IMG/VR virus record: IMGVR_UViG_2718217716_000005
Source: a virus
Lineage: Duplodnaviria > Heunggongvirae > Uroviricota > Caudoviricetes
Strand: one strand, 5' to 3'
Length of the DNA: 37,433 nt
In this document: positions 1-37,433 of the stretch, piece by piece
How the letters are laid out: each line of letters starts with the position of its first letter
How positions within the stretch are numbered: position 1 is the first letter of the stretch
Translations under genes and position numbers: made by a program
The notes under the pieces: generated by a model
Database searches by the model: none
Told to the model about the DNA's origin: nothing
The model's input: only the letters and a program-made list of their open reading frames with translations

Positions 1-738
1 TCATTCACTCTCTTTCAAACCAGTTTTAACTGTTTGTGGTTTTGGGTAAGGCTGGACTTTGAATAGCTTTGTGTTAAGGCGTTTTCTGGCTCTCTTGTCC
101 AGAAACCGGATGTAACGAAACTGACGGAATTTATGAACACTGGCTCTGTCGATATTAGCCCGCAGATGTTCACCTCTCTGTCCGCCTCGTTTAATGGCAT
201 TCCTGCAAATCTCGTGATACCACTCGCCATCAAGTTCATAGAATGTTGTTTCATGGCTGCCTACATAATCAAAATTGCTTGCCTGGTACACGACACCAAG
301 ACAGCCACAACGCTCATCTGCAAACGACTGAACCCACTGTACCTGCGGATAAAGCTGTCTGATTAGTTTGAGTGCGTAACTGATGGCCCTTGATTCGGAG
401 TTTCTCGGCATACAGTCATGCAGCCATAACCGGTTAAGCTCCATATATTCGCGGTTCTGCGTGCCCGTTACGACGCGTGCACCACTGTTTGGATTAAGGG
501 CATAGCCCCATTGCATTACGCCAACCAGCTCCCGTTCTGAAAATATACCCAGATGCAGGTAGGAATTATTTACGAAACGGTGGCTGTAATGTTTATTGAC
601 GATGACCAGTCTGGCCAGCCAGCAACTTATTGTCTCAACCCGTAATTCACGGGAACCATAACCGACGATATTGTCGTTATAGTGAATAAGTTCAGGCGTG
701 CTGATGATACGGGATGTGACTTGCTTTCTGTTCCCCAC
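1..738 (-). CDS. mom: Mom-like DNA modification protein; start uncertain (GTG at 736-738 proposed, preceded by AAGGAAA; the full ORF reaches 933)
   Basis: Last gene at the Mu right-end position, overlapping the 3' end of a Com-like zinc-finger ORF in another frame, as in Mu com-mom. Stop TGA at 1-3. No in-frame ATG near the com stop. Confidence 0.7.
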
Positions 739-892
739 GACAGGATTTCCTTGTGTATGTGGGGTGCTCTGTGGCGCTCTGAGATGTGATTTGATTGAGG
801 GTTTTACAGCGCGGACATTTGACTTCCAGATAACTGAAGCTGGCTCGTGCCAGTAGCTTGTTGCAATGTCGGCACCGTATGTTTCGATACAT
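692..892 (-). CDS. com: Com-like zinc-finger translational activator of mom
   Basis: Small ORF with CxxC...CxxC ([14 protein letters not shown]...KCPRCK), immediately upstream of and overlapping mom. Start taken at the internal Met at 890-892 rather than 937. Confidence 0.7.
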
Positions 893-1149
893 GGCCGCAT
901 AACCTCCTGCTTTGTTGTTGATATCTTTATCACTCAATCGATCGACAAAAACGATCGATTTGATTTATTTAATTGATACAACAAATAACACGAAATGTCA
1001 TTAGCGAAAATTTATGAGTTTGATCACTAATTTTAAAAGGTGCTGTAACGCATAAGTGCTGAATAATTGTACATTTGAATGCCGCAAAGCAAAAAAAATA
1101 AACTAATTGATAAAAATCAATCAGTTAACTGCAAGCGTAAGAGGCTGTT
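893..1149. promoter_or_regulatory. AT-rich divergent control region: candidate mom-operon promoter with three GATC sites and palindromes, plus promoter of the plus-strand gene at 1150
   Basis: GATC at 940-943, 953-956, 1022-1025. Inverted repeat atcgatcg / cgatcgat around 937-959. Possible -35 TTGAAT / -10 TAAACT for the plus strand. Confidence 0.45.
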
Positions 1150-1443
1150 ATGGACAATCATGTAACGACGAGAAATCGAAAAATGATTGAAAACGCGGAG
1201 ATCTATAATGATTATTTTTCCGATTATTCAGATGTCTGCAAATACAGTTCGAGTGCGGGAGAGTTCATATGCTTCAACTTTTTTATTAAATCTTATGTTT
1301 TTCCTCCACAGAAAGAAGATGGAGGTGTGCCACCTCCTGAAATCACTTTGCACCGTATAGCCTCCGTCTCAATGATGGAGCAACAGGCTAATGAGCTGTA
1401 TAGCATTCTGGGAATGATTCTACAAAAGCGTGAATCGGACTAA
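1150..1443 (+). CDS. Hypothetical protein (97 aa), low-GC, divergent from com-mom
   Basis: ATG at 1150 preceded by TAAGAGG at 5-nt spacing. Lower GC than the phage backbone. No recognisable motif. Confidence 0.45.
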   Translation: MDNHVTTRNRKMIENAEIYNDYFSDYSDVCKYSSSAGEFICFNFFIKSYVFPPQKEDGGVPPPEITLHRIASVSMMEQQANELYSILGMILQKRESD

Positions 1444-1578
1444 TGATACCGGTTCATTTGCCTGCCAGGATGGGGAAGCAGGATAGACTGCTCCATAAAC
1501 AGCTATATTTCTGAATACGAAATACTATCCAGCTATTACATATGGCTGGATAGCGGCAAAGATGTTTTCATTAGTGTC

Positions 1579-1613
1579 AAACCGGCAGAGGACACCACCG
1601 GTTTGTATTTTTA
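1579..1613 (+). terminator. Stem-loop (aaaccgg ... ccggttt) followed by a T-run on the plus strand
   Basis: 7-bp stem at 1579-1585 / 1598-1604, then gtattttta. Lies downstream of the 1150-1443 gene and overlaps the stop of the minus-strand ORF 1611-1865. Confidence 0.4.
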
Positions 1614-1865
1614 CATCATGGTACTGTCAGCTCCGGGCTGAGCTGGTTCTGGTTGCTCTGGCTGCGCGTCGGTTTTCGGCTCATTATCAGCATCACTGGC
1701 CGCAGCAGCTGGTCCAATAAGTTTTGCCAGCACCTCGTCAACGTAAGTGTCGATTTGTGCCTCAAAATCTTTGCGGACCTGCGCTTTCAGCAACTTATTT
1801 ACTTCACCGGAATACAGTGCCTGTTTTACCAGGTCTTCAGTGACGGTGCCTTTAATTTCTGGCAT
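1611..1865 (-). CDS. Hypothetical acidic protein (84 aa)
   Basis: Strong ribosome-binding site AAGGAGG with 6-nt spacer before ATG at 1865. Helical N-terminus, acidic Pro/Glu/Gln-rich C-terminus. Confidence 0.55.
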   Translation of the reverse strand: MPEIKGTVTEDLVKQALYSGEVNKLLKAQVRKDFEAQIDTYVDEVLAKLIGPAAAASDADNEPKTDAQPEQPEPAQPGADSTMM

Positions 1866-1900
1866 GTATATCCTCCTTATGCGGGAATACAGCCCTGCAA

Positions 1901-2083
1901 TCAGGGCTGGGTCGGGCCTTTTGGGAGCGGAGCGGCCTGTGCTGTTTTACTGAGCTTTTCGGCTGCTGCGTCATCAATTTTGCGGCGAACATAATTTCTG
2001 ATGGCTTTATATCCACTGCTCACCAGATATAACGCACATACCGCCGTGCAGAAATAAAGCAGCATCGTATGAACAAATGTCAT
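1901..2083 (-). CDS. Hypothetical small membrane protein (60 aa, one predicted transmembrane helix)
   Basis: AAGGTAAGG-type ribosome-binding site. Hydrophobic stretch MLLYFCTAVCALYLV followed by a basic region. Confidence 0.45.
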   Translation of the reverse strand: MTFVHTMLLYFCTAVCALYLVSSGYKAIRNYVRRKIDDAAAEKLSKTAQAAPLPKGPTQP

Positions 2084-2197
2084 ATAACCTTACCTTTGAT
2101 ATTGACTACAGAAACAGTTTTCAGCTAAAAAGTAACCGCGTACATAATGGCCTTCTTTTCAGAGGTTGTAGCTTTCCTTAATGGGTTTGGAATATCA

Positions 2198-2241
2198 CCC
2201 GCCAGTCAACAAATGGCTCTTTGACCGGCGGGATTTTTTTA
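2198..2241 (+). terminator. Stem-loop cccgccagtcaa ... ttgaccggcggg followed by T7 on the plus strand
   Basis: Seen directly. The T-run is on the plus side only, so it is an efficient terminator only for plus-strand (antisense) transcription; on the minus strand it is a stem-loop without a U-tract just 3' of the esterase gene. Confidence 0.45.
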
Positions 2242-2247
2242 TCCTGC

Positions 2248-4317
2248 TTACGCGTTATTCACTTCCACCACAATGCTGTCAATCAGCACCGGGTATGTTG
2301 CACCGTTAGTGATATCGGTCACGCGTAACTTGTCTGCCGTAAACGTGCCAACCGGAGACTGCGACAGCATGAATGGTGTCCCGTCCTTACCATCAATGAC
2401 CGGCGTCACCTCAATACTGTTGTTACCGGCAAAACGGAAGCCCAGCGTATGCCACTCATTATCAAATGCGCTGAATGCCCCCAGCTTCGTGTTCTGCGCC
2501 GTGTTTCCCTTGTGATACATCACGTTAAGGTCTGTGGCATCGCTCTGTACGTAGAACGACGCCAGCAGGTTATGACCGGCATTACCTTCCAGAGTAACCC
2601 CTTGTGGCAGGGCAGAAACCGGCCAGTACAGCGCCAGTGCGTACTGATTAGCCGTAAGCGCGCCATCGAGTTTAAAACGACAACTGACAAGACCACCTTT
2701 ACCCAGCAGGTCCGCACCATTACCGGCATCATGCTCAAGATACCAGGAGGATTTGCCTGTTTCCTTGGTCAGTTTCATGGCCTTACCACTACCAGCTCCG
2801 GCATCATCCACGATTTGAGCCTTACCGCCTCCGGCAGTCCAGCCCTGTGGTGCCAGCTGTCCTTCAGACTCTGATGCCCGGTAAGCAAACAGGGTGCTCA
2901 TCGTCGTGGTGTCAGCCGGTGGTGTGGACGGTGTATCCGGCGATGGTGTTGATGGCGTGTCAGGTGATGGTTTTTCATCCGGCTGTGTCACAACCGGTCC
3001 CTGCATCACTTCAGGTGTGCGTCCCGCATGGAGCAGAATGGCTGAGGCCAGACGGTCTGAAATAATGCCCCTGCGTGCCCATGAGCTGAAATGGCTGTCA
3101 CGCTGTGTCGAGACAAAACTGCCCTGGGTACGGGATGCCGCACCGTAATACCCGACAGTCACAATATCCGGGTCTTCCGCCTGAGCATTCGTTGGCGTGT
3201 TCTGTCCATTCTCATCCGTCAGGAAAGGTACAAAGAAAATATTCTGAGTTTCCTTGCCTTTGTAGCCACCGTATACCGCCTCATATTTATCGGTGCCAGC
3301 GTTTTTCCAGTAATACGTGGTATCACCACAAATCCACGGTACCGTGCCAGCATTTCCACTCACGCACTGCGCAGCAAGCGGAGACAGGTCAGTTCTGAAC
3401 TGCTGAACCATGGTCGTGAATAAACCATTATGCTGCTGACTTCCCGATGCAAGGTCTGCTTCTCCCTGCATCCAGACCACAGCCAGAAGTTTGTTTTTCG
3501 GGTTCTTCGCCAGCGCCGCTCTGGTACGGCTTACCAGGTCCTGATACAGAGGTTTACCGACTCCCCAGCGTGAAGAATCAGCGGAAGCACCGCTGGTCTC
3601 ACTGAATGAACCGTCCGCCCCGGTGGTAAATGCTGACCCACCACGGCAACAGGGCACCAGAAGAATCCCGGCATTCTGCGGGATATAAGGCAGCAGTTTT
3701 TTGGCAATATGCAGCCCCTGACCGACAGTCCCGTACTGGCCTTTTGCCAGATCAGCTTTCGGGTGGTTTATCCCGCTCATATCCTGCACATCATGCAGGC
3801 AGTGATCTGCCGGAATGATGTCGTTATATGTACACGACGTACCGTCGGGCGTGACCGTGCTGCGGCGTGCCAGTTGCTTAATCCGTGGGTCCGGGCGGTC
3901 AAATGAATCCGGTAACGGAAGCCCTTCACCATAGGCCATGCCATTTGATTGTCCCGCCAGTGGGATCACATAGTAATACTCCGGCTCTGTGGTACTGCCA
4001 TTCGTGCTGCCGGAAGGCCCGGCGTTATCCGGTGCATTCCAGTCGGAGGGCGTGAGTGTTCCGGCCACGTCAGCTGTAATCGGAATGATGCCGGTCACGC
4101 CTGAACTGGTGATTTCTGCACTGGGATTACCGGATACCGGCATTATCCATAATGGCTCTTTCGTGCTGAAGCGGATCACGCAGTCTGCGAAGGTGATCCC
4201 CCCTTTATTACCCGAAGGCCTGAAAGGACTTTCAATAAATGCCACCGTGCCACCGGCAACCTTGACTGAAAACTCTCCGGGCATGGCGGAGAGCATTTTC
4301 CACTGGGAGTCTGACAT
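2248..4317 (-). CDS. Multidomain protein: N-terminal region, SGNH/SASA-type O-acetylesterase-like domain, Pro/Thr linker, C-terminal lectin-like beta domain (689 aa)
   Basis: Motifs YVIPLAGQSNGMAYGEG (GQSN nucleophile motif), VVWMQGEAD, DSHF (Asp/His of triad); linker PSPDTPSTPSPDTPSTPP; C-terminal ~220 aa Gly/Asn/Thr-rich. Sits where Mu carries the G segment and gin. Confidence 0.7.
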   Translation of the reverse strand: MSDSQWKMLSAMPGEFSVKVAGGTVAFIESPFRPSGNKGGITFADCVIRFSTKEPLWIMPVSGNPSAEITSSGVTGIIPITADVAGTLTPSDWNAPDNAGPSGSTNGSTTEPEYYYVIPLAGQSNGMAYGEGLPLPDSFDRPDPRIKQLARRSTVTPDGTSCTYNDIIPADHCLHDVQDMSGINHPKADLAKGQYGTVGQGLHIAKKLLPYIPQNAGILLVPCCRGGSAFTTGADGSFSETSGASADSSRWGVGKPLYQDLVSRTRAALAKNPKNKLLAVVWMQGEADLASGSQQHNGLFTTMVQQFRTDLSPLAAQCVSGNAGTVPWICGDTTYYWKNAGTDKYEAVYGGYKGKETQNIFFVPFLTDENGQNTPTNAQAEDPDIVTVGYYGAASRTQGSFVSTQRDSHFSSWARRGIISDRLASAILLHAGRTPEVMQGPVVTQPDEKPSPDTPSTPSPDTPSTPPADTTTMSTLFAYRASESEGQLAPQGWTAGGGKAQIVDDAGAGSGKAMKLTKETGKSSWYLEHDAGNGADLLGKGGLVSCRFKLDGALTANQYALALYWPVSALPQGVTLEGNAGHNLLASFYVQSDATDLNVMYHKGNTAQNTKLGAFSAFDNEWHTLGFRFAGNNSIEVTPVIDGKDGTPFMLSQSPVGTFTADKLRVTDITNGATYPVLIDSIVVEVNNA

Positions 4318-4621
4318 CGTCTTTTCTGCCTGTTTCTGAATTAAACAGAGTCAGAATAACAACCGCTGATAAATATGTGTTTTGCGGAAATTCAAAAAAA
4401 GCGTCACAGTACTTTTCGTGACGGAGCCGGTGAGGCAGGAACATAACGACAAAGAATGGACAGGCCAATACGATAACCGCATATTACCGGCTTATAATTG
4501 ATTTAACGATTCATGACGCTGCGTTCAGCACCTGAAAATATGCGTTATTTCAGAAACCCCTTGCCTGTATATGGCAATAGTATTGTTCCTGTTTTTATCA
4601 TTGATTTACATGGTGATGTTT

Positions 4622-5143
4622 ATGCAACTGATTAATGTTAAACGATATTACCCGGAACACAAACCCTATGGTAATGATGTACAGTATTTTCAGAGTGATG
4701 ATGGTAAGGATTTCTATGAGTCCCTGCCATTATTCACCAAAAAATATAAACTTTGTATAACACCTGACAGCGGCGTTATCTGCTCAATATCACAGGACGC
4801 CTCGGCGCTGTATCCTGCGGGATTTTCCGTGGTTGAGACAGACGAACTCCCTGAAGGCACTGATATTTCAGGAAACTGGAAGTTTGATAATGGCATCATC
4901 TCACGGCTTCCGGTCAATTACGACAAAAAAGCGGAAGAACTGCGCCAGTCATATCTTAATCAGGCATATGAACAAATTAATGACTGGAGAACAGAACTAC
5001 AACTGGGCACCATCAGTGATGAAGACAGAGCAGCACTGGCACGATGGATGGCATACATCAGTCAGGTGAAAAAAATGGTATTACCCGCCATTAAAACTGA
5101 AGCTGAATTTAACGCCATTAAATGGCCTGAGCAGCCACAGTAA
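4622..5143 (+). CDS. Tail fibre assembly chaperone (Tfa family)
   Basis: C-terminus ...DEDRAALARWMAYISQVKKMVLPAIKTEAEFNAIKWPEQPQ and central DASALYPAGFSVVE / GNWKFDNG are typical of Tfa proteins. Start chosen at Met 4622; the ORF could begin at 4571 or 4610. Confidence 0.7.
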   Translation: MQLINVKRYYPEHKPYGNDVQYFQSDDGKDFYESLPLFTKKYKLCITPDSGVICSISQDASALYPAGFSVVETDELPEGTDISGNWKFDNGIISRLPVNYDKKAEELRQSYLNQAYEQINDWRTELQLGTISDEDRAALARWMAYISQVKKMVLPAIKTEAEFNAIKWPEQPQ

Positions 5144-5146
5144 TAA

Positions 5147-5166
5147 AGAAGGCCGGAAGGCCTTCT
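5147..5166. terminator. Bidirectional hairpin terminator between convergent tail fibre and Tfa genes
   Basis: agaaggcc-ggaa-ggccttct, perfect 8-bp stem, with A-rich sequence before and T/A-rich after. Confidence 0.6.
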
Positions 5167-5174
5167 GAATATCA

Positions 5175-6056
5175 TTATATACTTGCAGCCGTCACCCATG
5201 ATCCATTTAACAGATACTGCAACGGCCGGTAATACACGCCGCCGACGTTATCTGCCGTATTCTTACCGACATCCTGTACTTTAATTCCGGTAAGAACATT
5301 GCCGCCCCCCAGATTCAGATCCCAGCTTTCCCATGTTCCGGGCATATGTGCGGTCACCGACCCCAGTCTTATGGCGGTTACTGTTCCTGATGAGATAGTG
5401 ATATCCTGCGTCCCGTCAAAGGGAACACCATTAATTGTGTGGGCATTTGCCAGCCTGTTCGCGGCAACGGCCGTTCCGTTCGATGGCAGGGCATTCGCCG
5501 CCCTGTTTACCGTTTCCCGTAAACCGACGTTATCGATAAAAGCCCCTTTATTCGGAATGTCTGCGCCGTGCTGCTCCCTGCGCAGGTAACGGTTATCACC
5601 TTCGCTCTTGCTGTAAACATCCAGATTATTACGGGCGGTTACCTTATTCTCCAGGTCGGCGAGATTCTGATCCTTCGCCAGGGCATTAACGTCACCGGGA
5701 CCAAGACTGTTTTTTGTGGCAAGCGTCCCCAGACCAAGATAACCACGGGCAAGACGCTGGGCCTCCGCACCGGCATCAGCAATTTCTTTCAGGTTATTTT
5801 TCCGGGAAAAAGCATTCGCAGCGATAATGGCTTTAATGGACAGCGTAAGCTGGTTTAACTGCGCCTTATCCGGCTGAATATTGGCTTCAGCCAGAATATT
5901 CAGCAGTTCGGCCTGGAGAATATTCAGCCAGTCCTGACCAATCCAGCTGATACCTTTTTGTCCGTCACCTTCGGTAAACCAGGTGGTGGTATTACTCTGC
6001 GCCGGTGCCAGCGCAGGCATATTCGCCACGCCGGAATTATTATCAACATGAAACAT
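5175..6056 (-). CDS. Tail fibre protein (short, ~293 aa; Mu S position)
   Basis: Follows the baseplate genes with ATG overlapping the upstream stop. Gly/Asn/Thr-rich C-terminus and coiled segments typical of fibre distal domains. The ORF track extends to 6110 but the overlapping Met at 6054-6056 is preferred. Confidence 0.7.
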
Positions 6057-6616
6057 TAAATAGTCTCCTCTTCGTGGCTGTTTGCATACACGTAAATAAA
6101 CGTCTGCCATGCAGGTTTATAACGGTTCAGAATACATTCCAGCGCACCGCCTTCATAAATACGCAGCGGCGTGAGAATATCATCCAGCACATTCATGTTC
6201 CGGTAGCCGGTTTCACTGTTAATCGTGACAATACTGACCCACTGCGAATCCGGTGATGGCTGAATGTCAATCTGATAACCAAACTCCGCCGCAAACCGGA
6301 TATAAAATTCACGGTTCAGCGAGGGCTTCATCCGGTATTTATTTCCGGCATAACGCTGTCGCTCCGTTATGGTGGCTCCGGCCATATCACATTCAGGAAG
6401 GCCGAGATAACGCTCCCAGTCTTCCAGCAGCAGGCGCGACGTGTCAGGGAAACGCTCGGCAAGCAGCTGTTTACCCGTCCAGGAAACACGCGCTGTCGAA
6501 TGACTGAGGCCCAGACATAATGATGCCAGTACGGATGACGGACGCTTGTCCCATGCCAGCCCGTCAGGCAGTAACTGCAACAGGGCGCGCTGATGTGGGG
6601 TCAGGGTTACAGCCAT
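6056..6616 (-). CDS. Baseplate/tail protein (Mu gp48-like, DUF2313-type)
   Basis: Position between the baseplate J-like gene and the fibre; translation overlaps both neighbours. Confidence 0.6.
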
Positions 6617-7689
6617 GTGATTTCTCCTACCGTCAGCAGCTCACTGTCTCCCGCCTGAACTGACGTCAGCGGACTGCGCACTTCAAAATCCTCCAGATTT
6701 TTCACCCCCGCCACGGCACGCCAGAAAGACGACGGCAGAACCAGACCGCCGGGCCGGGATTCGTTGTATAACAGGTCGGTCAGCGCCTGTTTTACGGCCG
6801 CCTGATTCTCCGGTGTTTTCGGGATGATCCTGATGCTGAAGGGCACCGGCTTATTGGTCAGCTTAAACACGGTCACCGTCGGCCCCAGAGGCTGTCCGAC
6901 AGGCTGGCCGGTCGCTGGATCATCATGACTGCGGATATAATCCGCCACCCGCTGAACATCACCGTCACCGGGGAAAATATCCGGGTTATTATCCTGAACG
7001 AACGTTACCCCCACGCTGCCCGCCTGCGGCCACTCCGGGCGGCACCATGCCCGCGTCACGCCCGGCACTTCACGCGCCCAGCGTTCAAAATCATACTGCG
7101 TGCCGCCGGACGGCGGATTCTGCACCCGGAAAACCAGACGGGAAAGCAGCTCCGGCACGGTTTCCACATCCGCACCACCGGTGATCCCCGTTCCGGTCAC
7201 CGTGGCCGTCTGGTTGATCCCCGCCTGCGGTGTGATAAATGTCAGTTTTGTCCCTGCTGGGGCATTTCCCGCACGACCGGCACTTTCAGCTTCCACACTG
7301 ACATTCAGCGTACCGGCCTTACCGGTCAGTGAGGTGGTGATACGGTAAACCACGCCATCACTGCGCTGGAGAAGCACACCTTCTGTGATCCCCGCATCCG
7401 TGGTCAGCATCAGCTGAACCGGCCCGTCACCCCGTGAGGCGGGTTTACGCATAACGCCCCAGAATGCACAGTGCTTCAGTAACTCGGCTTCATCGGCTTC
7501 GGTCGGGATGATCTGACGCGCAATCCAGGCCAGATGCTCATGCTCCTGAGCAGATAACCCTGCCTGAGCGTAAGCAATGGCATTCAGGGTGGTTTCATTC
7601 ACACCCGGCTGCGAGCCGGGCAGGCGCTGGCTGATATCCTGCTGTGTCTGCGTGATTAACTGTGCCAGCGGTAAAGGCTGATAAGGCAT
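6607..7689 (-). CDS. Baseplate J-like protein
   Basis: 360-aa ORF in the conserved baseplate block, translationally coupled to both neighbours. Confidence 0.7.
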   Translation of the reverse strand: MPYQPLPLAQLITQTQQDISQRLPGSQPGVNETTLNAIAYAQAGLSAQEHEHLAWIARQIIPTEADEAELLKHCAFWGVMRKPASRGDGPVQLMLTTDAGITEGVLLQRSDGVVYRITTSLTGKAGTLNVSVEAESAGRAGNAPAGTKLTFITPQAGINQTATVTGTGITGGADVETVPELLSRLVFRVQNPPSGGTQYDFERWAREVPGVTRAWCRPEWPQAGSVGVTFVQDNNPDIFPGDGDVQRVADYIRSHDDPATGQPVGQPLGPTVTVFKLTNKPVPFSIRIIPKTPENQAAVKQALTDLLYNESRPGGLVLPSSFWRAVAGVKNLEDFEVRSPLTSVQAGDSELLTVGEITWL

Positions 7690-8126
7690 TACTCCCCCTT
7701 AAAATCAGCATAAAAAATCATGGGTCTCACTGAACCATCAGGCAGGGTTATGCGCACCGAAAGCGCCAGCCGCGCGTGTCCCACACGTTCTGCATGACAG
7801 ACCACGGATGACGCCACGCCATCCTGACTGAGCCAGCCCAGCGCCTCATCCGCGTAAGCACGGGCACGGCTTATCACGGAGGCCAGCGTTTTTTCCCGGC
7901 TGAGAAGCCACAGACGGGAGCCAATGGGACGCGGGCGAAAACTGTCTCCCCACCATCCCCGGCGGTCACGCGTACCGTCAGGGATTTCATCCGATGCCAG
8001 CGCCCGGCGGTCAGTAAACAGCGAAATCAGAACGGCCGTCAGCAGACTGTCATCCGTCAGCAGGTCGGCACCGTTCAGTTGCAGCGAACCGCATCCCTGA
8101 TCCCATACAATTGCAATATCAGCCAT
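7689..8126 (-). CDS. Baseplate protein (Mu gp46 / GP46-like)
   Basis: Start taken at the internal Met (MADIAIVWDQG...) at 8124-8126, preceded by AGGAG and 8 nt past the upstream stop; the longer ORF to 8270 overlaps the preceding gene. Confidence 0.6.
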   Translation of the reverse strand: MADIAIVWDQGCGSLQLNGADLLTDDSLLTAVLISLFTDRRALASDEIPDGTRDRRGWWGDSFRPRPIGSRLWLLSREKTLASVISRARAYADEALGWLSQDGVASSVVCHAERVGHARLALSVRITLPDGSVRPMIFYADFKGE

Positions 8127-8733
8127 TCTCCGGCGCTCCTGTCTTACTGCCTTCGCCGTTATCATGATGCACATGACCGGAATACCGTATCCCGGCAATA
8201 ACGGCATCAGACATCGTGAACAGTCCCTGAGATTTCCCCGTACCATCAAGCGCGAAATTCCCCTTAACATGCAGGTTTTTATCCACCGTCACATTGCCCG
8301 TAAAGGTGGCTTCCGGCGTATCCACCCGCATCCCATCGTCGGCGTAAATCTCCAGCATTTTGCATGTCACAATAATGCGACCATCCTTTGTTAACCGTAT
8401 CCGGTGCCCCTCATGGTGATACACCCCCGTATCTCCGGCAGTGAGTCCGGTCGGACGGCTGCGCCGGTCTTCCACCACAAGCACCACAGTCTGATCCCGC
8501 TGTCCGCCCAGACAGGCAAAAAAGGTTTCTGCGCCCGGCAGGGGAACGCTGATCTGCCCGTACTGCTGGGGGCGCTCCACATCATCAAAGGTTTCGCCGT
8601 CCATGCCGGTGAGCTGCACATTCTGCATTTTCAGTTCGTCATGTGTGCCGGTCAGAACGCCCCGGCCAAACAGCAGGCGAATACCGCGCGTTACCGGGGC
8701 AATCAGGCGGCTGAACACTTCATCATTCATCAA
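8119..8733 (-). CDS. Baseplate assembly protein V-like (spike)
   Basis: 204-aa ORF in the baseplate block; translation consistent with gpV-family spike proteins. Confidence 0.65.
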   Translation of the reverse strand: MMNDEVFSRLIAPVTRGIRLLFGRGVLTGTHDELKMQNVQLTGMDGETFDDVERPQQYGQISVPLPGAETFFACLGGQRDQTVVLVVEDRRSRPTGLTAGDTGVYHHEGHRIRLTKDGRIIVTCKMLEIYADDGMRVDTPEATFTGNVTVDKNLHVKGNFALDGTGKSQGLFTMSDAVIAGIRYSGHVHHDNGEGSKTGAPENG

Positions 8734-9850
8734 AGCTGATCCCCTGTTTTTTCATCTTCTGGCGAATAAAGGCATCAACATCATCACCGGAACCACCGCC
8801 ACGGCCTTTGCTGTCCGGCTCTGCCGGAACGATAAAGCCGTCACGCGGTGCCAGAACCAGCCGGGTGACTTCCCCGTTCTGTTCATCCAGTAAAAACTCC
8901 ACCTGACAGACCAGCAGTTCAGTCTGTTCGATACCGAAACGCAGGGCTGAAACACCGGTCAGCAGATTGACATCCCATAACCGGCCATCATCCCGGAACC
9001 AGCCACGCACGGTGGCAGAAAACCGTTCTGAACGGGCAATCGCACGGCGCATTTCACGCAGGGCACGCTGCCGTGCACCGGTGGCGTCTGTCTGTTGATC
9101 GGCGAGGATGATTTTCGGCCGGTAGCGGCCGATCTGCTCATCACTGATGACGCCCACAGGTGCTGCCAGCCGGGCGGCGGATTCGCTGTCTCCCCGTTTG
9201 CCACCACCGCGCCCGTGCCCCCGGACACGGTATTCGCTGTATCGTCCTCGCCAGTCCGTGTTGTAATCGGCATCAAGCAGGTTATCTCCCAGTACCAGTC
9301 TGTCCGTCTGCTGGCTTCCTGCCTGGGTGAACACCAGATCGCCGTCAGCATTACTGGTCACCAGCACCCCGCGATGCCGGGCAGCACGGGTCAGCGCATC
9401 CGCCACGGTTTCTGAGTTTTCCAGCGTAAAAGAGCTGAAAGGGCGTGCAGCCGTGTCGTCGTTAACCTGCCAGCGCACAGCTATCCCGAAGGGCGCACAT
9501 AAATCTGCGGCAATCTGTGCCAGCGTCCGGTTGCGCCACTGGCTGCCGGGATGGATGGCGGCACAGTCCACCAGGTCGCCGGTTTTATCCCGACCGCTGA
9601 TGCTGATCTGATGACGGGTTGCACTGATCCGCTGACTGACCTGATCCAGCCAGCCACTGATGACCGTCTGCCCGTTAATTCTGAGCGTCAGGGACTGACC
9701 GGTCCGCAGGGCTGAGGGGATGCGCTCACCGGGCAGCATCAGCCCCAGTTCAAACGACCCGGCCAGATGCTCCAGCGAGCGACGGACGCTGACCGTCAGC
9801 CAGCCGGAAAAAATACTGCCACCGATATACAGTTCAATCCTGCTGCTCAC
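8723..9850 (-). CDS. Baseplate hub / late-control-D-like tail protein (Mu P position)
   Basis: 375-aa ORF between the N-like gene and the spike, overlapping both. Confidence 0.65.
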   Translation of the reverse strand: MSSRIELYIGGSIFSGWLTVSVRRSLEHLAGSFELGLMLPGERIPSALRTGQSLTLRINGQTVISGWLDQVSQRISATRHQISISGRDKTGDLVDCAAIHPGSQWRNRTLAQIAADLCAPFGIAVRWQVNDDTAARPFSSFTLENSETVADALTRAARHRGVLVTSNADGDLVFTQAGSQQTDRLVLGDNLLDADYNTDWRGRYSEYRVRGHGRGGGKRGDSESAARLAAPVGVISDEQIGRYRPKIILADQQTDATGARQRALREMRRAIARSERFSATVRGWFRDDGRLWDVNLLTGVSALRFGIEQTELLVCQVEFLLDEQNGEVTRLVLAPRDGFIVPAEPDSKGRGGGSGDDVDAFIRQKMKKQGISFDE

Positions 9851-11192
9851 TGATCACCTCCACGCTGCGGCCCCCCGGAACAAAAACCGGATCGGAGATA
9901 TTGTTTCTGCGGACAAAATACTGCCAGCGACTGCTGTTGCCGGTGGCACGGTACAGCGTGACCAGTGCCGGTTCGGTGGTGCGAACCATGACCTGAAAAG
10001 CACCGGGAAGATGCACGCTCCGTGTGGTTAAATCTTCTGTCAGCGCAAGCCCTGCATCACGTAATGCAAGGGCAGTCCCGGTATAGCCCTGTGCGGACAG
10101 ATCCAGCACCTGTTGTTCCATGGCATCGCTCAAATCCCGGTTGATACGCTGCACATCAGCAGAACTTTCCAGCCATGCCAGTCCGCCCGAACGGTCAGTA
10201 TCCTGAACGTGCGTCGTATTCTGCCGGATGACCTGATCCAGCAGTTTTCCGACCGTCTGTGCCTGCGACACCAGGGTTGCACTCTGCATCACGCTCCGCA
10301 GCAGACGGATATTTTTCTGTGCCGCAGGCGTCAGGCCAATCAGGCGCTGTGGATCATCCTGTTCGCTGAGGGTGTAACGCAGGGAGGAAAGTGTGCGGTA
10401 CAGCTGCGGCATGGACTGCTCTGCCATGCTGTCACGGTTTGTGGTCAGGCTGCCGGACGGCGTTCCGGCTTTTCCGGTCAGAGACAGGGAAGGATCGCCG
10501 GGCAGCCCGGTCAGCACGGCAAACATTCCGGCCAGCGATTCAGCCATGCGACGGGGCGCATTAATCAGGGCGGCGGCATTGCCTTTCAGGGCAGTAAAAC
10601 TGGCCGTAAAGGCACTGATATCCTGCACAATCCCCATCCCCGAAACGGCATTCTCCAGTGCATCAATCTTATCGCTGATGGTGTCGGTCATGGCCTGTAC
10701 ATCATGCAGACCGTCTGAAATCACCGTCCAGCCGTCTGAAAGCGTGTTAAACAGCTGATTCATTGCTGAGCCGCTTTTCTGCTCCAGCGCAGCTGCCGTA
10801 TCTTCTGCCACCGAAGGGGCGGTATCGTCACTGGCGGGGATCACGTTGATCGTGAACTCAACCGTTCCCTGCTCGCTGGCGTTATAACGGCTTTCAAAGC
10901 TGTTTATCAGCACGTTTAACGTGCCGTAATCCGGGTGCATTAGTTCACCGGCACCGGGTGCACGCAGCGCATCACGCAGGCGGCTTCGCTGTGTCTGAAG
11001 ATCGTCTCCGGTCACCAGAACCGTGAATGTGAACTCCGGGAGTTTTGGCCCCAGATCATCCGCACCGCCGCTTTCACGCAGTGGGTATTCACGGCGCACA
11101 ATGTTACGTCCGCCCCGTTCCCGCTGCTCCTGATAAACCAGGAACGGTACGCCACGAAAGGAGCCACGCCCCGGCGTGTCAGTAGAGGCCAT
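9834..11192 (-). CDS. DNA circularisation protein N-like tail protein
   Basis: 452-aa ORF immediately after the tape measure gene, as Mu N. Confidence 0.65.
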   Translation of the reverse strand: MASTDTPGRGSFRGVPFLVYQEQRERGGRNIVRREYPLRESGGADDLGPKLPEFTFTVLVTGDDLQTQRSRLRDALRAPGAGELMHPDYGTLNVLINSFESRYNASEQGTVEFTINVIPASDDTAPSVAEDTAAALEQKSGSAMNQLFNTLSDGWTVISDGLHDVQAMTDTISDKIDALENAVSGMGIVQDISAFTASFTALKGNAAALINAPRRMAESLAGMFAVLTGLPGDPSLSLTGKAGTPSGSLTTNRDSMAEQSMPQLYRTLSSLRYTLSEQDDPQRLIGLTPAAQKNIRLLRSVMQSATLVSQAQTVGKLLDQVIRQNTTHVQDTDRSGGLAWLESSADVQRINRDLSDAMEQQVLDLSAQGYTGTALALRDAGLALTEDLTTRSVHLPGAFQVMVRTTEPALVTLYRATGNSSRWQYFVRRNNISDPVFVPGGRSVEVISEQQD

Positions 11193-13236
11193 AGTTCCCT
11201 CCGTTCCAGACGTTCACATCCAGGCCATGCTGTGCGGTATCATCCACATCAATACTGCGCGCCCGCCAGCCTTCAGGGGCCACAAGCTCCACCCGTGCGG
11301 CGGTTTTCGCGGTGGCCTGTCCGCCGTTTTCGTCACTGCTGCCACGCAGTTTCTGCCAGGCCTGCGTCAGCCAGCCCCCCAGATAATCACCGAGATAGCT
11401 GCCCACTGTGGAACCAATGGCAACCCCGACCGGACCGGCAGCAGCCCCCAGCGCGCCACCGGCGATACTTCCGGCAAGGGAACCCACGGCACCGGCTTTA
11501 TCGGCTGCGCTGGCGCTGCTGTCCAGCAGTACAGGAGCCGCCATGGCACCGGCCCACAGGGCACCACCACCCAGCCGACCGGCACCACGGAACAGCCCGG
11601 CAAAACGCCCCAGCCCCATGCGGTTTCCGGCCGCCGTTAGCAGACCACCGGCACGGCTCATCATACGACCGAAGAAGCCCTGTTTACCGGCGCTCTCCGC
11701 CAGCTGCTCACCGGCGGTCACGACGGTCGTGACACCCCGCCCGCGTCCGGGGCCGCGTTTTTTACGGCCTCGCACGGTTTTGCCGTCACCGCTGACCACC
11801 ACATCCCCGCCACCTGAGGCCATGCCACCCGCAGGCCAGTTGGTGACCAGCACGGGCTGAACGGCAGCAGGATTTACCCCGGTAAGGAAATTCAGGAAGC
11901 GGCCAGCGCGTCCGGGCTGCGTTCCCGGCACAGTGGTCTGCGGTTTGCGGAAGGGCGACGTCAGCACGGAGGTCATCGCCATACCATAGCGTAAGGGGGT
12001 TGCACCAAGACGTAATGCCCCCGTCCCCGCAAACCTGAGCACCTTCAGCGCGCGGGAGGCGAGATACATATACATCAGGTATTTTGCGGCGGTCTGCGCC
12101 CCCTGACCAATACGATCCAGTGCATCGCCATAACCGGCGTCGCGCAGTGCCTGAAGCGTTTCCCTGACTTTCTGAATGGCCCGGTAAAAGCCGGTTGCAG
12201 CGTCTCTGGCATACTCGAATCCCTGATTCAGGGCTGAGGCCGTCTGTGTGGCCAGCTTATCCTGTAAGCCGCTTTTCTGTGCCGCATCAGCATAATCCAG
12301 AAAGCCTTTCAGGCTCTTTTTCAGGCTGTCAAACGGTCCCTTTGCCATCACCTCACGGGCAAATCCGTCCCAGACGTCGCCCATCATGGACGTCATTCCC
12401 GTCCATGAGTTCATGGCGTTTTTCTGGGCACCTTTTGCCTGTTCGGCCATCACCTGAAATAACAGGCGAATGCTGTCCGGCCCCAGTTTTCCCTTGCTTC
12501 CCAGATCACGAAGCGTTTTCTGGTTAACCCCCAGCTTATCAGCCAGCAACTGGTAAACGTTGATCCCGTAATCCGTAAGAATATTTGCATCTTCCGCCTG
12601 GATACTCTGACGGGCAAACATCTGCTTCAGTTGCATGGAAGCACCCTGAGCACGGTCAAGAGACCATCGCTGAAGTGCCCCCTGATCCTCAAGCATGGTG
12701 ATATAACTTCGTGCCTGTGCATCGGTCATCCCAAAACCACGGCTTGAAGCATACTCCTGCATAACACCAGACAATCCCCATGTGGTGTCTTTGGCGTTTT
12801 GCTCTGCCCACTTACGAATTTCTTCTGTTTTTTCCGTATCACCTTTGTTCAGAGCGTTAAGGCGAAGAATATGATCTTCCATCTCTGCGGCCGGGCGGAT
12901 AAAGGCTTTATTAAAACCGTAGACCGCAGCCCCTCCCGCCAGCATCCCGTAAAGGTTGCTTATCCGCCCGATGGTGCCGGTAATGCTGCCCTGCAGGCGG
13001 TCAAAATCTGACGTTACCGTGCGGATGCTGCCACGAACACCGGCAAGCGTTCGCTGCATACGGGAGCCGACAAGTTCTGTTTCCTGACCGGCCCGGCGGG
13101 CTGCATTTCCAAGACCACCCAGGCCTGTCCTGCCGGAACGGGAGAACGCCCCCAGCTCCTGTGACCACTGGCGGGATTTGGCGGAAATATTGCCGAGTAA
13201 ATCGACAATCAGGGAGGCTTTCAGGTTTTTTGCCAT
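11179..13236 (-). CDS. Tail tape measure protein
   Basis: 685-aa Gly/Ala-rich ORF with helical N-terminal half, downstream of tube and chaperone genes. Confidence 0.8.
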   Translation of the reverse strand: MAKNLKASLIVDLLGNISAKSRQWSQELGAFSRSGRTGLGGLGNAARRAGQETELVGSRMQRTLAGVRGSIRTVTSDFDRLQGSITGTIGRISNLYGMLAGGAAVYGFNKAFIRPAAEMEDHILRLNALNKGDTEKTEEIRKWAEQNAKDTTWGLSGVMQEYASSRGFGMTDAQARSYITMLEDQGALQRWSLDRAQGASMQLKQMFARQSIQAEDANILTDYGINVYQLLADKLGVNQKTLRDLGSKGKLGPDSIRLLFQVMAEQAKGAQKNAMNSWTGMTSMMGDVWDGFAREVMAKGPFDSLKKSLKGFLDYADAAQKSGLQDKLATQTASALNQGFEYARDAATGFYRAIQKVRETLQALRDAGYGDALDRIGQGAQTAAKYLMYMYLASRALKVLRFAGTGALRLGATPLRYGMAMTSVLTSPFRKPQTTVPGTQPGRAGRFLNFLTGVNPAAVQPVLVTNWPAGGMASGGGDVVVSGDGKTVRGRKKRGPGRGRGVTTVVTAGEQLAESAGKQGFFGRMMSRAGGLLTAAGNRMGLGRFAGLFRGAGRLGGGALWAGAMAAPVLLDSSASAADKAGAVGSLAGSIAGGALGAAAGPVGVAIGSTVGSYLGDYLGGWLTQAWQKLRGSSDENGGQATAKTAARVELVAPEGWRARSIDVDDTAQHGLDVNVWNGGNYGLY

Positions 13237-13239
13237 GGG

Positions 13240-13434
13240 TTACTGCTTCGTTCTGAGAATTTTTTCGGTCTGTCGGCAGTGCCGGTAAAGCTGCGATAAG
13301 GGGAGGTTAAGCGCCCACTCCGGGCCGCTTTTTGTCACCATCCCCAGCACAATTGCCGCTTCTTCAATCTGATCCCGGCACTGCATCTGGTCGCCCCCGT
13401 TCAGCGACCAGCTTTCCGGCCATCGCGGAATCAA
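13240..13434 (-). CDS. Possible frameshift-extension ORF of the tail assembly chaperone (reached by +1/-2 shift)
   Basis: Overlaps the last 71 nt of the chaperone ORF in another frame and runs to 4 nt before the tape measure start; begins at TTG, so unlikely to be independently initiated. Confidence 0.3.
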   Translation of the reverse strand: MIPRWPESWSLNGGDQMQCRDQIEEAAIVLGMVTKSGPEWALNLPLSQLYRHCRQTEKILRTKQ

Positions 13435-13843
13435 GCAGGCTTACCGCCGCCATCAGACGGGAGAGATCGCGCTCGCTGAGCTGTCCAATCTGACGCGGAG
13501 ACAATGGCCCTTCAATCTGGCCGACAGCAGCAATCTGGCGGCGCAGCAGTGCAATGCCGCGCAGTGCCGGTGAGGCTATCAGAACCGGGCCGCCATTTCG
13601 GGTTTCCATAAGACGCTCGGCCTCGGTTTCCGCATCAATGCTGTCTTTCGCCGTCAGTTCGCGGAAGGTGACGCGGTATTCACGGGATTCACCGAACGGC
13701 AGGCCGTCGAGCAGATCCACATAGCCGTTCGCCAGCTGTTCAGCCAGTCCGGTGGTGCGGGGATCGCCGTCTTCAAGTGCATCCCGGATAGCCTCCATCA
13801 CGGCCTCGTCAGAAACCGCCGTTTTTTTCTTACGTGTGCTCAT
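13364..13843 (-). CDS. Tail assembly chaperone (between tube and tape measure)
   Basis: 159-aa acidic protein in the conserved position. Confidence 0.6.
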   Translation of the reverse strand: MSTRKKKTAVSDEAVMEAIRDALEDGDPRTTGLAEQLANGYVDLLDGLPFGESREYRVTFRELTAKDSIDAETEAERLMETRNGGPVLIASPALRGIALLRRQIAAVGQIEGPLSPRQIGQLSERDLSRLMAAVSLLDSAMAGKLVAERGRPDAVPGSD

Positions 13844-13857
13844 TACATTTTTCCTGA

Positions 13858-14223
13858 TTACTGGACACGGGTACTGGTGGCGCTGGCGAACTTCGCGGAG
13901 ATATCACCGCCACCGTCAAGCGAGGCCGGTTCACTGCTCCAGGCCTTCGTCATCATGTGGACTTCACCGGTATCGGCCACGAACTCAATCGTGACCGCAG
14001 TCCAGGTGTTGATTTCATCGGCAGCCGGTGAACCTTCTCCGCCAGCCGGAAATTTACAGTCCAGCGTCGCCTCGCGGGGTTTCTCGCGATAGCCGTAAAC
14101 TTTCGCGCCTTTCACCACTTCACGCTCAAAGCCGGACGGGGAGAACGTAGCCCCCTCAAGGGTGGCGTACTCCTGTCCGTTCACACGGATGGTGGCCGTG
14201 CCCTGATGTTTATTTCCGCTCAT
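13858..14223 (-). CDS. Tail tube protein (Mu M-like)
   Basis: 121-aa ORF immediately downstream of the sheath gene. Confidence 0.7.
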   Translation of the reverse strand: MSGNKHQGTATIRVNGQEYATLEGATFSPSGFEREVVKGAKVYGYREKPREATLDCKFPAGGEGSPAADEINTWTAVTIEFVADTGEVHMMTKAWSSEPASLDGGGDISAKFASATSTRVQ

Positions 14224-14231
14224 GCCTTACC

Positions 14232-15713
14232 TCACAAAATGAAACGGATCTGCGCGGCCATGAAGCGGAACTGGTTAACCAGATCCGGTGTACACATCAC
14301 ATCCAGACGGTTACGGTCTTTTGTGTTGCGCTCCACGAGCAGATTCTTTTTAAAGGTGTCCAGATTTTCGACCAGTCCCAGATCCACCCATTCTTCCCCC
14401 AGCGCAATCAGCTGGAGCGTCATGATCTCCGGCGTCACGATATTCTGACCGGGCCGGACGGGAGTACCGTTATCGGCCAGTTTGTGGCGCGGGAAACGCT
14501 GCGTGATAAAGGTGCGCAGGGAATAACGCAGATATGACAGGGTGTAGATGGTTTCCACATCCAGATAGCTGGGATCGCTTTCGCCGTATGCATTCTGACG
14601 GTACATCGTCACCTGACGTTCAATCTGCACCACATCAGCGGCCGCGACGGTCACCGTGGACATGCCGGTATAAAGCAGGCTGTTTCGCTCTTCCCGTGTC
14701 AGGCGATCTGATTCTGCCGGTGCCAGTCGAGCAGGCAACGCCAGCGTCTGGAGTGGGCGGGCAGGATCGGCAGACAGTGACGGTGCACAGACTGCACAAA
14801 TAGAAGCTGCCCAGACATAATCCGGCTCTGGTGCCTTCGGAATGGAGGTACAGGTAAACAGGAAATCATTACGGGACTCACCAAAACTGGTTGCCGTGCC
14901 GAAGGTGCCGGTATGCGCCATCCAGACCATACCGTCTGACATTTTTACCGGTCCCCAGCGTTTCAGCAGTTCTTCCGCCAGAATTTTGAGATTCGCCGCA
15001 TCCTTATAGGGCATCACAATATAGTTATACTGGCGCGTCCCCATGGCAGCGATGCTGTTGGTAATATCCGGGTTTTTCGGCGCGGTGCCTCCGGCAGTGG
15101 AAACAACAATCCCGGCGGGTGTCACTTCACCGGAATAATAATTCAGCCGGATATCATGCACGGAGCATTCGCCGGTAAATTTTGCCGTCAGGGTGATCAC
15201 TTTTTTTGTCTGATCCTGATTATCCGGGGGGACGCTGGTCGTGGCGCTGACCGGACAGTCCTGGTCTGCGTTAATCATCGCGGCAAGCGCATCCGCCAGA
15301 AGATTACCCGGTTTGCCTTTGCTGACGGCCAGACGGTAAGGACGTCCGGCGATATAGAGATTCAGCACATTGTCTTCCGTTGCTGTACCGGAAAGCGTGA
15401 TGGTGCCGGATGTGGCCGTGCCGGTGCCTTCCCCCTGTGCAATGCCGTACAGCTCCGTATCAGGGTTAATGGCAATAAACGCTGCCACCATCTGCGCAAT
15501 CATGGAGCCACGCCCCCAGAGTTCTGTCGCCTGAGACGCGCGGGTGATACGGACAGGAGAATCAACAACACCAAACGCATTACGGTTTCGCTGACCAAAC
15601 AATAGCACCGCCTGACGCTGCGGCGGCGTGCCGGTCACGGCCATTGAGTTATTGATTTCAATCTGTACCAGCGGGATGCGATTGTTATCGCCGATAAAAT
15701 CAAAGTTAATCAT
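14232..15713 (-). CDS. Contractile tail sheath protein (Mu L-like)
   Basis: 493-aa ORF, size and position as Mu L. Confidence 0.8.
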   Translation of the reverse strand: MINFDFIGDNNRIPLVQIEINNSMAVTGTPPQRQAVLLFGQRNRNAFGVVDSPVRITRASQATELWGRGSMIAQMVAAFIAINPDTELYGIAQGEGTGTATSGTITLSGTATEDNVLNLYIAGRPYRLAVSKGKPGNLLADALAAMINADQDCPVSATTSVPPDNQDQTKKVITLTAKFTGECSVHDIRLNYYSGEVTPAGIVVSTAGGTAPKNPDITNSIAAMGTRQYNYIVMPYKDAANLKILAEELLKRWGPVKMSDGMVWMAHTGTFGTATSFGESRNDFLFTCTSIPKAPEPDYVWAASICAVCAPSLSADPARPLQTLALPARLAPAESDRLTREERNSLLYTGMSTVTVAAADVVQIERQVTMYRQNAYGESDPSYLDVETIYTLSYLRYSLRTFITQRFPRHKLADNGTPVRPGQNIVTPEIMTLQLIALGEEWVDLGLVENLDTFKKNLLVERNTKDRNRLDVMCTPDLVNQFRFMAAQIRFIL

Positions 15714-15988
15714 CAGGACGTCCCCTTATCTGATGCTGCGGGTTTTTCAGCCGCCGCAGGTTTTTCTGCTGCCGCTCCCGCTGGTTTTGCAGCCTCGCCG
15801 GTATTACCTGTTGTGGCTGCCGGGGCAGGCTCCGCCGTTTTATCCACCACAATGACGTCGCCATCATTAAGACGGCGGCACCAGAACGGAGTGAAGGGTT
15901 TCTCTTCCCCGTCCTGTGAGAGCGGATTCATCGTGTCGGGATCGCGGATCAGGCATCCCGGCGCAGGTTTAATAAAAATGGTTTTCAC
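15713..15988 (-). CDS. Small tail-region protein (Mu gp38-like) with Ala/Lys/Pro-rich C-terminus
   Basis: 91-aa ORF whose stop overlaps the sheath start. Confidence 0.55.
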   Translation of the reverse strand: MKTIFIKPAPGCLIRDPDTMNPLSQDGEEKPFTPFWCRRLNDGDVIVVDKTAEPAPAATTGNTGEAAKPAGAAAEKPAAAEKPAASDKGTS

Positions 15989-16063
15989 TTGCTCTCCTTG
16001 TACTTGTGATGAGCTTCCTGACCGGGCATTCTGATAGTTTCTTCACCAACATAAGGAGTCTTT

Positions 16064-16330
16064 ATGTCATCAGAAAATCAACCATCACCAGAGATTCAGT
16101 TCGCTCATGACCTTGTAAATGGGTTAGCTATTGCGGTGAATATTCTGATCCAGAAACTGGAACAGGACGGAACACTGTCCATGAATGAATTTCTGGACAA
16201 ACTTCGTCAGCAACACACTGGTTTACTCGCACAGAACCAGAAAACTATCGCTCATGGCGTCAACCTGCTTTTGGGATCGCTTGAGTATGTGACGACCACG
16301 AAGAGCGACCAGACAAATCAAGCTCACTAA
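16064..16330 (+). CDS. Hypothetical helical protein (88 aa), opposite-strand insertion inside the tail cluster
   Basis: ATG at 16064 preceded by TAAGGAG at 5-nt spacing. Lower GC than flanking genes. Followed by its own stem-loop. Confidence 0.55.
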   Translation: MSSENQPSPEIQFAHDLVNGLAIAVNILIQKLEQDGTLSMNEFLDKLRQQHTGLLAQNQKTIAHGVNLLLGSLEYVTTTKSDQTNQAH

Positions 16331-16393
16331 TTAACTGAAGGCATTCGGCACGGGACTTTACCAGCCAGGATGCCACCCATGAGTTGTGATTCC

Positions 16394-16423
16394 CGGCAGA
16401 AGTCATCGCCATGGCTTCTGCCG
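16394..16423 (+). terminator. Hairpin cggcagaag ... cttctgccg followed by T-rich sequence, downstream of the plus-strand insertion
   Basis: 9-bp stem with 12-nt loop, then tattatcc. Confidence 0.45.
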
Positions 16424-16447
16424 TATTATCCTGATGTTTATCCATCG

Positions 16448-17005
16448 TCAGACCTCTTCGTTGGGATTCATGTTTTCACCTGTACCCTTAAGATGAATAT
16501 GTGCCTCAAACGGCGACGTACCGGGCGGCTCCACAAAGGTTTCGTAATGGCGCAGGAAATCATCCAGCGAGCTGATATCCGTCAGCGGGTCGATCATTTC
16601 CTCGCATGAGAAATACAGGGCGTACATCACGGCACCGCTGTCTGCCTGCGTTTCGGTGTAACCGTTAAGCGCCTTTTCAAAGTAAAGCGGTGAGGTTTTT
16701 TCTGTCCTGAAACCGTCCAGCACGGTAATCAGGCGGGCCACAATCTGATAAAGTCCGGGACGGCTGACCTCACGGCCATTGAGCATGTCGCCGATGACGT
16801 AGAACACCCAGTGGCTGACCAGACGTCCACGGGTACGCCCTTCACCGGCACCCAGCCAGGCAACGTAGATCGCCGGGGCGCTAATCAGCATGGTGCGCAG
16901 CACACTGTCGCTCCAGTCGCCGGGATGCGTGTCAACTGACACCAGTTCATTCCCGAAATACTCACGGATACGGGCGATGTACGCCTGTTCGGTTTCCGTA
17001 ATCAT
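16448..17005 (-). CDS. Tail completion/neck protein (Mu K position)
   Basis: 185-aa ORF in conserved order. Confidence 0.55.
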   Translation of the reverse strand: MITETEQAYIARIREYFGNELVSVDTHPGDWSDSVLRTMLISAPAIYVAWLGAGEGRTRGRLVSHWVFYVIGDMLNGREVSRPGLYQIVARLITVLDGFRTEKTSPLYFEKALNGYTETQADSGAVMYALYFSCEEMIDPLTDISSLDDFLRHYETFVEPPGTSPFEAHIHLKGTGENMNPNEEV

Positions 17006-17421
17006 ATAAAGCCCTTCTGGTTGCGCCCGAACACCGCCGCATCAGACTGTACCTGCGGTAAGTCCCCGGATTCAGGGGCCGCACCGTCGGTATCCACGCC
17101 GACCGGCACGTTGCCGTTCATGACGTCTTTCAGCCAGGCCAGCGCCTCACGATAACGGTCACGCGCCTGTTCAGCTCCCCGTTGATCGCACAGGTAATAA
17201 AAGGCAATCGCGCAGCAGTGCTGAACAAGGACCGCCGGAACCACCGCCAGCGGCAGCGTGTAACGGGCAGACAGGTAGCTGTCGATAAGGGCAGACGCGT
17301 CCGTCAGCGCCCGGTTCAGTTTGCGCGTGTCCGGTTCATCCGAACGGGGCACGGCCAGTAATGACCTGAGCAAATCCTCGCGGTAACGCGCCCGCATATC
17401 GGTTTCGGTGGCGTAATTCAT
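17002..17421 (-). CDS. Head-tail joining protein (Mu J position)
   Basis: 139-aa ORF overlapping both neighbours. Confidence 0.55.
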   Translation of the reverse strand: MNYATETDMRARYREDLLRSLLAVPRSDEPDTRKLNRALTDASALIDSYLSARYTLPLAVVPAVLVQHCCAIAFYYLCDQRGAEQARDRYREALAWLKDVMNGNVPVGVDTDGAAPESGDLPQVQSDAAVFGRNQKGFI

Positions 17422-17831
17422 GCGCGCGCCTTTTTTTTCTGTCTGGCTTTATTGCCGGTCTTTTTCCGGGGAGCATCCTGTCCGGCTTCGGCTTCGGCTT
17501 CGGCTTCGGCTTCGGCTTCGGCTTCGGCTTCGGCTTCGGCTTCGGCTTCGGCTAAATCTGCACCGGTCGCTGCATGAACCACACCCGCCACGGCTCCCGC
17601 ATCATCACCAGGCGTCTGTAGTATTCGTACAGTGAGGCATGGCTCCGCTTCCAGTCGGGCAAGCTGTTCCGGGGTGACGTCAACCTGCTGGCGTCCCCGC
17701 ATGAACAGGAACCCCGCACGACGAAACTGCGCACGATTGCAACGCACTTCTGCCAGTACCGTGACAGGATTGTCACCACTGACCTGAAGGCCTGAGTCAT
17801 CTGTTGCTGCCACAGTGTGATGTTCATTCAT
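17418..17831 (-). CDS. Hypothetical head-region protein with internal (Glu-Ala)n repeat and basic C-terminal tail
   Basis: 137-aa ORF between the major head gene and the J-like gene. Contains AEAEAEAEAEAEAEAEAEAEAEA and ends KKTGNKARQKKKARA. Confidence 0.55.
   Translation of the reverse strand: MNEHHTVAATDDSGLQVSGDNPVTVLAEVRCNRAQFRRAGFLFMRGRQQVDVTPEQLARLEAEPCLTVRILQTPGDDAGAVAGVVHAATGADLAEAEAEAEAEAEAEAEAEAEAEAGQDAPRKKTGNKARQKKKARA
17484..17552. repeat. Perfect hexanucleotide tandem repeat (GGCTTC)x11.5, in-frame, coding (Glu-Ala)n on the minus strand
   Basis: Seen directly as ggcttc repeated without interruption for 69 nt. Confidence 0.95.
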
Positions 17832-17874
17832 ATTTGCCCTCCGCAGGGGCCGGGCCGTAAGCCCGGCTCACCGT

Positions 17875-18822
17875 TTACAGATAATCCGCGACAACCAGCT
17901 CCAGCTTGCCCTTCATCTCGTTAGAGACGGTGGTGTTACCGTCCGCGAACAGCTCGCGCTCCAGCAGCTGCACCGCCTGTTTTTCCAGCGAGGTGGGGAC
18001 AACAATATGGGTGGGTTTGATACCGAGTTTGCGGCCACCGTCAGCCTTAAAGTCACGCATGGCTGACCAGCCGTGCCACAACGCATCCAGCGTCAGCGGT
18101 GACTGCATCATGTAGGCCATCTGCCAGAAGCCGTAGCCCACATTGCGACGGGCGGAAGCACCGAACACAAACTCGTTATCAGTAAACGCACGGCCTTCAT
18201 CGACTTTTGTCTGGGCAACCAGTTCGGCCTTGCGGCGATCCTGGTAAATCAGCGGTTTTACCGCGCGGGAGCAGTCAAGCAGATACCAGGCCGGGCCGCT
18301 GTAATCCGCCTGTGCACCGACAGAGCCGGTTTTTGCCACAAACATATTGCTGACCATCTGTGCATCACCGGAGCCATCCACTTTGGGGTAAACAGGGTGT
18401 TCGATATCAAAGAAGTTCTGGCCGTCATAGCAGGCCGCATTCAGACCATCACGCAGTGCAGCAAAGACCAGTTCATCCGGTTGTGCCGCCGCAGCGCGCC
18501 CCATCTCCTGGAACAACGGGGAGTAGATGCCAAGATTGTCGTCTTCAAAGTCATCGCGGCTAATGGCAACGGTGCCTTCAAAGGTTTTGTTCACGATGGC
18601 GTAGCCATAGGCTTTCATCTTCTCGATGACGCGGGAGCCGATCCACTCACGGAACTGCGGGAACTGCCCCAGCCAGCCGTAGGTGTTGGATTTCGACGTG
18701 GACGGTACGGTCATCGCAATTTTCTGGTACTGCGACGGAGCCATGGACATCCCGGCCTGAAAATCAGAACGGTAGCCCGTCATCAGGGCGGTGATCATCG
18801 CCGGTGTAATCGGGGTAGGCAT
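17875..18822 (-). CDS. Major head (capsid) protein (Mu T-like)
   Basis: 315-aa ORF immediately downstream of the protease/scaffold gene; followed by a GC-rich hairpin at 17840-17865. Confidence 0.8.
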   Translation of the reverse strand: MPTPITPAMITALMTGYRSDFQAGMSMAPSQYQKIAMTVPSTSKSNTYGWLGQFPQFREWIGSRVIEKMKAYGYAIVNKTFEGTVAISRDDFEDDNLGIYSPLFQEMGRAAAAQPDELVFAALRDGLNAACYDGQNFFDIEHPVYPKVDGSGDAQMVSNMFVAKTGSVGAQADYSGPAWYLLDCSRAVKPLIYQDRRKAELVAQTKVDEGRAFTDNEFVFGASARRNVGYGFWQMAYMMQSPLTLDALWHGWSAMRDFKADGGRKLGIKPTHIVVPTSLEKQAVQLLERELFADGNTTVSNEMKGKLELVVADYL

Positions 18823-19946
18823 TATTGCATTTCCTCTTTCATTTTCAGGAACTCGGCTTCGGTTTTACCCAGCAGATGGGCGGCGGCGATATCTTCAGCC
18901 GACAGCACAGCGGTGGCGGTCTTTTTATCCGGCACGGTCACGGTGTCGGTCTGAAGAGTGGTCAGAGCCGCAACCGGCTGGCGGGCGTCAAGCTGTGCAG
19001 AAAGTGCCGCAACACCAATCTGTTGTCCGAGTCCTTCCATGTATCCGCGTTCGCTTTTGAAAATGCGTCCTTCGGACTCGGCCTTATCCAGCAACTGCTC
19101 CAGCGTGGTGCTGCCGTGTTGTGCCGACAACGCGACATATTCGGTACGCAGGGCGTTATACGTCTCAACGGGCACGTATTTCGTCAGATCAATAGTGCCG
19201 CCAGTTGGTGTGCCTTTTGCGGTTTCCAGCTCTGCCGACAGGCTGGCAACCTGTGTTTTCAGGGTGTCGTGCGCATCCGCACGGGTTTTGATCCCGGTAA
19301 GGGCAGACAGCGCCGCCGTGCCCAGTTCCGGCGTAAATTCGTCACCGTCAGCCACGGTCAGACCGAGCGCCGTCAGCAACTGGCGTAATTGCTCATTCAT
19401 GGAGGTGTCCTTTAAAGGAGGGTTTAAGGCGTTATAAAGGTCATCCGCCGACAGTGCGGCGACAGGATTCATGCCAGTCAGACCGGGGTCACCGGTAATA
19501 GCCAGCATCCGGAGCTCAACAGGTTCACCGGTGATTTCGTCATAACTAATCACCGGGGAAAACCAGGGAAATTCGTTATTGCGCAGGTGTTCAATGGCCG
19601 GAGGGTTCCAGTCCGGACGCACTTCAAAACCACGCTCTTCACTGAAACGGAAGTTCTCCGGCGAGGCCATGACAAAACCGGCAGCCGGTGCCGCATGCCC
19701 CTCAATCAGGGTCTGGTGGTTGTAGTCAATCTTCACCGGCTGATTGAGCGCCACAACCCGGGATACCATGCGCCCAACGGTCGCACGGTTAATCAGCCAG
19801 CCTTCAGCCGGTTTTTCCGGGCGACCGTCACGGGCCTTTACCCGACCGGCTGGCATGATCTGACACCAGTCACCGTCCCCGTCTGCGGACAGGCTGATGG
19901 CATTCAGAATGGCATAAGCAAGTTTGGGCGTGTTTTTCGTCTTCAT
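18822..19946 (-). CDS. Head maturation protease / scaffold (Mu I-like)
   Basis: 374-aa ORF; ATG overlaps the downstream capsid gene start. Confidence 0.75.
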   Translation of the reverse strand: MKTKNTPKLAYAILNAISLSADGDGDWCQIMPAGRVKARDGRPEKPAEGWLINRATVGRMVSRVVALNQPVKIDYNHQTLIEGHAAPAAGFVMASPENFRFSEERGFEVRPDWNPPAIEHLRNNEFPWFSPVISYDEITGEPVELRMLAITGDPGLTGMNPVAALSADDLYNALNPPLKDTSMNEQLRQLLTALGLTVADGDEFTPELGTAALSALTGIKTRADAHDTLKTQVASLSAELETAKGTPTGGTIDLTKYVPVETYNALRTEYVALSAQHGSTTLEQLLDKAESEGRIFKSERGYMEGLGQQIGVAALSAQLDARQPVAALTTLQTDTVTVPDKKTATAVLSAEDIAAAHLLGKTEAEFLKMKEEMQ

Positions 19947-20123
19947 TCCGGCAGCATAAGCCGGTGTTTTTCAGGGCAGGTTTTGCGGGACTTCAGAAAG
20001 TGCTGACAGGGGAAAAATGAGAAAGGCGCTTCACGCAGATTTTAAAGCCCGTTAAATACAGGTTAGAAAATCACGACACGCGCCTGAAGAGGGTAAGGTA
20101 ATGTATTTGTATACCTTAAACCA
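19947..20123. promoter_or_regulatory. G-I intergenic region: candidate late promoter and candidate central strong gyrase site
   Basis: 177-bp non-coding gap at the genome centre between G-like and I-like genes, where Mu has P_I and its strong gyrase site. Contains hairpins (ccggc-agcataa-gccgg + T5; taaggta...tacctta). No motif-level confirmation. Confidence 0.35.
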
Positions 20124-20597
20124 TTACGGCGTTTCTGTAGCCTTTTTAAAGCGTTTTCTGATTTCGTCCATGATCTCCTGTTCTGCCACCTGATCAAAGC
20201 CCATATACGGACGCGCACCAATGGCTGCTGGTCCCGGTGGCATACCGGGCAGGCCACCCCACTGATGAATGGCCGCATAAGGCTCATTTGATCCAATCAG
20301 CGCCCAGGTATCGCCATAATCCGTGGTCAGGCGGCGGGCCAGATCGCCGTTCAGCGTCAGGATTTTGCCGGGCGTGTATCCCTTACGGGTACGCCACTTG
20401 CGGTAAGGATCTGACCAGTCATGCCAGCGTTCACCATCCGGCTCTTTTTCCTGTTCAAACGCCATTTCTGACGATGACAGAAGACTCTCCGCCACACTGC
20501 GGGCCAGGTCTTTTCCGCCGCCCACAAACTGAAGCCGGGCAAACACCCGCTGGAGACGCGTAACGTCAACAACGACAGCGGCATCAATGGATGACAT
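20124..20597 (-). CDS. Virion morphogenesis protein (Mu G-like)
   Basis: 157-aa ORF, size and position as Mu G. Confidence 0.65.
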   Translation of the reverse strand: MSSIDAAVVVDVTRLQRVFARLQFVGGGKDLARSVAESLLSSSEMAFEQEKEPDGERWHDWSDPYRKWRTRKGYTPGKILTLNGDLARRLTTDYGDTWALIGSNEPYAAIHQWGGLPGMPPGPAAIGARPYMGFDQVAEQEIMDEIRKRFKKATETP

Positions 20598-20718
20598 ATT
20601 GCCTCCGCATAAAGGATGAATATAAAATAAACAGGCGGTCAGTGTACGCTTAACTGGTAAAGTCGGTGCCTGCCTCCGGGTGGATCATGTATGCGGGTTC
20701 GACCCCCGCCACTGACCG

Positions 20719-22050
20719 TTAATCAATTTGTCCTTCCAGCACCTCAAGCATTCCGCCCCGGATATCCGATTTCAGCTTATCCATATTGATAACCCGGTAA
20801 GCATTCACAATCACATCCAGTTTGTCGGGCTGACGTTTCAGACTGTACGGTGCATTAACGGCAATCTGCACACTGCCATCCTTATTTTCCACGATATACA
20901 TCAGATTGTTGTGCCGTTTGTCCCACAGCACCGCTTTTGGCTTTGCCAGCATTGCCGGTAAGCGCCCGAAGTCCTCTGGCATCAGGGCGATGCCGTCATT
21001 CTGATGTTTCACACTGTCTGCATGGAGCACATTTTTACCGCTCATCGCCAGCAGGCGGGCCGGTGGCGTTCCCGTCCGGCTTTCCACTGCCTGCGCAATG
21101 CTTTCAGTCATAAAGCCCAGCGTGCGGATATCGTTACCACCTCGCCGGGTCTGCATGATGTTTTTTGCCCAGATGCGGAACGCCAGCTGCCGCTCCGGGC
21201 TGTTGTTCATCTCCTGAACCACCATTTCCCGTAACGCCGGGCTTTTCACCTCGATCAGTTTGCGGATCAGCGCCTGGTCTGTGCCGAACGCTGCCGAGCC
21301 GGGGTTATATGACCAGCCCACATCCGGTGTCATGGTTCTGGTGCCATCTGAATATGTGGTCACCGGCATTTCTCTGACTTCTCCGGTCTGTTTATCCACG
21401 CCAGCCTCAACATTGCGGGTGGAGAGATGATCCTCACCGGATGAAACGGATAACCCCATTGCATCCAGACGGGCCTGAGACAATGGTCGCACACGGCAGC
21501 GGCAGTTCCAGCCATTGGGCGGGTAGTGTGTTTTCCAGAACGGATCATCATAGCGGAATACCAGCCCGTTAAGGGCGGAATGCGCCGGGCGGGTGCGGCT
21601 GTCCATGACCGCCACATACTGCCAGAACGGATGCGTGTCCGTGTTGTTCATCATCTGCGTGTAACGCCCGGCATTGTAAGCCACACGGGTGTTCACGTTG
21701 TAAATCAGCGCCAGACGACGGGGACTGCCCAGTTGCACTTCTTCCGCGTTACCGTCGCTGTCCACCACAATCTGCTTTCCCCACCATCCCAGCTTTTGCA
21801 GTCGGGGTGTCAGCGTGCGGATAAATGCTTTCTGTGAAATGCCCTCATCAACAGCACGCAGCACTTCCGCCTGTAGTGTGGTCAGTACGTCCAGCCGTGC
21901 CACTTTTGCTGCCGTGAATGAGCGGGCGTGCACATCCGCGTCTGTTTCGAACCAGTTCCAGCTGATATGCGCTCCTTTGGCGCGGAAGTATGCCACCGCC
22001 TCTTTTGAGGGAAGCGTGGCGGCATAACCTAAATCAATCCCCTGAGCCAT
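20719..22050 (-). CDS. Head morphogenesis / minor head protein (Mu F-like)
   Basis: 443-aa ORF downstream of the portal gene with overlapping start. Confidence 0.75.
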   Translation of the reverse strand: MAQGIDLGYAATLPSKEAVAYFRAKGAHISWNWFETDADVHARSFTAAKVARLDVLTTLQAEVLRAVDEGISQKAFIRTLTPRLQKLGWWGKQIVVDSDGNAEEVQLGSPRRLALIYNVNTRVAYNAGRYTQMMNNTDTHPFWQYVAVMDSRTRPAHSALNGLVFRYDDPFWKTHYPPNGWNCRCRVRPLSQARLDAMGLSVSSGEDHLSTRNVEAGVDKQTGEVREMPVTTYSDGTRTMTPDVGWSYNPGSAAFGTDQALIRKLIEVKSPALREMVVQEMNNSPERQLAFRIWAKNIMQTRRGGNDIRTLGFMTESIAQAVESRTGTPPARLLAMSGKNVLHADSVKHQNDGIALMPEDFGRLPAMLAKPKAVLWDKRHNNLMYIVENKDGSVQIAVNAPYSLKRQPDKLDVIVNAYRVINMDKLKSDIRGGMLEVLEGQID

Positions 22051-23632
22051 CCAGCATCCCCTTCATTTCCGCAGCAAACATGGCATCACTGAGCAGCGTC
22101 ATCAGGCGGGAATCATCCATTTCACGATAAAGGGCAGGCAGGTCTGCCAGCGCATCCGCCAGCCCCCGCGTTCTGATGGCATCAATGACCGGCTCCAGCA
22201 CCGGATCGATGGCCTCCTGTAAGCGGCGGGCAGGCACCGCGTCCCCCATGTCGTCCAGTTCATCACGCGGCGTGTTTTTCGCTTCCGGCAGTCGGGCTGA
22301 AAGCGCCGTCTGTTCTGTCTTTTCCTGTTTTTCCGGTAGCGTTTCCCTGTCAGGCATGGCCGGTTCATTACTGTTCTGACGGACACGGAATATGGCTTCA
22401 CCGGGCGTGGGCTGTGGAATACCGGTCTGCTCCCGTACCCAGGGATCAGGAATATCCATCCCCGCACTGAGTTGCATCACCGCACTGGTTATTTTGGTGA
22501 TATCCCCCGGTTCTTTGGTCTGGAAACAGATACGCGGCAGACGGCGGATATCAATGACATGCGTGGTGTTCAGGGCATACAGCGGATACACCAGATCTCG
22601 GTTCAGGGTTGCAGCCAGCTGGCGTAAATCAGAATCCCTGATTTCCCGGCGCACCTCGTTATGCACCTCACCCAGTGAGCGCGCGCCTTTGTCTCCGGCT
22701 TCCGTGGTCAGCGTACCGCCGAGTATTGCTTTGGAGATGGAACGCTCCCCCCACGAAATCATGGTTTCAAACGGATCGGCCTGACCGTTCGCTGCCGCCT
22801 GAAACTCCAGCGACATCCCGGCCGGGATGATCCCGCCTGTACGTCGCCCGATATCCATCACCGCCCGCATCAGGGCACTTTTCTGCTCCGGCGTTGCCCC
22901 GGACGGGTATTTCCCGACCTTCATTGGCAGGCCGTACACCTCCAGAAATTCCGCCAGATCGCGCACGGAATAGTTTTTGAAAATGAACGGCCAGATAAGC
23001 GTCCGGACAAGCCCGGTTGCACCACCATAGCCGGTGCGTGAACGCGACTGATGCACTATCCAGCCAAAGGGCTGAAACGCCACCCCGGCATGGCTGCCGT
23101 CACGCAGTCGCAGCTCGCTCAAATCATCCGGGTTAAGGCAGAAATGCCCGCTGTCACGCCAGCGGATGGCGCGGATGATGTGCATTTTACCGAGCATCCC
23201 GTGCTCAATTTCCATGCAGGAATAGCCCTTCAGGATGGCATCCGTGGCGTCAAACAGCATGGCATCAAACCAGTCGGCGGAATGCAGATATTCGTCGAGC
23301 ATTTCCGCGTCCTTTTTCTCATTCGCGCTGGCGTTCGGTGGCGGCTCAATGCTCCATGGCACCCCCTGAATGGCAAGACGTCGCTTGCCCAGCTCCGCAA
23401 AAAGGTGGGTGTCCTTTTCTTCAATGTCAGCCGCCAGATCGGACTGGGCAATCAGATCGCCACGTTCAGCCCCGCGAAGGCACTGCGCCGCCCGGTTCGG
23501 GGTGATACCCGAAGCCGGATGTTCAATATAACGGCTGGCAATCTGCGGAATATCCAGCGCGGCACTCTGCATCTCCGGGTCAAAGGAGAAAGGTTTTCCG
23601 TCAGTATCAATGATGCGTCCCACTACCAGCAC
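22034..23632 (-). CDS. Portal protein (Mu H-like)
   Basis: 532-aa ORF downstream of the large terminase with overlapping start. Confidence 0.8.
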   Translation of the reverse strand: MLVVGRIIDTDGKPFSFDPEMQSAALDIPQIASRYIEHPASGITPNRAAQCLRGAERGDLIAQSDLAADIEEKDTHLFAELGKRRLAIQGVPWSIEPPPNASANEKKDAEMLDEYLHSADWFDAMLFDATDAILKGYSCMEIEHGMLGKMHIIRAIRWRDSGHFCLNPDDLSELRLRDGSHAGVAFQPFGWIVHQSRSRTGYGGATGLVRTLIWPFIFKNYSVRDLAEFLEVYGLPMKVGKYPSGATPEQKSALMRAVMDIGRRTGGIIPAGMSLEFQAAANGQADPFETMISWGERSISKAILGGTLTTEAGDKGARSLGEVHNEVRREIRDSDLRQLAATLNRDLVYPLYALNTTHVIDIRRLPRICFQTKEPGDITKITSAVMQLSAGMDIPDPWVREQTGIPQPTPGEAIFRVRQNSNEPAMPDRETLPEKQEKTEQTALSARLPEAKNTPRDELDDMGDAVPARRLQEAIDPVLEPVIDAIRTRGLADALADLPALYREMDDSRLMTLLSDAMFAAEMKGMLDGSGD

Positions 23633-25287
23633 CCCCGATCAAATTCATGATATGCCTCATCGTCATCACGATAACCGCCCTCCATTGCCCGCGACCGCTC
23701 CGGCAGCGCCTGACAAGCTGATTCATCCAGGATGAAGCCCTCCATGTATGACGCCCGGTTTGCCATACAGAGCGCCACGGCAAAATCACCATGGCGGCGG
23801 GCGTTCGCAGCCGTTGCGTTCTGGTCCTTCGTGCGCCCCTTGTCGATTTGCGGGATACCATTCACCACCTTCACATGGCGCAAATCATCAAGCGTGGTCT
23901 GATGGCGGGCGACGAGGATATTCTGATCTTCAAACTCGGCTTTCAGTTTTGGCATCCACTCGCCGTACCACTTCGGCGACAACATCACGCAGTCGATGAT
24001 GTCCGGGCCAAAGGCCAGCAGTGCGGCCTCTGCCAGATAGCCGCCGTTACCGGTGGCGTCGAACGCCGCACCGACCAGTGCCGGAACGCGGGTCAGGATG
24101 TACATCATCACCTGTTCCTGCTGGGCATACGGAAGGTTGCGCAGCTCCACGCGAAACACCTCGCGCTTTGCCAGGGATTCGGTGATTTCCAGCAGCACAA
24201 AGCAGGACAGGTCACCGGTGCGGGCAAAGTCTTCCCCGAAGCTGAAGCGGGAACGGGGATTTAATTTGTCTGTAAACGGTTTTAAATGTTCTTCACACCA
24301 GGTTAAAACTTCCGATTCACGCAGCCATGCGGCACGGCTGATGAAGTCGTCCGGAGCTTCAAACGTCAGAATCGGGATGTCACGGATCATCGCCATTTCA
24401 ATAAGCGCGTGGGGGATATAGGCACCGCCGGATTTTTTCGGGATACAGCCGTATTCCTCGTCGGCGTCCTCACGGGTCGGGGCATTTTTGTAGAGATCAT
24501 CACGCCATTTCTGCTCGCTTTCCGGCGACCATTCCTGATCGGTGACGTAACAGATACGACGGTATAATCCGTCCGCAATGGCATCATCCAGGGTTATGCG
24601 GTGGACGCTGTAATCCTTGCGCCCCTCGCGGGCTTCCTGAATGTACTGATTAAACAGATTATCGACGCCGTTATGCGTGGAAATAATGCGCACGCGTGCG
24701 CCCCACATGGTAAGCGCCATTGCCGCCTTGAGAAGCTCATCCAGTGACTCGTGGAACGCGGCTTCATCAATCACCACATCCCCCTGAAGGCCGCGAAGGT
24801 TTGATGGACGGGAAGACAGTGCCTGAATTTTGAATCCACTGTTCGGAAAGCGGATCATGTAGGTCAAAATTTCTTCTTTTTTATCCCGATCCCAGAATGT
24901 CTGCTCATACACATCAGCATCTGCCAGCTGGTTAAAGGCACGGGAGAACAGCGCGCAGGCAGAAATATATTCCAGCGCCATCTCCTGTTTTGACCCCACA
25001 TAAAACACATTGCGGCCACCACGCCGCTTCGGTTTTGCAGCGGTAATGACGTTACGCCCGGCTTCCGCCCAGGTAAGCCCGGTGCGGCGGGATTTTTCCG
25101 CGATGCAGACCTGACTTTCATCCGCAAACCAGCGGGCCTGATAATCCAGAAACACCGGCATATCACCGGGCAAATCAAGGCTGTCCGGCACATCCACGCC
25201 CAGCAGGGCTTTTTCACCGGACAGATCAATTTTGCGGGGAGGCGTCATTTGTATCAGTGAAGGAGACTTTTCTTTGGCTTTGTTCAT
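23623..25287 (-). CDS. Terminase large subunit
   Basis: 554-aa ORF with Walker-like and nuclease-like regions, first large gene of the late structural block. Confidence 0.8.
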   Translation of the reverse strand: MNKAKEKSPSLIQMTPPRKIDLSGEKALLGVDVPDSLDLPGDMPVFLDYQARWFADESQVCIAEKSRRTGLTWAEAGRNVITAAKPKRRGGRNVFYVGSKQEMALEYISACALFSRAFNQLADADVYEQTFWDRDKKEEILTYMIRFPNSGFKIQALSSRPSNLRGLQGDVVIDEAAFHESLDELLKAAMALTMWGARVRIISTHNGVDNLFNQYIQEAREGRKDYSVHRITLDDAIADGLYRRICYVTDQEWSPESEQKWRDDLYKNAPTREDADEEYGCIPKKSGGAYIPHALIEMAMIRDIPILTFEAPDDFISRAAWLRESEVLTWCEEHLKPFTDKLNPRSRFSFGEDFARTGDLSCFVLLEITESLAKREVFRVELRNLPYAQQEQVMMYILTRVPALVGAAFDATGNGGYLAEAALLAFGPDIIDCVMLSPKWYGEWMPKLKAEFEDQNILVARHQTTLDDLRHVKVVNGIPQIDKGRTKDQNATAANARRHGDFAVALCMANRASYMEGFILDESACQALPERSRAMEGGYRDDDEAYHEFDRGCW

Positions 25288-25535
25288 CAGGCTTTACCTG
25301 TCAGAATGCTTTTGATTCGGAACTCAAGCTCTTCAGTCATCACGTCCACGCCACTCAACTCATCAGTGACAGCCTCTGCCAGCAGCGAATGCAGTTGTTC
25401 CAGGGATATTTCTCCGGCAATGCTGAGTTCAGTCAACTCACGACACGCTTTTATGGTTTCAGGAGGTAACTGTGTTGCAAGACTGAATGCCTTCTGATGA
25501 GCACTACTCATCAGTGAGCGGTTATCTGTTGCCAC
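25287..25535 (-). CDS. Small protein (82 aa) translationally coupled to the large terminase; C-terminus paralogous to the upstream 193-aa protein
   Basis: GTG start at 25535 preceded by AGGAGGTGA. Stop overlaps the terminase ATG. C-terminal AVTDELSGVDVMTEELEFRIKSILTGKA matches AVTDELRGVDGMSEQIEFRIRQMLLGKA of the neighbour. Confidence 0.55.
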   Translation of the reverse strand: MATDNRSLMSSAHQKAFSLATQLPPETIKACRELTELSIAGEISLEQLHSLLAEAVTDELSGVDVMTEELEFRIKSILTGKA

Positions 25536-25545
25536 GATTCACCTC

Positions 25546-26127
25546 CTACGCCTTACCAAGCAGCATCTGCCTGATACGGAATTCTATCTGCTCGCTCATG
25601 CCATCCACGCCGCGCAACTCGTCGGTGACGGCGTTCGCCATCTCTTCAGCAAATGCGGCCCGGATTTCTTTTTCACGCTTAATGCTGCGCTCGGCGGCAC
25701 TTTCCGCACGCTGTGCCGACAGGAGGATGTCCTTAATAAGGCGCATATCCACATCGCTGTCGCTGTTCAGGGATTCGGTGGCAGCACGCAGACGGCGGTA
25801 CATCAGGGCGCGGGACATTTCCAGAATCAGTGCCGTGGTTTCACCGGTCGGCTTGTCCCCCAGTTCGGCCATCATGGCTTTTGTCTGCTCGCGTAAATCA
25901 CGCAGGTTACGGGCAATCAGCTCATTACGGGAGGCCTCCCGGCTGATGGCCGCCGGTGAAAGCTGCTGCTCTTCCGGCAGACCCGCCTCACGGATCAGGC
26001 GGTTGATTTCCTCGCGGATCTGGACCTGCGTCAGACGTTTTTCACGCAGCATTTCCAGCAGCGGCTTACGGATGCTGTCGGGGAGCAAATCCACCTTGCG
26101 TACACGGCCACGAGTTGGCTTATCCAT
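25546..26127 (-). CDS. Terminase small-subunit-like / DNA-packaging protein (Mu gp27-like)
   Basis: 193-aa ORF with a basic N-terminus and coiled regions, directly upstream of the terminase genes. Confidence 0.6.
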   Translation of the reverse strand: MDKPTRGRVRKVDLLPDSIRKPLLEMLREKRLTQVQIREEINRLIREAGLPEEQQLSPAAISREASRNELIARNLRDLREQTKAMMAELGDKPTGETTALILEMSRALMYRRLRAATESLNSDSDVDMRLIKDILLSAQRAESAAERSIKREKEIRAAFAEEMANAVTDELRGVDGMSEQIEFRIRQMLLGKA

Positions 26128-26129
26128 CG

Positions 26130-26420
26130 TTATCCCCTTGCGCGTGGTTTCTTCACACCCGGAACAGTGGCACGACCTTCCGCCACATCCTGACCCCGGC
26201 CGGTCAGTTCAGCGATGAAATAACCGTTAACAAGCGTGCGCTTACGCACCAGTCCCTGCTCGGCAAGCCAGGCAATGTGGGTGTGAACGGTGTCGCGGGA
26301 CACACGGTGGCCGTAATCATCCAGGCAGTCCTGAAGCACGGATTCGCCCAGTTCGCCGTTGTAATCCGCCAGCGACCGCAGAATGACAAGACGCTGATCT
26401 TCAGTAATGAAATCACTCAT
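26130..26420 (-). CDS. Hypothetical late protein (Mu gp26 position)
   Basis: 96-aa ORF; start overlaps the upstream stop. Confidence 0.5.
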   Translation of the reverse strand: MSDFITEDQRLVILRSLADYNGELGESVLQDCLDDYGHRVSRDTVHTHIAWLAEQGLVRKRTLVNGYFIAELTGRGQDVAEGRATVPGVKKPRARG

Positions 26421-26725
26421 TGTGTTTTTTTCCTTACAGCCTGCTCCAGCAGCAGTTCGTTCTGGTGGGAGACGGATTTCAGGGTGGCATTGGTGGCCTT
26501 AAGCTCACCGCGCAGGGTGGTGATTTCGATATTGAGTCTGTTCACCTCCTGCTGCGTGGGCAGGCCGGAAATCCGGCTTTCCACCCGCTCAACCCGGTCG
26601 GAGAGTTTTTCAAAGGCCTCGCGGGGGACAAAGGTTTTGCGCATCAGCGCCATAAAGATCCCCCCGGCCGTGGCTGTTGCCGACAGGATCGGCACGACAT
26701 AATCTTTAACGATGCTGACCCACAT
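26417..26725 (-). CDS. Small membrane protein with N-terminal transmembrane helix and coiled-coil (Mu gp25-like, candidate lysis accessory protein)
   Basis: N-terminus VVPILSATATAGGIFMALM is hydrophobic, followed by a helical region; located just after the spanin genes. Confidence 0.5.
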   Translation of the reverse strand: MWVSIVKDYVVPILSATATAGGIFMALMRKTFVPREAFEKLSDRVERVESRISGLPTQQEVNRLNIEITTLRGELKATNATLKSVSHQNELLLEQAVRKKTQ

Positions 26726-26933
26726 GACCGGCCTCCATGATGCTCTGGCAGTTCACACAACGGATGGCATCCGGCACGGCAACCAGACGGGCGGCCGGAA
26801 TGTCACCCCCGCAGTCCGCGCATACACGCCTGCCCGGAGTCTCCTCCACCCGGCACTTACGTGTCAGCCGGTCACAAAGGGCGCGTTCTGTTGCCCGCTC
26901 CACGACTGCCTGAGCACAATCTGAATCATCCAT
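26706..26933 (-). CDS. TraR/DksA-family C4 zinc-finger protein
   Basis: CADCGGDIP...CVNCQ pair of CxxC motifs. Start at the internal Met at 26931-26933 with AAGGAAAAGG ribosome-binding site. Confidence 0.55.
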   Translation of the reverse strand: MDDSDCAQAVVERATERALCDRLTRKCRVEETPGRRVCADCGGDIPAARLVAVPDAIRCVNCQSIMEAGHVGQHR

Positions 26934-26943
26934 ACCTTTTTCC

Positions 26944-27315
26944 TTACTTCGTCTTTCCTGCCGGAACAGCAGTCGTTCCGGCCATATCAGTAAATTCATG
27001 CTGTCGCTGTGCCTCCAGACGGCGGATGCTGGCCTTGTCCACGTTGCAGTTCTTAATCACCGCCAGCAGTTGCAGGTTGTAAGTGACCGATGCGCCAAAC
27101 GTGAACGGCTGCGGCACAGGAGGAACCAGACAGTCAGCCAGCCATTCAGCGGGGATCGGCACCGGCTTCACCGGCACGTATTTCACAGACGGCCCGCCGC
27201 ACCCGGTCAGCCACATCATCAGGCACAGGAACAGAGGCCGCAGGCACCGTTGCCAGCGACCGGCGGACAATGCTCTGCTGTTCCTCGCTGTGCTGCATGT
27301 TCTGCTGTTTTTCAT
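26944..27315 (-). CDS. Outer-membrane spanin-like lipoprotein (Rz1-like), overlapping the i-spanin in another frame; start uncertain
   Basis: Lipobox LTGC preceded by hydrophobic LRPLFLCLMMW; Pro-rich mature region. Confidence 0.5.
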   Translation of the reverse strand: MKNSRTCSTARNSRALSAGRWQRCLRPLFLCLMMWLTGCGGPSVKYVPVKPVPIPAEWLADCLVPPVPQPFTFGASVTYNLQLLAVIKNCNVDKASIRRLEAQRQHEFTDMAGTTAVPAGKTK

Positions 27316-27535
27316 TCGTGGCCGCCTTACTGATTTGTGAAATGAGTTGCAGGGTACGTTGCTGGTTTGCCAGCACCAGACGGGCTTCGTCCCGTTCACG
27401 CACAAGCACATGATTATTGTCTTCAAGACGCTGTGTCTTCTGGTGCATTCCCCATACCACGGCAGCCAGCACGCTCATCACCCCCAGCGCCGCCATACAC
27501 CCTCCGGCAATCAGGGCCGGTAAGGGATTATTCAC
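27146..27535 (-). CDS. Inner-membrane spanin-like protein (Rz-like); start uncertain (GTG proposed)
   Basis: Hydrophobic N-terminal segment PALIAGGCMAALGVMSVLAAVVW followed by a charged coiled region, immediately after the endolysin gene. The ORF track's Met at 27667 lies inside the endolysin gene. Confidence 0.45.
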   Translation of the reverse strand: MNNPLPALIAGGCMAALGVMSVLAAVVWGMHQKTQRLEDNNHVLVRERDEARLVLANQQRTLQLISQISKAATNEKQQNMQHSEEQQSIVRRSLATVPAASVPVPDDVADRVRRAVCEIRAGEAGADPR

Positions 27536-27608
27536 CGCAGCCACAGCACACCCCGGAGCACCACAACGACACACAACAGCGCAATCATGAGTGGTCGCCA
27601 GAAGCGGT

Positions 27609-28109
27609 TCAGACTTTCGGCAAATCGTAGCGACATAACCATTCATCCGCCGAACGGCGGGCCTCAAGGCCGGGGAGTTTTACCCCCTTTGAATAAATCC
27701 AGCGGATATACTGCTTACAGGACGCGGGCATCTGCCCGGCATTGATAAGGCGCAGGAGCGTGGAGTTGCGAAAGTTCGTTTCACCGGCCCAGAAAATCCA
27801 GGAGGCCAGCGCCACCGTCTGACCACGGGTAAGCGGCACCTGAACATGACGATCGATAGCCGCAAAGGCCCATTTCATGTCCTTTTCCAGCAGCTCCAGA
27901 CACTCTTCATCAGTTTTTGTCATACCCGGTTTCACATCCGGGCCGGTATGGCCGTAACAGATGGTGGGGGTGCCGGTGGGATCAATGTACGTGGTGTTTT
28001 CTTTCCCTTCCCAGTAGCCGGTGTAGTGCGTGGCAATGGTGAACGTCCCGGCTCCGGCCAGAACAAGGGCAATCAGCTTTTTACGCAGGGGTGCGGGGAG
28101 TTTTGGCAT
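27609..28109 (-). CDS. Endolysin, lysozyme-like with SAR-type N-terminal signal-anchor
   Basis: N-terminus KKLIALVLAGAGTFTIA is a Gly/Ala-rich weak transmembrane segment. Catalytic-region pattern E-x8-D-x5-T (YWEGK...DPTG.PTICYGHTG). Confidence 0.75.
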   Translation of the reverse strand: MPKLPAPLRKKLIALVLAGAGTFTIATHYTGYWEGKENTTYIDPTGTPTICYGHTGPDVKPGMTKTDEECLELLEKDMKWAFAAIDRHVQVPLTRGQTVALASWIFWAGETNFRNSTLLRLINAGQMPASCKQYIRWIYSKGVKLPGLEARRSADEWLCRYDLPKV

Positions 28110-28110
28110 T

Positions 28111-28148
28111 GTTACGCTGTCTCATGGTGTTCTCTGAGTCAGCGTAAC
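28111..28148. promoter_or_regulatory. Perfect 9-bp inverted repeat (gttacgctg ... cagcgtaac, 20-nt spacer) immediately upstream of the endolysin start codon
   Basis: Seen directly; the 3' arm ends 1 nt before the lys ATG on the minus strand. Confidence 0.5.
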
Positions 28149-28180
28149 CGTGGGAAAAAGTGGGCAGGATTTGCGGAATA

Positions 28181-28603
28181 TCAGAAAAGCCGGGGCTGCG
28201 TGCGTTCCTGATGCAGGCGGCGCTGGGTGCGGATAACGGAGTAAATCTGCGTCTCTGACATCTGGTAGTGGCGGCGCAGGGTTTCAATTTTTTCGCCCTG
28301 GCTCCAGCGGGAAAAAATTTCATTATTGCGCAGTTCGGTGAAAAGGGATTCACCGACCGGGAGATAATAACCACGCCCGCCCATGTACCCGGCCTGTGCG
28401 GCCGCAACTTTACGGGCAAGCATTCCCGCCTGAGCAGATTCAATCCCCTGACGGTGCAGTTCAGCACTGATCACATCAACCAGGTCCCGCAGCGTGCCGG
28501 GCCAGTTCTTTTTCAGCTCATCATCAGGAATGTCATCCAGACGGTCAATCAGCGCGTGCAGCTGTTCGCTGTCACCAAACATGCTCATCTGTGTTTCAGC
28601 CAT
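28181..28603 (-). CDS. Mor/C-family transcriptional activator (140 aa), the only member in the window
   Basis: Size and position directly upstream of lys. C-terminal helix-turn-helix-like IETLRRHYQMSETQIYSVIRTQRR, GGAGG ribosome-binding site. Confidence 0.7.
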   Translation of the reverse strand: MAETQMSMFGDSEQLHALIDRLDDIPDDELKKNWPGTLRDLVDVISAELHRQGIESAQAGMLARKVAAAQAGYMGGRGYYLPVGESLFTELRNNEIFSRWSQGEKIETLRRHYQMSETQIYSVIRTQRRLHQERTQPRLF

Positions 28604-28645
28604 ACCCGCCTCCGGTCATCATTACACAGGGCAAGTTTAAAATAA

Positions 28646-28669
28646 AAATCCCGCGCTGTGGCGGGATTT
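28646..28669. terminator. Hairpin aaatcccgc-gctgtg-gcgggattt (bidirectional terminator-like), left copy of a ~35-bp direct repeat
   Basis: 9-bp perfect stem flanked by A-run and T-run. Near-identical copy at 29291-29314. Confidence 0.6.
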
Positions 28670-28942
28670 AGGAATGTAACGAATAAACGAGCTTAACAAT
28701 ACCTGGACAAATATTGATCAGTTAATCGTGTAAGTGTATGATAAATATCATTTATTTATTCTTCTGAATATACCGATTGTTTTTTTACCACTGATGAGAT
28801 CATCACTGGTATATGCGAGCTGGTTGTCTTTAATTATCAAACATGCTTTGCCGTAAAAAAGCATGGAAAAAGACATAAAAACTAACGCTCTGAAGATAAC
28901 AAACCGTTCCTTTAACGTTTTTTTATACAGGACTATGTTCAT

Positions 28943-29284
28943 ATGACTTTTGGCCCCATCATTGAGTTTGAATCAGGCTATACCGATGACATGTACCAGT
29001 CCCTGCAGGATAATGGTATCAGATACACCCCTATTGCAGCTTTATCATACAATGTAACCGAAATGGTTGAGTTGCTCCATGCGGTTAACACGCCAGAAAC
29101 ATGGGCCGCTATTGTTCTCATCGTAAAAAAATGGATAAACCGACACAAGGATGCCAGTGTTGAATTAACCATGAATGAGAACGGGCAACTGACATCCGTA
29201 AAAATAAACGGCTACAACGTAAATGATCTGGATAAGCTTGGAGTACCCAGTTTGATTCGAGCTTCTTTTAAATCAGAGGAGTAA
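28943..29284 (+). CDS. Hypothetical protein (113 aa), opposite-strand low-GC insertion between GemA and the Mor/C activator
   Basis: ATG at 28943 after a very AT-rich 270-bp leader, followed immediately by a terminator hairpin. No recognisable motif. Confidence 0.6.
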   Translation: MTFGPIIEFESGYTDDMYQSLQDNGIRYTPIAALSYNVTEMVELLHAVNTPETWAAIVLIVKKWINRHKDASVELTMNENGQLTSVKINGYNVNDLDKLGVPSLIRASFKSEE

Positions 29285-29290
29285 AATAAG

Positions 29291-29314
29291 AAATCCCGCA
29301 CTGTGGCGGGATTT
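29291..29314. terminator. Hairpin aaatcccgc-actgtg-gcgggattt, right copy of the direct repeat
   Basis: Sits between the stop of the plus-strand gene (29284) and the stop of gemA (29318). Confidence 0.6.
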
Positions 29315-29317
29315 GGG

Positions 29318-29827
29318 TTAACAGGGGAATGATTTTTCATACAGCCTGCAAACGCGCTCATAACTCATCACTGCACGCTCCGACATATCCAGGGCTGCCA
29401 GCATTTTGCGGCGGTGCCAGCGTTTGAGACGCTCCAGCACATCAGAGGCCAGCTCGGGGTGTTGCTCCAGCCACTGCCAGTTAGCCACACCTTCGCCGCC
29501 GTTCTGCGCGGCCGTCTGCGATTTCACCCAGCGGTTAAGGGCCGTTTCCGCACCATCAGAAATAAAGCCCTGCCGGTGCATCACTTTCCAGATGGCGCGA
29601 ATTTTGGCGGTCACCGTACCCGGCTTTAAGGCCCGGTTAACCGGTTTCTGACGCACTTTAAAACCGCGTTTTTTGAAAACATCCAGTACGCGGGATAACT
29701 CATCCGGTGACATATCCCGGCAACTGGCTTTACCGGTGGCTGCCAGCAGTGCGGATGTATAGGTTTCATCATCCAGAGCAAGCTCGCGTTTTGCCACATG
29801 AATGGCAGATATCAGTTTTCCTCTCAT
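29318..29827 (-). CDS. gemA: GemA-like early regulatory protein
   Basis: 169-aa ORF with N-terminal pattern LISAIHVAKRELALDDETY...GKASCRDMSPDEL...FKKRGF typical of the Mu GemA family; last gene of the early block. Confidence 0.6.
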   Translation of the reverse strand: MRGKLISAIHVAKRELALDDETYTSALLAATGKASCRDMSPDELSRVLDVFKKRGFKVRQKPVNRALKPGTVTAKIRAIWKVMHRQGFISDGAETALNRWVKSQTAAQNGGEGVANWQWLEQHPELASDVLERLKRWHRRKMLAALDMSERAVMSYERVCRLYEKSFPC

Positions 29828-30135
29828 ACCGTATTTACCTTTTTACGGACATGGAAAGCCTTTTCTGGCTCATTCCACCGGATATGATGCGTTGGCGGAA
29901 TAATCATTATGTGCCAGCCATCTCTGGTTGTTATTCGACAGAAAAACTCACCGCTGTATAACACAATGGCCTGCTGAATAAGCGCATCCGCAGCCAGCTC
30001 AAGCAGATATCTTTTATCAAAAAGGCTGATAATTTTCCGGCATAACCACCGGGTGATAACAAATGCGCCGAAAAACGATGTGATATATAAACACCAGTAC
30101 AGCAGAGAAATATTGTCCGTTATTTGCTCATCCAT
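29824..30135 (-). CDS. Hypothetical early protein with N-terminal transmembrane segment (103 aa)
   Basis: ORF overlapping both neighbours; hydrophobic LLYWCLYITSFFGAFVI. Confidence 0.45.
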   Translation of the reverse strand: MDEQITDNISLLYWCLYITSFFGAFVITRWLCRKIISLFDKRYLLELAADALIQQAIVLYSGEFFCRITTRDGWHIMIIPPTHHIRWNEPEKAFHVRKKVNTV

Positions 30136-30460
30136 TGTGTATCTCCCGTAATTCCGGTAAAGCCGAAATATGGCACCAGTGCGTCACCTGTCCATCCTCA
30201 TCTTCAAGGCAGGCTCCGGTTTCTTCATCAACAAAAAAGCCTTCATACCCCATATGACCGATGCGCAGTTCCTGCCGGTGGTCATACTGAACAATCAGCA
30301 CAACAGCCTCCATATCAGGTGGGAAAGCATCATTCAGTGAATGCCAGGGATAACCTCGTAAATCCCCGAAATAAACACCGGTCAGCGTTCCGCCACAGAG
30401 CGGCATTCCGGCGGCACACACAAGAGGTTCATCTGATTCAACAAATAAGGTCGTTATCAT
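30128..30460 (-). CDS. Hypothetical early protein (110 aa)
   Basis: ORF with overlapping start and stop in the early operon. Confidence 0.45.
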   Translation of the reverse strand: MITTLFVESDEPLVCAAGMPLCGGTLTGVYFGDLRGYPWHSLNDAFPPDMEAVVLIVQYDHRQELRIGHMGYEGFFVDEETGACLEDEDGQVTHWCHISALPELREIHNG

Positions 30461-31008
30461 GGCGTTAACTCCTGTAATACAGCGTCCCCGGCAGTCCGAC
30501 GACGGTGATAAATAAAACTCACCGTGCCCTCGGATAATTCAAATTTCTCGCCTATTTCCCGGAAGGTAAGGCGTCGTGGCGACTCTGCATCCCGTAATTC
30601 ACGAATAAGACGAACATCATCGTCAGGTATACGGGTGAAGGGCAGCAATTCTCCGTATTTTTTCATGCTTATGCCCATATATCGCGCCCGATTATGAACA
30701 GAGTCCCGGTCTCGCCCCAGATATTCTCCTATTTGCTTACCGGTCATCGTTCTGGCATTTTTTCGGATAAATTTATCTTCATCAGGTTTAAATCTGGGAC
30801 GTTTGCATTTGAGCAACTGCGGGTAAATACCGCGTAATAAAATAATCCGGTTATATACTCCCCAGTAACTTCTTTTTACTCTGACAGCAATATCCTTAAC
30901 CGGGGTGGACGAATAAAGCGCAATCAGTAGCGCATCTTCTTCAGGTGTCCATGCGCGGACATGAGCGGGTGCCCGACCTTTTCGTCCCATGGGTTGTAAT
31001 ATCATCAT
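30457..31008 (-). CDS. Hypothetical DNA-binding early protein with several helix-turn-helix-like segments (183 aa)
   Basis: WTPEEDALLIALY (SANT/Myb-like), TGKQIGEYLGRDRDSVHNRARYMG, LTFREIGEKFELSEGTVSFIYHRRR. Confidence 0.5.
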   Translation of the reverse strand: MMILQPMGRKGRAPAHVRAWTPEEDALLIALYSSTPVKDIAVRVKRSYWGVYNRIILLRGIYPQLLKCKRPRFKPDEDKFIRKNARTMTGKQIGEYLGRDRDSVHNRARYMGISMKKYGELLPFTRIPDDDVRLIRELRDAESPRRLTFREIGEKFELSEGTVSFIYHRRRTAGDAVLQELTP

Positions 31009-31011
31009 GCA

Positions 31012-31527
31012 TCACCCCCTGACTCGCTTTTCAGCAGCATAAAACTCATCAGACAGTATTTCGGTCATTTTCCGTTTTGCGGAATCATCTTCGCACTGAA
31101 GGTAAATCACATCGTCAACGCAGAACCAGTTCACGGGGCCAAACAGTATTGCTGAGAAGTCAATGCCCAACCAGAACAACAGGGCATCGGTTCTGGCATA
31201 CGTGACGGGCGAATATTCACGCCACAGAATGTTCAGTTCATCAGAGGCAACACGCAGGGTTTTAGGTATACGTGATGTGCGCGGCGTGCAGCTCCAGCCA
31301 TTCGACGCAGTCGGTTTTCGCCATAAGTCGCGATGAAAAGGATATTTGTCATCCATAAAGCGCAGCCCCTTAAAACAAAATCCACTGATACCGGATACAA
31401 ATACCGGGCGGCACGCAACATTCAGCACGGCCTCAAGGCGTTTTGCCTCATCTTTTACCGTCTGGCAGTCCTGCTGGTATTTTTGCCACGCAGCCAGCGC
31501 GGAAGGGTTTGATGTTTTAAAGAACAT
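31012..31527 (-). CDS. Hypothetical early protein (171 aa)
   Basis: ORF in the early operon, tightly packed with neighbours. Confidence 0.45.
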   Translation of the reverse strand: MFFKTSNPSALAAWQKYQQDCQTVKDEAKRLEAVLNVACRPVFVSGISGFCFKGLRFMDDKYPFHRDLWRKPTASNGWSCTPRTSRIPKTLRVASDELNILWREYSPVTYARTDALLFWLGIDFSAILFGPVNWFCVDDVIYLQCEDDSAKRKMTEILSDEFYAAEKRVRG

Positions 31528-32060
31528 TACGCCACCTCCGCAGATATCCCGGCAGGTGCTGCCGTCCGGTCAACAATCAGGTAGCGCAGAACACGCGCGG
31601 TGATATTCCAGCCGCTTAAACCGCAGATGATGACACCAAGGCGTATGTCGATATACGCCATCACAAACTGGGGCACGCCTTCTTTCATGGCCTGCTCATC
31701 AACTTCAGCCACCACATAAACGGTTTCACAGGTCAGAACGCCCTGAGCAAATTCCCACGCCATCGACGGAATATCATGCCCCTCAATCCACGGCAGGGAT
31801 TTTCTGAAGCTGCACCACTGAACATCATCAGCCGCACATTCCTGGCTGCATTTGCGACGAACCGGCTGCACCGGGCGGGGACGCGGAATATCATAAAAAC
31901 CGTTACATTCCGTCAGCACGCCTGCATCAACCGCATCACGCAGAAAATAAACCATGGAGGATAGCGGCATATTCATTTTTTCTGCCAGAGAACGGCTGGT
32001 CAGACGGCCAGAAAAACGCAGCCAGTTTTTAACCCCTTCAAGCACTTTTGCATCAATCAT
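31527..32060 (-). CDS. Hypothetical early protein with N-terminal winged-helix-like segment (177 aa)
   Basis: ORF; N-terminal LTSRSLAEKMNMPLSSMVYFLRDAVDAGVL. Confidence 0.45.
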   Translation of the reverse strand: MIDAKVLEGVKNWLRFSGRLTSRSLAEKMNMPLSSMVYFLRDAVDAGVLTECNGFYDIPRPRPVQPVRRKCSQECAADDVQWCSFRKSLPWIEGHDIPSMAWEFAQGVLTCETVYVVAEVDEQAMKEGVPQFVMAYIDIRLGVIICGLSGWNITARVLRYLIVDRTAAPAGISAEVA

Positions 32061-32063
32061 GAA

Positions 32064-32606
32064 TTATTCCTCCGTAAGCGCCACATATTCAGAATGTTTA
32101 ATTTCCTGGCATTCTTCAGGAATACACCCGTTTATTTCCCTGCCATAAGCGCCTACTTTAAACACCACACACAGAGCATCACGGGAGAGCGACGGGGTCC
32201 ACCAGGAGTCCGTATTAAACATGGAGGGGATTCTCATTACCCCCAGCTTTTCACAGAGCCAGACAAGGAAATCAGGACGCTTCCTTAACTCGCGTTCAGC
32301 GGCTTCAATCATTGCGGCAATCGCCGGTCCTTCAGGGCATGACTCATCAGGTCTGGCTATAAAGCACTGTCCGCCACCGATAAAAGCCACATCATCGCGC
32401 TTACGCCAGCCCGCAGGTAGAGCACCAGAAAAATAAAACTCACTGATTACGTCCATGGCGAACGGCTTTAAGCGCAATCCGGCAGCGCCTGTATTTTTCA
32501 GTAACGCCCGAAGAATACTGTTGCGTAGCGGTAAAACAGTCTGTTGATATTTGGTGAAATATTTATTTGTCTGAGTTCTGTCTAATTTGAAATAAAAGTA
32601 TGTCAT
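32064..32606 (-). CDS. Hypothetical early protein (180 aa)
   Basis: ORF in the early operon. Confidence 0.45.
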   Translation of the reverse strand: MTYFYFKLDRTQTNKYFTKYQQTVLPLRNSILRALLKNTGAAGLRLKPFAMDVISEFYFSGALPAGWRKRDDVAFIGGGQCFIARPDESCPEGPAIAAMIEAAERELRKRPDFLVWLCEKLGVMRIPSMFNTDSWWTPSLSRDALCVVFKVGAYGREINGCIPEECQEIKHSEYVALTEE

Positions 32607-32703
32607 GTTTACGATTCCTTATTTTCAGCTTTCAGGCGCAGGCAGTCACCTGACGCGAGCGCCATAATTAAAACGATGTGATATTTAAAGATTTAATGCG
32701 GTG

Positions 32704-33234
32704 TTATTTATTCAGTCCGGCATCCTGTTCAAAAGGCTCGACTTCAAAATTTTCAGTACCTTTATTCACCTTAATACCGGCAATCCCTTTCACCGCATCC
32801 GGCTCTGCCAGGACAGCTTGCTTATTCACTTCCTCTTTCGTGCGGATGAATCGCTCAAGCCCCATACGGCGCAGCATTTCAATCACGCCTTCCACATCAC
32901 GGCTGACGCTGCATGATGGTTTTCCCAGCCGCCATGACACCGTTCCGGTGGTCAGATTGGCAGTTTTGGTTTCACCGCCGTTCGTCAGCTCATTGCGGTT
33001 GGTTTTACACCAGTCATGAATCCCCTTAAAAAGCACTTTGATTTCTTTTTTAAGGTTTTCAATCTGCGGCGTATAACGGGCGGTGATTTCTGCCACTTCG
33101 TCATTCATCGCCGTTTCCAGGCGCAGTGCCTCACGCTGCATATCCCCAAAGCGGCGGATATCGCGGCTGACCTCTTCACGGGTCTGCGGTGCCGCCTCGG
33201 CTGCGGCCTTTAATTTTGTAACGCGTTTTGCCAT
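32704..33234 (-). CDS. gam: Gam-like host-nuclease inhibitor (DNA-end binding)
   Basis: 176-aa protein with MAKRVTKLKAAAEAA... N-terminus and ...ELTNGGETKTANLTTGTVSWR...FIRTKEEVNKQAVL motifs characteristic of Mu Gam family. Confidence 0.7.
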   Translation of the reverse strand: MAKRVTKLKAAAEAAPQTREEVSRDIRRFGDMQREALRLETAMNDEVAEITARYTPQIENLKKEIKVLFKGIHDWCKTNRNELTNGGETKTANLTTGTVSWRLGKPSCSVSRDVEGVIEMLRRMGLERFIRTKEEVNKQAVLAEPDAVKGIAGIKVNKGTENFEVEPFEQDAGLNK

Positions 33235-33245
33235 TTTGTTTTTCC

Positions 33246-33617
33246 TTATTGCAGTGTGCCTGATGCTTTATGCACGCGGTGGCGTTTAATGATGGCATCC
33301 GCTCCAAAAGCCTGTGCAGATGCCTGAAATTCCGCTGAGAGAAACTGAATAATTGCAGGACTGTGATACTGGAGAATACTTGCATAAACGTCACAGAGTG
33401 ACGTCGGCCTGTTATCCGTATCACGTTCTGTTTTCACATCCACTCCAATCTTTTCATGCACTTCAACACAGTCATTGCCTGCCAACTTTTCGTCATGCGA
33501 AACATGATTAAATTCAAAAATAACGCGTACTTTGCTCATCCTGTTGTCCTCATTTCGTCTTAATAACTCATCCGGCGTCTGACCTGATGACAGAGCCGAA
33601 CCATGAAGTAACTTCAT
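33246..33617 (-). CDS. Hypothetical early protein (start at ATG overlapping the upstream stop)
   Basis: The ORF track extends to 33638; the Met at 33615-33617 gives an ATGA overlap with the upstream stop. Confidence 0.4.
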   Translation of the reverse strand: MKLLHGSALSSGQTPDELLRRNEDNRMSKVRVIFEFNHVSHDEKLAGNDCVEVHEKIGVDVKTERDTDNRPTSLCDVYASILQYHSPAIIQFLSAEFQASAQAFGADAIIKRHRVHKASGTLQ

Positions 33618-33880
33618 ACTTCCCAGTAGACCGTACATCCGCTTATGCGGGTGGCTTTTACACGGCGGCGCAGGCCATTGGTCTGAACAGTGATTTCAAT
33701 TTCACCGGTTCCCTTAACTTCGTTTACCGGCGGCGTGGTTTTCAGGGCATAACGTTGTGGGTAGCGTTTGCTGCGCTCCAGCACTGCACCGGCAAGTTCA
33801 GTCAGACGGCGTGCGCTGTTCAGGGAGTCGAATAAATTCATTTTGTTACCGCAGGATTGCATATTCATATAACACCTCAT
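33614..33880 (-). CDS. Hypothetical early protein (88 aa)
   Basis: ORF in the early operon. Confidence 0.4.
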   Translation of the reverse strand: MRCYMNMQSCGNKMNLFDSLNSARRLTELAGAVLERSKRYPQRYALKTTPPVNEVKGTGEIEITVQTNGLRRRVKATRISGCTVYWEV

Positions 33881-34108
33881 TTAGCTGACTTGTTTTGCAC
33901 CAACAGAACGGCATATTCCACTGTAAACCTCTGTCGCACCTTCGCGATCAAGTCCGGCAGATATCACCATTCGCGTGCGGTCATTAAATTCAAAAAGTAA
34001 ATCGCCACATTCTTTATTTTCGGCCAGTGAAATCACTTTCACGTTATCGAAATTAACCAGGTAAAAGCGTCCGTAGATATCAGGAATATTAAATGCAGCC
34101 ATAATCAC
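33881..34108 (-). CDS. Small early protein immediately after B (Mu kil position)
   Basis: 75-aa ORF whose ATG overlaps the B stop; size and position as Mu kil, no sequence-level confirmation. Confidence 0.4.
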   Translation of the reverse strand: MIMAAFNIPDIYGRFYLVNFDNVKVISLAENKECGDLLFEFNDRTRMVISAGLDREGATEVYSGICRSVGAKQVS

Positions 34109-35037
34109 ACCTGTGAGAGTAATTCAGGGTTGGTATAAACCTCTTTAAAGGCCGCATTAATATGTTTTTCTGTCAGCGCGGCACCTTCACCGCTGGCGGT
34201 GATCCACGCCTGGTTAAGCGTATGTGTCAGAACGCGTAAGGCTCCCGGCTTTTCAGCGATAGCCTGCATGACAGCCAGCTCGGCCTCACCACTAATCCCC
34301 CATGCCCTGGCAATAGCCAGCACATCCGCCTTTTTGGCCTTGCGAAGTTGTTTTGTACGGGCAAGACGGCTGAACAGGCGCGATAAATCATCAACGGTGC
34401 GGCGTCCACCCTTAAACAGTCCGCGCGGGTTACCAATAAGCACCATCCCGATCCCCGTGGCGTCCTGGATTGCACGCAGTTGTTCCAGACCGTCAATACC
34501 AAGATGATCCGCCTCATCAACAATCACCAGTCCACGAGTTCCCATCAGGCGACGGCGGATGGCGCGGGATAACGCCCCCTTGTTCGCGCGGGTGTAATCA
34601 ATCCCCAGTTCCTCTGCCAGCTCCAGCATACACTCCGTGACGCTGGAATGCGCGGGCGACAGGGTGATCATCCAGGTGTTCGGTTGCTCCTGACAGTAAT
34701 TGCGGGCCGTGGCCGTTTTACCCACACCCGGTACGCCCACAATGACGTTAATACAGCCCATCAGGCGAACCGCCTGAAACAGCGCGCGCAGCTCCTGGAC
34801 TGTCTGCGTTTCCACAAACTGCGGCGGTTCCGGCAGTGCGCTTTGTTTATTCCAGTTCTCATACCAGGAACGCAGGGAAGCAGCCACAGCAGCGTTATCG
34901 CCTTTATATTTTCCCTTACGGAAAGCCGATAATGTGCCGTCGGAAATTCCCGCCTCTCTGGCGATGGCATACTGCGTCAGTACGCCGCCATCAATAAGTT
35001 CATCAATGGTCTTGATTACATCGTTTATATCGGTCAT
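34105..35037 (-). CDS. B: MuB-like transposition ATPase / target DNA activator
   Basis: Walker A VGVPGVGKT, DEAD-like IVDEADHL, and ...KPGALRVL... motifs matching Mu B; downstream of the transposase. Confidence 0.85.
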   Translation of the reverse strand: MTDINDVIKTIDELIDGGVLTQYAIAREAGISDGTLSAFRKGKYKGDNAAVAASLRSWYENWNKQSALPEPPQFVETQTVQELRALFQAVRLMGCINVIVGVPGVGKTATARNYCQEQPNTWMITLSPAHSSVTECMLELAEELGIDYTRANKGALSRAIRRRLMGTRGLVIVDEADHLGIDGLEQLRAIQDATGIGMVLIGNPRGLFKGGRRTVDDLSRLFSRLARTKQLRKAKKADVLAIARAWGISGEAELAVMQAIAEKPGALRVLTHTLNQAWITASGEGAALTEKHINAAFKEVYTNPELLSQV

Positions 35038-35112
35038 ATTATTACCTCGCGTTTGTGTAGTTCCTTTGTTTAATCAAATAACCTGAGTCGCCGCTCGGGT
35101 TATTTTTTTATT

Positions 35113-37200
35113 TCAGGCCAGAGGGTCATTTTCTTTTAATTTCGCTTCAAGCAGCTGCAATCCCCGCTGGAAATTACGCTCGTATTCTTCATCAGGTTCA
35201 TCCTCAGCGACCGGTTGCTGAACGGTCACTGTATTACCCACAGGGCGGTATATATTTTCCAGCCATGGCTCCTGTGGCTTGTGCTCCAGCACGTTGACAA
35301 CCTCATCCTCGGCATCACGGATTTTTTCCTCTGCGCGTTTACGCATACCTTTAAGGCGCTGCTGCTGTTTGTAGTATTCCGCGCTGACCGGGAAGGCTTC
35401 GCGTTTATTGCCGTCCCATACCGCCTCGCAAATCACGCTGCCATCCGGGCGACGCACGGTAATTCGTTCGGCATCATGAATGTCATAGCTGATAAGCACT
35501 TTGCGGCCATGTTCATCACGCAGCTCGGGCGCGTAGTAAATATTATTCAGCCAGCGTATTTCACAGCGTCTTACAGGGCGTTCCACCATCGGCCGGAACA
35601 TGTCCCGCAGTTCAACATCGGACAGCCATTCAATTTCCGTGTCCTCTTCCGCCAGGCGTTTTTTTCTGAACTCCGCCGGGCTGTAATGTTTGCCGTTCGG
35701 CTTCATGGGTAATTCATCGTGCGGCCGGCTGTTGTACCACTCAACGCCGTCACGAATGGCATCAATCAGTTCAGACCAGGACGGTAAATCACGCATCGCT
35801 GACTGCTGCCGGGCGTTCAGCCGCTTGCCCTGTTGCAGGGCAGTGAATGCCGAGCGTAAATCGCGGTTGGTTTTACGTAACGTCTCGCGATCTGCACCTT
35901 TCCCGAAATAGGTGCGGTATTTACGGGCTATGCGCATCGGTAATGTGCGGTTAAGCCGTTCGATAATGCCCCGTCCCTGCGGGTTACCGGCAATCCCTGT
36001 CGGGTGATTAATCCCCAGTCGTGGCAGGATCCCCACAATCTCCTTATCCAGGATGTCGGCGGTTTCCCCGGAGCCATTATCCGAGTAATACAGAAACGGT
36101 TTGCCGTGATGGCGAATACCGTGCTGTATGGCACCGGCTACGGCGAAAACATTTTCAGCCAGGTCAAGGCTCCAGCCCACCACAAAGCGCGTGCCACCGT
36201 CGATAACAAAGGTCACTTCCGGTGCAAATGGCCGCCCGTGAACCGGGTGCGTGCATTTCAGCTTCATGCCGTGACCGTCACCAATCCAGACATAATTCAC
36301 CGGCATTTTTGACCAGTCGCGGCGCGTGAACCCCTCAAGCTGGCGGTATTCACTGCCGGTCACCCGGCCTTTTTGTTTCACCACTTCCGGCAGCTTCTTC
36401 ATTGCGCGGCGAATGGTGTCATAAGACGGCATGATATCGAGCATATAAGGCTCATCAGCGTGCCGCTGCTGCCATTCAGCAACAAAATCCTCGTAAGCCT
36501 CGGTCATTGGTCGGCCGTTTGACTGGCGATACTGCGCCAGAAACTCGGGGAGCCAGTTAATATCTTCGGCTTTTATTTCCTGACGTTTACCCGGTGCCAG
36601 TAAAAGAAGGCGTTCAGCGGCGTTCTGCGCCTTGTTAAAGGCCGCAATCCAGCGTTTCAGCGTGATTTCACTCAACGCGCGGCGGTTTCCCTTTTTGGCG
36701 TTCGCCGTCTCAACCATTGCCACAATGCGCTCGTCCAGTTGTGAGCGTGACAGGCGGTCAACGATAAAACGGATGGCTTTAGCGCAGTTGAAACCGGGTT
36801 GTTGCGCGAATTTCAGCACCTCGCTGACAATCGCAATTCGTGCTTCAGCCACCTGGCGCTGTTTTTCTGTCAGGGCATTGAGGCGTTCGACCATCAGTTG
36901 GGGTGAACCGCGATATGCCTCCACCGCATCAACCACGTCAGGTGAGCGTCTGGCCTTTGTCACCACCGGAGCCGGTGATTCGTCGGCTTTTTGCGTCATC
37001 AGTTGCAGGGCGTAGCGTTCACGTAAAGCCTGCTGCGTTACTTCAGGTAAACAGTCGATGCTGTATTCAAAACCTTTACAGCCTTTCTGGCGGCGTCTGC
37101 TGGTTTCGCTGGTTGCATACTTCCTGATTGAATAGCGGACGCCTTGCTCCGTTCCGGGCATTCCCGGTAATCCAACCAGCTCTTTAACTGAAGCAAACAT
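35113..37200 (-). CDS. A: Mu-type DDE transposase A
   Basis: 695-aa protein with N-terminal DNA-binding region, central DDE core (...WIGDGHGMK...YYSDNGSGE...), and C-terminal ...ISYDIHDAERITVRRPDGSVICEAVWDGNKRE... resembling the MuA C-terminus. Confidence 0.9.
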   Translation of the reverse strand: MFASVKELVGLPGMPGTEQGVRYSIRKYATSETSRRRQKGCKGFEYSIDCLPEVTQQALRERYALQLMTQKADESPAPVVTKARRSPDVVDAVEAYRGSPQLMVERLNALTEKQRQVAEARIAIVSEVLKFAQQPGFNCAKAIRFIVDRLSRSQLDERIVAMVETANAKKGNRRALSEITLKRWIAAFNKAQNAAERLLLLAPGKRQEIKAEDINWLPEFLAQYRQSNGRPMTEAYEDFVAEWQQRHADEPYMLDIMPSYDTIRRAMKKLPEVVKQKGRVTGSEYRQLEGFTRRDWSKMPVNYVWIGDGHGMKLKCTHPVHGRPFAPEVTFVIDGGTRFVVGWSLDLAENVFAVAGAIQHGIRHHGKPFLYYSDNGSGETADILDKEIVGILPRLGINHPTGIAGNPQGRGIIERLNRTLPMRIARKYRTYFGKGADRETLRKTNRDLRSAFTALQQGKRLNARQQSAMRDLPSWSELIDAIRDGVEWYNSRPHDELPMKPNGKHYSPAEFRKKRLAEEDTEIEWLSDVELRDMFRPMVERPVRRCEIRWLNNIYYAPELRDEHGRKVLISYDIHDAERITVRRPDGSVICEAVWDGNKREAFPVSAEYYKQQQRLKGMRKRAEEKIRDAEDEVVNVLEHKPQEPWLENIYRPVGNTVTVQQPVAEDEPDEEYERNFQRGLQLLEAKLKENDPLA

Positions 37201-37202
37201 AA

Positions 37203-37433
37203 TTATGCGACCTTACGAATGTAGCGGCTGGGCCAAATCTCCTCGGGTGGTACACCCAGACATTCCGCAATAATCCCCTCATACTTGGGAACATGGCGGT
37301 ATACCGCGTTGTACAGGTTGTTCTGACCTACGCCAGCTTTACGGGCCAGCGCCCTCATACTTCCTTCTCTGGCTCTGACTTCCCCCAAGATTCTTTGAGG
37401 ATGCCAATCAGGCTTAACTTCATTTCTCGCCAT
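37203..37433 (-). CDS. ner: Ner-like DNA-binding early regulator
   Basis: 76-aa protein with ...DWHP...II...LG..PEEIWPSRY... pattern of Mu Ner family; stop overlaps the transposase start; ATG is the last codon of the window. Confidence 0.8.
   Translation of the reverse strand: MARNEVKPDWHPQRILGEVRAREGSMRALARKAGVGQNNLYNAVYRHVPKYEGIIAECLGVPPEEIWPSRYIRKVA

Follow-up and report, generated by a model that had tools for sequence, protein, structure and literature searches.

The 177-nt gap between the G-like and I-like genes of this prophage is very probably a composite element of Mu-lineage inheritance, made up of a central strong gyrase site (SGS), a terminator-like hairpin and a C-type late promoter, P_I. 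This arrangement is already known from Mu and from the prophage Sp18 of E. coli O157:H7 Sakai. The reading draws on the anatomy, homology, conservation and motif statistics of the gap, all of which were observed directly. The chief doubt comes from the Sp18-like clade, to which the sequence belongs and which has the weakest match to the gyrase motif among the Mu-like clades examined. The window referred to below is the whole stretch of DNA that was analysed, 37,433 nt in length.

The original prediction had placed a 177-bp interval free of open reading frames between G-like and I-like genes, close to the midpoint of the prophage. Its coordinates proved exact, and Pfam matches supported both flanking genes. 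The setting is as follows:

19947..20123: G-I gap, exactly 177 nt
20124..20597, minus strand: G-like gene (Pfam Phage_tail_S, E 3e-34; 71% DNA identity with Mu G)
18822..19946, minus strand: I-like protease/scaffold gene (Pfam Mu-like_Pro, E 3e-74)
17875..18822, minus strand: T-like capsid gene (Pfam), next after the I-like gene
20719..22050, minus strand: F-like gene (Pfam)
34105..35037, minus strand: MuB (Pfam)
35113..37200, minus strand: MuA (Pfam)

A search of 19947..20123 for ORFs found none of at least 20 aa contained in the gap. Three ORFs overlap it; each continues into G or I, either antisense to the gene or in another frame. An ORF insertion of the anti-CRISPR type between G and I, covered by the same search (at least 20 aa), was likewise absent, as the prediction had it, and an Rfam search of the gap matched no family. 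The hairpins that had been noticed in the gap were recovered by RNA folding. They comprise the inverted repeats TAAGGTA/TACCTTA and CCGGC/GCCGG, the latter short, and a long imperfect hairpin with a U tract behind it; the RNA fold z-score of the gap is just -2.0.

The window is 100% identical to positions 966894-1004326 of E. coli M3 (NZ_CP010183). The prophage interrupts the lateral-flagellar gene flgL of this strain, one fragment ending at 966775 and the other starting at 1005326, and spans approximately 966776-1005325 (~38.55 kb). The final ~1 kb on the repressor side falls outside the window. Measured from the centre of the gap, the c/ner end is 18.4 kb and the mom end 20.15 kb away, which puts the gap at a fraction of 0.477, and the midpoint position claimed for it is approximately correct. 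The Mu site, at 17.88 of 36.7 kb, lies at a fraction of 0.487 (GenBank AF083977). The annotation of the same record agrees with the statement that Mu has both its gyrase site and P_I in the G-I interval, with a gyrase cut at 17879/80, a predicted terminator at 17908-17953 and P_I at 17977-18043 within a gap of 196 nt.

Comparison with Sp18, which was located at NC_002695.2 5040971-5079729 and has a G-I gap of 176 nt, showed that both belong to the same prophage family, with amino-acid identities to the window of 97.5% for G and 95% for I. The integration sites differ, being flgL of a mouse E. coli strain for the window prophage and sorM of Sakai for Sp18. The gaps are identical at 162 of 177 positions (91.5%), and at 99 of 105 (94%) over the G-proximal SGS/terminator part. 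The central ~65 nt are the same in both, and the window shares the predicted cleavage register and the right arm. Several of the 15 nucleotide differences are in the promoter spacer, while G-to-A changes in the window at -2 and +5 flank the predicted overhang. With 91.5% identity to the Sp18 gap, the window contains an allelic form of a site on which experiments have been done. In the work of Oram and Pato of 2004, the Sakai allele reportedly showed a single strong quinolone-induced gyrase cleavage with a 4-bp stagger and enhanced processive supercoiling. Among foreign sites, that of the Mu-like prophage of O157:H7 Sakai alone could take the place of the Mu SGS (review by Toussaint and Higgins, PMC10052514).

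The 130-bp gyrase motif was defined by Sutormin et al. 2018 (PMC6379681), who reported the Mu SGS as the top-scoring site of the Mu genome. A gyrase PWM was rebuilt by regressing 574 published per-site scores on the W3110 sequence with a palindromic ridge model. The training sites were E. coli chromosomal only, and their coordinate register was fixed by the +1G/+4C and -4G/+8C signals. The cross-validated r was 0.90 with an error of 1.2 bits; the model is approximate, since a palindromic motif is assumed and high scores are compressed by about 0.75. Three published 133-mers accordingly scored 11.0, 27.1 and 2.3, compared with published values of 14.3, 36.8 and 2.5.

As a positive control, the Mu SGS was ranked first of 36,588 Mu positions, with a score of 10.7 and the cut between 17875 and 17876. 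This position and the annotated cut at 17879/80 form a pair with a 4-nt stagger. The use of 17879/80 as the top-strand cut was dropped, as the PWM and the 4-nt stagger together put that cut at 17875/17876. Two simpler measures were discarded on the same control: both a count of base matches to the 133-nt consensus and a correlation of the G+C/A+T pattern with it left the Mu SGS outside the top sites.

Relatives were fetched from IMG/VR and GTDB; the scan of genome contigs gave three loci, and the scan of viral contigs gave the diversity. In 11 representatives outside the Sp18-like clade (Mu, L043, L053, L031, L032, L035, L041, L039, L046, L059 and L006), the top PWM score of the whole 6-8 kb locus was found 12-17 nt past the G stop, with scores at this G-I site of 8.9-12.4 and rank 1 in each. 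A motif trained on the chromosome that peaks at one spot after the G stop across the family is far beyond chance. In the Sp18-like clade (the window, Sp18, L017, L024 and L027) the best score of the gap is also at the Mu register, with values of just 5.7-6.7.

The core and the left arm of the predicted site in the window are:

20094..20118, minus strand: predicted SGS core (gyrase G-segment), with the best PWM score within the gap and the Mu-homologous register
20124..20170, minus strand: predicted SGS left arm, PWM positions -63..-17, within the 3' end of the G coding sequence

The core contains the inverted repeat TAAGGTA (20118-20112) and TACCTTA (20100-20094), which flanks the predicted cleavage. 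From the sequence, the minus strand would be cut between 20109 and 20108 and the plus strand between 20104 and 20105, leaving a 4-nt overhang AAAT (20108-20105). Written on the minus strand, the register of the window, AGGTATAC/AAAT/ACATT, corresponds to AGGCATAA/AATC/AGCC in Mu. The alternative register GGTAT/ACAA/ATACA, which fits the drug-independent -4G/-2A/+6T/+8C preference, is 2 nt off the register of the full motif and was not adopted. The left arm contributes +3.0 bits in the window and +3 to +7.5 bits across all clades examined; both arms and the core made positive contributions in every one of them.

The best in-gap score, 5.7 by the approximate PWM at the plus-strand cut 20104/20105, ranks 505 of 37,304 in the window (top 1.4%) and narrowly exceeds the 99th percentile (5.2) of 240 kb of E. 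coli background. About 500 positions of the window outscore it. On the published scale, a value of roughly 7-8 would be expected for this site. The gap is thus not singled out by the PWM score, and only its positional agreement with Mu, at about 1 in 177, is significant. Low scores of this kind would be expected if the gap were a terminator and a promoter alone, its gyrase site having decayed to an ordinary weak site in this allele or in the Sp18-like clade as a whole. The two substitutions relative to Sp18 on either side of the predicted overhang would fit such a decay. Nevertheless, the best score falls exactly at the Mu cleavage register, and the Sakai prophage site, 94% identical here, is reported to substitute for the Mu SGS (PMC10052514).

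In Mu the right arm of the SGS is essential and the left arm dispensable (PMC10052514), and the T-run/A-run steps that the right arm carries at helical spacing, over ~90 bp, are described as phased anisotropic bending signals (PMC10052514; PMC13284261). The corresponding features of the window are:

20019..20093, minus strand: predicted SGS right arm, from phased T-run/A-run motifs, PWM and conservation
20070-20063, minus strand: right-arm T-run/A-run motif TTTTCTAA, junction +59 from the G stop
20058-20052, minus strand: right-arm T-run/A-run motif TATTTAA, junction +70 from the G stop
20046-20039, minus strand: right-arm T-run/A-run motif TTTAAAAT, junction +80 from the G stop

The three junctions of the window are spaced by 11 and 10 nt. 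Across at least six divergent clades, T-run/A-run junctions (TTTTAAAC, TTTTGAAC and similar) occur at +37-39, +58-59, +69-70 and sometimes +77-80, giving spacings of 20-21, 11 and 10-11 nt. The motifs at +58/59 and +69/70 are common to Mu and at least five other clades, and the window has both; the first phased motif, at +37-39, is absent from its clade. By analogy with Mu, the motifs of the window match the phased anisotropic bending described for the right arm there. The right arm contributes +3.2 bits to the PWM score in the window. By Fourier power, A/T periodicity places the right arm of the window in the top ~3% and that of Mu in the top 0.01%. This modest periodicity and the missing first motif would also suit a decayed site.

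Nucleotide diversity was computed among 15 Sp18-like sequences. It is 0.094 at third-codon positions of G and 0.089 over gap positions 1-35, where the variable positions cluster round the predicted cut. Over positions 36-105 it falls to 0.021, 4.5-fold below the third-codon positions of G, and it reaches 0.205 in the T-rich spacer (positions 106-127). Sub-regions of the gap are under purifying selection.

The conserved block coincides with a hairpin, and if the gyrase site had decayed these 70 nt would have been kept for termination alone. The feature concerned is:

20013..20084, minus strand: terminator-like element at the predicted end of the lys-to-G late transcript, from the RNA fold

The RNA fold shows gap positions 40-99 as a long imperfect hairpin with a GGCGC/GCGCC base, followed by UUUCUCAUUUUU. 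GGCGCG (20084-20079) and AGCGCC (20030-20025) pair with each other, a CCUGU/ACGGG stem lies inside them, and the U tract TTTCTCATTTTT (20024-20013) follows; the element overlaps the right arm of the SGS. A strict scan for hairpins with loops of 3-8 nt made no call. At the homologous place in Mu, a terminator is predicted by TransTermHP at 17908-17953 (GenBank AF083977). L031 and L032 have a canonical A-tract/stem/T-tract hairpin at the homologous place, and in these relatives it lies downstream of the phased motifs and separate from them. The bases best conserved with Mu (GTATTTAACGG) are found in the loop and top of the hairpin, not in the stem, where a terminator would leave them unconstrained. 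With the conservation at the top of the hairpin and the separate terminator of L031 and L032, termination alone does not explain the constraint. Decay of the gyrase site is therefore regarded as improbable.

The phased TTT(T)RAA(C) repeats might instead be sites for a sequence-specific nucleoid-associated or phage protein that organizes the centre of the prophage. Their orientation and sequence (T run, R, A run, C/G) are consistent across clades, beyond mere A/T richness, and an SGS alone is insufficient outside Mu DNA, with host proteins contributing to the Mu domain (Saha et al.). Nevertheless, papers on Mu treat helically spaced T-run/A-run steps as bending signals within the right arm, and a gyrase PWM trained on the chromosome gives a positive right-arm contribution in every clade. 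The positive contribution and the described bending signals leave a dedicated binding protein very unlikely. It also counts against such a protein that we know of none with TTT(T)RAA(C) as its recognition sequence.

A strong gyrase site in the gap, as had been proposed, is thus supported by the 91.5% identity to the Sp18 gap, the Mu-homologous cut register and the phased right-arm motifs. Alignment with the Mu gyrase-site core, which the original prediction had named as a check, gave the same cleavage register and a conserved right-arm block, GATTTTnTAACCnGTATTTAACGG. The likeness to the Mu SGS (Pato, Howe & Higgins 1990; Oram et al. 2006) includes the G-I position at the genome centre, the core register AGGYATAN followed by the 4 nt between the cuts, this same block, the motifs at +58/59 and +69/70, and a terminator-like hairpin overlapping the right arm. 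Unlike in Mu, the +37 motif is missing and an extra one is present at +80. The two gaps are just 57% identical overall, and the motif score by the approximate PWM is 5.7 in the window compared with 10.7 and rank 1 in Mu.

Plasmid (pSC101, pBR322) and chromosomal gyrase sites have the same 130-bp organization, a cleavage core with two arms that contribute to the score. Nevertheless, such sites are unable to replace the Mu SGS (PMC10052514). Mu-type sites differ from them in being defined by the right arm and by a central position in a transposable genome.

The second component of the original prediction, a late promoter, was supported by a 19-nt box that occurs three times in the window, by its 23-nt spacing to a -10 element and by a C orthologue encoded in the window. 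The features are:

19980..19998, minus strand: P_I activator box TTCTGAAGTCCCGCAAAAC, an exact match to TTNTGAWNTYCCGCAAAWC; putative site of the C-like activator
19953..19958, minus strand: P_I -10 element TATGCT, 23 nt after CGCAAA, invariant in the family
19944..19948, minus strand: predicted P_I start, from standard -10-to-start geometry
28141..28186, minus strand: late promoter equivalent to P_lys, with box TTCTGATATTCCGCAAATC (28186-28168), 23 nt and -10 TACGCT
4353..4397, minus strand: third candidate late promoter, with box TTTTGAATTTCCGCAAAAC (4397-4379), 22 nt and -10 TATTCT
28181..28603, minus strand: C-like late activator gene (Pfam Mor family, E 6.5e-31)

Each of the three exact copies of TTNTGAWNTYCCGCAAAWC lies on the minus strand ahead of a gene; 0.07 copies would be expected even with two mismatches allowed. 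A longer form, TTCTGAnnTnCCGCAAAnCCTGCCC, has exactly two copies in the window (19974-19998 and 28162-28186), with none expected. The P_lys-equivalent promoter overlaps the stop codon of the C-like gene, and the lysozyme gene lies 71 nt downstream. The third box precedes a 689-aa ORF of the tail-fibre region (2248..4317, minus strand). No box was found in the window before the P-like gene, before com/mom in the expected orientation or within the N-like gene; the search before the P-like gene and com/mom gave just a shortened form at 1076-1088, on the other strand.

In a multi-clade alignment, the P_I box aligns with the CATAACCCC box of Mu and TATGCT with CAAACT of Mu. The 23-nt spacing from box to -10 equals that from CATAAC to the -10 in all four Mu late promoters. 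Across 15 family members, the -10 and all but the degenerate positions of the box are unchanged, whereas the intervening spacer varies. A sigma-70 scan of the late-gene strand of the gap found no canonical -35/-10 pair. These are traits of the C-dependent late promoters of Mu (P_lys, P_I, P_P and P_mom; Margolin, Rao & Howe 1989), in which a box common to several late promoters occupies the -35 region in place of a canonical -35 and a TAnnnT -10 follows at 23 nt. In the window, too, candidate promoters lie before lys and I, together with a C orthologue. The differences are a box of CCGCAAAACC in the window and CCATAACCCC in Mu, an activator just 40% identical to C, and a third box that precedes a gene of the tail-fibre region. 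The activator has 140 aa, the length of Mu C, and is 27% identical to Mu Mor. That the diverged box is recognized by the diverged C protein would be the natural reading. A stronger A/T-periodic patch than that of the right arm was seen at 19918-19995, over P_I and the start of I.

The -10 of P_I ends 6 nt before the ATG of I, compared with 32 nt in Mu, and the seventh base past the hexamer is the A of that ATG (19946). L031 and L032 share this layout, with TAAGCT, 7 nt and ATG. The inverted repeat CCGGC/GCCGG (19964-19948), which adjoins the ATG of I, holds TATGCT in its loop. Judged by this geometry, the first base transcribed from P_I would be the A of the ATG of I or lie within a base or two of it, and the short distance implies a leaderless or near-leaderless I mRNA. 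The P_I transcript of Mu has a leader of ~25 nt. It is possible, if rather doubtful, that in the Sp18-like lineage P_I starts on that very A and yields a leaderless I mRNA from its own promoter. If so, the same repeat would form a hairpin covering the start region of I in transcripts reading through from P_lys, and the leaderless mRNA would be a lineage-specific rewiring of late-gene translation.

A central SGS is needed in Mu for efficient end synapsis and replicative transposition (PMC10052514; PMC3820752). For the window, gyrase cleavage, the role of the right arm, the central position and end synapsis are taken from the literature on Mu and Sp18, and by the same analogy its allele would keep all SGS, terminator and promoter functions. 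The SGS would then comprise the G-proximal ~105 nt of the gap and the final ~45 nt of G. Host DNA gyrase would bind the core ~15 nt past the G stop, and the right arm, with T-run/A-run motifs once per helical turn, would wrap round the GyrA C-terminal domain. Processive supercoiling from the middle of the prophage would extrude a plectonemic loop with the SGS at its apex. This loop would pair the prophage ends, each 18-20 kb from the SGS, for transposase synapsis and efficient replicative transposition. In the RNA of the same stretch, the hairpin and U tract would end the lys-to-G late transcript. P_I would occupy the I-proximal ~50 nt of the gap, with the C-like activator bound to TTCTGAAGTCCCGCAAAAC in the -35 region and RNA polymerase starting ~7 nt past the weak -10 TATGCT, at or adjoining the ATG of I.

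Several relatives are mosaic, with G 98-99% identical and I down to 69-80%, which places a mosaic boundary close to the gap. This boundary coincides with the beginning of I, and the gap moves together with G. In Mu-like phages of Pseudomonas, genes are found between G and I. That the gap is a non-functional spacer, a recombination joint of head-gene modules, or a hidden small gene (anti-CRISPR-like) or small RNA, as the nearby boundary and the Pseudomonas genes might suggest, is most unlikely, given a length of 174-209 nt in most sampled Mu-like loci and an architecture conserved across clades, sub-regions under purifying selection, box repetition far beyond chance, movement of the gap together with G, and the ORF (at least 20 aa) and Rfam searches of the gap.

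Read as a composite of gyrase site, terminator and P_I, the gap suggests that the prophage retains the cis-acting equipment of an active transposable phage, which is relevant to judgements of inducibility and of little importance beyond annotation. The peak of a chromosome-trained gyrase motif just past the G stop in divergent Mu-like phages offers a cheap means of annotating the SGS. The Sp18-like site is reported to function in Mu and yet has the weakest motif, which supports the view that score alone does not predict SGS function. Among 5426 complete E. coli genomes, the same 501-nt stretch is present in 228, with many O157:H7 strains included.

Compared with the window over 18822..20597, the Mu-like loci L025, L027-L030 and L033 are 98-99% identical through G and the G–I gap, and their I is down to 69-80% amino-acid identity. 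Judged by these values, the start of I is a mosaic boundary in these loci. As G and the gap are near-identical and I has diverged, the predicted region of the strong gyrase site and promoter travels with G.

The predicted late promoter P_I occupies the I-proximal end of the gap.

19946..19964, minus strand: inverted repeat CCGGC/GCCGG with the P_I -10 (TATGCT) in its loop; the interval includes the A of the I ATG

The inverted repeat stops one base short of the I ATG, and the A of that ATG is the seventh base past the -10, a distance which suggests that the I mRNA from the predicted P_I would be leaderless. A hairpin of 5-7 bp ending 0-6 nt ahead of the I start codon is also present in most other clades, with different arm sequences; the fold z-scores of these hairpins are modest (individually -0.3 to -3.7). 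Strong A/T periodicity of ~11.5-12.5 nt was observed at 19918..19995, over P_I and the first I codons, within the top 0.04-0.4% of the window. It exceeds that of the part of the window which corresponds by homology to Mu's right arm, the I-ward flank of the gyrase site in Mu.

Additional late-promoter boxes, presumed sites of a C-like activator, were located elsewhere in the window.

4353..4397, minus strand: third exact late-promoter box, with -10, upstream of a 689-aa ORF
1076..1088, plus (opposite) strand: shortened box variant TGAATGCCGCAAA, upstream of ORF 1150..1443(+)
28109..28186, minus strand: P_lys-type promoter region, overlapping the C-like gene at its stop codon

The 689-aa ORF (2248..4317) is a DUF6645 gene of the tail-fibre region. 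In the P_lys-type promoter, only 15 nt separate the end of the -10 (TACGCT) from the ATG of the lysozyme gene downstream, so the mRNA predicted to start there would have a very short leader of ~8-9 nt. Mu carries P_P in N and P_mom before com/mom, whereas the box search of the window found none within the N-like gene and none before com/mom.

The 121-nt F–G gap contains a further element, which Mu lacks.

20638..20717, plus strand: tRNA-like element, antisense to the late genes

This element scores 31 bits with the Rfam tRNA model (gathering score 29) and is annotated by PGAP in E. coli M3 as 'tRNA-OTHER'; ARAGORN called no tRNA at this position. It has tRNA-like acceptor, D and T arms but no recognisable anticodon, because a variable hairpin of 24-30 nt stands where the anticodon arm would be. 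The element is kept in the Sp18-like, Edwardsiella (L006/L034), L031/L032 and L035/L041 clades, and L008 has a candidate copy by T-loop motif match only. Across nine distinct copies, compensatory changes occur at 10 of the 22 predicted pairs, and the G-U pairs favour the plus strand. A limited literature search found no report of a tRNA-like element of such form.

Two other intervals are of note.

28604..29317: 715-nt interval from the GemA-like to the C-like gene
~17470..17540, minus strand: 12 Glu-Ala repeats (AEAEAE...) inside ORF 17418..17831, an HI1506-related head-tail connector gene

The first has no minus-strand ORF of at least 90 aa and contains a plus-strand ORF at 28943..29284; in Sp18, the related prophage of E. 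coli O157:H7 Sakai, 70 nt separate the GemA-like gene from the C-like one. In the second, a hexanucleotide tandem repeat encodes the Glu-Ala run.

The prophage interrupts the lateral-flagellar flgL of E. coli M3, with flanks at NZ_CP010183 966482..966775 and 1005326..1005979 (outside the window), whereas Sp18 sits in sorM. Differing insertion sites are as expected, since the phage is transposable.

Follow-up and report, generated by a model that had tools for sequence, protein, structure and literature searches.

The window, as we call the whole 37,433-nt stretch of tailed-phage DNA analyzed here (IMG/VR record IMGVR_UViG_2718217716_000005), carries three genes that lie head to tail on the minus strand. 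They encode a small terminase subunit of the Mu type (gp27), an 82-codon ORF (orf82), and the large terminase subunit (TerL). The gene order, gp26-gp27-(orf82)-TerL-portal, is that of phage Mu, with gp27 in the late/packaging operon. The features of this region are as follows, each on the minus strand.

25546..26127, gp27, Mu-type small terminase subunit (193 aa, ATG start, TAG stop)
25549..25641, C-terminal tail of gp27, residues 163-193 (MANAVTDELRGVDGMSEQIEFRIRQMLLGKA), a putative TerL-docking module on the basis of conservation, pN/pS and class co-occurrence
25539..25547, Shine-Dalgarno sequence of orf82 (AGGAGGTGA), read from the sequence and overlapping the gp27 TAG stop
25287..25535, orf82, chimeric 82-codon ORF (GTG start; ATG in most relatives)
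25398..25526, X-domain, orf82 residues 4-46, homologous to a 65-aa ORF that Salmonella Mu-like prophages carry between gp27 and TerL
25290..25382, second, eroded copy of the gp27 tail, orf82 residues 52-82 (65% identical to the gp27 tail)
25285..25289, TGATG overlap between the orf82 stop and the TerL start, which share one base, read from the sequence
23623..25287, TerL, large terminase subunit (554 aa)
25153..25287, N-terminal ~45 residues of TerL (..PPRKIDL..LGVDVP..PVFLDYQ), specific in the alignment to phages with a GKA-type tail

The 193-aa protein matches PF11985 (Phage_Mu_Gp27 / DUF3486) over the full length of the profile (positions 1-173 of 173; E = 3e-33; 116 bits vs. a cut-off of 28) as well as the PHROG 426 small terminase (E = 9e-55), and is 57% identical to Mu gp27, an annotated small terminase. 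TerL matches the PHROG 2 large terminase (E = 7e-43) and can be aligned with the Mu large terminase region at 72% identity; it has no Pfam-A match at E ≤ 0.1. For orf82, we found no PF11985 match at E ≤ 0.1 and no meaningful match elsewhere in Pfam, and searches of NCBIfam and PADLOC returned no meaningful match for either orf82 or the X proteins. The ORF does correspond to PHROG 30922, a family of unknown function (E = 5.5e-55), and is annotated in RefSeq as a hypothetical protein.

The GTG start, the ribosome-binding site and the stop overlapping the TerL ATG, which an earlier note on this DNA had attributed to the 82-aa gene, can all be read in the sequence. The Shine-Dalgarno motif ends 3 nt ahead of the GTG, its GGAGG core lying 6 nt upstream, and takes the form GGAGGTGA, GAGGTGA or GGGGGTTA in relatives. 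These expression signals are conserved: 13 of 13 loci retain the Shine-Dalgarno sequence, the ATG or GTG start and the TGATG overlap, and 15 of 15 the length of 82 codons. Frame and signals persist even where a very different sequence replaces codons 2-17. Where the earlier note had allowed that the ORF might not be conserved or might not be translated, we find it conserved, with predicted start signals that are intact. No promoter, terminator or Rfam element was found in the region. A read-through fusion of gp27 and orf82 was considered and rejected, since the 10 nt between the TAG stop and the orf82 start place the two in different frames. We infer from the geometry of the junction that translation of TerL would be coupled to that of the upstream ORF; the TerL ATG is also preceded by weak Shine-Dalgarno-like motifs (AGGT, AAGG), which might suffice alone.

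Over their last 31 residues, gp27 and orf82 align without gaps, with 20 identical (65%) and 26 similar positions (BLASTP, E = 1e-12). At the DNA level, the similarity between the two genes comprises their last 91 nt only (68% identity, E = 1.4e-10), and blastn with a word size of 7 recovered nothing significant outside this segment in any frame. The whole window contains exactly two copies of the tail, the next tblastn match to either one having E > 1. These values bear out the earlier description of matching C-termini encoded by clearly diverged DNA copies, and the similarity proved to be significant on alignment, a point on which that description had been left provisional.

Within the gp27 family, the tail is the best-conserved part, holding 12 of the 19 invariant columns, and consists of the end of a helix, a loop (RGxDGMSE) and an amphipathic helix. 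The AF2 model of gp27 (pLDDT 73) has a confidently predicted helical N-domain (pLDDT 87-93) and three long helices, then an interruption at VDGMS and a short final helix (residues 179-189). A Foldseek search of the PDB with this model yielded nothing significant (best E = 0.8), and no solved gp27 homologue was found by sequence. When the tail alone was used as a profile against 1.84 billion representatives, the motif was recovered at TerS C-termini and in one clear other architecture, that of orf82. Three further matches (P0033, P0036 and P0045) were discarded as spurious, being repeats of a VTDPLRGVDCS motif. Two candidates for a second orf82-like family (P0038 and P0041) were likewise set aside; the contigs that hold them are 581 and 1112 bp long, and both candidates resemble fragmentary genes or degraded loci.

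The tails of gp27 proteins fall into two classes, GKA and GIA, which co-occur without exception with two classes of TerL N-terminus (22 and ~35 distinct loci). TerL proteins from GKA-tail loci can all be aligned from residues 1-11; class-2 TerL proteins become alignable only from residue 35-45 on. One locus, L042, combines a gp27 body that is 97% identical to that of a GIA-class phage with a tail that is 86% identical to the O157 type and a class-1 TerL, and is therefore a natural recombinant in which the tail and TerL were swapped at the body/tail boundary. Comparable interfaces have been described in other phages: the C-terminus of lambda gpNu1 binds the N-terminus of gpA, and residues 140-162 of P22 gp3 bind residues 1-58 of gp2 (PMC9611059). 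As modelled for gp27, these small terminases carry a short C-terminal element after a helical core, and in lambda and P22 this element is specific for the N-terminal region of the cognate TerL. The gp27 tail differs in that its sequence resembles neither the lambda nor the P22 tail; theirs is also present once, on the small terminase, whereas here a second copy is found on an unrelated small ORF. The gp27 tail most likely docks on the N-terminal region of its cognate TerL. The docking peptide put forward in the earlier note is supported indirectly, through the conservation of the tail, the matching tail and TerL classes, the L042 swap and the lambda/P22 parallel. Adjacency of the tail and TerL in the DNA could by itself yield such co-occurrence without physical contact. 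A search of the available literature for a Mu gp27-gp28 interaction or for DUF3486 returned nothing relevant.

Upstream of the tail, orf82 belongs with a different family of small ORFs. Its residues 4-46 are 35% identical over 43 aa to the ORF at the same position in a Salmonella Mu-like prophage (X of locus L029; BLASTP, E = 2.6e-7). The orf82 N-part and Salmonella X families align together, and Salmonella X itself matches PHROG 30922 (E = 0.007). Their homology extends to the region of the ribosome-binding site and start codon (GGTAAGGCGT[A/G]..GGTG..ATG.CAACAGA). Salmonella X comprises 16 clusters, all 65-67 aa long bar one entry of 51 aa, with a dN/dS of 0.33 at a dS of 0.54, and its proteins have no gp27-like tail. 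When the X(1-53) profile was compared with that of the gp27 family by HHalign, no similarity was detected (E = 0.73). The ORF is a chimera of an X-family N-part and a gp27 tail, not a gp27 paralogue; of the old paralogy or module exchange that the earlier note had offered as its origin, the exchange stands and the paralogy does not, the tail alone being common to both proteins. With a pLDDT of 66, four helices and a disordered loop at residues 60-66, the orf82 model was too weak for a fold search.

For the X variant of locus L028, a gp27-like tail remnant is marginal. Protein shuffle tests with five tails gave p = 0.008-0.039 for three of them and 0.07-0.18 for the remaining two, and at the DNA level the values were essentially non-significant (p = 0.05-0.46); the X of L029 shows no such remnant. 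As L028 X may carry a degenerate tail, the fusion could predate the event that we propose below. Separately, Salmonella X matches an internal part of the 1338-position profile of PHROG 220 (E = 2.5e-5).

The DNA of the orf82 tail is nearest to the gp27 tail of O157-type prophages (69/87 nt). Counts of shared positions are 64-69 of 87 nt with the O157-type tail, and 51-63 with every other gp27 tail compared. Moreover, the orf82-TerL junction is identical to the gp27-TerL junction of O157-type prophages (GCCTGATG; GGTAAAGCCTGATG). A comparison in 30-nt sliding windows delimits a divergent cassette relative to these prophages.

~25226-25613, minus strand, cassette of the distal gp27 tail, orf82 and the first ~20 TerL codons

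Identity to O157-type prophages is 90-100% outside the cassette and 0-80% inside, such that the cassette is sharply bounded within a near-identical backbone. In most of ~60 distinct loci, gp27 and TerL overlap or abut (they are 7 nt apart in Mu), which we therefore regard as the ancestral state. The exact crossover cannot be placed; A-x-A-V is shared at the joint by gp27, orf82 and Salmonella X. In a three-way star of the gp27, orf82 and O157 tails, the O157 tail lies near the centre. We also considered whether clean recombination between the two tails of the window, in a deletion across the repeat, could have produced it, and do not rely on this idea: among the informative sites, those like gp27 are mainly 5', those like orf82 mainly 3', and the middle is mixed. 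The gp27-TerL junction of other Mu-like lineages holds unrelated small ORFs, and in Pseudomonas phage JBD26 the small terminase/TerL junction is occupied by Tab and anti-Tab (PMC10884400).

The distribution of orf82 is narrow. It occurs in 25 of 5426 complete E. coli genomes and was found in no isolated phage; ~205 of the 230 E. coli genomes that carry the window's gp27 are without it. Mu and O157-type prophages also lack the gene, as do CI5-type relatives whose gp27 protein is identical and in which a 9-codon ORF, ending 4 nt past the TerL ATG, takes its place. The gene is dispensable across relatives. Family members are restricted to E. coli and at least 80% identical, and some of those in databases are truncated or frameshifted (P0010, P0011). 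Up to three copies of orf82-bearing prophages can be present per genome, which is compatible with an active phage.

Constraint on orf82 is relaxed. Calculated from only 15 loci and 26 substitutions, the orf82 tail has a pN/pS of 0.36 and orf82 residues 18-51 one of 0.58, compared with 0.02 for the gp27 tail (16 synonymous changes and 1 nonsynonymous) and 0.08 for TerL; the two tails differ in constraint (Fisher p = 0.005). All orf82 variants carry R172S, G176V and S178T at positions invariant in the family, and the further changes G173S and L181P in some variants indicate that erosion is continuing. The orf82 tail retains 9 of the 12 invariant positions, including the whole C-terminal helix pattern E..E..I...L.GK. 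Nonsynonymous changes fall below the neutral expectation both in residues 18-82 (binomial p = 0.035) and in the tail alone (p = 0.048). This weak residual constraint suggests that the protein, tail included, may do something.

We consider it likely that orf82 is a chimeric late-operon ORF that arose when Mu-like phages underwent unequal, in-frame recombination where gp27 meets TerL, and that it combines an eroding tail, an accessory product and the delivery of ribosomes to TerL. Its first ~50 codons derive from the small accessory gene family X, and its last ~30 codons are the 3' end of an O157-type gp27 gene. This 3' piece would have stayed with TerL on account of its stop/start overlap (GCC TGA TG), through which TerL translation would be coupled to the upstream ORF; the resident gp27 keeps its own complete tail, and the tail is therefore present twice. 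The second copy would be superfluous for packaging and in the course of eroding. Visible signs of selection are confined to the ribosome-binding site, start codon, reading frame and termination at the TerL start, and the ORF would deliver ribosomes to TerL. The protein may be a dispensable accessory product with at most residual affinity for TerL, and we infer that it has no role in packaging.

An unlikely alternative, in our judgement, is that orf82 is a functional terminase modulator, with a tail that docks on TerL either in competition with gp27 or so as to hold the X-domain at the packaging motor. The retained helix pattern and invariant positions, the deficit of nonsynonymous changes in the tail, the position directly upstream of TerL with co-expression and a strong ribosome-binding site, and a prophage copy number compatible with active phage all fit such a role, and a decoy able to bind but not to activate might look like this, with the R172/G176/S178 loop residues lost and the helix kept. 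Against it stand the pN/pS of the orf82 tail relative to that of gp27, the missing invariant residues and continuing erosion, the absence of the gene from Mu, O157-type and CI5-type relatives, the entirely tail-less Salmonella X, and the rarity of orf82 among complete E. coli genomes and its absence from isolated phages. The competitor or adaptor envisaged in the earlier note is accordingly not favoured, given the loss of three invariant residues, the weaker constraint and a gene that most relatives dispense with. It seems rather improbable that orf82 acts as a tail mimic, keeping the TerL-binding helix without the RG.DGMS loop and so occupying the TerL docking site without activating TerL, or tethering the X-domain to the motor; if true, the mimic would tune when or on which DNA packaging starts, and orf82 would be a natural separation-of-function probe of the TerS-TerL interface.

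The narrow, closely related E. coli family, the weak constraint and the truncated or frameshifted database members could also be explained if orf82 were untranslated, an annotation artefact in a recombination spacer with a frame that is open only because the sequence is young. We find this very doubtful, since start signals, termination at the TerL ATG and a length of 82 codons recur in all loci compared and persist where codons 2-17 are replaced, nonsynonymous changes in orf82 are fewer than neutrality predicts, and Salmonella X has its dN/dS of 0.33 and a near-fixed length of 65 aa. Least probable of all, and in our view barely credible, is that the 3' half of gp27 was duplicated in tandem long ago, which would make orf82 a paralogue throughout, its N-part having diverged past recognition. 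In favour of this reading, the two neighbouring genes have a C-terminus in common, both proteins are predicted to be all-helical, and A-x-A-V precedes the tail in both. X(1-53) nevertheless shows no profile similarity to gp27, the N-part has clear tail-less homologues, and DNA similarity that is confined to the last 91 nt, with 65% identity in the tail vs. none upstream, is unlike uniform divergence.

The chimeric origin that we favour resembles the mosaic joints and morons of tailed-phage genomes described by Hendrix, Hatfull and colleagues, which arise by illegitimate recombination at gene boundaries. The likeness lies in a sharply bounded divergent cassette, a near-identical backbone and a short duplicated segment flanking the insert; the difference is that the joint falls within coding sequence, where an in-frame fusion has been kept open and is predicted to be expressed, and not at an intergenic boundary. 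Satellites provide a second comparison, in that the Rpp proteins of PICIs and the small-terminase homologues of SaPIs target or replace the small terminase of the helper phage, with demonstrated phenotypes. Like these, orf82 is small and could contact the terminase by way of a surface used for subunit interaction, but it is phage-encoded, has no DNA-binding domain and is under relaxed constraint. In common with Tab and anti-Tab, orf82 is a small late-operon ORF that immediately follows the small terminase gene, with closely spaced start and stop codons, on an insert that is present in some relatives and absent from others. The 259-bp insert (25287-25545) differs in that it contains neither a promoter-like site nor an oppositely oriented defence gene and leaves no space for another gene, and anti-Tab lacks the small-terminase tail seen in orf82; a PADLOC search detected no sequence similarity of orf82 to this system.

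In conclusion, orf82 itself is a rare, weakly constrained hybrid ORF of one E. coli Mu-like prophage lineage and of little import; it is a fresh variant of known phage mosaicism, of modest interest. The last ~30 residues of gp27 appear to form a module that can be exchanged and that moves together with TerL and its specific 45-residue N-terminus. Two tail classes, the L042 swap and an eroded orf82 tail without three invariant loop residues together provide a testable map of the subunit interface in the Mu-type terminase. With orf82, the enterobacterial Mu-like phages join those that take up small accessory genes at the TerS/TerL junction.

The window carries an E. coli Mu-like prophage, read on the minus strand, and a search with positions 25200-26200 returned 100% identity with strain M3 (NZ_CP010183). 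Its genes run in the order Mor, lysozyme, spanins, TraR/DksA-like, DUF2730, gp26-like winged helix, gp27 (the small terminase), orf82, the large terminase (TerL) and portal, which around orf82 is the Mu order plus one additional gene.

25546-26127, minus strand: gp27, 193 aa (PF11985, E=3e-33), TAG stop
25287-25535, minus strand: orf82, 82 codons, GTG start
23623-25287, minus strand: TerL, 554 aa (PHROG 2 match, E=7e-43)

The gp27 protein shares 57% identity with its Mu counterpart, which carries the small terminase annotation. The sequence AGGAGGTGA overlaps the gp27 TAG stop, the orf82 GTG begins 3 nt after it, and the orf82 TGA and TerL ATG have one base in common. Elsewhere in the prophage, a 113-aa ORF at 28943-29284, between the Mor gene and a gp16-family gene, lies on the plus strand, opposite to the rest; it is a hypothetical protein in RefSeq annotation and a possible moron.

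The C-terminal motif that the earlier note had described in gp27 and orf82 was confirmed: the last 31 residues align ungapped with 20 identical and 26 similar positions (E=1e-12), and the DNA is 68% identical over 91 nt. Outside this tail the two genes have no DNA similarity, and the window contains exactly two tail copies. Upstream of the tail, orf82 does not resemble gp27 (E=0.73 when residues 1-53 and their homologues were compared by HHalign with a 54-sequence gp27 alignment). Residues 4-46 are instead homologous (35% identity, E=2.6e-7) to X, a family of small ORFs that lie between gp27 and TerL in Mu-like prophages of Salmonella. We therefore conclude that orf82 joins residues 1 to ~53 of X, in frame, to a gp27 tail, and the module exchange proposed in that note was correct. 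X comprises 16 database clusters with 72-98% identity, is 65-67 aa long apart from one 51-aa entry, ends in KVKKV without a gp27-like tail, and has a stop that overlaps the TerL ATG. Homology between the window, the Salmonella loci and the E. coli prophage of CI5 type also covers the region that starts at the gp27 stop, includes the ribosome-binding site and ends in the opening codons of the small ORF. The dN/dS of Salmonella X (0.33 at dS 0.54, compared with 0.05-0.06 for neighbouring genes) indicates a real gene under light constraint. Neither X nor orf82 has a meaningful NCBIfam or PADLOC match, and orf82 has none in Pfam. In one locus (L028, 3590-3853), an 87-aa X variant has the C-terminus ..AKARAERLRGAELYLFVRYFVGKTS, which may be a more degenerate gp27-tail remnant; protein shuffle tests gave p=0.008-0.039 for three of the five tails compared and p=0.07-0.18 for the remaining pair, and the DNA-level comparison was essentially non-significant.

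In most of ~60 distinct related loci, gp27 runs up to or into TerL (gap 0 to -3 nt; 7 nt in Mu). In O157:H7-type prophages, found in ~205 of 230 E. coli genomes with this gp27, the gp27/TerL junction is GGTAAAGCCTGATG; in the window, orf82 meets TerL through the identical string. The orf82 tail DNA matches the O157-type gp27 tail at 64-69 of 87 nt, compared with 51-63 for all other gp27 tails examined, among them the adjoining tail in the window (58). Relative to the O157 type, a divergent cassette at about 25613-25226, which begins midway through the gp27 tail and ends at approximately TerL codon 20, is flanked on both sides by 90-100% identity. The simplest history would be an unequal crossover between a gp27-X-TerL phage and a gp27-TerL phage that linked X, at around codon 53, to the beginning of the latter's tail, with the whole cassette later transferred between backbones by homologous recombination. 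An A-x-A-V sequence is present at the joint in all three sequences and may be the microhomology used at the crossover.

The earlier note had further suggested that the shared tail docks to TerL. For gp27 this is plausible. The last 24 residues hold 12 of the 19 invariant gp27-family columns in an alignment reaching 31% identity (E170, R172, G173, D175, G176, M177, S178, E179, E182, I185, L189 and G191). A tail-only profile searched against 1.84 billion representative proteins gave 22 hits, of which the meaningful ones were gp27-like C-termini, some otherwise very distant, or their fragments, with the orf82 family as the one clear other architecture. Three hits of this profile (P0033, P0036 and P0045) were rejected, as they are made of VTDPLRGVDCS repeats and are most likely translated DNA repeats unrelated to gp27. 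A 291-aa read-through fusion of a gp26-like winged-helix protein with gp27 (P0050, Logan contig) is probably a sequencing or assembly frameshift. Two tail classes occur among the fetched loci: ..ELRG.DGMSE.LE..I...LLGKA (GKA) always accompanies the TerL N-terminal segment ..PR[KL]I[DN]L..LGV..PVFL.YQ (22 distinct loci), and ..AEKIVKQAGLTAETAA.IK.QILGIA (GIA) always accompanies a different TerL N-terminus (about 35 distinct loci). Locus L042 (3001-3564) is a clean natural swap, a recombinant small terminase: the gp27 body matches that of the GIA-tail phage L069 at 97% identity, the tail shares 86% with the O157 type and 25% with L069, and the TerL belongs to the GKA class. In an AF2 model of gp27, the tail lies at the end of a long helix, with a break at VDGMS and a short final helix. 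The small terminases of lambda and P22 bind the N-terminal region of TerL through their C-termini (PMC9611059). Taken together, these observations support docking of the gp27 tail indirectly, because tail and TerL also adjoin on the DNA.

For the orf82 copy, docking is probably absent or weak, judging from 15 E. coli orf82 loci (the window, IMG/VR, NCBI and Logan contigs, and RefSeq genomes).

Constraint (pN/pS) across the 15 loci
gp27 body: 0.01
gp27 tail: 0.02 (16 synonymous, 1 nonsynonymous change)
orf82 residues 18-51: 0.58
orf82 tail: 0.36 (7 synonymous, 8 nonsynonymous changes)
TerL residues 21-554: 0.08
TerL residues 1-20: 1.0

The two tails differ in their changes (Fisher p=0.005), and orf82 is only nominally below neutrality (p=0.035; tail alone, p=0.048). 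Three invariant positions are substituted in every orf82 variant (R172 to S, G176 to V and S178 to T), and certain variants carry S for G173 or P for L181 as well. One gp27 protein (WP_000360580.1) is identical in seven RefSeq strains, six with all-different orf82 accessions and the seventh, CI5, with no orf82 yet the same gp27. The suggestion that orf82 acts as a terminase competitor or adaptor is an unlikely minority reading.

Across the same loci, the gp27 tail (25549-25641) has ~3 times the synonymous diversity of the body (25642-26127), at 0.80 against 0.29 per synonymous site, with an invariant protein, which suggests old alleles or repeated junction recombination under strict protein-level selection. 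TerL codons 1-20 (25228-25287) are hypervariable, with at least three unrelated versions (MNKAKEKSPSLIQM.., MNNAEELSPLLTNT.. and MSKRTGEEKIKPDTGLIKL..) in prophages that share 96-98% identity over the rest of TerL.

All 13 loci examined retain the ribosome-binding site, an ATG or GTG start and a stop at the TerL ATG, and all 15 retain the 82-codon length, even where very different sequence has replaced codons 2-17. From this geometry, we infer that the main reason for keeping orf82 translated may be the delivery of ribosomes to TerL. Searches of the insert for promoters, terminators and known RNA elements found none. The gene is missing from Mu and O157-type prophages. Its N-terminal part was found in no isolated phage; among 5426 complete E. 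coli genomes it is present in 25, each time in this gp27/TerL context. Three copies in JE86-ST05 (NZ_AP022815.1) and two in strain 48 (NZ_CP166879.1) suggest multiple or recently transposed orf82-bearing prophages. The CI5 type (L003 3103-3136; also L009 and L014) is a third junction type with the same gp27 protein, in which orf82 is reduced to a 9-codon ORF (ATG GCA ACA GAC.., MATDWFSYE) that starts from the same ribosome-binding site; its stop lies 4 nt beyond the TerL ATG, and this TerL has a different N-terminus.

The gp27/TerL junction is a hot spot for small ORFs, with unrelated ones, some of them strongly hydrophobic, in several other Mu-like lineages.

L066, 3576-3898: two ORFs between gp27 and TerL
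L070, L071 (3582-3788) and L074: a 68-aa ORF between gp27 and TerL
L078 (3552-3719), L079 (3552-3704) and L083: hydrophobic ORFs of 50-55 aa between gp27 and TerL

Pseudomonas phage JBD26 carries the Tab defence gene and its late-expressed antagonist at the same position (PMC10884400). None of these inserts, including that of JBD26, contains a gp27 tail. The case of orf82 is a variant of the mosaicism usual in phages, at a site already known to take accessory genes, and its main worth is that it points to the interface between the small and large subunits of Mu-type terminases.

Follow-up and report, generated by a model that had tools for sequence, protein, structure and literature searches.

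A Mu-like prophage lysis cassette with a predicted late lys promoter inside a hairpin at the endolysin start and an additional 36-aa membrane ORF

Introduction

Lysis by phage Mu has been published as holin-less, the protein gp25, a 'releasin', having been shown experimentally to replace the holin (Chamblee et al. 2022, mBio, PMC9239132). The system comprises the SAR endolysin gp22, the spanins gp23/gp23.1 and the releasin gp25, and adjacent basic residues at the N-terminus of the SAR endolysin confer releasin dependence (PMC9239132). The absence of a holin was shown by the finding that depolarisation does not cause lethal triggering (PMC9239132). A releasin-based cassette without holin has therefore already been described for Mu and is not new in itself.

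Two other systems are relevant to the present work. In Mu, the start of mom is occluded by a hairpin, which is opened by the zinc-finger protein Com. As to the insertion sequences IS10 and IS50, Davis, Simons and Kleckner are said to have described in 1985 that translation of the transposase is inhibited by fold-back in read-through transcripts.

Here we analysed a viral stretch of 37,433 nucleotides (IMG/VR record IMGVR_UViG_2718217716_000005; hereafter the window). A previous inspection of its letters alone (the sequence-only reading) had proposed a lysis cassette without an obvious holin and had drawn attention to an inverted repeat next to the endolysin start codon.

Results

A Mu-type lysis module in an E. 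coli prophage

The window represents a Mu-like prophage that matches the chromosome of E. coli M3 at 100% identity and has the hallmarks of transposable phages (transposase, GemA, Mor/C and portal). Relatives were present in 231 of 5426 complete E. coli genomes (~4%). A metagenome scan with the endolysin returned near-identical copies, and a contig scan of genomes with the single endolysin as query gave one locus only. Loci L103-L147, in which the endolysin is less than ~52% identical, are not Mu-like and contain neither a Mor nor a DUF2730 gene; they were excluded from the comparison. The distant Mu-like HS6 and MuM16-1 were left out as uninformative, because their activator gene does not adjoin the endolysin gene.

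All features listed in the sequence-only reading were found, at the coordinates given there, in the cassette, whose genes lie on the minus strand in the order of phage Mu C-lys-23-23.1-24-25-26-27. The first gene (28181..28603) encodes a late transcription activator of the Mor/C family, of 140 aa (Pfam Mor, E = 6.5e-31; phrog_532 'late transcriptional activator'), which is 40% identical to Mu C. It is the sole Mor/C homologue seen in the region. The motif of the late lys promoter, described below, directly adjoins its stop codon. The lys gene (27609..28109) encodes an endolysin of 166 aa, 40% identical to Mu gp22. It has a Phage_lysozyme domain (Pfam PF00959, E = 1e-36) and a SAR-like N-terminus, MPKLPAPLRKK-LIALVLAGAGTFTIAT, in which the adjacent basic residues R9-K10-K11 are followed by a hydrophobic stretch rich in Ala, Gly and Thr (9 of 16 residues). 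The catalytic pattern E34-X8-D43-X5-T49 is invariant across the alignment.

Inner and outer spanin genes overlapping in different frames had also been proposed, with uncertain starts. The i-spanin (Rz-like, 132 aa; 27146..27544, open frame 27667..27146; phrog_214, E = 1.2e-29) has an N-terminal membrane segment in the hydropathy scan. The o-spanin, an Rz1/LysC-like lipoprotein (26944..27315, open frame 27426..26944; PF23793 LysC, E = 1.3e-16), is encoded in a different, overlapping frame and has the lipobox LTGC, with its Cys codon at 27201..27199. Relatives narrowed down both starts. GTG 27544 is most likely the start of the i-spanin: it aligns with the ATG start of Citrobacter-type lineages, and a GGAGG upstream of ATG 27496 is not kept in relatives. 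For the o-spanin, the most likely start is ATG 27315, as the beginning M-(K/R)-N is kept in relatives, one of which (L044) has a stop codon just 5' of it. The PGAP annotation of the cassette is incomplete: it lacks a 36-aa ORF (see below) and puts the o-spanin start at 27186, downstream (3') of the lipobox.

The predicted zinc-finger gene (26706..26933) encodes a TraR/DksA-type C4 zinc finger of 75 aa (PF01258, E = 2.2e-11) at the position of Mu gp24; its start, ATG 26933 with AAGGAAAAAGG upstream, is identical in PGAP. The small single-pass membrane protein that had been put forward as a candidate release factor turned out to be a DUF2730 protein of 102 aa (26417..26725; PF10805, E = 1.1e-22, profile positions 3-101 of 102), the family of the Mu gp25 releasin. 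Its gene has the same place in the order as in Mu, and is the fifth after lys if the small ORF is counted. The protein has an N-terminal membrane segment (residues 10-28) ending in the junction ALM-RK-TF with R29-K30, and its C-terminal domain of ~73 aa is predicted to be cytoplasmic.

The locus thus unites the elements of a Mu-type cassette: a lysozyme domain with the catalytic pattern, a SAR N-terminus, a DUF2730 protein with a membrane segment and a two-component spanin. The genes mark the region as a late lysis module from a Mu-like transposable prophage, with a putative SAR endolysin and a putative two-component spanin and without a recognisable holin. The functions, as opposed to the observed sequence and gene order, are those that we infer from Mu. 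By this analogy, the SAR endolysin would be exported by Sec and then tethered in an inactive state in the inner membrane via its N-terminal R9-K10-K11. The DUF2730 protein would promote its release as a homologue of Mu gp25 (33% identity, E = 3e-18), the only protein in which the releasin function was tested, and the i-/o-spanin pair would then disrupt the outer membrane.

A conserved 36-aa membrane ORF in a cassette without recognisable holin

A hydropathy scan of all window ORFs of at least 30 aa revealed no multi-pass ORF, and none of the submitted ORFs with a membrane segment matched a holin family in PHROGs. A holin adjoining the DUF1378 gene at the right end of the window, as in the arrangement of Stx phages, was not found either. 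To this extent no holin is recognisable in the cassette. The sequence-only reading had overlooked a conserved single-pass membrane ORF of 36 aa between lys and the spanin genes.

This unannotated ORF (MVMSLRFAESLNRFWRPLMIALLCVVVVLRGVLWLR; 27532..27642, minus strand) has one membrane segment. In a reading frame different from that of lys, it begins within the 3' end of this gene, and its end overlaps the i-spanin start. It is intact in all lineages down to 68% lys identity, with a constant stretch of 22 codons from W15 to the stop and a conserved WRP...LRGVLWL. Synonymous/non-synonymous codon changes numbered 8/10, 7/9 and 7/8 in the 36-aa frame, versus 0-4/11-17 in the other two frames. The ORF belongs to no Pfam or PHROG family and was not annotated by PGAP; its best PHROG match, phrog_3427, was obtained with one variant only and was not significant (E = 0.066). 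Exact look-ups of nine variants gave no match, a tblastn search against phages returned the same prophage family only, and a single homologue was found among 1.84 billion representative proteins. The 36-aa ORF adds a further component to the cassette of this clade, for which the term 'holin-less' is to that extent provisional.

We considered whether the 36-aa protein might set the timing of lysis as a minimal holin, pinholin or antiholin, in which case the cassette would not really be holin-less. Its gene has the substitution pattern of a real coding frame and sits on the late transcript between the endolysin and spanin genes, its one membrane segment comes with the conserved motif just mentioned, and it is absent from Mu, the phage in which the lack of a holin was demonstrated. 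Yet its similarity to holin families is nowhere significant, and with an intact DUF2730 releasin homologue in the cassette the Mu-like route already suffices. Furthermore, to our knowledge the characterised holins are larger than a 36-aa protein with one segment. We regard a holin-like role of this protein as quite unlikely.

A predicted Mor/C-dependent promoter upstream of lys

Promoters that depend on Mor/C have a -10 hexamer but no -35 hexamer (PMC2582627). The motif TTTYTGAWNTYCCGCAAA has three matches in the window, all on the minus strand and all intergenic, versus 0.06 expected, an expectation that is partly circular since the pattern was derived from these same three sites. At 3/3 sites the motif sits at a fixed distance of 23-24 nt from a TAYKCT hexamer. 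The copy upstream of lys, TTTCTGATATTCCGCAAATCC (28167..28187, minus strand), is conserved in relatives and would be the upstream element of the late lys promoter; TACGCT (28141..28146, minus strand) is the predicted -10 hexamer. At equal spacing, the other two sites have TATGCT and TATTCT. One copy of the motif precedes the head protease gene (homologue of Mu gene I), a position that matches the late promoter PI of Mu.

No -35 hexamer is present at the lys promoter, the -35 position matching the consensus at 1/6 bases, and a sigma-70 scan indicated no promoter at the lys site; this is expected of Mor/C-dependent promoters (PMC2582627). The 71-nt intergenic region contains no alternative -10 hexamer upstream. 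An antisense promoter was rejected on reading the sequence, as the opposite strand lacks the upstream motif.

Oligonucleotides for Mu Plys extend by design 20 nt downstream of the mapped +1 (PMC4461284), and this design places the Mu +1 at tcAGagaa, 7 nt after TAGACT. The 8-mer of the Mu start motif is found 3 nt after TACGCT in the window. With this motif, TCAGAGAA, common to Mu Plys, late transcription is predicted to start at 28133..28135 (minus strand). Taken together, these findings predict, from sequence, a Mor/C-dependent late lys promoter.

The predicted -10 hexamer lies in one arm of a predicted hairpin that reaches the lys start codon

The perfect 9-bp inverted repeat described in the sequence-only reading was found on the minus strand, with the arms GTTACGCTG (28148..28140) and CAGCGTAAC (28119..28111); the repeat ends 1 nt before the ATG at 28109. 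The repeat (28111..28148) extends to 13/14 pairs with one A-A mismatch, the left arm (28148..28135, GTTACGCTGACTCA) and the right arm (28124..28111, TGAGACAGCGTAAC) being separated by a 10-nt loop (28134..28125). A looser extension gives 24-nt arms that are 79% complementary. As RNA, the hairpin folds with -19.5 kcal/mol, and two outer pairs include the UG of the AUG. No match to it was found in Rfam 15: the whole window gave none at the gathering threshold, and the region 27800-28800 only sub-threshold chance matches, none of them on the hairpin. A known RNA family was accordingly rejected.

The predicted -10 hexamer lies within the left arm. Because this arm holds the -10 hexamer and is thus upstream of the predicted start, late mRNA should lack it. 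The repeat had been suggested to occlude the ribosome-binding region; since the predicted late start falls at the loop end of the left arm, such an occlusion of lys is plausible only in read-through transcripts and probably does not occur on the normal late lys mRNA. An RNA starting at 28135, the predicted +1, was unstructured (-6.4 kcal/mol, z = -0.13), and the mean unpaired probability of the start region was 0.22 in the read-through RNA versus 0.54 in the late RNA.

We lean towards the explanation, with somewhat better than even confidence, that in this Mu-like cassette the hairpin gates lys on read-through RNA and is absent from late mRNA. Assuming that there is read-through from the activator gene, only that RNA would carry both arms, and it would form a 13-bp hairpin burying the 14 nt directly upstream of the AUG. 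Late transcripts would begin within the hairpin, their lys start region remaining unmasked. As a result, the endolysin may be translated only once the activator turns on the late promoter. This would be a fold-back insulation of the IS10/IS50 transposase type: the start region pairs with sequence 5' of the native start, given the start that we predict. The use of the lys start region is uncertain, because a clear Shine-Dalgarno sequence is absent in the window's lineage.

Complementarity between promoter and lys start recurs in Mu-like lineages

We also considered that the repeat may be functionless, reflecting a chance complementarity or separate constraints on the -10 hexamer and on the start region. 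Perfect 9-bp repeats with loops of 3-40 nt are common in the window (14, versus 4.8 +/- 2.5, or about 5, in shuffles), and the raw folding energy of the hairpin is unremarkable (only the 20th percentile of 61-nt windows). In addition, the arms are invariant in lineages A and B, so that these two provide no covariation, the fold z-scores of single relatives (-0.8 to -2.5) are modest, and in the relative L036 two base pairs of the homologous stem are broken. On the other hand, when related to its own composition, the hairpin has a z-score of -5.7 (0/200 shuffles as stable) and is in the top 0.3% of 1869 tiled windows. In the window's lineage, both variable sites between the -10 hexamer and the ATG are unpaired positions.

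A further argument against a functionless repeat comes from nine Mu-like lineages, in all of which differing sequences show complementarity between the promoter segment and the lys start; Mu is one of them, with the pairing CTGCCATCA/TGATGGCGG at lys. The position of a hairpin alone is weak evidence, because a segment of ~60 nt forces the promoter side to pair with the start-codon side. In the nine lineages, which are not fully independent, the mean duplex energy of the 16-nt promoter segment was -13.8 kcal/mol with the cognate lys start region and -6.9 kcal/mol with those from the other lineages (permutation p < 5e-5; p = 5e-5 when the window's lineage is left out). The -10 hexamers of the more distant lineages had been assigned by inspection, a possible bias in these duplex tests. 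Compared with other targets of the same locus, the cognate start region of each lineage came out in the best 0-7.5% (Fisher combined p = 3e-10; 1e-8 with the window's lineage omitted). Pasteurella phage Pmp9 has the same layout in unrelated sequence: a 13-bp hairpin (z = -4.9) holds the -10 hexamer TAAACT in its left arm. It is the composition-corrected and comparative tests alone that single the hairpin out; raw energy and the bare repeat count do not. We consider it unlikely that the repeat has no function.

The hairpin could conceivably act on the normal late lys mRNA, limiting or gating endolysin translation throughout the late phase as an occluding structure or protein-binding site, in line with the sequence-only reading, and perhaps being opened by a factor like Com. 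This would agree with the strength of the hairpin abutting the AUG, with the lack of a good Shine-Dalgarno sequence in lys, and with the presence in the prophage of a predicted Com-Mom pair (com, mom), which indicates that hairpin-gated translation exists in this type of phage. In Shewanella MuM16-2 and Vibrio 1.028.O, too, a long hairpin abuts the ATG of the first late lysozyme-family gene, the position of the promoter being unclear there. Several observations speak against it, however. The left arm contains a -10 hexamer placed by three aligned promoters, with no other candidate upstream in the intergenic region; in Mu, the left arm that corresponds to it has the mapped +1 at its 3' end; and the RNA made from the predicted +1 is unstructured, as mentioned above. 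A gate on the late mRNA is, in our opinion, improbable.

A role directed mainly at the upstream (activator) transcript rather than at lys translation, whether in factor-independent termination, in insulation or in stabilising the 3' end of the activator mRNA, has very little to recommend it: the Pmp9 hairpin is followed by six T residues and resembles an intrinsic terminator, and Mu and the Citrobacter-type lineage have true terminators after the activator gene, but the window stem is followed by AAUGCCAAAAC with no U tract and is missing from a terminator scan that found none between the activator gene and lys, for which reasons an intrinsic terminator was rejected.

Discussion

A cassette in which a release factor takes the place of a holin has been known in Mu since 2022, and the present locus adds a divergent member. 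What would go beyond published work are two proposals, a late lys promoter embedded in a fold-back structure in Mu-like phages and a 36-aa protein as a timing factor; taken jointly, we offer them tentatively, as more doubtful than probable. If the first is true, Mu-like phages, including Mu, use a general safety device against premature lysis that is undescribed for this group and that makes the endolysin start translatable only on activator-dependent transcripts. The hairpin rule may explain how early lysis is avoided when the activator gene runs straight into the endolysin gene. If the second is true, a widespread 'holin-less' clade, which includes E. coli O157:H7 prophages, carries an unannotated 36-aa membrane protein that could act as a mini-holin or antiholin or work together with the SAR endolysin or the releasin. 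Such a conserved membrane mini-gene, missed by gene finders, would bear on the timing of lysis without a holin.

The closest known system is the Mu lysis system, with which the window shares the order activator, lys, i-spanin with overlapping o-spanin, zinc finger, DUF2730, gp26 and gp27. This order agrees with Mu C-lys-23-24-25-26-27-28, protein identities to Mu being 33-62%. Shared as well are the SAR N-terminus with adjacent basic residues, the DUF2730 membrane segment with its RK junction and the lack of a recognisable holin-like ORF among the membrane ORFs tested. There are also differences: the counterparts of C, lys and gp25 are only 33-40% identical, the window has a single Mor/C activator and lacks the middle operon genes 18-20, and no terminator separates the activator gene from lys, whereas Mu has one. 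Furthermore, the 36-aa membrane ORF is inserted between lys and the i-spanin gene, which overlap directly in Mu.

The predicted late promoter resembles Mu Plys, PI, PP and Pmom in that a recognisable -10 hexamer is combined with a conserved upstream element, a -35 hexamer being absent (PMC2582627, PMC4461284). As with the Mor/C promoters of Mu, there are copies before lys and before the homologue of the head protease (gene I), and TCAGAGAA is common to Plys. In contrast, the sequence of the upstream element differs in the window (TTTCTGAnnTnCCGCAAA), and its CCGCA core is 8 bp further from the -10 hexamer than in Mu.

The arrangement proposed for lys is similar to that of IS10/IS50 in that the native promoter lies inside a potential hairpin, so that only transcripts started outside would carry both arms and sequester the downstream start region. 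It differs in that the gene to be protected encodes a phage endolysin and that the phage's own activator mRNA would serve as the 'outside' transcript. Finally, the predicted lys hairpin resembles the Com/mom case, as a start-codon-proximal hairpin would control a late, potentially lethal gene of a Mu-type phage. Yet the mom hairpin is part of the com-mom mRNA and is opened only by a protein, whereas late mRNA is predicted not to contain the lys hairpin at all.

The cassette encodes a Mu-type set of lysis proteins

Phage Mu has no holin; its gp22 is a SAR endolysin, its spanins are gp23 and gp23.1, and release of the endolysin requires gp25, a cytoplasmic 'releasin' that is tethered to the membrane and founded the family DUF2730 (Chamblee et al. 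2022, PMC9239132). In the Mu endolysin, releasin dependence stems from two neighbouring basic residues of the cytoplasmic tail; at the membrane junction, DUF2730 proteins have an RR or RK motif, and they are encoded at most five genes downstream of the endolysin (PMC9239132).

Pfam and PHROG matches recovered every item that a sequence-only reading had listed for the minus-strand cassette (26417-28148): an endolysin gene, lys (28109..27609; Phage_lysozyme, E = 1e-36), overlapping i-spanin (phrog_214, Rz-like) and o-spanin (PF23793, LysC; lipobox LTGC) frames, a TraR/DksA zinc finger (PF01258) and a single-pass membrane protein, which is a full-length member of DUF2730 (26725..26417; E = 1.1e-22). 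The catalytic pattern of the endolysin, E34-X8-D43-X5-T49, is invariant, and its N-terminus, MPKLPAPLRKK-LIALVLAGAGTFTIAT, carries by its composition the SAR signature, i.e. basic residues ahead of a weakly hydrophobic segment rich in Ala, Gly and Thr. The claim that no multi-pass holin-like ORF is nearby was borne out by a hydropathy scan of all ORFs of at least 30 aa on the coding strand, which found none, and holin families gave 0 matches among the membrane-segment ORFs tested.

The gene order is that of Mu (C, lys (22), 23 with 23.1, 24, 25, 26, 27, 28), with protein identities of 40% for C, 40% for lys, 33% for gp25, 62% for gp26 and 57% for gp27. As in Mu, adjacent basic residues are present in the endolysin (R9-K10-K11), and the DUF2730 protein reads ALM-RK-TF. 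All sequence features described for the Mu releasin system were found in the window, so the earlier suggestion that the small membrane protein may be a release factor fits published biology. We conclude that the cassette is very probably a Mu-type holin-less lysis system.

The spanin start codons, previously regarded as uncertain, could be narrowed with the help of relatives. GTG 27544 is the most likely start of the i-spanin, since it aligns with the ATG start of Citrobacter-type lineages, and ATG 27315 is the most likely start of the o-spanin, because M-(K/R)-N is conserved there and a stop occurs just upstream in one relative. The RefSeq o-spanin (LysC; NZ_CP010183.1, RG55_RS27805) starts at GTG 27186 (window 26944-27186), past the lipobox Cys codon (27201..27199), and is therefore devoid of signal peptide and lipidation site; this start must be wrong.

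An additional conserved membrane ORF in the cassette

A 36-codon ORF on the minus strand (27642..27532), left out of the PGAP annotation, encodes MVMSLRFAESLNRFWRPLMIALLCVVVVLRGVLWLR, with one membrane segment. It starts within lys, 33 nt before the end of that gene and in a different frame, and its end overlaps the i-spanin start. All of lineages A to G in our comparison have an intact ORF (36-37 aa overall), with a constant 22 codons from W15 to the stop and conservation of WRP...LRGVLWL and of the membrane segment. Relative to the window, its frame shows 5-8 synonymous and 7-10 non-synonymous codon changes, versus 0-4 and 11-17 in the other two frames, as a genuine coding frame would show. 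In contrast, Mu and lineage H lack the ORF, and their lys and i-spanin genes overlap directly. The ORF matched no Pfam or PHROG family, and a single unnamed homologue was found among 1.84 billion representative proteins. The ORF is unrelated to Mu gp20. Because the cassette contains this conserved membrane ORF, the no-holin status of this clade is provisional.

A predicted hairpin, unusual for its composition, abuts the lys start codon

The perfect 9-bp inverted repeat noted earlier at the endolysin gene was found exactly as described, with arms GTTACGCTG (28148..28140) and CAGCGTAAC (28119..28111) that end 1 nt before the ATG (28109). It extends to 13 of 14 pairs around a 10-nt loop. A perfect 9-bp repeat is by itself not rare (14 with loops of 3-40 nt in the window vs about 5 in shuffles), and by raw folding energy the site reaches no more than the 20th percentile of 61-nt windows. 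Once corrected for composition, the hairpin (-19.5 kcal/mol) stands out, with z = -5.7, none of 200 dinucleotide shuffles being as stable and a rank in the top 0.3% of 1869 tiled minus-strand windows. No Rfam family matched it. An intrinsic terminator was rejected, because no U tract follows the stem.

The predicted late promoter is embedded in the hairpin

Mor/C-dependent late promoters consist of a -10 hexamer and an upstream activator element, with no -35 hexamer (PMC2582627). The motif TTTYTGAWNTYCCGCAAA is present in three copies in the window, all intergenic and on the minus strand, vs 0.06 expected for a pattern derived from these same three sites, and a TAYKCT hexamer lies 23-24 nt downstream of each. 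To judge by these elements, the three sites have the layout of Mor/C-dependent late promoters. The first directly follows the stop codon of the activator gene (Mor/C family) upstream of lys, and its hexamer, TACGCT (28146..28141), is inside the left arm of the repeat. The second (19944-19999) precedes the head protease gene (homologous to Mu gene I) and mirrors the Mu late promoter PI. Only 6 nt separate its hexamer, TATGCT (19958..19953), from the ATG (19946), which would make the transcript nearly leaderless. The hexamer is bracketed by a 5-bp inverted repeat, CCGGC (19964..19960) / GCCGG (19952..19948), which ends 1 nt before the ATG and echoes the layout at lys. The third (4398..4381) precedes an accessory operon at the right end (1611-4398), which encodes a 689-aa protein that combines a sialate O-acetylesterase (SASA) domain with DUF6645; downstream of it are DUF1378 (2083..1901) and DUF826 (1865..1611) genes, all on the minus strand. 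Stx phages have a similar cargo block beside their lysis genes, whereas no holin follows the block in the window.

Oligonucleotides for Mu Plys comprised 20 nt downstream of the mapped start, a design that places the Mu +1 at tcAGagaa, 7 nt after TAGACT (PMC4461284). The 8-mer TCAGAGAA of the Mu Plys start motif is found in the window 3 nt after TACGCT, and the late lys start is therefore predicted at 28135-28133, the loop end of the left arm. About 9 nt past this position, in lineages A and B (the group of the window) only, starts an out-of-frame 14-codon upstream ORF (MRQRNNAKTPRTPA; minus strand, 28082-28126, AUG 28126) that overlaps the lys start. No clear Shine-Dalgarno sequence precedes lys in these lineages.

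Pairing between promoter and start region recurs in relatives

Activator gene-lys junctions were collected from about 100 loci in public collections, representing lineages A to H, Mu and Pasteurella phage Pmp9. The arms are invariant in lineages A and B, where the only two variable sites from the -10 hexamer to the ATG correspond to the internal mismatch and the loop. The other lineages differ in sequence, yet pairing of the -10/+1 segment with the start region is again predicted, with modest z values (-0.8 to -2.5). One relative, L036, has two pairs of the corresponding stem broken. In Mu, the pairing partners are CUGCCAUCA, whose end is the mapped +1, and UGAUGGCGG, located at the start codons. 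Pmp9, with a 39% identical activator, has the promoter TTTGAAACTTCACAAA-N22-TAAACT; the left arm of its 13-bp hairpin (z = -4.9) contains TAAACT, and six T and the ATG come after the hairpin.

Two tests took this pairing as a single hypothesis. Across nine lineages, with the distant -10 hexamers assigned by eye and some lineages interrelated, the mean pairing energy of the 16-nt promoter segment was -13.8 kcal/mol with the start region of the same lineage vs -6.9 kcal/mol with those of other lineages (permutation p < 5e-5; p = 5e-5 with the window's lineage left out), and the cognate start region ranked in the best 0-7.5% against about 570 other same-locus targets in every lineage (Fisher combined p = 3e-10; 1e-8 with the window's lineage left out).

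Long hairpins also abut an ATG in Shewanella phage MuM16-2 (L152:2290-2357; z = -5.2) and Vibrio phage 1.028.O (L151:2390-2461; z = -3.3). The gene concerned follows the first ORF after the activator gene and is annotated as lysozyme family in MuM16-2 and as hypothetical in the Vibrio phage. The outer stem is conserved (AAAAGCACAAUC with GGUUGUGCUUUU), and the inner stems differ in sequence but both still pair. These hairpins may be terminators, 5' stabilisers or translational blocks.

A possible fold-back block on read-through RNA

RNA starting at the predicted +1, without the left arm, is unstructured (-6.4 kcal/mol, z = -0.13), and the start region, with a mean unpaired probability of 0.54 in this late RNA, drops to 0.22 in read-through RNA, which enters lys from the activator gene. 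The 71 nt from the activator stop codon to the lys ATG contain no terminator-like site, whereas Mu and Citrobacter-type relatives have a canonical terminator between the two genes. The simplest mechanism that we infer is a fold-back block: the activator's own transcript would include lys, both arms would fold and lys translation would be blocked, while transcripts from the activated late promoter would be devoid of the left arm and translatable. Since the late promoter sits within the hairpin, we tentatively propose, as a possibility that falls somewhat short of even, that lys is occluded only on read-through RNA. The earlier idea that the repeat occludes the lys start would thus be kept for read-through RNA and abandoned for the normal late mRNA, whose predicted start leaves out the left arm.

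The prophage and its relation to known systems

The window also encodes a transposase, a transposition protein, GemA, a portal, a terminase, a head protease, com and mom, and by this gene content is a nearly whole Mu-like prophage with genes on the minus strand. A 2.3-kb cassette query (window 26400-28700) was 100% identical to the E. coli strain M3 chromosome; among the 231 of 5426 complete E. coli genomes that had related copies, many were O157:H7. The nearest phage records were Mu-like inserts in Stx phages (88% identity), and gene 26 alone matched Mu at the DNA level.

An AT-rich stretch of about 620 bp (32-44% G+C vs about 56% around it) lies between two near-identical terminator-like hairpins (AAATCCCGCCACAG[C/T]GCGGGATTT; 28669..28646 and 29314..29291). 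The stretch contains a 113-aa ORF (28943..29284, plus strand) and a 64-aa ORF with one hydrophobic segment (28942..28748, minus strand), neither with a family match. The segment (28646-29314) looks like an inserted accessory gene (moron), because it is missing from relatives such as L004, where the activator gene directly follows gemA. Elsewhere, between the gp27 and large terminase genes, an 82-aa ORF (25287-25535, minus strand; phrog_30922), found in only some relatives, resembles the C-terminal end of gp27 and appears to be a partial duplication of it.

The genes com (937..692; PF10122) and mom (933..1; PF25680) are on the minus strand at the right end, so the phage also has the classic pair in which a hairpin gates mom translation. 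The fold-back logic proposed for lys is the same as that of the IS10 and IS50 transposase genes. Compared with Mu, the cassette is a divergent variant of a known system and its release-factor part is not new; the predicted location of the promoter within a fold-back hairpin, and the membrane ORF of 36 aa, are testable additions beyond the Mu paper.

Follow-up and report, generated by a model that had tools for sequence, protein, structure and literature searches.

A single Mor/C-family late activator between gemA and lys in a Mu-like prophage of the Sp18 type that appears to be intact

Introduction

Bacteriophage Mu encodes two activators of the Mor/C family, Mor (gp17) and C (gp21), which act as a relay from Mor to C. 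Members of this family have invariant residues in a beta-strand linker, which in C are G70, G71, Y75, P77 and G79 (PMC2582627). The Mor site is 16 bp long and is centred at -43.5 (PMC4390567), and C requires the region from -52 to -34 (PMC2582627). Other transposable phages have been described with one gene of this kind. The lys gene is located directly after a single mor in phages 3927AP2, phiMhaMu2 and SuMu (Niu et al., PMC4553209), and in another paper "Mor/C" was used as a single core marker of transposable phages. Prophage Sp18 of E. coli O157 Sakai was predicted to be intact and its DNA is efficiently packaged (Asadulghani et al., PMC2669165), a result that concerns packaging and not plaque formation. 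The DNA analysed here is the IMG/VR virus record IMGVR_UViG_2718217716_000005, a stretch of 37,433 nucleotides that we refer to as the window. An earlier note on this DNA took Mu as its reference and drew attention to the presence of one Mor/C-like gene where Mu has two.

Results

The window is apparently an intact Mu-like prophage of the Sp18 type from E. coli. Positions 27600-31100 are 100% identical, over their full length, to E. coli M1 and M3 (from mouse). In M3 the prophage is located in flgL, and the repressor gene lies just past the high end of the window. The sense strand of the phage is the minus strand, and the window spans from the mom stop codon (ORF 1-933, Pfam Mom, E = 1.4e-77) to a ner-like gene (37203-37433). 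The order of the genes on the minus strand is that found in Mu: ner, the transposase gene A (35113-37200), B (34105-35037), gam, homologues of gp11 and gp12, the gene for a 183-aa helix-turn-helix protein, gemA, the Mor-family gene, lys, the head and tail genes, and mom. Table 1 shows the features that are discussed below. The M3 prophage interrupts flgL within the flagellar gene cluster (30834-31487 of locus L002, outside the window), while a related prophage of the O157 strain F1273 sits in gsiA; these two insertion points are consistent with near-random transposition.

Table 1. Coordinates of the features at and around the activator gene and of the predicted late promoters (positions in the window).
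Feature	Position	Strand	Basis
gemA, last early-operon gene	29318..29827	-	Pfam GemA, 6.4e-30; PGAP "gp16 family protein"
Terminator hairpin 1, directly after the gemA stop codon	29291..29314	-	Terminator scan; AAATCCCGC-cacagt-GCGGGATTT and T-rich tail
Inserted cargo, 113-aa ORF (28943-29284) with AT-rich leader	28671..29290	+	GC content; absence in relatives
Terminator hairpin 2, near-identical copy, then TTTTTATTTTAAACT	28646..28669	-	Terminator scan
Single Mor/C-family late activator, 140 aa	28181..28603	-	Pfam, PHROG, phmmer, linker residues
Predicted activator site of Plys, TTTCTGatattcCGCAAA, 23 nt, TACGCT	28170..28187	-	Exact dyad match
lys (endolysin), first late gene	27609..28109	-	Pfam Phage_lysozyme, 1e-36
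Predicted activator site of PI, TTTCTGaagtccCGCAAA, 23 nt, TATGCT	19982..19999	-	Second exact dyad match
Third predicted late promoter, TTTTTGaatttcCGCAAA, 22 nt, TATTCT	4381..4398	-	One mismatch to the dyad
183-aa early DNA-binding protein, three repeats, Mu gp9/E8 homologue	30457..31008	-	phrog_323, 1e-55

Two other features of the late genes were observed. A gene for a TraR/DksA-type zinc-finger protein (26706-26933, minus strand) is located in the lysis/late region; it matched Pfam zf-dskA_traR (1.8e-11) and TIGR02419 (65 bits, above the cutoff) and is conserved in the relatives L006, L007 and L011. The small ORF that was tested from the equivalent part of Mu, gp24, gave no TraR/DksA-type match. 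Proteins of this type bind RNA polymerase. A feature annotated by RefSeq/PGAP as "tRNA-OTHER" (~20638-20717, plus strand) lies between the F-like and G-like genes and opposite to the phage genes. ARAGORN identified no tRNA at this position and Rfam gave nothing; the O157 prophage has nearly the same intergenic sequence.

The 140-aa ORF that the earlier note described as a Mor/C-like protein directly before lys was compared with several profiles, and the description held. The ORF lies downstream of gemA and 71 nt upstream of lys. It matched the Pfam Mor profile (PF08765) with an E value of 6.5e-31 and 107 bits (cutoff 24.9), over profile positions 2-107 of 107, as well as phrog_532, "late transcriptional activator" (E = 2.6e-44), and a family profile built in this work (E = 4.8e-51). 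The protein carries the linker pattern GG..Y.P.G as G75, G76, Y80, P82 and G84, residues that are invariant or nearly invariant across alignments of 36 and nine sequences. Residues 1-70 are acidic, with a ratio of D/E to K/R of 13:7, and residues 71-140 are basic, with a ratio of 7:11; towards its C terminus the protein aligns with that part of the family profile which represents the helix-turn-helix. The match to the whole domain, the linker residues, a size of ~100-150 aa, and the acidic N-terminal and basic C-terminal halves place the protein in the Mor/C family. The amino acid sequence shares 39.7% identity with Mu C and 27% with Mu Mor, and phmmer produced E values of 3e-31 against C and 1.6e-12 against Mor. 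As judged from these alignments, the activator has Mu C, not Mu Mor, as its nearer relative in Mu.

The presence of additional members of the family was assessed in 718 stop-to-stop segments of at least 30 aa, taken from all six frames of the window and searched with the HMMER filters off. When Mu Mor, Mu C and the 140-aa protein were used as phmmer queries, no second Mor/C ORF was found among the 718 segments (next best E = 0.03-0.05). A family profile, consisting of 141 diverse representatives from a search of 1.84 billion proteins plus the three queries, identified no second Mor/C ORF in the same segments either (next best E = 1.4). As a positive control, this profile recovered both Mu Mor (7.4e-34) and Mu C (4.9e-47). 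ORF 33881-34108, which had given a phmmer E value of 0.052 to Mu Mor, was rejected as noise, and the match was gone when the family profile was used. Only one profile match was found in the 43.5-kb locus L002, which extends past the repressor end outside the window. A Mor/C profile search of all ORFs had been proposed in the earlier note as a check of its view that the gene is the only one of its family; both the single-sequence and the profile searches recovered the 140-aa ORF alone.

To describe how general this layout is, 53 related loci were compiled: the window, the O157 prophage, a Salmonella contig, a metagenomic contig, a Citrobacter genome and 48 IMG/VR contigs. The Citrobacter locus and the 48 viral contigs were found with an alignment of six sequences; a search of genome contigs with the 140-aa protein alone found no related locus. 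All 53 loci have exactly one Mor/C ORF and the order gemA, activator, lysozyme, and their activators are 46-99% identical to the 140-aa protein. Two paralogous Mor/C genes, as in the three-stage cascade of Mu, are thus absent from the window, from L002 and from the 53 related loci. A middle operon of the Mu type (gp18-20 plus C) is likewise absent between the early terminator and lys, since in the insertion-free relatives gemA and the activator gene are separated by 69-70 nt, and the activator gene and lys by 71 nt. The gemA-activator-lys segment was found in 231-232 of 5426 complete E. coli genomes.

The phages of other groups were examined in the same manner. In a phage collection, 43 records matched the 140-aa protein by tblastn at 57 places, and among the matches listed only Mu and its close relatives (D108, SfMu, Mu_3F6, PhiR68_1 and Yersinia phages) matched at two places. 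The family profile produced one match each in the whole genomes of BcepMu, D3112 and SuMu, and two in that of Mu. The matches in SuMu and D3112 were weak (E = 0.0025 and 0.052), and each falls on the gene to which the annotation assigns the activator. The annotation of KS10 includes one Mor, located behind a gemA-like gene. The survey of loci, the other Mu-like phages and the published layout indicate that the arrangement is known and that the two-activator relay of Mu is the exception. One activator beside gemA is the common state in transposable phages, and the single-activator layout is ordinary and already known, having been published before (PMC4553209). The expectation of two activators as the norm therefore had to be given up: this state is peculiar to the Mu genus, while BcepMu, D3112, SuMu and KS10 have one each.

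The region between gemA and the activator gene includes two nearly identical terminator hairpins. Hairpin 2, with the tail TTTTTATTTT, is located 42 nt upstream of the activator ATG. The RNA folds of hairpins 1 and 2 have energies of -13.2 kcal/mol (z -4.1) and -13.4 kcal/mol (z -4.3), respectively, and 37 of the 51 related loci have the hairpin core no more than 130 nt before the activator gene. Between the two copies there is an insertion of 714 nt with a GC content of 0.32-0.44, as compared with 0.55-0.58 in the flanks. Its leader includes a promoter-like sequence, TTGATC-17-TATGAT (28714-28742, plus strand), and the 113-aa ORF had no match in Pfam, PHROG, NCBIfam or PADLOC. The earlier note proposed that this opposite-strand insertion had taken the position of mor. 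However, the relatives that do not have the insertion also show the order gemA, single activator, lys; in those of the O157:H7 Sp18 type, gemA is followed by a 69-nt spacer with one terminator hairpin, the single activator gene and lys. This layout implies that one and the same gene stands both in the slot behind gemA and in the one ahead of lys. The distance between gemA and the activator gene could be measured in 51 related loci and is 59-95 nt in 35, 1 nt in one and 0.49-1.5 kb in 15; none of the insertions in the related loci encodes a Mor/C protein. Strain STEC2018-607 has other cargo between two copies of the hairpin. By its base composition and its distribution among relatives, the opposite-strand ORF is cargo that varies between strains, with the terminator as its point of entry.

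The terminator between gemA and the activator gene was also observed to be a hot spot for cargo. The DNA inserted in the 15 loci with the longer distances differs among them and is often found between two hairpin copies, and the cargo ORFs have no family match, PADLOC included. The loci with cargo are the window and L003, L015, L022, L028, L042-L043, L046-L050, L052 and L054-L056. A second opposite-strand ORF of the window (16064-16330, plus strand, 88 aa, no family match) lies where the late genes leave a gap of 459 nt. It is missing from the O157 relative and is therefore probably a further insertion of cargo.

The regions upstream of the late genes were inspected for a common element. A perfect match to TTWCTG-N6-CGCAAA occurs exactly twice in the window, where ~0.01 would be expected from base frequencies alone. 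One is located before lys and the other upstream of the head protease gene (18822-19946), and the distance from CGCAAA to the -10-like hexamer is 23 nt in both cases, so that the spacing at PI equals that at Plys. The shared element is longer than the dyad and consists of cTTTTCTGatattcCGCAAAtcctgccc followed by TACGCT before lys, and of cTTTCTGaagtccCGCAAAacctgccc followed by TATGCT before the head protease gene. The third site is located on the sense strand, 63 nt upstream of the ATG of a gene for a 689-aa protein (2248-4317). All three dyad sites are found on the sense strand, upstream of genes and 22-23 nt before a TAnnCT hexamer. The dyad is conserved in the O157 prophage, and TTACTG-N6-CGCAAA is found in lineages with ~55%-identical activators. 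If the hexamer is taken as positions -12 to -7, the centre of the dyad is at about -44, which fits both the centre of the Mor site at -43.5 (PMC4390567) and the region from -52 to -34 needed by C (PMC2582627). The dyad sites are probably late promoters of this prophage family, and we infer that the lone activator acts directly on them.

Other candidate sites were considered. The segment CAAAnCCnGCC was dropped as the activator site in favour of the upstream dyad: its matches at 13170 and 25086 are in coding sequence with no suitably spaced -10, and the segment is missing from the promoter of the 689-aa gene. The search of the window with the dyad pattern revealed no equivalent of the Mu PP or Pmom sites, and a late-promoter dyad of the Pmom type, looked for upstream of com/mom, was not found. 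A GATC cluster (gatcgtttttgtcgatcgatt, ~940-965, minus strand) is present upstream of com and is conserved in the O157 prophage, with no activator dyad visible. The cluster recalls the Dam/OxyR control region of Mu mom. The 689-aa protein (minus strand), encoded between the tail-fibre region and com/mom, has a DUF6645 and a sialate O-acetylesterase-like (SASA) domain, and its gene comes with a terminator and with a predicted late promoter of its own. The protein may be a surface-modifying or receptor-destroying enzyme.

The 183-aa protein had been put forward in the earlier note as a candidate substitute for the missing activator, with a Mor/C-like helix-turn-helix at its end. The peptide quoted in support, LTFREIGEKFELSEGTVSFIYHRRR, is indeed present in the ORF, but the likeness to Mor/C was not sustained. 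The protein scored 1.4-2.1 bits in hmmsearch (window-wide E = 7.1), its last helix-turn-helix aligning with that of Mor/C at 1.4 bits, and reached a probability of 7.7% in hhalign. In a Pfam search with E values up to 0.1 it had no Mor match and produced only sub-threshold matches to generic helix-turn-helix families. Residues 66-166 are 33% identical to Mu gp9/E8 (BLASTP, E = 2e-10). The protein is longer than Mu gp9/E8 and has three Myb/SANT-like or helix-turn-helix repeats. As a gp9/E8 homologue it belongs to a kind of protein that Mu has besides Mor and C. By these profile comparisons the 183-aa protein is not a Mor/C homologue, and nothing ties it to late control.

Discussion

Three options had been offered to explain a single activator: one protein does both jobs, the prophage is defective in regulation, or another early protein substitutes. 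The window has a single Mor/C homologue, and the evidence favours the first. We consider it quite likely that transcription follows a two-step programme from early to late genes with one C-like Mor/C activator and no middle stage, as in Mu-like phages outside the Mu genus. The sequences themselves show the single copy, the gene order with its conservation and the common promoter element; for activator binding, read-through and timing we infer the following scheme. A dimer of the activator would bind the imperfect dyad TTTCTG-N6-CGCAAA, ~44 bp upstream of the transcription start, at promoters that have a -10 and lack a -35. This dyad precedes lys, the head protease gene and the accessory gene for the 689-aa protein, where the bound activator would recruit sigma-70 RNA polymerase in the manner of Mu C at Plys and Pmom. 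As there is no middle operon, a second activator would not be needed. The activator gene itself would be expressed mostly by partial read-through of the early transcript past the terminator, which is the least certain step, and a weak promoter consisting of a -10 only, formed by the hexamer after the T-run of the terminator, may add to its expression.

The control of the activator gene deserves a closer look. With a terminator before the gene, and two in series in this strain, read-through could be very low. No sigma-70 promoter reaching nine of 12 matches was found on the sense strand upstream of the activator gene, and the full dyad TTTCTG-N6-CGCAAA does not occur there, even when two mismatches are allowed. 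A -10-like hexamer with no -35 follows the T-run of the terminator in every lineage; it is TAAACT here and TATAGT, TATATT, TATACT or TATAAT elsewhere. Conservation of a hexamer without a -35 could mean that another factor is needed, which would reopen the question of the earlier note in another form. A possible homology of the leader cctgtgTAATGA, upstream of the activator gene, to cctgtgATGAAT of Mu Pm was suggested by a similar spacing to the hairpin. It was rejected because the Mu -10, TATCCT, which was placed using -57 = G from PMC4390567, aligns here with TGCCCT, which does not have the critical A at position 2, and because the leader of the O157 relatives differs.

The same evidence bears on the alternatives. 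A positive feedback loop could replace the Mor-to-C relay if the terminator hairpin doubled as an activator-responsive promoter, so that a trickle of read-through amplified itself. The CAAAnCCnGCC segment (CAAATCCTGCC) of Plys and PI is matched in the hairpin by its 5' arm, CAAATCCCGCC. Exact matches to this segment occur at four places in the window, always on the sense strand; the late promoters account for two of them and hairpin 1 for another, and hairpin 2 is one base off. The -35-less hexamer after the T-run in every lineage would suit such a promoter, and in Mu the hairpin after mor is overlapped by Pm, with the Mor site at the position inferred here from its centre at -43.5 (PMC4390567). 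However, the dyad upstream of the activator gene is missing at the tolerance given above, and in several insertion-bearing loci the hairpin copy proximal to the activator gene has lost the shared arm. Furthermore, the resemblance is partial, the distance from the shared segment to the -10 exceeds that of the late promoters by 2-4 bp, and an A-tract followed by a CCCGC stem is common in terminators, being found also in the one after the 689-aa gene. We favour read-through and, for these last three reasons, regard self-activation as a minor, unlikely alternative. If true, it would be a one-protein replacement for the Mor-to-C relay of Mu, located at the same terminator that is the preferred entry point of cargo. 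It is very unlikely that a non-homologous early protein, either the 183-aa protein or GemA, does the job of Mor and is needed for transcription of the activator gene. A -10-like element with no -35 is what activator-dependent promoters have, and the 183-aa protein, with its DNA-binding repeats, is encoded at the same place in the relatives. Nevertheless, Mu carries the homologue gp9/E8 in addition to Mor, the 183-aa protein has no significant similarity to Mor/C, and its relatives are found in unrelated mycobacterial, Klebsiella and Vibrio phages, often annotated as HNH endonuclease or DNA methylase. GemA has no reported role in middle or late transcription in the literature cited.

A defect in regulation, in which the loss of mor or the double terminator with its insertion blocks the late switch, is likewise very unlikely. 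In its favour, this strain has two serial terminators, and a cargo gene in convergent orientation, in the interval from gemA to the activator gene, and only 15 of the 51 related loci have an insertion at this site. On the other hand, the relatives all lack a mor that could have been lost, the genes annotated in the phage look intact, and the identical insertion-bearing arrangement recurs in the independent viral contig L015. The occurrence of insertions between gemA and the activator gene in many lineages argues for tolerance. The layout as such is widespread, both in E. coli genomes, at the frequency given above, and across lineages whose activators are 46% identical. The gemA-activator-lys segments of Sakai Sp18 and of the O157 prophage are 99.7% identical over their full length, the Sp18 activator is annotated as "positive regulator of late transcription protein", and the packaging of Sp18 DNA argues against a regulatory defect inherent in the layout.

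These results correct an expectation centred on Mu, as the Mor-to-C relay belongs to the Mu genus, and they carry little weight as a discovery. The by-products, namely the predicted late-promoter element, the module of terminator and -10-like hexamer before the activator gene, and the cargo hot spot, are modestly useful for the annotation of several hundred E. coli and Shigella prophages.

The 140-aa activator resembles Mu C in several respects. Both belong to the same Pfam family and are 140 aa long, and both are encoded after the terminator of the early operon and directly before lys. The predicted targets also have a -10, lack a -35 and include an imperfect dyad in the region of the C footprint (-52 to -34). 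Unlike the gene for C, the gene described here is located directly after gemA, with no mor and no gp18-20 middle-operon genes upstream, and the predicted site TTTCTG-N6-CGCAAA was not seen in the Plys region of Mu. The resemblance to Mu Mor lies in the family and in the slot right after gemA, which is also occupied in BcepMu, KS10 and D3112, but the identity is only 27%. Moreover, mor overlaps gemA in Mu with no terminator before it, whereas a terminator intervenes here, and the one promoter activated by Mor is Pm, whose operon has no counterpart in the window. A further resemblance is to the phages with one activator gene beside gemA, which are Sp18, SuMu, 3927AP2, phiMhaMu2, BcepMu, KS10 and D3112. 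In BcepMu, KS10 and D3112 the activator gene differs in that it overlaps gemA, with no terminator between them. Sp18, SuMu and the Mannheimia phages have the lysis gene directly behind the activator gene, as is the case here. The Sp18 activator is 83-84% identical to the 140-aa protein, and what distinguishes this strain from the other single-activator phages is the 714-nt cargo insertion together with the duplicated terminator.

Follow-up and report, generated by a model that had tools for sequence, protein, structure and literature searches.

A two-gene cassette between gemA and the Mor-family late activator gene of a Mu-like Escherichia coli prophage is an acquired, dispensable accessory element of the moron type with an unusual antisense-coupled gene pair, whose 64-aa and 113-aa open reading frames (ORFs) are both coding and conserved in pairing and position. 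The window, as the whole analysed stretch of 37,433 nucleotides is called here, is the complete Mu-like prophage of the mouse E. coli strains M1/M3 and shows 100% identity with NZ_CP010183.1. The cassette would be a mobile element inserted at the intrinsic terminator after gemA, whose hairpin would thereby have been duplicated. Tentatively, it can be proposed to encode a latent membrane effector of the EACC1 type which is expressed in the lysogen and antisense-coupled to a small protein of the lytic phase, a reading that is possible but falls somewhat short of probable.

According to the RefSeq annotation, every phage gene from ner and the transposase through com/mom is located on the minus strand, and the prophage carries one annotated Mor-family gene (Table 1). 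The plus-strand 113-aa gene which a preliminary description of this DNA had placed between the Mor-family gene and gemA is present there as an ATG ORF. The accompanying comparison with Mu, where mor overlaps the end of gemA, is imprecise, as the prophage represents a lineage with a single Mor/C-family gene after the hairpin, with or without an insert.

Table 1. Positions of the cassette, its components and its flanking genes in the window.
Feature	Position	Strand	Basis or remark
645-bp insertion relative to empty sites	28670-29314		start-to-start repeat spacing 645; empty relatives ~644 bp shorter
Left 34-nt repeat	28639-28672		hairpin 28646-28669, AAATCCCGC-GCTGTG-GCGGGATTT; called minus-strand terminator, tail UUUUUAUUUU
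Right 34-nt repeat	29284-29317		hairpin 29291-29314, loop GCACTG; called minus-strand terminator
Predicted sigma-70 promoter of the 113-aa gene	28714-28742	+	consensus scan: TTGATC, 17-nt spacer, TATGAT
64-aa gene, missed earlier	28748-28942	-	ATG ORF; conservation; codon-position test
113-aa gene, WP_053264796.1	28943-29284	+	ATG ORF; possible divergent EACC1-like protein
Lysozyme gene	27609-28109	-	ORF calling and family scan
Mor/C-family late activator, 140 aa; flank, not cargo	28181-28603	-	Pfam Mor, E 6.5e-31
gemA/gp16; flank, not cargo; last gene before the terminator	29318-29827	-	Pfam GemA, E 6.4e-30

As initially described, the 113-aa gene is flanked by near-identical direct repeats, which are 34 nt long and identical at 29/34 positions, and each repeat contains the hairpin AAATCCCGC-N6-GCGGGATTT with a perfect 9-bp stem and a 6-nt loop. 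The right repeat lies directly 3' of the gemA stop codon on the minus strand and overlaps the TAA of the plus-strand gene. Because the insertion junction is situated inside the repeat, it cannot be placed exactly. The hairpins have energies of -13 to -15 kcal/mol on either strand, and the pattern finds two matches in the whole window versus 0.01 expected by chance. The atypical composition noted at the outset is likewise confirmed, with a GC content of 0.375 in the insert interior versus 0.539 in the window and 0.55-0.56 in Mor and gemA, and segments of 611 bp with a GC content as low as that of the insert interior account for 0.4%. All these features are genuine and greatly exceed what chance would produce.

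The distance between Mor and gemA is 714 bp in the window versus ~70 bp in four prophages with an empty site, where the spacer contains one copy of exactly the same hairpin (L003, L004 and the O157 Sp18-type prophages L007 and L008), which provides the comparison with relatives lacking the insert that the preliminary description had called for. The left hairpin of the window is identical to the single hairpin of these empty sites. A terminator scan assigned both hairpins to the minus strand, with UUUUUAUUUU or UUUCUUAUUUU coming after the stem, and the tails after the stem on the plus strand read AGGAAUG and GGGUUAAC. The hairpins are therefore not private terminators of the cargo gene, as had been suggested, since the empty relatives hold one copy and the U-tract lies on the minus strand; by the same token, the hairpin is a terminator or attenuator after gemA on the phage early transcript. 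The second hairpin was either duplicated by the insertion or brought in with the cassette.

Other loci show that this site has received more than one kind of cargo. A different cassette resides between the same two hairpins in L002, with the right copy being the same A variant as in the window, and another two genes, unrelated and encoding 144 aa (minus strand) and 106 aa (plus strand), are located between additional AAAATCCCGC-N6-GCGGGATTTT copies in L010 and L012. The left repeat copy is truncated inside the hairpin in L005 and L006, L009 possesses a different hairpin, and at the L013 locus no hairpin was found. Independent of the function of any insert, the conserved hairpin terminator after gemA is a recurrent entry point for various cargo cassettes in Mu-like prophages.

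The flanking gemA/Mor junction occurs in 231/5426 complete E. coli genomes, the interior of the cassette in two of the 5426 (M1 and M3) and the diverged-allele (alternative) cassette in four. All other junction copies inspected, those of L003, L004, L007 and L008, are empty with a single hairpin. The proposal of acquired cargo is thus borne out by the dispensability of the cassette, with two carriers among 5426 genomes and inspected relatives otherwise empty, and by its atypical GC content. The same gene is not shared by all relatives, as the other inspected junctions are either empty or occupied by a diverged allele, and the cargo, regarded as a single gene at first, is composed of two.

The cassette of L002 encodes proteins of 140 aa on the plus and 78 aa on the minus strand. 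The 140-aa protein aligns with the 113-aa family with an hhalign E-value of 9e-5 and a probability of 60%, the small ORFs of the L002 and window cassettes align, and both large proteins weakly match phrog_12509, a family with unassigned function. Judged by these alignments, L002 carries a diverged allele of the module, with a pair of distant homologues. In 6/7 large-gene lineages examined, the gene is part of a Mu-like prophage, runs antisense to the genes of the phage and is abutted by the small ORF. Its position is between GemA and Mor in the window, L005, L006, L009, L010-12 and L016, and between C and lys in the phage L013/14, which possesses both mor and C. The seventh lineage, P0008 (L019-21, food-metagenome contigs), is found beside YagK/YfjJ-type and other non-Mu genes with the small ORF cut to 10 codons; the gene pairing is therefore typical, not obligatory.

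What had been described as an AT-rich leader of 270 bp is not a leader, as most of the region is taken up by the minus-strand gene of the conserved 64-aa protein. On account of this coding signal on the opposite strand, the reading as one gene preceded by a long leader was rejected. The 64-aa gene is absent from the RefSeq annotation of strain M3, and its 78-aa counterpart in L002 is annotated in RefSeq; the locus illustrates how a small antisense gene is overlooked by a sequence reader and RefSeq alike. The start codons of the two genes abut in the window (CATATG) and abut or overlap by 2 nt in every Mu-context relative examined. The small ORF is kept in eight loci (window, L002, L005, L006, L009, L010, L013 and L016), in all of which it is intact, down to 23-33% identity. 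Between L005 and L006 its dN/dS is 0.07 (Nei-Gojobori, NG86), with differences of 7/3/19 by codon position, which amount to 20/7/40 between the window and L005, and the remaining five frames of the same DNA have a ratio near 1 or contain stops. By these codon-position measures, the small ORF is coding and under purifying selection. The 113-aa ORF, with a dN/dS of 0.16 and an excess of third-position differences, is coding as well.

The 64-aa product is basic, with 12 K+R versus 4 D+E and a net charge of ~+8 (9-12 K+R across the homologues), and has one hydrophobic stretch at residues ~14-37 with a 19-residue Kyte-Doolittle maximum of 1.5-1.9, followed at the C-terminus by the conserved motif G.EL.SGKK.IG.F. 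The reading of the small protein as a lipoprotein was rejected, as a lipobox-like VSGC occurs in L010 only and the Cys is not conserved.

Transcription of the 113-aa gene is predicted to start at ~28749, giving a 5' UTR of ~195 nt. The promoter-like arrangement TTGATC-17-(T/C)ATGAT is found at a fixed distance from the plus-strand ATG in five loci (window, L002, L005, L006 and L016), with the end of the -10 element at -201 to -204 from the ATG in the latter four. The small ORF ends, with its stop codon, just short of this site, and the predicted 5' UTR is therefore complementary to the entire small gene. By reading of the sequence, the AGGA of the plus-strand gene falls within codons 3-5 of the small ORF, and a G-rich Shine-Dalgarno-like element, present 7-11 nt upstream of the small-ORF ATG in every lineage, lies inside conserved Gly-Pro codons of the large gene. 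A search for a positionally conserved sigma-70 promoter of the small ORF found none, so that its expression is conjectural; its transcription would need read-through of the right hairpin from the early operon (in L013 the middle operon) or an unrecognised promoter. Expression of the 113-aa gene in the lysogen from the conserved predicted promoter is plausible. From the geometry of the pair, we infer that expression of the two genes would be mutually exclusive and set by the strand that is transcribed.

The earlier statement that no motif could be assigned to the 113-aa protein holds for family libraries, as scans of the window proteins against Pfam, NCBIfam, PHROGs and PADLOC gave no family, and hence no function, at threshold. 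A PDB sequence search with the profile of the 113-aa family returned nothing meaningful, a tblastn comparison of both proteins with 50,697 phage records remained without a match, and neither protein matches holin families. The family is small: three clusters of the large protein were found among 5.8 billion proteins, and six in an exhaustive profile search of 1.84 billion representatives. Viral contigs, scanned for more relatives, yielded no more than two close loci of the 113-aa type and a single one of the 140-aa type, and none for P0007 or P0009. An AF2 model from an eight-sequence alignment reached a pLDDT of 49, too low for a fold search; this low-confidence model predicts two helices, then an amphipathic/hydrophobic helix kinked at NTPE, a pair of beta strands and a final helix.

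A connection below threshold leads to EACC1, a protein of ~110 aa with a conserved hydrophobic helix and alpha+beta extensions whose gene is paired with that of a caspase-like protease (PMC7159879). EACC1 is an autoinhibited monomer, and a cut near Asp49 sets free its C-terminal 7.1-kDa fragment, which permeabilises membranes and is toxic (bioRxiv 10.1101/2025.11.14.688446). The Pfam EACC1 model (PF19953) matches 4/8 members of the 113-aa family in register (residues ~43-101 versus model positions 50-105 of 107) with E-values of 0.002-0.04 and 14-18 bits versus a gathering score of 23.6; the protein of the window itself has no Pfam EACC1 match. Compared by hhalign with 120 EACC1 proteins, the KrEACC1 sequence being that of the supplement of bioRxiv 10.1101/2025.11.14.688446, the family shows a probability of 74% and an E-value of 2.8e-5 over 57 columns, with residues 44-101 aligned to KrEACC1 54-110, which represents the toxic fragment. 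The score of 34.8 is reached by 0/200 column shuffles (mean 12.9, sd 2.4, maximum 23.3), and a reversed control scored 12.4. Upon addition of the 140-aa allele the probability goes down to 53%, and with narrow EACC1 profiles it is 11-36%.

Likeness extends to the length of the proteins (111-115 aa in the 113-aa family versus 112-114 aa in EACC1), to an LGTPA kink motif common to P0008 and the EACC1 relatives P0016 and P0017, and to the order of elements, which in the low-confidence model is compatible with a strand and a helix at the N-terminus, a hydrophobic helix in the centre which is kinked at small residues or GTP, and a C-terminal succession of W-[LI]-x-R, two beta strands and a helix, with the profile-profile similarity covering exactly the toxic C-terminal fragment. 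On the other hand, the family remains below the Pfam threshold, its hydrophobic helix is weaker than that of EACC1 (KD19 1.1-1.45 versus 1.45-2.05, with NTPE/GTPA at the kink position), no protease gene, and thus no adjacent caspase-like protease, is present in or beside the cassette in any locus examined, and the 113-aa protein contains no counterpart of the polar linker at which KrEACC1 is cleaved. The partner of the 113-aa protein is instead the antisense-coupled 64-aa protein, and the family resides in enterobacterial Mu-like prophages, in contrast to the chromosomal EACC1 of multicellular bacteria; EACC1 systems are reported chiefly from actinobacteria and other multicellular bacteria, with no more than sporadic cases among proteobacteria (PMC7159879). 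The sensitive homology and structure search which had been proposed thus delivered on the sequence side a sub-threshold, non-random similarity to EACC1, but no usable structure. From these profile comparisons, the chances that the 113-aa family is homologous to EACC1 appear roughly even to slightly better than even. The link lends some weight to superinfection exclusion and anti-phage defence among the functions initially listed as candidates.

In the mechanism tentatively put forward, the 113-aa product would probably be a divergent relative of EACC1, the C-terminal helix and beta-hairpin of which form membrane pores once freed from the inhibitory N-terminal part. The plus-strand gene opposes all lytic transcription and is preceded by a predicted sigma-70 promoter of its own, which makes it the one whose expression is to be expected under repression of the prophage. 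The 64-aa gene, co-oriented with the phage genes, would contribute a basic protein with a single hydrophobic segment. Since the small gene lies under the 5' UTR of the 113-aa gene, the start codons abut and the Shine-Dalgarno sequences are embedded in the opposite gene, transcription of one strand should interfere with expression of the other, through transcriptional interference and RNA duplexes which may mask both ribosome-binding sites. In the lysogen, only the 113-aa gene would be expressed, providing a latent membrane-permeabilising effector with a role in defence or exclusion; upon prophage induction, read-through of the minus-strand early operon would silence the 113-aa gene and give rise to the 64-aa protein, which may modulate or neutralise the 113-aa effector. 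We infer promoter use and the antisense switch as well as the EACC1-type activity and the defence role. In its most far-reaching version, which is doubtful, this mechanism would make the 113-aa protein the first pore-forming effector of the EACC1 lineage to be carried by a phage and independent of a protease, restrained, in place of a cleavable linker, by an antisense-coupled switch with a 64-aa membrane protein made only on lytic read-through, such that lysogens are armed and the phage disarms the effector for its own induction. If the proposed mechanism holds, the range of the EACC1 death effectors, known from chromosomal systems of multicellular bacteria with a coupled protease, would come to include the cargo of enterobacterial prophages, regulation of an EACC1-type effector could proceed without a protease, and two genes with ribosome-binding sites inside each other would constitute a compact toggle between lysogeny and lysis.

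The same geometry can be read as a type I-like toxin-antitoxin or addiction module, in which the 64-aa protein is the toxin and is kept silent by an antitoxin made up of the extended 5' UTR of the 113-aa mRNA, possibly with a contribution of the 113-aa protein, so that the module would stabilise the prophage or abort infection when plus-strand transcription collapses. The 64-aa protein combines small size and basic character with a single hydrophobic segment, its whole coding region is antisense to a UTR under a predicted, positionally conserved promoter, and the ribosome-binding site of each gene is embedded in the other. However, with 63-78 aa and a conserved hydrophilic C-terminal motif, the small proteins are larger and more elaborate than classical toxins, their hydrophobic segment, which includes an Arg, is a borderline case of a transmembrane helix with a maximum hydropathy of 1.5-1.9, the search for a toxin-gene promoter found none, purifying selection on the 113-aa ORF shows it to be more than a carrier of antisense RNA, and the large gene persists alone in L019, where the small ORF is truncated; altogether, such a module is unlikely. 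Still less probable is an accessory role in the timing of lysis, whereby one or both proteins would depolarise the membrane and trigger release of a SAR-type endolysin, a holin- or pinholin-like contribution to Mu-type lysis, which proceeds without a holin by means of a SAR endolysin and a DUF2730 releasin (PMC9239132). The position of the cassette always just upstream of the lysis genes, with only Mor in between in the window and the small ORF directly upstream of and co-oriented with lys in L013/14, would fit such a role, as would the lysozyme, spanin and DUF2730 genes annotated in the window by RefSeq and the possible relation of the 113-aa protein to a pore former. Yet the inspected prophages without the cassette keep the full lysis set of lysozyme, spanin and DUF2730, the 113-aa gene opposes lytic transcription with its own promoter-like site, the small protein has one hydrophobic stretch versus two in pinholins, and the lack of a holin-family match for either protein also counts against it.

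A relationship to EACC1 would also accommodate an anti-defence decoy, which mimics a host EACC1 and soaks up its cognate protease or poisons pore assembly. Similarity to the oligomerising C-terminal half of EACC1 and the lack of a protease partner in all loci examined are compatible with this view, which is nonetheless highly improbable given the sporadic occurrence of EACC1 systems in proteobacteria (PMC7159879), an orientation and promoter that suggest lysogenic rather than early-lytic expression, and an EACC1 similarity that is itself unproven. That the cassette is functionless hitch-hiking DNA, a decaying remnant kept because the terminator region tolerates insertions, can hardly be believed either: it is very rare, it has no family assignment at threshold and one lineage has lost the small ORF, but both ORFs are under strong purifying selection across lineages with saturated synonymous sites, and lineages with protein identities between ~23% and 60% share the gene pair, its geometry and the promoter-like site. 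The latent effector expressed in the lysogen thus stays the tentatively preferred reading.

With morons, in the sense of Juhala and Hendrix as summarised in PMC4378225, the cassette shares its nature as extra DNA of atypically low GC content between genes that are adjacent in close relatives, as well as a promoter-like site, an end hairpin and the orientation to be expected of a gene active in the repressed prophage. It differs by two divergent genes with abutting starts versus one ORF, by a bounding hairpin that is the terminator of the phage itself, present in duplicate and facing the opposite strand, and by the presence of the same hairpin at the borders of other cargos (L010, L012). Demonstrated function is available for antisense-overlapping exclusion genes of the Mu-like Pseudomonas phage Fc02, olg1/olg2 versus gene 10 (PMC9936078). 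There as here, accessory genes of a transposable phage are located on opposite strands, and in Fc02 the lysogen expresses one strand and induction brings on the other, with a role of the region in exclusion (PMC9936078); in contrast to the cassette, the Fc02 genes are situated beside the repressor and ner, overlap instead of abutting and encode unrelated proteins (PMC9936078). By analogy, Fc02 is a functional precedent for the mechanism proposed for the cassette. Type I toxin-antitoxin loci include hok/sok, ldr/rdl and tisB/istR. The cassette resembles these in its small, hydrophobic and basic protein, the mRNA of which would be complementary over its full length to an RNA transcribed from the other strand. 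Contrary to these loci, the antisense transcript of the cassette is the predicted 5' UTR of a conserved protein-coding mRNA, and the small protein, a putative toxin, exceeds theirs in length and bears a conserved hydrophilic tail. The antisense overlap over the small ORF is a geometry predicted from the conserved promoter-like site, and a Rfam scan of the region gave terminator-like noise only and no family match.

Apart from the cargo, the position of the late activator gene is peculiar. Even in empty-site prophages, Mor, the sole late activator, is located downstream of an apparently good terminator, and in the window it is found downstream of two terminators and a predicted convergent promoter.

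Besides the copies that flank the insert carrying the 113-aa gene, extra copies of the hairpin following gemA bracket two further, unrelated cargo genes in the related loci L010 and L012, so the hairpin is a recurrent cassette junction; the 144-aa cargo protein looked secreted when inspected by eye. The stem, AAATCCCGC/GCGGGATTT, is nucleotide-identical among prophages (both copies in the window, L002, L003-L006, L010 and L012), whereas the cargo proteins of the same prophages are just 23-60% identical, and variation of the hairpin is confined to its 6-nt loop (GCGCTG, GCACTG, GCGATA, GCAATT or GCGTTA). The stem is conserved beyond the needs of a generic terminator, and the hairpin may mark a recombination site. 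Relatives have a second cargo hotspot immediately upstream of gemA, occupied by differing genes on the opposite strand, of which two show weak similarity to DUF2513 (E 2e-4 and 1e-3); in the window this hotspot is without an insert.

Coordinates of the features discussed
Feature	Location	Strand	Context
Hairpin copies	window 28646-28669; 29291-29314		
Cargo between hairpins, 144-aa gene	L010 6331-6917	-	
Cargo between hairpins, 106-aa gene	L012 4897-5374	+	
Hotspot upstream of gemA	L006 6945-7355; L016 1705-2160; L004 2658-2897; L009 4969-5190; L013 9129-9488	opposite	
Mor/C-family activator	window 28181-28603		
Terminator-Mor gap	window 28604-28645		
Locus tag skip	window 28603-28943		
Predicted promoter GATC region	window 28714-28755; L002 ~2110-2150; L005 ~5770-5810; L013 ~5770-5810		
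P0008 lineage	L019 3040-3920 (also L020, L021)		neighbours YagK/YfjJ-type, acetyltransferase and DUF903 genes
GC trough (0.37-0.39)	window 650-1600		
86-aa hypothetical gene	window 1183-1443	+	between com and DUF826 gene, inside the GC trough
88-aa hypothetical gene	window 16064-16330	+ (opposite)	late region, inserted between DUF2635 and DUF1834 genes
tRNA-OTHER	window 20638-20717	+	RefSeq annotation; flanked by virion morphogenesis and minor head protein genes

The sole Mor/C-family activator of the window stands directly behind this strong-looking terminator, and the gap of about 42 nt between them holds no convincing promoter. Empty-site relatives in this single-activator Mu-like lineage likewise have Mor, the late activator, directly behind the terminator with no convincing promoter between.

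Most cassettes have a GATC (Dam) site in the predicted -35 element, TTGATC, and a second in the conserved AAGATCGTTTT directly past the -10; in the window the second is lost (ATATCA). Methylation-sensitive control of the predicted cassette promoter is possible. In NZ_CP010183.1, the RefSeq record that matches the window at 100% identity, the locus tag RG55_RS05315 of Mor is followed directly by RG55_RS05325 on the 113-aa gene, and RS05320 may be a formerly called feature in this gap, where the unannotated 64-aa ORF sits.

Within the 113-aa family, the P0008 lineage lacks any Mu-like surroundings and its small ORF is shortened to 10 codons (MAIILSSTKR*). The N-terminal half of another member, P0009 (L010-L012), gave a sub-threshold match to DUF6164 (E 1.2e-4, 22.5 versus 27 bits), a similarity that perhaps hints at a broader superfamily whose proteins are about 110 aa long.

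Elsewhere in the window, a single other GC trough matches the depth of the insert. Pfam searches with the 86-aa and 88-aa proteins returned no match; the 86-aa gene is probably another moron.

Follow-up and report, generated by a model that had tools for sequence, protein, structure and literature searches.

Ten small genes between B and gemA of a Mu-like prophage: a variant of the semi-essential early region

The present data describe a block of ten small genes between the transposition gene B and gemA in the window, the whole 37,433-nucleotide stretch of tailed-phage DNA analysed here (IMG/VR record IMGVR_UViG_2718217716_000005). The block is a real but ordinary feature, a Mu-like semi-essential early region, and it very probably forms the semi-essential section of the early operon in a Mu-like prophage that looks intact and is of the Escherichia coli O157:H7 type. 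Its gene content and homologies map in part onto Mu, every gene is under purifying selection, and the region varies as a mosaic among relatives. For decades the semi-essential region of Mu has been recognised as harmful to the host, and the block, a well-annotated variant of it, is not in itself surprising; what it adds is a gene-by-gene map onto Mu, evidence of selection for every gene, and a separation of the core (gam or a DUF3164 gene, and gp11) from exchangeable cassettes.

Layout and predicted expression of the block

On the minus strand the genes run in the order ner-A-B, ten co-directional ORFs and gemA. The upstream boundary is B (34105-35037, minus strand), an AAA ATPase transposition protein annotated by PGAP as 'AAA family ATPase' and adjoining a Mu-type transposase at 35113-37200; the downstream boundary is gemA (29318-29827, minus strand; PF06252, E 6.4e-30; 46% identity to Mu GemA), the last gene of the early operon. 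This position, between B and gemA and on the strand of A and B, is that of the Mu semi-essential region, as the initial annotation had proposed. That annotation had also described about ten tightly packed ORFs at 29824-33880; ten are confirmed here, nine of them within this interval and the tenth (33881-34102) just past its end. Successive genes are spaced by -8 to +12 nt, except at two gaps of 74 and 97 nt, and a GGAG-like ribosome-binding site (Shine-Dalgarno) is present at all ten. Each ORF matches a PHROG phage family at E below 1e-30. With the O157:H7 relative L003 as reference, pN/pS lies between 0.08 and 0.40 in every gene; these are therefore real genes, and chance ORFs are ruled out. 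Scans of all ten proteins against NCBIfam and against PADLOC, whose models describe defence proteins and not their inhibitors, returned nothing useful, and an Rfam scan of 27500-37433 gave a single chance-level match.

Co-transcription with A and B from the early promoter is suggested by the tight spacing, by promoter- and terminator-like sites whose frequency does not exceed that of shuffled sequence, and by a hairpin after gemA. By analogy with Mu biology, induction would lead to minus-strand transcription that continues the ner-A-B message through the block, with translation largely coupled and transcription expected to stop at the strong terminator-like hairpin at 29314-29291, immediately past the gemA stop codon. 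The operon ends after gemA and is followed by a single Mor/C-family gene, an arrangement that differs from that of Mu. A strain-specific 609-nt moron, extra relative to the O157:H7 version of the prophage, sits between gemA and the Mor/C gene, at the early terminator.

Gene content

Directly after B lies a gene for a 73-residue protein (33881-34102, minus strand; PGAP CDS WP_046201640; 75 residues if started at GTG 34108), assigned to PHROG 3375 (E 6.5e-46) and with a pN/pS of 0.08. It has no Mu counterpart, and homologues 52-64% identical occupy the same position in four related loci (L034, L036, L038 and L039). In these loci, as in the window, it intervenes between B and a homologue of Kil (33614-33868, minus strand; phrog_2679 'Kil', E 6e-44; pN/pS 0.10), which probably starts at 33868 and encodes 84 residues, a start at 33880 giving 88. 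Pairwise BLASTP to Mu Kil is weak (36% over 39 residues), and hhalign against the Mu Kil family gives a probability of 97.5% (E 6.6e-12; 74 aligned columns); judged by this comparison, the 84-residue protein is homologous to Mu Kil over its whole length. Because the similarity is remote (22% identity in the profile alignment), division inhibition is a function that we only infer for this gene. The 74-nt gap that follows (33540-33613, minus strand) is, from blastn of the window against L003 and the L003 annotation, evidently a deletion scar: O157:H7 relatives carry two extra genes there, which a PHROG scan assigns to phrog_1518 'host nuclease inhibitor' (93 residues) and phrog_4107 (90 residues). 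Apparently owing to this scar, the next ORF was called over-extended, at 130 residues; its true start is placed at 33539 (33246-33539, minus strand; 97 residues; pN/pS 0.40), because the longer ORF matches phrog_2230 only from residue 36 onwards and because PGAP annotates it so. Comparison of this protein with Mu gp7 by hhalign gave E 0.015 and a probability of 3%, and the only phages of the collection to have the gene are two Stx phages, which carry it in their Mu-like insert.

Gam, the one product of the block whose biochemistry is already known, is a Ku-like inhibitor of host nucleases that binds double-strand DNA ends. The gam gene of the window (32704-33234, minus strand) matches PF07352 across profile positions 1-149 of 149 (E 1.1e-39; 136 bits, cut-off 28.3), is 55% identical to Mu Gam at full length over 175 residues, and matches PDB entry 2p2u at E 2.9e-9. 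Its product is the host-nuclease inhibitor Gam, which by homology would bind double-strand DNA ends, block exonucleases and keep RecBCD-type nucleases from attacking linear phage DNA.

The 97-nt gap 3' of gam harbours a conserved non-coding hairpin element (32631-32680, minus strand), recognised from the sequence and from its alignment with loci of Mu, SfMu and IMG/VR. An AT-rich stretch is followed by the hairpin, whose arms GGCGC (32663-32659) and GCGCC (32639-32635) enclose the conserved loop CGTCAGGxGACTG, and then by a trailing TGAA. In the alignment 89% of cells are paired, with compensatory changes at two pairs; no Rfam family matched the element. It always lies directly upstream of a DUF5420 or gp11 gene, and Mu has the same element after gam, at about 6358-6403.

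In the window the element precedes the gene for a 180-residue, probable DUF5420-family protein (32064-32606, minus strand; phrog_2260, E 2e-74), which is missing from Mu and corresponds, at 40% identity, to gp11 of SfMu, annotated as DUF5420. The protein itself has no Pfam match at E below 0.1; of the relatives found by its family profile, 19 of 22 match PF17457, the best at E 9e-28. One DUF5420 relative adjoins a primase in a non-transposable phage. The model of the protein is confident (pLDDT 93), and fold searches with it returned neither a characterised structural neighbour nor a functional clue. The Mu gp11 homologue (31527-32060, minus strand; 177 residues; phrog_1949, E 7.5e-101) is 66% identical to Mu gp11 over 177 residues and has a Gp11_C domain (PF25754, E 4.7e-40; 136 bits, cut-off 27) behind an N-terminal region that is strongly conserved; no solved relative was found. 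The winged helix that the initial annotation had read into this N-terminus was not borne out, phmmer giving only a match to an AsnC regulator at E 0.71 and the profile search none. The Mu gp12 homologue (31012-31527, minus strand; 171 residues) is 52% identical to Mu gp12 over 169 residues, and PF26885 is a precomputed match in each of its 46 database homologues; its AF2 model (pLDDT 72) had no informative PDB match and gave no clue to function. That DUF5420 and gp12 are paralogues is suggested, though not established, by a deeper DUF5420 profile, which yields a weak full-length match (E 3.6e-4; probability 37%; 159 collinear columns), and by secondary-structure elements in the same order in the two models; BLASTP gives E 0.097 and shallow profiles a probability of 0.2%. 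Literature searches on DUF5420, on the RefSeq protein accessions and on the functions of Mu gp11 and gp12 returned nothing relevant.

Downstream of gp12 lies the gene for a 183-residue protein (30457-31008, minus strand; phrog_323, E 1e-55; sub-threshold helix-turn-helix (HTH) Pfam matches) that agrees with the multi-HTH protein of the initial annotation: it contains three HTH repeats, is an extended relative of Mu gp9 (33% identity over residues 66-166), and is found in only some relatives. The next gene (30128-30460, minus strand; 110 residues; phrog_6925, E 5.7e-50) has homologues restricted to E. coli and Salmonella, without a Pfam family, and it is 80-84% identical in loci where neighbouring genes are about 60-68% identical. 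A possible resemblance of its C-terminal 'VTHW..ALPE' to DUF551 was rejected, since a Pfam scan of four members of its family, at E up to 10, found no DUF551 match. The last gene (29824-30135, minus strand; phrog_17269, E 1.6e-32; pN/pS 0.21) encodes the membrane protein expected from the earlier reading; it has 103 residues, and a single transmembrane helix is predicted near its N-terminus (residues 9-27, Kyte-Doolittle 1.87). The 73-, 97-, 110- and 103-residue genes are assignable to PHROG families only. The view that Gam alone could be assigned was nevertheless too pessimistic, as Kil is recognised by profile, three further genes are homologues of Mu gp11, gp12 and gp9, and one is a probable DUF5420 member.

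Relatives and mosaic variation

The window is 100% identical to the chromosomes of E. coli M1 and M3, and among 5,426 complete E. coli genomes roughly 230 have a block about 93% identical. The Mu-like prophage of O157:H7 and other STEC (NZ_CP062769, 2968241-2978643; also Mu-like inserts in the Stx phages LC727881 and LC727895) has about 93% nucleotide identity across the block and shares the order of all ten genes, but it has five genes that the window lacks, two between kil and the 97-residue gene (one of them phrog_1518) and three between the 110- and 103-residue genes. The O157:H7 prophage is probably of the Sp18 type of strain Sakai.

In Mu (NC_000929, Mup05-Mup15, kil to gp15), small genes are likewise tightly packed at the same position and on the same strand between B and gemA; the Mu region comprises 14 ORFs, co-transcribed with A and B, that specify lethal host-directed functions (PMC3325207). 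Both phages have kil, gam, gp11, gp12 and a gp9-type HTH protein, although that of the window, with its three repeats, lies after gp12, whereas that of Mu lies before gam. The window has no detectable Mu gp6, gp8, gp13, gp14 or reverse-strand gp15, and any relationship between gp7 and the 97-residue gene would be remote; instead the window carries the 73-residue, DUF5420, 110-residue and 103-residue membrane genes. Five of the ten genes (73-, 97-, 110- and 103-residue, and DUF5420) lack a detectable Mu counterpart, and the ORFs do not all correspond to Mu genes of known function. DNA identity to Mu is only about 68% and is confined to gam-gp12. SfMu (NC_027382) has its DUF5420 gene between gam and the Mu gp11 homologue, with the same hairpin before it; it is otherwise Mu-like (gp6-gp9, gp13-gp15) and is without the 73-, 97-, 110- and 103-residue genes. 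Tip of D3112 and Aqs1 of DMS3, small host-disabling proteins of Mu-like transposable phages of Pseudomonas, offer an analogy only; both genes are located in the early region, and neither protein has sequence similarity to any protein of the block. Aqs1 is reported to inhibit type IV pili via PilB (PMC13436744).

In 53 related phage loci the distance from B to gemA varies between 2.5 and 6.2 kb and the genes come in about 34 orders, which confirms a mosaic accessory region and accords with the variation that had been anticipated. The region evolves by gain, loss and replacement of cassettes around a stabler core of gam, or of the DUF3164 gene that occupies its slot in some relatives, and gp11, the most constant gene beside either. 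Further, gp11, gp12 and the 110-residue gene are conserved across lineages and are not variable cargo. This picture of core and cassettes helps in choosing candidates for toxicity and defence-inhibition screens, of which the strongest are DUF5420, gp11, gp12 and the unusually conserved 110-residue gene.

Possible roles and alternative readings

As a semi-essential early region, the block would supply Kil, which by homology may block host cell division, and Gam, which may protect DNA ends as set out above. The other eight small proteins are most likely non-essential helpers that tune host physiology or DNA transactions in replicative transposition, with the three-HTH gp9-like protein as a putative DNA binder; that most of the genes have been gained or lost among the relatives is consistent with their being dispensable for plaque formation.

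It is possible, though unlikely, that the block serves mainly as an anti-defence island in which most of the small proteins inhibit host immunity (restriction, RecBCD-linked or abortive-infection systems) and in which cassette turnover reflects an arms race. The anti-nuclease Gam, its substitution by DUF3164 in some relatives, the phrog_1518 gene of the O157 relatives, whose slot is empty in the window, the highly variable gene order and the small size and early transcription of the genes would all fit such an island. However, besides Gam no protein of the block matched a characterised inhibitor, whether in the Pfam, PHROG, NCBIfam and PDB sequence searches or by fold, and gp11, gp12 and the 110-residue gene are constant across lineages; an anti-defence role for the block genes is speculation. 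That the ORFs are instead decaying remnants or chance frames in a defective prophage is extremely improbable: the single deletion scar and the one ORF over-extended by it stand against purifying selection on all ten genes, intact ribosome-binding sites and PHROG matches for each, and reading frames intact in hundreds of genomes.

A semi-essential region of host-directed functions is also preferred to a reading, which we regard as doubtful, whereby DUF5420, gp11, gp12 and the upstream hairpin form a DNA/RNA-binding module for replicative transposition or DNA repair, equal to the 'arm'- or 'cim'-type functions of Mu and not concerned with host takeover. The constancy of gp11, the hairpin or palindrome always found before DUF5420 or gp11, the weak HTH-like match in the conserved gp11 N-terminus, and the shared secondary-structure order and weak profile match of DUF5420 and gp12 would favour such a module. 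Yet the HTH assignment of gp11 is not significant and a DUF5420 relative lies beside a primase in a non-transposable phage. Further, at 14 of the 78 loci with gp11 both DUF5420 and gp12 are missing; an obligate neighbour of gp11 is thereby ruled out, and the three form no obligate module. To our knowledge, the 'arm' and 'cim' phenotypes have never been mapped to these ORFs. It is quite unlikely, but conceivable, that DUF5420 and gp12 constitute one phage-restricted superfamily whose fold lacks any solved or characterised relative and whose C-terminal tail docks a host protein (e.g., a nuclease, replisome or defence component), and that the upstream hairpin or palindrome is a cis-regulatory site for the distal early operon, part of the block then being an unrecognised host-hijack or anti-defence module. 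Such a module would be common to transposable and non-transposable phages, and the DUF5420-gp12 superfamily would unite its proteins. Its members would have a nearly invariant tail at the C-terminus, EIK(K/H)SE(F/Y)xALTEE in DUF5420 and EILSDEF in gp12.

The predicted early operon and its ten small genes

The tightly packed small genes between B and gemA (29824-34102) are, by sequence comparison, the semi-essential early region of a Mu-like prophage. All lie on the minus strand in a predicted Mu-type early operon occupying the right-hand third of the window, in which a ner-like gene (37203-37433), the Mu transposase gene (35113-37200) and B, encoding an AAA ATPase (34105-35037), precede the ten small ORFs, which are followed by gemA (29318-29827). 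The initial annotation had placed an uncharacterized early accessory block in this position, and this placement stands; nine of the ORFs fall within 29824-33880, and the tenth (33881-34102) lies between that end and B. Intergenic spacing is -8 to +12 nt, except for one 74-nt and one 97-nt gap, and a GGAG-type ribosome-binding site precedes each start codon. Mechanical ORF calls were over-long in two cases. The "130-aa" ORF is 97 aa with a start at 33539, because its PHROG match begins at residue 36 and PGAP agrees, and for the Kil-like gene 33868 is the probable start. A strong terminator-like hairpin (29314-29291) lies directly past the gemA stop. Over 28000-35200, promoter- and terminator-like sites showed no excess relative to shuffled sequence.

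Each of the ten proteins falls in a PHROG phage family (E 1e-32 to 1e-101), and the earlier view that only the Gam-like gene is assignable proved too pessimistic, as homologs of Kil, gp11, gp12 and gp9 and a probable DUF5420 protein were identified. Gam (32704-33234) is 55% identical to Mu Gam, the 177-aa protein (31527-32060) is 66% identical to Mu gp11 and carries PF25754 (Gp11_C), the 171-aa protein (31012-31527) is 52% identical to Mu gp12, and GemA is 46% identical to Mu GemA. Residues 66-166 of the 183-aa protein (30457-31008) are 33% identical to Mu gp9, although it contains three HTH repeats and Mu gp9 two. The 84-aa protein (33614-33868) resembles Mu Kil weakly by BLAST; however, profile-profile comparison aided by an intermediate sequence from the L035 phage locus matched the whole length (probability 97.5%, E 6.6e-12), and the protein is therefore a true Kil homolog. 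Comparison with Mu proteins found no counterpart for the 180-aa protein (32064-32606), which is 40% identical to SfMu gp11, annotated DUF5420; 19 of 22 of its distant relatives match PF17457. Searches of Pfam, NCBIfam and PDB returned no relative of the 73-aa (33881-34102), 97-aa (33246-33539), 110-aa (30128-30460) or 103-aa (29824-30135) proteins, the last with one predicted N-terminal transmembrane helix.

In Mu, the semi-essential region comprises 14 ORFs in a long early transcript with A and B and specifies host-lethal functions, its deletion having restored cell viability after infection (PMC3325207). By homology, the Kil homolog would block division, and Gam would shield DNA ends against host exonuclease by binding them; of the ten block genes, these two alone can be assigned an activity. 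The suggestion that the block genes are candidates for anti-defense is speculative, since only Gam among them resembles a characterized inhibitor, and several of them are conserved core rather than variable cargo. The block is real and correctly located but ordinary, belonging to a well-known type of phage region, and offers modest leads in the DUF5420/gp12 fold, the conserved 110-aa gene and a hairpin element after gam.

Variation and constraint among relatives

The block is 100% identical in the chromosomes of E. coli M3 and M1, both mouse isolates, and a ~93%-identical Mu-like prophage is present in ~230 of the 5,426 complete E. coli genomes, including many of O157:H7. Two Stx phages carry an inserted prophage of the same type. 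O157 strain Sakai has a prophage, Sp18, that is described as Mu-like and apparently intact (PMC2669165), and the O157 relative compared here is probably of this type. Against that O157:H7 relative (L003), each block gene has a pN/pS of 0.08-0.40 and is therefore under purifying selection. The O157:H7 version has five genes that are missing from the window. Two of them, one a phrog_1518 "host nuclease inhibitor", follow kil and precede the 97-aa gene, and their loss accounts for the 74-nt scar at 33540-33613; the other three separate the 110-aa and 103-aa genes.

The expectation that relatives vary here was borne out, as 53 IMG/VR loci with B, gp11 and gemA have 2.5-6.2 kb between B and gemA and show about 34 gene orders (an approximate count from simple ORF calling). 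The most constant pair is gam and gp11. In one prophage lineage (L034 and L036-L039), the gam slot holds a 212-aa DUF3164 protein (PF11363, E 8e-77; e.g., L036 5273-5911), which suggests that Gam and DUF3164 are functional alternatives. The 110-aa protein has relatives in E. coli and Salmonella only. It is 80-84% identical across loci in which the genes beside it reach about 60-68% and A, B, gp11 and gp12 58-78%, a sign of unusually strong constraint or of recent exchange.

DUF5420, gp12 and a conserved hairpin

DUF5420 is a small family (26 representative clusters among 1.84 billion proteins) whose C-terminal motif, EIK(K/H)SE(F/Y)xALTEE, is almost invariant. DUF5420 and gp12, which lie on either side of gp11, are alike in order of secondary-structure elements and in N- and C-terminal motifs, and their profiles align collinearly (E 3.6e-4, probability 37%); they may be distant paralogs. 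The predicted structure of the gp12 homolog (pLDDT 72) is weaker than that of DUF5420, and neither model yielded a functional clue. One DUF5420 relative adjoins a primase in a contig of a non-transposable phage, so the family is not bound to transposition. Nor do gp11, DUF5420 and gp12 form an obligate module, since gp11 neighbors both in 33 loci, gp12 alone in 24, DUF5420 alone in six and neither in 14. Two tandem DUF5420 paralogs lie upstream of gp11 in L034 (5473-6021 and 5997-6602). In SfMu, an unannotated 515-nt stretch (4443-4958) follows the Mu gp11 homolog in the position of Mu gp12, and may represent a gp12 gene that is disrupted or was left unannotated.

Within the 97-nt gap that follows gam is a conserved non-coding element (32631-32680, minus strand), made up of an AT-rich stretch and then a hairpin in which GGCGC (32663-32659) pairs with GCGCC (32639-32635) around the loop CGTCAGGTGACTG, with TGAA thereafter. 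The window prophage shares the element with Mu (about 6358-6403), with SfMu and with loci that are more distant, although coding DNA on either side is only ~68% identical. It invariably stands immediately upstream of DUF5420 or gp11, after gam or DUF3164 alike. Among 20 different versions, pairing holds in 89% of cells, with compensatory changes in two pairs. A short reading frame starting within it encodes, on inspection, a peptide not conserved between Mu and the window, and no Rfam family matched. As it has no T-run, it is not a classical terminator; the data are compatible with either an RNA hairpin or a palindromic protein-binding site. In L035, two copies (4524-4554 and 5141-5172) surround an inserted 192-aa gene between gam and DUF5420; the element is a possible marker of cassette boundaries.

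The region downstream of gemA

Between gemA and the lysozyme gene lies a sole Mor/C-family activator gene (28181-28603, minus strand), 40% identical to Mu C versus 27% to Mu Mor, and homologs of gp18-gp20 are absent. Given the single Mor/C gene and the lack of gp18-gp20, a two-step transcription cascade may operate instead of the three-step cascade of Mu. A 609-nt insertion of lower GC (28673-29281) separates gemA from the Mor/C gene; on its plus strand is a 113-aa ORF (28943-29284) matching nothing in Pfam or PHROG. Among 5,426 E. coli genomes the insertion occurs only in M1 and M3, and the O157 relative lacks it. Minus-strand hairpins bracket it at 29314-29291 and 28669-28646; these are two nearly identical copies of the terminator hairpin of the early operon, AAATCCCGCCACAG(T/C)GCGGGATTT. 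The insertion looks like a moron at the early terminator, with the terminator duplicated.
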